Assembly: GCA_036507075.1 (NCBI GenBank)
Contig: DASXQR010000210.1
Coordinates: forward strand, 1-16,636
Direction: 5' to 3'
Origin: Acidobacteriota bacterium
GTDB taxonomy: Bacteria; Acidobacteriota; UBA6911; JACQSX01
DNA length: 16,636 nt
Position numbers and translations under genes: made by a program. The notes under the pieces were generated by a model. That model did no database searches. It saw nothing but the letters and a program-made list of their open reading frames with translations, and was not told where the DNA came from. Below, piece after piece: positions 1 through 16,636 of this stretch (its first letter is position 1; every line of letters begins with the position of its first letter).

Positions 1-1
1 T

Positions 2-895
2 CACGGAAAGCGAAATCGACCTTCGTCAACGACTCGCTACCGCAACGCGCTGGATCATGTGATTGAGTTTGTAGGCGCCGAAACCTCCCTGATGCACTTG
101 GCTGTTAAAGACCTGAACGACTTCCAGCTATTCCGAATCGCAGCGGCCAGCAAACGGACTATTGATTTCGAGATGGATGTCACCAGGTCATTCCTTAACT
201 GGTGCCGGCGAAGATCCTGGGTGCGAGAGAACTGCGCGGATGGCGAACACGTTCAAAGGCTGATGACTAAGAAGGCAAAAAAGGAATCTGAAAAGCGGAT
301 CTTCACCGACGATGAACTGAAGATCCTGCTCGCGCCAGCGGAAGGTTCATACTGGCAGCTCGGTTACATTTTTCAGACACTCTATTTTACGGGTCTGCGG
401 ATCGGCGAACTCGGACACCTTCAGGCCAAGGATATTGACTTGAAAAACCGCCAAATCCTGATTCGCGAAAAGACGATCAAGGTTCCAGTGCTCGACCATA
501 ACCGGACCTGCGTAACGCGGTCCGTTGATTGGCTACCGAAAAATGGGGAAGCCCGTGCTGTGCCGATCGAGCCTCGCCTGGAACCGATCCTGCGCGATTT
601 CCTTTCCCGCCGTGTTGAGAATGTCTGGGGCCTACTTTTCTTGAGTGAGCGGGGCGTGATGGTGACGGATCACTTGAGCCGGGTAATCAAGGGACTGGTT
701 GAAAAGCAAGACGTGGGCTGTCACACATTCCGACACACCCACATTTCGCATGCGCTGAACAGATGGGGCCGGCATCCGTCTGTAGTCCAGAAGTGGGCCG
801 GCCATGCCGACTTGAAGACCACGATGGCATACCTTCATGTCAGTGACGATGATCTTCAGCGGGAGAGCTTAAAAATGGGAGGAGCAAACACATGA
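2..895 (+). CDS. Tyrosine recombinase/phage-type integrase, 5'-truncated by the window edge
   Basis: Catalytic motifs TGLRIGEL (R), PKNG (K), HTFRHT (H-x-x-R), WAGH (H) and TTMAY (Y). The frame is open from base 2 (HGKRNRPSSTTRYRNALDHV...), so the real start lies upstream of the window. The stop is ~80 bp before a tRNA 3' fragment. Confidence 0.93.
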   Translation, partial: HGKRNRPSSTTRYRNALDHVIEFVGAETSLMHLAVKDLNDFQLFRIAAASKRTIDFEMDVTRSFLNWCRRRSWVRENCADGEHVQRLMTKKAKKESEKRIFTDDELKILLAPAEGSYWQLGYIFQTLYFTGLRIGELGHLQAKDIDLKNRQILIREKTIKVPVLDHNRTCVTRSVDWLPKNGEARAVPIEPRLEPILRDFLSRRVENVWGLLFLSERGVMVTDHLSRVIKGLVEKQDVGCHTFRHTHISHALNRWGRHPSVVQKWAGHADLKTTMAYLHVSDDDLQRESLKMGGANT

Positions 896-906
896 GATTG
901 GAAAGC

Positions 907-925
907 CGGTTGCAATTCGGTTGCA
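907..925 (+). promoter_or_regulatory. Tandem CGGTTGCA direct repeat (11-bp period), candidate integrase arm-type binding sites
   Basis: CGGTTGCA at 907-914 and 918-925, between the integrase stop and the att core. Tandem short repeats about one helical turn apart are typical of arm sites. Confidence 0.5.
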
Positions 926-975
926 CACAAAAAAGCATTACTCCAAGCCTTTTCTTTCGAGCCGTTTACAGGATC

Positions 976-1000
976 GGGTTCGAATCCCTCCCTCTCCGCA
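976..1000 (+). mobile_element. att site: duplicated 3' fragment of a tRNA-Ser gene, marking the right boundary of an integrated element
   Basis: GGGTTCGAATCCCTCCCTCTCCGCA contains the T-loop (TTCGAAT), the 3' T-stem strand, the acceptor 3' strand CCTCTCC and a G discriminator, as in tRNA-Ser. No D or anticodon arm lies upstream. Adjacent to an integrase. Confidence 0.85.
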
Positions 1001-1054
1001 TCCAAGTGGCAGGTTTGCAGGGACAAGAGTTACCGGTGGGAGTCGAATTGGAGG

Positions 1055-1180
1055 TTCTACATTTTTGGGAGTGGAGAGACGGCCTGAGAGCCGTCTCAGC
1101 GCCTATCTCAAAATGAAACGGCAGAGTTAAACCAAGCTGAGACGGCCCCCAGGCCGTCTCTCCACTTCCAAAATGTAGAA
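1055..1180. repeat. REPIN-like doublet: ~45-bp inverted arms, each with an internal palindrome, and a 35-nt loop
   Basis: TTCTACATTTTTGGGAGTGGAGAGACGGCCTGAGAGCCGTCTCAGC (1055-1100) pairs with 1136-1180 with a few mismatches. Each arm carries GTGG followed by GAGACGGC...GCCGTCTC. Confidence 0.8.
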
Positions 1181-1186
1181 AGTCCA

Positions 1187-1208
1187 CAGATGCGACATGT
1201 CGCGTCTG
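1187..1208. repeat. 22-bp near-perfect palindrome
   Basis: CAGATGCGACATGTCGCGTCTG, one mismatched pair (G-T). Function unknown. Confidence 0.5.
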
Positions 1209-1297
1209 CGCTCTGACGTGGCAAGCCAACCTCAATCGGGACCGTTTTTCATCTCCGGACGTAGAATTAAAGGACGAAGTCACGGTGGCCGGTCCCG

Positions 1298-2206
1298 ATG
1301 AGAAAAGGTGCCAGAAAATTTCTTTTCCTGTTCTGTCCCTCCCTGCTGGTCTGCTTTGCCCAATCCGTCTACCACGTCGATGTCACCATGGTGTTGCTGG
1401 AGGCGGTCGTGGTTCGATCGGATGGATCGCTGGTCAAAGGGTTGACTCGAGACAAATTCGAAGTCTTCGAAGACGGGAAGCCGCGGCCGCTGTTGTATTT
1501 TTCCGAATCGCCCGATCTTCCCGTCAGCCTTGGAATACTGATTGATGAAGGTTCCGGGATGGAAGATGCTGCTCTGCTCGAGGTGAAGCGGTTTCTCTTC
1601 AACTTTGTTCACCGTCTCAAACCTCACGATGAGATCCTGCTGGGCGCTTATGCCGGCGACGTGCGCTTTCTTACTGCGCTGACGTCGGACCGGCTGATGC
1701 TGACCAGGGCCCTTGATGAAATCTATACCGGCAAGCGCGGGAGTGTCTTCGAGAACGGACGCTGGAATTTCAGCGGCAACAGCAATACCGGATACGCGGT
1801 GGATTCTCTGATCAGGGAGATGCGCGCCGCGAAATATCCGAGAAGAGTCATTCTGGTATTTTCCTCGACCTTCAACAACACGGGCGAGGCCACCGAGGAA
1901 CACCTGCGGCGCGCCGACATGTTCCTCTACGCTGTCGCATTCCCCAATACCACGTCCAAGATCCTCTCGATTGGGGGCGATCTGAAGGCAAAAAGCAGAA
2001 TCCTTCAGAGCACGGCCGGAATGAACTTTGATTTTACGCAAGACCCCGAGTTTCCAGACAAGGTCGCAGGCGCCGTTCAGTATCAATACAGTCTTGGCTA
2101 TGCCTTTACGGGGGAGAAGGATATTTCCAGGAGAAGAATCGAAGTTCGAGTGACCGGTACAGACTATCAGGTTCGCTTCCGTCCCAAACTTGTCGAACGC
2201 CGCTGA
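1298..2206 (+). CDS. Secreted VWA-domain protein (acidobacterial VWFA-related type) with degenerate MIDAS
   Basis: N-terminal signal-like segment; V..LT..DKFEVFEDGK motif; PVSLGILID; C-terminal QYSLGY...RRIEVRV typical of this family. MIDAS positions read DEGSG and VFSS instead of DxSxS and TDG. Confidence 0.85.
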   Translation: MRKGARKFLFLFCPSLLVCFAQSVYHVDVTMVLLEAVVVRSDGSLVKGLTRDKFEVFEDGKPRPLLYFSESPDLPVSLGILIDEGSGMEDAALLEVKRFLFNFVHRLKPHDEILLGAYAGDVRFLTALTSDRLMLTRALDEIYTGKRGSVFENGRWNFSGNSNTGYAVDSLIREMRAAKYPRRVILVFSSTFNNTGEATEEHLRRADMFLYAVAFPNTTSKILSIGGDLKAKSRILQSTAGMNFDFTQDPEFPDKVAGAVQYQYSLGYAFTGEKDISRRRIEVRVTGTDYQVRFRPKLVERR

Positions 2207-2223
2207 ATTGAATTGGGCACCCG

Positions 2224-2253
2224 GGATTATTCAAAAATCTTTTTGAATAATCC
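2224..2253. repeat. Perfect 14-bp inverted repeat with a 2-nt centre; same motif as the termini of the 14815-15024 element
   Basis: GGATTATTCAAAAA-TC-TTTTTGAATAATCC followed by GCTAG, 17 bp after the VWA stop codon. Confidence 0.75.
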
Positions 2254-2303
2254 GCTAGGTTTGCGGAAATTCAGCCTGCACAATCAGTTTGACGGTAATT
2301 TTT

Positions 2304-2329
2304 TGAAACTTTCCGACGTTATATCGTAA
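2304..2329 (+). promoter_or_regulatory. Possible ECF sigma-factor promoter
   Basis: TGAAAC-N15-CGTAA upstream of the periplasmic protein/TBDR pair. Resembles the AAC/CGT class of ECF promoters (B. subtilis SigW-like TGAAAC-N16-CGTA) but the spacer is 1 nt shorter. Confidence 0.35.
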
Positions 2330-2380
2330 GAACAAAAGGTAAATGGGACTTTTTCAATGATTTGGAAACTGAAAGGATCA

Positions 2381-3706
2381 ATGAACAAAAGACAGTTTCA
2401 AAGATTTGGCGCATATTTTGCCGTGGCCGTACTGCTTATCGCGCCCGTCTCGGGGCAGCTTCCGGCAGGACAGACTGCCGATCCCAAGGCCCCCAGGCAA
2501 ACTTCGGCTGAAACGGGAATCACGCCTACCTACGCCCTTGGTGACGTTGCGTCGATAGATTCCACGGGCAGGATAATGACGCTGAGCACCAAGGTCGGTG
2601 AAATCAAGGTTCAAACAACCGACAAGACACAGTATCTAAGGGTTCCCCCGGGAGAAAAAACGCTGGAGAAGGCCGAAAACATCAAATTTGAAGATGTCGG
2701 CGTGGGAGATCGTGTCCTGGCCCGCGGAAAGGTTTCCGAAGATCAAAAGACAGTGCCGGCGCGCCAGGTAATCGTAATGACAAAAGCCGCGATTGCCCAG
2801 AAGCACGACCGGGATCGGGAGGAGTGGCAGCGCAGAGGGCTCAACGGTACCGTGTCAGCGCTCAATCCCGTCACTCGAGAAATCACCGTAACGACGCGCT
2901 CTCTGGAGGGACAGAAATCGGTGGTGGTGGCAACCGGAGAAAACGTTCAGTTCAGGCGTTACGCTCCGGATTCCGTGAAGTTCAGCGATGCCAGGCCAAG
3001 CGCATTCCAAGATTTGAAGGTCGGAGATCAGGTGCGCGCGCTGGGAGATAAAAACGCCGACGGAACAAGATTGCAGGCTGAAATGGTTGTGTCCGGATCT
3101 TTTGTGATGGCAGGAGGGCAGATCACAAGCGTAAATCCCGCCACCGGCGAGCTGACGATCAACAATATTCCCACCGGCAAGCCGCTCACGGTTGTGGTAA
3201 ACAAGGACACCGTTTTGCGGCGCTTTCCTGCTCAGCTTGCCGCCATGATTGCGATGCGGACCAACGCGGGAGAACCGGGTGGTTCCGGAATGTCGGACCG
3301 TTTTGGCGGCCGTGGTCAGCAGGGGCGACCGCGCCCGGCAGGCGACGCGACGGCGGGGCCCGGATCAGCCGATCGTCCGAGAGAAACGAGCGAAGCAACC
3401 GGCCGCGGACCCGGAGGAAGCGTCCCGCCCGGTGGTCAGCAAGGTGAACGACCGCGGATGATGGGCGGCGGTGGAGACATCCAGACAATCCTAGAGCGTT
3501 TGCCCGCCGTCTCGCTGGCGGATCTCAAGCCAGGCGAAATGATACTGGTTTCAAGCACGGTAGGAGCAAATCCGTCCAGGGTTACCGCGATTATCCTGGC
3601 TGCCGGAGTGGAAGCCCTTCTGATCCAGCCGGCTCAAAGCGCAATGCCCGGAGCCAGTCTGGGATTACCATCCGGTGTTCTCGATCTTGGAATTGGACTG
3701 CCTTAG
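2381..3706 (+). CDS. Exported protein with repeated OB-fold-like (DUF5666-like) modules and a Gly/Pro/Arg-rich disordered insert
   Basis: Signal peptide; repeated G.V..(I/L)(D/N)....(I/L)T...T....(D/E)(L/V).(V/P)G(D/E).V units. ATG at 2381 has an AAGGA SD; the ORF track starts at 2357. Confidence 0.7.
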   Translation: MNKRQFQRFGAYFAVAVLLIAPVSGQLPAGQTADPKAPRQTSAETGITPTYALGDVASIDSTGRIMTLSTKVGEIKVQTTDKTQYLRVPPGEKTLEKAENIKFEDVGVGDRVLARGKVSEDQKTVPARQVIVMTKAAIAQKHDRDREEWQRRGLNGTVSALNPVTREITVTTRSLEGQKSVVVATGENVQFRRYAPDSVKFSDARPSAFQDLKVGDQVRALGDKNADGTRLQAEMVVSGSFVMAGGQITSVNPATGELTINNIPTGKPLTVVVNKDTVLRRFPAQLAAMIAMRTNAGEPGGSGMSDRFGGRGQQGRPRPAGDATAGPGSADRPRETSEATGRGPGGSVPPGGQQGERPRMMGGGGDIQTILERLPAVSLADLKPGEMILVSSTVGANPSRVTAIILAAGVEALLIQPAQSAMPGASLGLPSGVLDLGIGLP

Positions 3707-3748
3707 GCGCAATGAGTTTTAAGAGTTGATTGATAACGGAGAGTGTTC

Positions 3749-6700
3749 ATGCGGTCTTTACTTCAATTGAAAAAGAAGCGAGGAGTTGGTGTCGCCCTGA
3801 TCCTGATGGTCTTGATGGTCAGCGCCGTTTATGCCCAGAGTTTGGGTGTACTTCGAGGGAAGATCATGGACGAGCGCGGAGGTGTAATCATTGGGGCGCG
3901 GGTCACCCTGACGGATGACAAAGGGGTTGAGCGGGTCACGACGACCAACAACGAAGGTGGCTACGCCTTCAACAACCTGCAACCCGGCGTTTACACGCTG
4001 CGTGCCGAAGCGCGCGGGTTTGGACTATATGAGAACCTGGCGCAAATTACAGCCGAACGGAAAGAGATGCTGCTCGATGTCAAGCTGACCGTAGCTGCCG
4101 AAAAGCAACAGATCACCGTTACCTCGGAGGCCACGTCCCTTAGTGTCAGCGCCGAGAACAATGCCGGAGCGCTGATCCTGAAGGAGAAGGATCTGGATGC
4201 GCTGCCCGACGACCCGGATGATCTCGCCGACGCGCTGCAGGCGCTGGCCGGACCTTCAGCCGGACCCAACGGCGGGCAGTTTTACATTGACGGCTTCACC
4301 GGTGGACGACTTCCCCCCAAGTCCTCCATTCGCGAGATTCGCATCAACTCGAATCCTTTTTCCGCTGAATTCGACCGGCTGGGCTTTGGCCGCATCGAGA
4401 TTCTTACCAAACCCGGCACGGACAAGTTCCGGGGCCAGGCGCATTTCACTTTCAACGACGAGAGCTTGAATTCGCGCCACCCCTACGCCCCGACCCGCGC
4501 ACCCTTCCAGGCGCGTGTGTACGGGGGCAATATCAGCGGCCCTATTTCCAAGAAGAAGGCATCGTTCTTTATCGATTTTGAGCGGCGGGAGTACGACGAG
4601 AACGCCATCATCAACGCGCGGATTCTCGACCCTTCCTTGAATATCACTCCCTTCAGTACCACGCTCGTTACGCCGCAGCGGCGGATCGAAGTTTCGCCGC
4701 GGCTCGAGTACCAGATCAATGACAACAACACGCTCATAGTGCGCTACGGAATCGAGTATTCCGAAGACAAGAACAACGGAGTGGGAGAATTTTCATTGGC
4801 TTCCCGGGCCTATAATTCTTCACGCATGGAAGAGGATTTCAGCATCACGGAAACGGCCATCCTCAGCCCGCGCGTGATCAATGAGACCCGCTTCCGGCTC
4901 GAACACAATACCCGCGACATACGCGGCGACAATACCTTCCCGACCATCAGCGTTCTGGAGGCATTTACAGGAGGCGGCTCCCAGGTTGGACTTTCATCCA
5001 ATACTCGCGATCAGTGGGAGCTTCATAACGGCACCTCCTGGGCCCTCGGCAAGCATGCGCTGAAAGCCGGCGTTCGGCTGCGCGGAGTCCAGATTTCAGA
5101 CGAATCACGCTCCAATTTCGGCGGCGCCTTCACCTTTGCCGGCGGTTTTGGACCTCAGTTGAATGCGGCCAACCAGGTGGTGTTGGATCCGGCGACCGGG
5201 ACGCCGGTTCTGGCTCCACTTACCAGCCTGGAGCGCTACCGGCGCACGCTGCTGTTCCAGGGACTGGGGCTTAGCCCGCAGGAAATCCGCAACCTGGGCG
5301 GGGGTGCGACTCAGTTCACCATTGCGGGCGGCGATCCGTTCGCCAGAGTGAAACAGGTCGAGTTCGGAGCTTATGCTAACGATGATGTTCGACTCAGGCC
5401 GGATCTTGTCCTTTCGCTGGGCCTGCGTTATGAAACCCAGACGCACCTTGATGACAAGCTCGATTTCGCTCCTCGAATTTCATTCGCATGGTCCCCGGGC
5501 TTGAAGCCGAGGCAGCGCGCCAAAACGGTAGTGCGCGGAGGCTTTGGAATATTCTACGAGCGTTTTGGCGAAAGCAACGTGTTGAGCGTGGATCGCTTTA
5601 ACGGGGTAAAGCAGCAGCAGTTTATCGTTATCAACCCGGACTTCTTCCCGCTGGTGCCTTCTGTGGAAACACTCACCGCGGCTGCACGTCCGCAGTCGGT
5701 GCGAAAACTGGCTCCGTCTCTTCAGGCGCCTTATTCGATGCAGGCGGCTATCAGCGTCGAACGCCAGTTGCCGAAGAACTTCGTCGTTACCACAAGCTAC
5801 GTGAACACCCGGCGGCTGCATGATATCCGGTTGCGCAACATCAACGCGCCGATCCCGGGATCCGGAGGCGTCCGGCCGCTCGGGAATATCGGCAACATTT
5901 TTGAATATGAGACCGACGGGATCATGAACCAAAACCAACTGATCGTGGGCGTGAGCAATCGATTCAGCCGAAACCTGACCCTGTTCGGAAATTACGCTCT
6001 GGGTAAGATCAACAGCAATGCCGAGGCCGGTTCAGGCTCACCCAATGACCCGTACGACTTCTCCCACGAGTACGGTCGCGCCGGCTTCGACGTCAGGCAC
6101 CGTGTGATGGTTGGCGGATCGATCCTGGCCCCCTGGGGCTTGAGACTGAATCCATTTGTAATCGCCACTTCGGGCCGCCCCTTCAACATTACCACCGGGC
6201 GCGACACCAATTTCGACACGTTGTTTACCGAGCGGCCGGCGTTTGCCCGCGATCTGAACAAGCCGGGCGTAATCGTTACCCGCTTTGGCGCTTTCGATCC
6301 AAATCCGGGACCGAACGACACTATCATTCCGCGCAATTTCGGAGAGGGTCCGTCATTTCTGATGACCAGCTTGCGCATCAGCAAAACCATTGGGTTCGGC
6401 AGGCTGCCGGAAGCGGGCGGCTCCGAACAGGCGCAGGGCGGCACGCCCCCGGGAATGTGGGCGGCTGCCGGAGGACCGCGCGGTGGCAGTGATGGCGGCG
6501 GCGGACCCCGCACCGGTGGTGACGGCGGCGGTTCCCGCGGGGGCGGACCCCGCGGCGGCGGTGGCCCCGTGGGTGGCGGAGGAACGCACGGCCGTGGAGA
6601 TTTTGGCGGGGGTTTTGGCGGCGGGGGCATATCCGACAAGCGCTACAACCTGACGTTTTCGGTGAATGTCTCGAATTTGCTGAATCACACAAATCAAGGA

Positions 6701-6844
6701 ATGTTCATCGGGAACCTGACGTCGCCTTTGTTTGGAGCGTCCAACACCTCGGTGGCCGGGTTTGGCTTCCGCGGACCCGGAGGGGGCGGCTTCTCATCGG
6801 CAGGGAACCGAAGGGTAGAGCTCCAACTCCGGTTGAGCTTCTGA
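3749..6844 (+). CDS. TonB-dependent receptor-like outer-membrane protein (Oar type) with an N-terminal carboxypeptidase regulatory-like domain
   Basis: Signal peptide; LRGKIMDERGGVIIGARVTL...LQPGVYTLRAEARGF; plug-like NPFSAEFDRLGFGRIEILTKPGT; LSLGLRYE, FAPRISFAWSP, VVRGGFGIFY; C-terminal RRVELQLRLSF with terminal Phe. ATG at 3749 follows GGAGAG. Confidence 0.9.
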   Translation: MRSLLQLKKKRGVGVALILMVLMVSAVYAQSLGVLRGKIMDERGGVIIGARVTLTDDKGVERVTTTNNEGGYAFNNLQPGVYTLRAEARGFGLYENLAQITAERKEMLLDVKLTVAAEKQQITVTSEATSLSVSAENNAGALILKEKDLDALPDDPDDLADALQALAGPSAGPNGGQFYIDGFTGGRLPPKSSIREIRINSNPFSAEFDRLGFGRIEILTKPGTDKFRGQAHFTFNDESLNSRHPYAPTRAPFQARVYGGNISGPISKKKASFFIDFERREYDENAIINARILDPSLNITPFSTTLVTPQRRIEVSPRLEYQINDNNTLIVRYGIEYSEDKNNGVGEFSLASRAYNSSRMEEDFSITETAILSPRVINETRFRLEHNTRDIRGDNTFPTISVLEAFTGGGSQVGLSSNTRDQWELHNGTSWALGKHALKAGVRLRGVQISDESRSNFGGAFTFAGGFGPQLNAANQVVLDPATGTPVLAPLTSLERYRRTLLFQGLGLSPQEIRNLGGGATQFTIAGGDPFARVKQVEFGAYANDDVRLRPDLVLSLGLRYETQTHLDDKLDFAPRISFAWSPGLKPRQRAKTVVRGGFGIFYERFGESNVLSVDRFNGVKQQQFIVINPDFFPLVPSVETLTAAARPQSVRKLAPSLQAPYSMQAAISVERQLPKNFVVTTSYVNTRRLHDIRLRNINAPIPGSGGVRPLGNIGNIFEYETDGIMNQNQLIVGVSNRFSRNLTLFGNYALGKINSNAEAGSGSPNDPYDFSHEYGRAGFDVRHRVMVGGSILAPWGLRLNPFVIATSGRPFNITTGRDTNFDTLFTERPAFARDLNKPGVIVTRFGAFDPNPGPNDTIIPRNFGEGPSFLMTSLRISKTIGFGRLPEAGGSEQAQGGTPPGMWAAAGGPRGGSDGGGGPRTGGDGGGSRGGGPRGGGGPVGGGGTHGRGDFGGGFGGGGISDKRYNLTFSVNVSNLLNHTNQGMFIGNLTSPLFGASNTSVAGFGFRGPGGGGFSSAGNRRVELQLRLSF

Positions 6845-6855
6845 AAGAATTTTTT

Positions 6856-7005
6856 AACCACAAAGACACAAAGGGCACAAAGGAAGACGTGGGGCAGGCA
6901 GAGGCCGGTCAGTGTCCAAAAGTGAAAGCGGTCGAGAGCTTTTCAAGCTGACCGGCCTCTGCCTTCCCCACGTCTTCCCTTGGTGTCCTTCGTGTCTTTG
7001 TGGTT
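6856..7005. repeat. 150-bp hairpin element: 8/9-nt tandem-repeat outer arms, 31-bp inner arms, 35-nt loop
   Basis: AACCACAAAG-ACACAAAG-GGCACAAAG ... CTTGGTGTC-CTTCGTGT-CTTTGTGGTT. Inner arms 6882-6912 and 6948-6978 match at 30/31. Confidence 0.9.
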
Positions 7006-7048
7006 CATACAATCTTAGTCCCATTTGCCTGTCCGCGTAATCTCAATC

Positions 7049-7075
7049 CTTTCGCGCTTTCGCGTCTTCGCGGTT
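7049..7075 (-). repeat. Orphan arm of the 8/9-nt repeat family
   Basis: Reverse complement reads AACCGCGAAG-ACGCGAAA-GCGCGAAAG. No intact partner arm. Confidence 0.6.
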
Positions 7076-7127
7076 CCGGCTTTTTCCCCGGCGATGCGTT
7101 ACGCGGCCGTGGTAACTTGTGCTGCGT

Positions 7128-8564
7128 ATGGAATCCCGTCAGATACGAGTGCGATTTGCTCCCAGCCCCACTGGTTATTTGCACGTAGGGGGCGCGCGAA
7201 CAGCGCTGTTCAACTGGCTGTTTGCGCGCAACAAGGGCGGCTTGTTCGTGCTGCGTATCGAAGACACAGATCTGGAGCGATCTTCCGGAGAAATGACCCG
7301 GGTCATTCTGGATTCCCTGCAGTGGCTTGGAATCGATTGGGATGAGGGCCCGTATTATCAGGCCCAGCGATCGCGGTTGCATGCTGAAAATGCGCAGCGA
7401 CTGCTGGAGCAAGGAAAGGCCTATCGTTGTTTTTGTTCTCCAGAGGAGCTGGAAAGAAAGCGACAGACCGCCGCCGAGAAAAAGCAGGCTTGGATCTACG
7501 ATCGCGCCTGCCTGCAATTGGATCAGAAACAGGCGGATGCCAGAGCGCGCGAAGGAATCGCCTCTGTGATTCGGTTTCGAGTGCCCGACAGCGGCGAAAC
7601 CGCCTTCGAAGACATCATTCAGGGCCCGATCCGATTCGAAAATCGGCTGATAGAAGATTTTGTCCTGACGCGCTCCGATGGAATGCCGACTTACCATCTT
7701 TCCGTGGTATCCGACGACATCGAGATGCAAATCACCCACATCATCCGGGGCGCGGATCATATTTCAAATACGCCAAAGCAGGTATTGCTTTACCAGGCGC
7801 TGGGACATCCGGTACCCAGGCTGGGACACCTGCCGCTGATCCTTGGTTCCGATAAGAAGCGACTGAGCAAGCGCCATGGCGCAACATCGGTGGAGATTTA
7901 TCGCGAGCAGGGAATTCTTCCTGAAGCAATGGCGAATTATCTGGCGTTGCTGGGCTGGTCCCCCGGCAGCGGCCAGGAGGTGTTCAGCATTGAAGAGATG
8001 GTGGAGCGCTTCGACCTGTCGCGCATCAACAAGGCCAATGCCGTGTTTGATCCGGCCAAACTCGAGTGGATCAATGCGCAGCACATTCAGAGAATGGAAC
8101 TCGGTGTAATGGCAGCCCGAGTACGCTCCTGGCTGGCCAAAGAAGGAATGCTGGCTGACAGTTTTGCCGTTGATGAAAAGACGATGCAAAGCGCTGTCAA
8201 TCTTCTGCGGTCCCGATGCAAGACATTGAAGGACTTCACCACCTGGGGCCGCGCGTTTTTTGTCGAACAGTTTGAGATTGATCCTGCGGGGCGCGAAAAG
8301 TATCTCAGCAATCCGGCTGCCGCAGCGGCTCTTGCGGATTTGGCCTCTCAATATCAGTCGTTGGAGGAGTTCTCCCTGGAATCGACAGAGAGAGTTTTGC
8401 GCGGGATCGCCGCGGAAAGGGGGTTGAAAGCGGGAGATCTTATTGGCGCTGCCCGAGTGGCCGTGACCGGCAACCCCGTGGCGCCCGGCTTGTTTGAAGT
8501 ACTGCTGTATCTCGGGCGGGAGAGAACGGTGATGCGTCTCAAGAAGGCAGCGGGGAAAGCGTGA
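7128..8564 (+). CDS. gltX: Glutamate--tRNA ligase
   Basis: RVRFAPSPTGYLHVGGARTALFNWL (HIGH), LRIEDTD, CFC...YDRAC Zn-site motif, THIIRGADHISNTPKQ, RLSKRHGA (KMSKS). Full length with an anticodon-binding domain. Confidence 0.97.
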   Translation: MESRQIRVRFAPSPTGYLHVGGARTALFNWLFARNKGGLFVLRIEDTDLERSSGEMTRVILDSLQWLGIDWDEGPYYQAQRSRLHAENAQRLLEQGKAYRCFCSPEELERKRQTAAEKKQAWIYDRACLQLDQKQADARAREGIASVIRFRVPDSGETAFEDIIQGPIRFENRLIEDFVLTRSDGMPTYHLSVVSDDIEMQITHIIRGADHISNTPKQVLLYQALGHPVPRLGHLPLILGSDKKRLSKRHGATSVEIYREQGILPEAMANYLALLGWSPGSGQEVFSIEEMVERFDLSRINKANAVFDPAKLEWINAQHIQRMELGVMAARVRSWLAKEGMLADSFAVDEKTMQSAVNLLRSRCKTLKDFTTWGRAFFVEQFEIDPAGREKYLSNPAAAAALADLASQYQSLEEFSLESTERVLRGIAAERGLKAGDLIGAARVAVTGNPVAPGLFEVLLYLGRERTVMRLKKAAGKA

Positions 8565-9262
8565 ATCCGGATCTTTCCGTCGTGATCCCCGCTTACAACG
8601 AAGCGGAACGTCTGCCGGCATCGCTCTCCAGGATCAGGAGCTATTTTGACAGCCAGTCCCTTGAATATGAAATCGTGATCGTCGACGATGGGTCCGTTGA
8701 TGGAACGCTGAAAGCAGCCGAGGAATTCCGGAATCGCTTTGCCCGGCTCAAAGTTCTCGCCAATGACTCCAATCGCGGCAAGGGATTCAGCGCCAGGAGA
8801 GGCTTTCTTGAAGCCGGCGGGGATCTGGTTTTGCTGACCGATGCTGATCTGAGCTCCCCGATTGAAGAATTTGAAAAACTGAGAGCCGGGCTGGAGGGTC
8901 ACCAGGGAGCAATCGGATCCAGGGCTCTGGCGGATAGCGACGTGTATCTCCACCAGTCTTTTTTCAGAGAGTTAAGCGGGAAATTCTTCAACCTGTTAAT
9001 GCGGTTGATTACAGGGTTAAAGTTTCGCGATACACAGTGCGGCTTTAAGCTGTTCCGGCGGGAACCTTTCCTGCCCGTGTTTCACGATCTTCGAATCGCC
9101 GGGTTCGCGTTTGATGTAGAGGTATTGTTTCTGGCAAAGAAAAGGGGTTTGAGAGTGGCGGAAATTCCGGTGCGGTGGGGGGATGTCGAAGGAACGAGGG
9201 TTGGGTTACTGCCCGGCGCGCGTTCCTTTCTGGAACTGCTGGCGATTCGATTGAGACTGTGA
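8561..9262 (+). CDS. GT2 glycosyltransferase, dolichyl-phosphate beta-glucosyltransferase-like
   Basis: LSVVIPAYNE, IVDDGS.DGT, NRGKG, DADLS, DTQCGFKLF, FAFDVE. The start overlaps the gltX stop (GTGA). Confidence 0.92.
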   Translation: MNPDLSVVIPAYNEAERLPASLSRIRSYFDSQSLEYEIVIVDDGSVDGTLKAAEEFRNRFARLKVLANDSNRGKGFSARRGFLEAGGDLVLLTDADLSSPIEEFEKLRAGLEGHQGAIGSRALADSDVYLHQSFFRELSGKFFNLLMRLITGLKFRDTQCGFKLFRREPFLPVFHDLRIAGFAFDVEVLFLAKKRGLRVAEIPVRWGDVEGTRVGLLPGARSFLELLAIRLRL

Positions 9263-9285
9263 GAAGCCGGCCAGGTTATGTTTGA

Positions 9286-9341
9286 ACCACAAAGGCACAA
9301 AGAACACAAAAGTCTCTTTGTGTTCTTTGTGCCTTTGTGGT
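9286..9341. repeat. Minimal hairpin of the 8/9-nt repeat family: perfect 25-bp stem, 6-nt loop
   Basis: ACCACAAAGGCACAAAGAACACAAA-AGTCTC-TTTGTGTTCTTTGTGCCTTTGTGGT. Confidence 0.9.
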
Positions 9342-9363
9342 GAGATCTTCCCAGGATTGAACA

Positions 9364-10410
9364 ATGACCCTGAAACTCCTGCCTGCTTTGCTGTTCATTT
9401 TCGTGCTGCTCCCGTCTTCCTACGCCGCCCAAAGACAGGCGCCTGCTCCCTTTAAGGCCAGGGCGGAAGAAGTAGTGATGCACGTTCTGTTCACCGACCG
9501 TTTTGGCAGATCAGTGGACAACATACGCCCGGATGAAGTGCGGATTTACGAAGATGGAGAGGAGCAGAAACTGAGCCGGCTTTTCGCATCCGAAGAGCCA
9601 TTTGATGTCGGCCTGCTGCTTGACACCAGCCCCAGCACACACGACGTGCTGGACTCGATTGTGGCGCAGTCTGCCGCTTTTCTGCGCCAGGTCACGGAAA
9701 GCAGCCGCATACTGCTGCTGAGTTTTGATGACGAGGTTTACATCGAATGCGATTGGACGGATGACTCCTCCAAGGTTGACGATGCTATTCGGGCCGTGCA
9801 TGGCAATAAAAAGGCCAATCACACTGTCCTGTACGACGCTGTGACGCTGGCGGCGGAAAAAAAGTTCTCCCGCAACAGCCTGCGCAAGGCGATGATTGTC
9901 TATACCGATGGCATTGATGAGGGAAGTTCGACCTCGGAACAACAATGCGTGAAAATCGTCGAAGAGTCCGGAATCCTGACATACACCATCCAGTTTGATT
10001 CCAGAGATCACTACCGCCGTCTGTACAATCCCGATCGCCGATCGCCTACCGATCCCTATCCGGACCCGCCGGTCGGTTCCACCGGAACGAAGGTGGGCGG
10101 CATTTTTGTAGGTCGAGGCGGTTCTGACCGGGATCGGGCCGAATACATGGCGCAGATGCGCTATGACCATGCCAAGAAATTTCTGACCAGGCTGGCGCAG
10201 GCCGGGGCGGGCCGGTATTACGAGACGCTGCGTGTCGGAAATCTGGGTGACGCTTACAGCAAAATCGTCCAGGAACTCTCTAAGACTTATACGGTAACGT
10301 ACGTTCCCGCGCGCCGCGAACGTGACGGCAAATTTCACCGCGTGAAGATCACGACCACGCGAGACGGAGTAGCCGTGCAGACCGCGCGTGAAGGCTACTT
10401 CGCGAAATAA
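9364..10410 (+). CDS. Secreted VWA-domain protein (acidobacterial VWFA-related type) with intact MIDAS
   Basis: Signal peptide; IYEDG; LLLDTSPS (DxSxS); T.LYDAV; RKAMIVYTDGID; C-terminal Y.VTYVP...DGKFHRVKI...REGYFA. Confidence 0.92.
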   Translation: MTLKLLPALLFIFVLLPSSYAAQRQAPAPFKARAEEVVMHVLFTDRFGRSVDNIRPDEVRIYEDGEEQKLSRLFASEEPFDVGLLLDTSPSTHDVLDSIVAQSAAFLRQVTESSRILLLSFDDEVYIECDWTDDSSKVDDAIRAVHGNKKANHTVLYDAVTLAAEKKFSRNSLRKAMIVYTDGIDEGSSTSEQQCVKIVEESGILTYTIQFDSRDHYRRLYNPDRRSPTDPYPDPPVGSTGTKVGGIFVGRGGSDRDRAEYMAQMRYDHAKKFLTRLAQAGAGRYYETLRVGNLGDAYSKIVQELSKTYTVTYVPARRERDGKFHRVKITTTRDGVAVQTAREGYFAK

Positions 10411-10418
10411 ATTCAACT

Positions 10419-10468
10419 GGCTTGGTGCCTTGGTGGTTCATTTTTTTCGGCAACCAAGACACCAAGCC
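10419..10468. repeat. Inside-out pair of 8-nt repeat arms (right-type arm followed by left-type arm)
   Basis: GGCTTGGTGCCTTGGTGGTT (10419-10438) then CAACCAAGACACCAAGCC (10451-10468). 16/18 complementary. Confidence 0.7.
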
Positions 10469-10483
10469 CGAACAGCCACGATT

Positions 10484-11176
10484 TTGCCGACTCCACGCCT
10501 TTTCCAGGTTGAGACTGATAAAGCCGGACGCATCTCAGCTTTGCATTATCCCGCAAGTCAGCAGCAAAAACCGGAAACCTTCCTCTTACTTGCCCATGGC
10601 GCGGGCGCCGGTCAGCGCAGCGACTTTATGGTTCGCTTCGCGCAGGGTCTGGCAGAGCGCGGGATTCAAGTCGTCACATTCAATTTTCCCTATATGGAAT
10701 CCGGCAGACGATTACCCGATCCCGGCGACAAACTGGAATCCTGCTACCGTGCGGTGGTTCTGAACGTTCGCCGGCAACTCTCTCCGTCCGGGCCACTGGT
10801 GATCGGAGGAAAATCTCTTGGCGGCCGGATTGCCTCCCAACTGGCGGCAAAGGATCGCGGCATTTCAGAACAGCTTTCCGGGCTGGTTTTTCTTGGTTAT
10901 CCGTTGCATCCGCCGGGCAAACCGCAGCAGCTCCGCGACCGGCATCTGGCAGGCATTCCTGTGCCGATGCTCTTCATTCAGGGCTCGCGTGATGCGTTTG
11001 GGACTCCCGCAGAACTGGAGCCGGTGCTGCAAAAAGTGGGAGATCAGGCAAAACTCTGGGTAGTTGAAGGCGGAGATCACTCGCTCAAAGTGCCGAAGAA
11101 GTCGGCAATGTCTCAGGAGGATGTTTATGAGCGAGCGATGGACGAGATCTGCAACTGGCTAGTTGCAAGGTGTTGA
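10484..11176 (+). CDS. Alpha/beta hydrolase (KANSL3/TEX30-like type)
   Basis: LLAHGAGAG, FNFPYM, GGKSLGGR (nucleophile elbow), GYPLHPPGKP, QGSRDAFG (Asp), GDHSL (His). Start uncertain: TTG at 10484 was chosen because the longer 10388 ORF overlaps the upstream gene and runs through a repeat. Confidence 0.88.
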   Translation: MPTPRLFQVETDKAGRISALHYPASQQQKPETFLLLAHGAGAGQRSDFMVRFAQGLAERGIQVVTFNFPYMESGRRLPDPGDKLESCYRAVVLNVRRQLSPSGPLVIGGKSLGGRIASQLAAKDRGISEQLSGLVFLGYPLHPPGKPQQLRDRHLAGIPVPMLFIQGSRDAFGTPAELEPVLQKVGDQAKLWVVEGGDHSLKVPKKSAMSQEDVYERAMDEICNWLVARC

Positions 11177-11638
11177 TTCGTTGATCACGTCAGCCGTGAG
11201 TTCGCCGTTGGCGTTGATTGTGATGTGCTGGGTGAGATGTATTTGGAAATTCGGAACCTGTCCTGCGCCAATGACATTGACGTGCCGCGTGAAAGTGGAC
11301 TCTACGGGAAGCGCTCGCACATTCAGTTCGTCGTTGTCAGCTTCATTGAAGCGATACGAGGTGCCTGTTACAAGGCCGGTTCCGGAGCCATTAATATTGG
11401 TATGGCTTGCAATGTGAAGACCGCCCGCTTGATCCTCGGTGATCCGGAATTGCAGATGAATGCTCCCCTCCACTGCCACTGTTTCACCATTGCAGCCGAA
11501 AGCGTCAAACCTGATGGGAATGGTTTCATTAATAACAACTTCGGCCTGTGCGGCGGCCGCAAAAAAGGCCAGGGCAATCACTGCCAGCGAAGCCACTTTG
11601 ACAGGCCACGAAAATACAAACCATTTGCTCTCTCTCAC
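11159..11638 (-). CDS. Secreted hypothetical protein, beta-strand-rich, two Cys
   Basis: Strong SD (AAGGAG) before the GTG start; signal peptide ending AQA; alternating polar/hydrophobic strands; 18-bp tail-to-tail overlap with the hydrolase. Confidence 0.78.
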   Translation of the reverse strand: MRESKWFVFSWPVKVASLAVIALAFFAAAAQAEVVINETIPIRFDAFGCNGETVAVEGSIHLQFRITEDQAGGLHIASHTNINGSGTGLVTGTSYRFNEADNDELNVRALPVESTFTRHVNVIGAGQVPNFQIHLTQHITINANGELTADVINESTPCN

Positions 11639-11899
11639 TTAATCTCCTTCGCCTCGGATCGAGATGGCTGTTGAAGCTGGCAGAGGGCGCTGACTGGGAT
11701 TGTTCGATGGCCATCTGCACAGCTAGGCTGGCGGTCCTATAAGCACATTGCGTTCCAGTGGAGTGAGGCCCATCACAAATTGATGCTTGTCCAGCGCTAT
11801 GTTCAATCAACGATGCACTTTAAAGGCGTCAAATCCTGCTGTGGGTCTTCAGACCTGCTGTTGAGTTCTTCTGCTAGTCAATCCGGCCGAGTCCGAAAG

Positions 11900-11945
11900 C
11901 GACAAAGTTTTGCCGGTGGTGTCAAAATTCTTTTACCGTTTTGAC
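11900..11945. promoter_or_regulatory. Candidate upstream activator sequences for a sigma-54 enhancer-binding protein
   Basis: Imperfect palindrome CGACAAAGTTTTGCCG (11900-11915) and GTCAAAA-N11-TTTTGAC (11921-11945), about 130-175 bp upstream of the -24/-12 element. Confidence 0.45.
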
Positions 11946-12075
11946 GGCGGCCCCACGCCGGATCCGACTCCCCTCTGAAGTCCACCACTACCTGTTGTTG
12001 AAAATAAAGCGGATCCGGTCTGAGCCCACACCTGCAAGCCCTGCTGCGATCCAAAGGTGATACCCCTCACAACGA

Positions 12076-12091
12076 TGGCATGGTACTTGCT
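12076..12091 (+). promoter_or_regulatory. Sigma-54 (RpoN) -24/-12 promoter
   Basis: TGGCATGGTACTTGCT matches TGGCA(C)N5TTGCW with exact GG-N10-GC spacing. Intergenic, 65 bp before the S8 peptidase start. Confidence 0.8.
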
Positions 12092-12156
12092 TAGTTATTC
12101 TGCGCAATCATCCCAAGGCACGTAAATAACAGAAACCTGACATTAAGGCTGAGATT

Positions 12157-13986
12157 ATGACAAGGGCGTTAAGATCAATCCCCCGAAAGAAGACTTTGGC
12201 TGCGGCATTCCTGCTTGTATTAATTTTCCCTGTCTCGCTTATAACGTCGTTCGGCAGAGTGAGCAGTCCGGAAAGCACCGACGTTCTGGCAAGGCACGAG
12301 CGCAAGATAGCGCCGATACTAAAGGATTATGTAGCTTACGCGGCTCTCAATCCCAGCGTCCAGGCCGAGCTGCCCGTTATTATCGAGGTGAGTCCCGAGT
12401 TTTTCAGCCGCAGTTACACGCCCGACGATCGCGCGGCGCGCAAGGCCGGGATGAACGCGCTTCCTTTAATTAACAGCTACACGGCCAGGTTAACCGCAGC
12501 CCAGATTCGTCTGCTGTTGGAGGCTGCTGAAGTTGAATACATTACCCTGGACGCCGCCATCACTACTTCCACTCTTGGTCCGACCGCGCAGGACATTCCG
12601 GTTGCGACGCTGGGAGGAGACCTGACCTTCTCGCGCGGGCTGGACGGAAGCGGTACCACCGTTGCTATCTTTGATTCAGGTGTTGGCTATCATGCGGACC
12701 TGACCTCCAGGGTTAGGGTTGCTGTCGACTTCACACTGGGAGTCCCCGTAATGAGACCGCTTAACACGGACTCGTACGGGCATGGCACGGCGGTCGCCGG
12801 AATAATCGCGGGAAACGGTCTCAAGTCCGCCGGTTCCCATGCCGGTGTTGCGCCTGCAACGAGCCTGGTCGATATTAAGGTCGTCGGCACCGATGGTTCC
12901 GGCACGACCAGTAATCTGATTGCGGCGATCGACTGGCTGATCCAAAACAAGACACAATACGATGTAAAGGCGGCGAATTTTTCCCTCGGCCATGCGCCAT
13001 TAGATTCTTACACGGTTGATCCCCTCTGTATGGCGGTAGAGCGGCTGGTTTCTTCCGGGATCGTGGCCGTAGTGGCGGCTGGGAACAATGGGAAGTACGC
13101 TCAGTATCCCAAGCTCTGGGGCGGAATTAACAGTCCTGCCAACCATCCCGCCGTGATCACTGTGGGAGCCATTAATACGCGCGGCACTGTCACGCATGCC
13201 GATGATATCGCGACGACCTACAGTTCGCGCGGGCCCACGTTCAAGGATAATCTTTTCAAGCCCGATATTTCTGCGCCGGGAAACCACATTGCTTCCTGTC
13301 TGAAGCCGGGCAGCTATCTTCAGGCTAGGTATCCGCAATTCGCCACTCCAGACTTGCAGTACATCTATCTGAGCGGTTCCAGCCTGGCCACAGGATTTGT
13401 CACCGGTACGGTCGCGCAGATGTTCCAGGCCAATCCCGCCCTCACGCCGAACATCGTGAAGGCTTTTCTGCTTCTTTCAGCAACAAAGCTGCAGCAGCCG
13501 CACCGTCTCGAGCAGGGCAACGGATTGCTGAACAATTACACGGCAGTCCGGTTGGCTGAAGCCGTCAATATGCAGTTGCAGATCCTACCGGACGGCGCGG
13601 TTCCTCCGAGCTGGACGCTGTCGACGCCCGACGGTCCGGAAACAGTCTGGAGCGGTGGAGCGTTTCCGGTCGGAAGTAAGATTCTGATTACTCAGTTGAT
13701 CAACGCGGGCGCCAGCCTGTCCTGGGGCGCCGGCGTGAACTGGACCGGGTCTATTAATCAGAACCAATCCGCCTGGACCGCCGGCCTTCTTGCTCCGGGA
13801 AGTATCTTCTGGTCTTCCGGAATCATCTGGGCCGAAGGAATTGTCTGGGCTGAAGGGATTGTCTGGTCTGAAGGCGTTATCTGGTCCGACGACATCGGCA
13901 CAGGAGACGGAGTAATCTGGTCGGATGGAATTGTCTGGTCCGAGAGTGTTGTCTGGTCTGATCATTCGTTTGAAGATCCGCAGTAG
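12157..13986 (+). CDS. Exported S8 (subtilisin-family, AprX-like) serine peptidase with C-terminal Trp hexapeptide repeats
   Basis: Signal peptide and prodomain (..VEYITLDA); Asp in AIFDSG, His in GHGTAVAG, oxyanion Asn in AAGN, FKPDISAPG, Ser in SGSSLA. Confidence 0.93.
   Translation: MTRALRSIPRKKTLAAAFLLVLIFPVSLITSFGRVSSPESTDVLARHERKIAPILKDYVAYAALNPSVQAELPVIIEVSPEFFSRSYTPDDRAARKAGMNALPLINSYTARLTAAQIRLLLEAAEVEYITLDAAITTSTLGPTAQDIPVATLGGDLTFSRGLDGSGTTVAIFDSGVGYHADLTSRVRVAVDFTLGVPVMRPLNTDSYGHGTAVAGIIAGNGLKSAGSHAGVAPATSLVDIKVVGTDGSGTTSNLIAAIDWLIQNKTQYDVKAANFSLGHAPLDSYTVDPLCMAVERLVSSGIVAVVAAGNNGKYAQYPKLWGGINSPANHPAVITVGAINTRGTVTHADDIATTYSSRGPTFKDNLFKPDISAPGNHIASCLKPGSYLQARYPQFATPDLQYIYLSGSSLATGFVTGTVAQMFQANPALTPNIVKAFLLLSATKLQQPHRLEQGNGLLNNYTAVRLAEAVNMQLQILPDGAVPPSWTLSTPDGPETVWSGGAFPVGSKILITQLINAGASLSWGAGVNWTGSINQNQSAWTAGLLAPGSIFWSSGIIWAEGIVWAEGIVWSEGVIWSDDIGTGDGVIWSDGIVWSESVVWSDHSFEDPQ
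13801..13962 (+). repeat. Coding 18-bp tandem repeat: nine in-register hexapeptides
   Basis: SIFWSS GIIWAE GIVWAE GIVWSE GVIWSD DIGTGD GVIWSD GIVWSE SVVWSD. Confidence 0.95.
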
Positions 13987-14042
13987 GAAAAACGTTGCGG
14001 GTTTAGCCGGCATTCGGTTCGATTTTTGTGGAAAGATAAGCA

Positions 14043-14810
14043 ATGGCTGGGGACGACATGGAGACCAGATTTAAGGCTCCGCCAAGGGAGAACGGGCTTC
14101 CGCATCCGGCAAAGCTTTACGTACTGTGTATTGTCGCTCTGAGCGTACCGGTGCTGGGCTTGAGCGTGTACCGGTCATTTTTCCAGGGGACGGCCTGGGT
14201 ATATTTGGCCGGACTCACGGTTTTTGCCAGCCTTTTTTCCGTTCGTATCCCGCTGCTCCACTTAAAATCCCACTCCTTGACGATTTCAGTGAACGACGCG
14301 TTTGTATTCGTGGCGATTCTGGTGTTCTCTCCCGAAGTGGCAGCGTCGATTGCCGCATTGGAAGGCTTCACGGGCAGCCTGAAATCGGGCGTAAAAAGAA
14401 CTTATAAAAAAGTATTCAATATTGGAGTCCTGTCGCTGGTGACCTTCGTTGTGGGAAGCGTGGTGCTTGAAATGAAGCGCGCCCTGTCTCCGACGCTGGC
14501 CCAAACAAGCTTTCTGCGAACGCTGGGAATTGTCCTGACCGGAGGAGTGATTTATTTCTTGCTGAACTCCGTGCTGGTCGCCTTTGCCATCGCGCTCACA
14601 TCGGGTAAAACCCTTGCCGAGGTATGGCGTCAGAATTTCGCCCTGTTGTGGTGGGCCTACCTGATCAATGCAGGCACCGCAGCGGTAATGTTCTATTATT
14701 TTAAGCCGGTGAATTGGGCGGTCCTGTTGATGGTAATTCCGCTGGCACTGGTTATCTGGACCTCCCGAAAGATCAGCCTCTCCCGCACCCCGCAGGCCGC
14801 TACTTCCTAG
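14043..14810 (+). CDS. Polytopic membrane protein resembling the N-terminal membrane-sensor (MASE9-like) region of HD-GYP/GGDEF/kinase proteins, with no output domain
   Basis: About 7-8 hydrophobic segments; motifs TISVNDAFVFVAILVF.PE.A, KKVFN, YFLLNS.LVA.AIAL...VWRQNF. Alternative start at 14058. The family call is from recollection, not a search. Confidence 0.7.
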   Translation: MAGDDMETRFKAPPRENGLPHPAKLYVLCIVALSVPVLGLSVYRSFFQGTAWVYLAGLTVFASLFSVRIPLLHLKSHSLTISVNDAFVFVAILVFSPEVAASIAALEGFTGSLKSGVKRTYKKVFNIGVLSLVTFVVGSVVLEMKRALSPTLAQTSFLRTLGIVLTGGVIYFLLNSVLVAFAIALTSGKTLAEVWRQNFALLWWAYLINAGTAAVMFYYFKPVNWAVLLMVIPLALVIWTSRKISLSRTPQAATS

Positions 14811-15028
14811 CTAGCCCGAATTATTCACAAAACTTCACCGCCAGGAACGCCAAGAGCGCTAAGAAAAGCGCAAAGGACGGGGGCCGAAACTTGAAGTATG
14901 AAAGCGCCACGAATACGTTTGACGTGGTTGATAACCTTCATACTTCAAGTTTCGGCCCCCGTCCTTTGCGCGCTCTTGGCGTTCTTGGCGTTCTTGGTGG
15001 TGAAGTTTTCTTGAATAATCCGGGCTAG
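14811..15028. mobile_element. 218-bp MITE-like nested hairpin flanked by CTAG at both ends
   Basis: CTAG-CCCGAATTATTCA...TGAATAATCCGGG-CTAG. Inside are 9-nt repeat arms (CACCGCCAGG-AACGCCAAG-AGCGCTAAG), then a perfect 35-bp inverted repeat (14868-14902 and 14937-14971) and a 34-nt loop. Confidence 0.8.
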
Positions 15029-15134
15029 TACCAGCCGCGTCATTTCTTCTCTTCCTTAATCGGACTTCCTGCGCTTAAGATGGAGAGCTTTCGGGAAGAC
15101 GCCAGAATCATTTCCGTCTTCTGCTCCTGAGAAA

Positions 15135-15923
15135 ATGCTGAACCGTCTTGAGCGGAAGTTGCGTTATTTTGCCGTCCATGATTTGACTCTATATCTGGTA
15201 GCCGGCCAGGGTCTTTTCTTTGTGATGGGGCTGGTCAAACCGGAAATCCTGGACCGCGTGGTGCTGGTTCCCGCTCTGGTTATCAACGGCGAAGTGTGGC
15301 GGCTGGCGACCTTCGTGTTTTACCCGCCGGTGTCAAATCCCTTATTTGCGGTTTTTACTCTCTATTTCTTCTATTTGATGGGCACCGCGCTGGAAAACCA
15401 TTGGGGAGCGTTTCGCTACAACATCTACCTGCTGATCGCGTACGTGGCGACTATAGCCGCGGCTTTCCTGTTCCCTGCACAGGCGGCTACCAACGTTTAC
15501 ATCGTAGGCTCAGTATTCCTGGCGTTTGCCTATCTTTATCCGGAATTTGTGATTTACCTCTTCTTCATTCTGCCCGTAAAGATTAAATGGATCGCGGCGC
15601 TCACCTGGCTGTTTTACTTTATTAACTTTGCGTTCGGCGCCTGGCAGGCGCGAGCCATGGTGGTCGCATCGGTGGCAAATTTCCTCCTTTTTTTTGGTCG
15701 AGACATAATGCTCCAAATGCGGTACGGAGGCAGAAAGATGCACTGGCAGGCCAGGCAGTTCGCCGAAAGCAATAAGCCGGTCCACGTCTGTGCGGTTTGC
15801 GGCAAGACGGACCTGACGCATCCCGAAATGGATTTCCGCTACTGCGGGCAGTGCCGGGAACGGCATGGATACTGCGAGCAGCACATCCGCAATCATGAAC
15901 ACAAAGTCGACACTGGGGGATAA
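15135..15923 (+). CDS. Derlin/rhomboid-like membrane protein with a C-terminal AN1-like zinc finger
   Basis: GEVWRLATF (WR motif), MGTALENHWG, FAYLYPE..IYLFFILPVKIKW; C-terminal C-x2-C-x14-C-x2-C-x6-C-x2-H-x3-H-x-H. Confidence 0.75.
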   Translation: MLNRLERKLRYFAVHDLTLYLVAGQGLFFVMGLVKPEILDRVVLVPALVINGEVWRLATFVFYPPVSNPLFAVFTLYFFYLMGTALENHWGAFRYNIYLLIAYVATIAAAFLFPAQAATNVYIVGSVFLAFAYLYPEFVIYLFFILPVKIKWIAALTWLFYFINFAFGAWQARAMVVASVANFLLFFGRDIMLQMRYGGRKMHWQARQFAESNKPVHVCAVCGKTDLTHPEMDFRYCGQCRERHGYCEQHIRNHEHKVDTGG

Positions 15924-15939
15924 CCAAACAGGGGTATCT

Positions 15940-16302
15940 ATGTTTAAGGCACTCAATATCGTGATGATAGTTCTGCTCTTGATATCGGTGGGTCTGCAGT
16001 ACAACGATCCGGACCCGATTCGCTGGATGTCGATTTACGGCGTGGCGGCAATACTATCCATTGCCGAGGGAAAGCTCGGCAAAATAGGTGTGATCGCGCC
16101 GGTGGTTGTGGCTGTTGTCGCGCTCCTCTGGGCGGCAATTATTGCTCATGGAATGAAGGCGAGCGTCACCACCCCGGAGCTGTTCCGCCGGATGGATCCC
16201 AACCGGCCGGAGATTGAGGAAGGCCGCGAGATCGGCGGATTGCTGATTGTGGCGGCGTGGATGGTCGTGCTTGCAGTCCGAAGCTATATCCGCCGTAGTT
16301 GA
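15940..16302 (+). CDS. Transmembrane 220 (TMEM220) family protein
   Basis: QYNDPDPIRWMSIY and EEGREIGGLLI signatures; four hydrophobic helices; AGGGGT SD before the ATG at 15940. Confidence 0.85.
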   Translation: MFKALNIVMIVLLLISVGLQYNDPDPIRWMSIYGVAAILSIAEGKLGKIGVIAPVVVAVVALLWAAIIAHGMKASVTTPELFRRMDPNRPEIEEGREIGGLLIVAAWMVVLAVRSYIRRS

Positions 16303-16314
16303 ACATCAAAAACT

Positions 16315-16353
16315 CACCACAAAGACACAGCGCAGCTGCAGGCCGCAACCAAA
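16315..16353 (+). repeat. Truncated left arm of the 8/9-nt family fused to a GC-rich motif
   Basis: CACCACAAAG-ACACAG then CGCAGCTGCAGGCCGCAACCAAA, 12 bp after the stop codon. Confidence 0.6.
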
Positions 16354-16365
16354 CAAAAAGCCGAA

Positions 16366-16533
16366 GACGGTCACGTGCACGTCAACCAGAGACGTCGACG
16401 CTCACGTCCACGCCCGCAAAAAACAAACGCAAATCTGCACCCCGGCTGGTTAAGTATGCACCAGGCGACAAACAGCATGTACTTGGTGATCGTTGACGTG
16501 CACGTAGTCGCAAAACGTAGACGTTGACGTCAC
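16366..16533. repeat. Degenerate inverted clusters of 6-nt (C/G)ACGTN repeats
   Basis: ACGTGCACGTCAAC (16373-16386) is the perfect reverse complement of GTTGACGTGCACGT (16492-16505). Further GACGTC/CACGTC/GACGTT units lie on both sides. Confidence 0.7.
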
Positions 16534-16636
16534 TGCTGTCCAAATCAGCCGGCATTCTTGTACTCACGTTAATGTTTTCCTCGGTACTGGTTGGATTTTG
16601 TCCCCGTGCCGTGTCCAGGCCTATCCAAACATGGTA

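Follow-up and report, generated by a model that had tools for sequence, protein, structure and literature searches.

An S8 subtilase with a tryptophan-repeat tail beside a stand-alone MASE9 membrane protein: a candidate peptide-signalling locus in Acidobacteriota

We analysed a stretch of 16,636 nucleotides (contig C210 of genome G000), hereafter the window, whose named relatives are labelled Acidobacteriota almost throughout. The locus contains an S8 subtilase gene with a Trp-repeat tail, a sigma-54-type promoter box in front of it, and a gene for a MASE9 membrane protein that begins 56 bp past the subtilase stop on the same strand. The features are listed below.

12076..12091, + strand: sigma-54-type -24/-12 box, 81 nt upstream of the S8 start
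12157..13986, + strand: S8 subtilase gene, 609 aa; signal-peptide-like N-terminus, prodomain, catalytic domain, folded extension and Trp-repeat tail
12157..12255, + strand: predicted Sec signal peptide, residues ~1-33, with a basic n-region and a hydrophobic h-region; the cleavage site is inferred
12646..13509, + strand: S8 catalytic domain, residues 164-451, with D173, H209, N310 and S409
13552..13800, + strand: folded C-terminal extension between catalytic domain and repeats, residues 466 to ~548, AlphaFold2 pLDDT 79-93
13801..13962, + strand: eight Trp hexapeptides of the form [G/S]-hydrophobic-hydrophobic-W-[S/A]-[D/E/S], candidate signal peptides
14043..14810, + strand: stand-alone MASE9 gene, 255 aa; predicted S-component fold with two extra helices and inverted topology, without an output domain

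The first-pass annotation had described an exported-type subtilase with eight Trp hexapeptides and a co-oriented membrane gene 56 bp on, and this description was borne out, with export standing as a prediction. Two genes downstream (15135-15923 and 15940-16302) did not recur at related loci and were not counted as parts. Rfam gave no match within the window, and one sigma-70 promoter was found there against 2.0 expected.

The subtilase matched PF00082 with 154.8 bits (cut-off 21.8), and the catalytic triad and oxyanion Asn (D173/H209/N310/S409) were invariant in 87/87 aligned relatives. In the sources, relatives bear the label 'serine protease AprX'. Residues 40-555 were confidently folded in the AlphaFold2 model, and the closest solved structure was ProN-Tk-SP (3afg), both by sequence (E 5e-44) and by fold (1e-32). 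Export of the protein is predicted from its basic-then-hydrophobic N-terminus, a feature found in 80/85 full-length relatives with a simple N-terminus heuristic, not a signal-peptide predictor. Basic residues lie near the predicted S1 site (H279 in 34/35 relatives, K/R313 in 78/87), and the window enzyme has the family-typical H279 and K313, whose placement we take from subtilisin numbering. Together with the acidic residue that ends 83% of 249 repeats in the close clade, these basic residues suggest that the enzyme may cleave after Asp or Glu. The cyanobactin proteases PatA/PatG also have the S8 fold, with repeated cores in their precursor, and had been offered earlier as a model for this locus. 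That model was abandoned: the window S8 protein reached 22.7 bits against a TIGR03895 cut-off of 421, and the window has no separate precursor or tailoring genes.

The box at 12076 has the invariant GG (-24) and GC (-12) at the right spacing, with one mismatch to the textbook consensus. Of the "exact" promoter claimed at first, the invariant dinucleotides and the spacing therefore stood, but the exactness did not, nor was there any excess in the window alone, where three sites with at most one mismatch were found against 1.48 expected and 37/200 shuffles also reached three, which is not above chance. The weight of the box thus rests on positional conservation. It also precedes the paralogs on contigs C62 and C133; in 3/4 paralogs the distance to the start is at most 200 nt, a length for which 0.0005 sites would be expected. 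It was also present before 8/30 close-clade S8 genes with upstream DNA, as opposed to 7/1600 shuffled windows; the 22 genes without a box include second genes of tandem arrays. The best 16-mer for an upstream activator motif scored 20.0 bits, compared with 16.9-18.0 in three shuffles, and both rpoN and a sigma-54 activator are present in the genome.

The pairing of the two genes is conserved. Genome G000 encodes four tailed S8 genes (C210, C62, C133 and C110), each with a MASE9 gene next downstream, and four weaker S8 matches without an adjoining MASE9; five of its six MASE9 genes sit at tailed-S8 loci, the sixth (C228) elsewhere. Our search found 163 tailed S8 genes, 134 of them with at least 2.5 kb of downstream DNA, and 41 untailed distant S8 genes, 18 with that much. 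A MASE9 gene lay within 2.5 kb downstream on the same strand in 78/134 tailed against 0/18 untailed genes, rows that are not independent, as kin and a few duplicates (e.g. L027, L208) are among them. A family S8 (at least 200 bits) was present in 24 of 61 related genomes; MASE9 occurred in 24/24 of these, with the pair within 5 kb in 20/24, and 14 further genomes had MASE9 and no family S8 match. The conserved S8-MASE9 neighbourhood that the first-pass annotation had proposed to look for is therefore real, and it is not absolute: 42/91 MASE9 matches had no S8 within 5 kb, and 56/134 tailed S8 genes had no MASE9 within 2.5 kb. The closest ortholog (G001:C66, 63% identity) shares the promoter box and the divergent upstream gene and has no MASE9 downstream. 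Across 76 pairs, S8 and MASE9 distances correlated with a rho of 0.76 (FastTree trees, several long branches), and the tail class, Trp or Trp-free, changed once on each tree. The co-variation of repeat unit and sensor clade suggested earlier thus holds as co-inheritance, and with one change per tree it is uninformative on co-evolution.

The paralogous loci suggest a circuit. At C133 the order is a MASE9-PAS-kinase-receiver gene, a sigma-54 box, S8, a stand-alone MASE9, a receiver-HD-GYP gene and a receiver-sigma-54 activator gene, and this order is repeated in G001 by motif tags. At C110, two c-di-GMP-I riboswitches are followed by S8, two micro-ORFs and a MASE9-HD-GYP-GAF-GGDEF gene. The earlier statement that HD-GYP, GGDEF or kinase outputs are the usual fusion partners of MASE9 agrees with these paralogs and with the literature. 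The window copy and C62 resemble satellites of the loop at C133, whose kinase and sigma-54 activator would drive the window copy.

The Trp units of the tail stand at W552, W558, 564, 570, 576, 588, 594 and 600, in a 6-residue register with one Trp-free spacer, and period-18 DNA repeats underlie them. Across 60 Trp-bearing tails the modal Trp spacing ranged from 6 to 38; the strict 6-register was found in 12/60 and broken in 48/60, and proline was present in 32/60. Because the spacing is loose and proline occurs in many of these tails, they appear polyprotein-like rather than solenoid.

Tail-like motifs also occur as free micro-ORFs. These have 8-36 codons and end in I-[V/I]-[Y/H/V]-W-[T/G/D]-[D/E/N/T], which differs from the tail motif at two positions. 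We surveyed 107 micro-ORFs with a ribosome-binding site downstream of 91 Trp-tailed S8 genes, and motif micro-ORFs lay within 500 nt of the stop in 12/91. Among 7444 background micro-ORFs there were 11 matches, seven being the same S8 loci reached via other loci and four chance-looking. In 61 genomes a DNA pattern matched 22 times and its reversed control once; 19 of the 22 close in a true stop, and the copies are often in tandem, two or three together. The 27 distinct copies use varied synonymous codons, outside the codon positions that are fixed by the search pattern and hence uninformative on this point, and all three stops; none of the products has a signal peptide. Micro-ORFs were found at 11/16 loci with a long HD-GYP-type sensor and at 0/11 stand-alone MASE9 loci, with none in the window. 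The division cluster contains a second site, between ftsL-like and penicillin-binding protein genes; in 4/5 family genomes an 8-codon copy there overlaps the ftsL stop or comes after it. In G001, G002 and G003 the copy begins on the stop codon of ftsL, and in G000 a tail-like 17-codon ORF comes first and then the 8-codon copy; G004 has a decayed micro-ORF, and the ftsL site of G005 and G006 has none. A stricter pattern matched 7/401 genomes of the phylum, five of them of the same class. Since the motif occurs as free micro-ORFs, we favour released peptides over a docking tail.

The tail could instead have a structural role: as a beta-solenoid of hexapeptides or a cross-beta unit, it would anchor the protease in the envelope or matrix, or polymerise it there. 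MASE9 would then sense something else and adjoin through c-di-GMP control of the protease, with the micro-ORFs as capping strands or as decayed copies of the tail. The strict 6-register of the window tail and of many Trp-free tails fits this idea, as do the c-di-GMP riboswitches at C110. The Trp-free S8 tails of Blastocatellia resemble hexapeptide beta-helix repeats, and PF00132 (Hexapep) is found on 16% and 22% of members in two look-alike Atlas clusters and on P0097; in the domain scan the window S8 protein (P0001) had no PF00132 match, its strict register nonetheless. However, AlphaFold2 leaves residues 560-604 without secondary structure (pLDDT under 50, weak evidence as repeats align poorly), the 6-register is lost in most Trp-bearing tails, and the micro-ORFs show a conserved motif of their own, come with ribosome-binding sites and recur at another conserved site, that at ftsL. 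Overall, we consider a structural tail unlikely.

The MASE9 protein of the window matched PF20972 with 34.7 bits (cut-off 24.3) and has no second domain. Its AlphaFold2 model (pLDDT 85.6) has eight membrane helices, and the top 15 structural matches were all S-components of ECF transporters (Z 14.0-8.6), led by NikM (4m5c; Z 14.0, rmsd 3.4, 189 aligned). With Foldseek no match had an E under 0.001, and the first 14 matches listed were S-components, 14/14. High structural scores can arise by chance among helical bundles; we trust the match despite this because the whole S-component family heads the list and a sequence match agrees, the profile of 90 MASE9 domains matching one PDB sequence, the ECF S-component 4hzu_S (E 1e-5). 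PF07155 was matched by 14/90 MASE9 members. The model thus supports an ECF S-component fold for MASE9, a predicted six-helix core with one more helix at each end. The AxxxA motif of helix 1, with which S-components dock on the motor protein EcfT, is replaced, its first position being Leu in 59/90. In NikM, a 9-residue N-terminal segment occupies the ligand pocket (PMC3945884), so an S-component pocket is able to hold a peptide.

The orientation of MASE9 appears to differ from that of S-components. By K+R bias, the N-terminus, L1, L3, L5 and the C-terminus share one side in 90/90 MASE9 domains (13.1 vs 2.8). The topology is therefore predicted to be inverted relative to S-components, and the pocket would face the cytoplasm, since the C-terminus on the side of the pocket loops carries cytoplasmic enzymes. 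The pocket of S-components and of 5TMR-LYT kinases opens to the outside (PMC11109136). An inward pocket is consistent with the leaderless micro-peptides and with the periplasmic segments of MASE9, which are poorly conserved (Galperin and Chou, bioRxiv 10.1101/2021.11.05.467447). The first-pass annotation had imagined sensing of the peptides by MASE9 or docking of the tail on it; with the pocket loops predicted on the cytoplasmic side, neither sensing from outside nor docking was upheld.

A version of outside sensing nevertheless deserves weighing, in which the peptides are the signal and are sensed externally or within the membrane without import, the S-component core binding them as it topples or via a lateral gate, and the micro-ORF peptides are exported like the streptococcal SHP peptides. 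S-components do topple (PMC11109136), Galperin and Chou propose binding within the membrane, leader-poor SHP peptides go out via PptAB (PMC7564271), and the S8 protein is predicted to be exported. The positive-inside signature on the pocket loops in all 90 domains and the short, poorly conserved periplasmic loops point the other way, and we regard this version as quite unlikely.

The window MASE9 retains D85, N126, N175 and W195 and is off-consensus at several other columns. It has no helix leading to an output domain, and its ORF stops after the last helix. Truncation by a hairpin element at its stop was considered and rejected: the stand-alone paralogs and orthologs are of equal length and end at the same place. 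In the tree, the stand-alone form descends from fused sensors, and it emerged in two clades or more. The neighbouring protein had been cast as a transducing sensor, a role that does not suit a protein without an output domain that is missing at the closest syntenic ortholog; for the same reasons the window MASE9 is probably a modulator rather than a transducer. It could also be a peptide transporter, importing or exporting as a solitary S-component. The fold would allow this, BioY and BtuM transport as solitary proteins that need no motor (PMC11109136), and the form in at least two clades keeps the four residues named above. But the replaced AxxxA motif, the descent from fused sensors and the absence at the closest ortholog make this very unlikely.

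Taking these results together, we lean towards a reading in which proteolysis of the tail yields peptides for inward-facing MASE9 sensors, themselves tied to c-di-GMP enzymes or to a kinase/sigma-54 loop. The S8 tail would be a built-in multi-copy precursor of short Trp peptides, and S8 itself or another protease would cut behind the acidic residue at the end of each repeat. With an exported tail and an inward pocket an import step is required, so the peptides would re-enter the cytoplasm via a peptide importer, while the leaderless micro-ORF peptides would arrive at that pocket either directly or by way of export. In the fused MASE9 paralogs, peptide binding would be turned into c-di-GMP turnover or kinase activity. 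The stand-alone MASE9 would likely bind peptides in its own pocket, predicted to face the cytoplasm, and, having no output, could dampen or tune the loop, either by soaking up peptide or as a partner subunit. The genome encodes three PF00496 peptide-type binding proteins, and no dedicated peptide importer gene lies at the window locus. Against this reading stand the lack of an importer at the locus, the closest ortholog without MASE9, the tailed S8 and MASE9 genes that have no such partner nearby, the co-inheritance signal in the trees, the lack of micro-ORFs beside stand-alone MASE9, their rarity in the phylum and their departure from the tail motif, and the Trp-free tails of Blastocatellia.

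A broader proposal, which we hold to be rather doubtful, is that this is a third kind of bacterial peptide signalling, in which a protease releases its own pheromones, an inverted vitamin-binder fold senses them from the cytoplasm, and near-identical 8-residue peptides, coupled to ftsL, compete for the pocket. If true, the cell would weigh its neighbours' signal against its own division rate in setting c-di-GMP. On the favoured reading too, Acidobacteriota, abundant and little-studied soil bacteria, would have a peptide-signalling circuit whose parts are unlike those of RRNPPA or Agr/Com systems. MASE9 is widespread and had no known ligand or fold; it now has a predicted fold, a predicted orientation and candidate ligands of 6-8 residues, which can be synthesised and tried on culturable MASE9 carriers. 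The analysis also points to 8-codon genes in a cell-division operon, below the usual size for gene callers. Neither the S8-MASE9 pairing nor the micro-ORFs nor a fold for MASE9 turned up in the literature searches, which covered few subscription journals.

Among Tk-SP/AprX-type S8A subtilases, ProN-Tk-SP is the nearest solved relative; the window S8 differs from this type in its Trp tail, the basic residues near the predicted S1 site and the tight linkage to MASE9. The MASE9 sensors T. maritima TM1467 and S. venezuelae HdgA share the domain, the eight helices and fusions like those of our paralogs; the window MASE9 differs in having no output domain. The MASE9 section of Galperin and Chou names no ligand, fold or protease neighbour. 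ECF S-components (NikM/CbiM, RibU, FolT, ThiT) have the six-helix core in common with MASE9, and the 5TMR-LYT sensor kinases (BtsS, YpdA) use it as a receptor; unlike either, MASE9 adds two helices, is predicted to be inverted and has no AxxxA motif. MASE does not appear in the main text of PMC11109136.

The nearest likeness for the proposed circuit is RRNPPA signalling in Bacillota (Rap-Phr, Rgg-SHP). There, an exported precursor is matured by extracellular proteases, a single precursor may hold tandem peptide copies (PMC11343458), and the peptides are re-imported and sensed inside (PMC7564271); the proposed circuit would share the exported precursor, proteolysis, tandem copies, re-import and inside sensing. 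The window system is nevertheless no member of RRNPPA, having no TPR receptor and a precursor fused to its protease. No TPR gene was present among the 13 window proteins scanned, and TPR-sigma-54 activators followed S8 at 3/30 of the MASE9-less loci scanned. In RRNPPA the receptor is a soluble TPR protein, whereas here the candidate receptor is a membrane protein of predicted S-component fold and the repeats are fused to the protease; the outputs would be c-di-GMP enzymes or a kinase/sigma-54 loop, in relatives labelled Acidobacteriota.

Around the S8 peptidase gene of the window and the stand-alone MASE9 membrane-protein gene that follows it, four further features were annotated:

59-895, plus strand: phage-integrase-family gene, at the start of the contig
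11159-11638, minus strand: gene for a secreted-looking protein of 159 aa, divergent from the S8 promoter
14811-15028: inverted-repeat element of 218 bp, on the MASE9 stop codon
15135-15923, plus strand: gene for a membrane protein whose C-terminus carries a Cys/His cluster

The 159-aa protein had no Pfam or NCBIfam match, and a homologue with 44% identity is the neighbour of the closest relative of the S8 gene, in genome G001, with its placement kept. The upstream DNA of the sigma-54-led S8 genes has a weak palindromic motif in common (11901-11916 in the window), with only a slight margin over shuffled controls. The inverted-repeat element occurs in dozens of copies across the genome, with matches of at least 150 nt in 38 binned places, some perhaps counted twice. 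The membrane protein, which by eye resembles a rhomboid protein, had no family match, and its gene showed no linkage to the S8-MASE9 module in related loci.

Two kinds of locus, given by their place in the source genome (G000), touch on cell division:

contig C176, about 7740-7820 (L245): 8-codon micro-ORF coupled to ftsL, seen too at the loci L248, L256 and L257
contig C110, 21527-31295 (L003): riboswitch-led copy with S8, micro-ORFs and MASE9-HD-GYP-GAF-GGDEF

Within the division cluster, the ftsL stop is coupled to this tiny Trp-motif ORF in 4 of the 5 family genomes. Genes that read by eye as ftsA and ftsZ lie directly upstream of the C110 copy, and in the related genomes G001 and G004, ftsI shares a contig with the riboswitch-led copy.

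In the related genomes G041 and G045 (L216, L217, L220, L222), a single genome has up to 21 S8 matches, which are frequently arranged in tandem; downstream of them lie apparent double MASE9 proteins that have no output domain.

Elsewhere, a GNAT acetyltransferase or histone-deacetylase-family gene lies between S8 and MASE9 (L008, L044, L049, L131, L068, L201-L203), hinting at peptide acylation; the acetyltransferase occurs in the clade with Trp-free tails, where 5 of 22 gaps of such size were scanned. At 6 of the 30 scanned loci lacking MASE9 (L034, L050 and L076; also L040, L055 and L212), the tailed S8 gene is followed by a sigma-54 activator; three of these six activators contain TPR repeats, and the TPR-bearing form is a possible candidate for a soluble peptide receptor.
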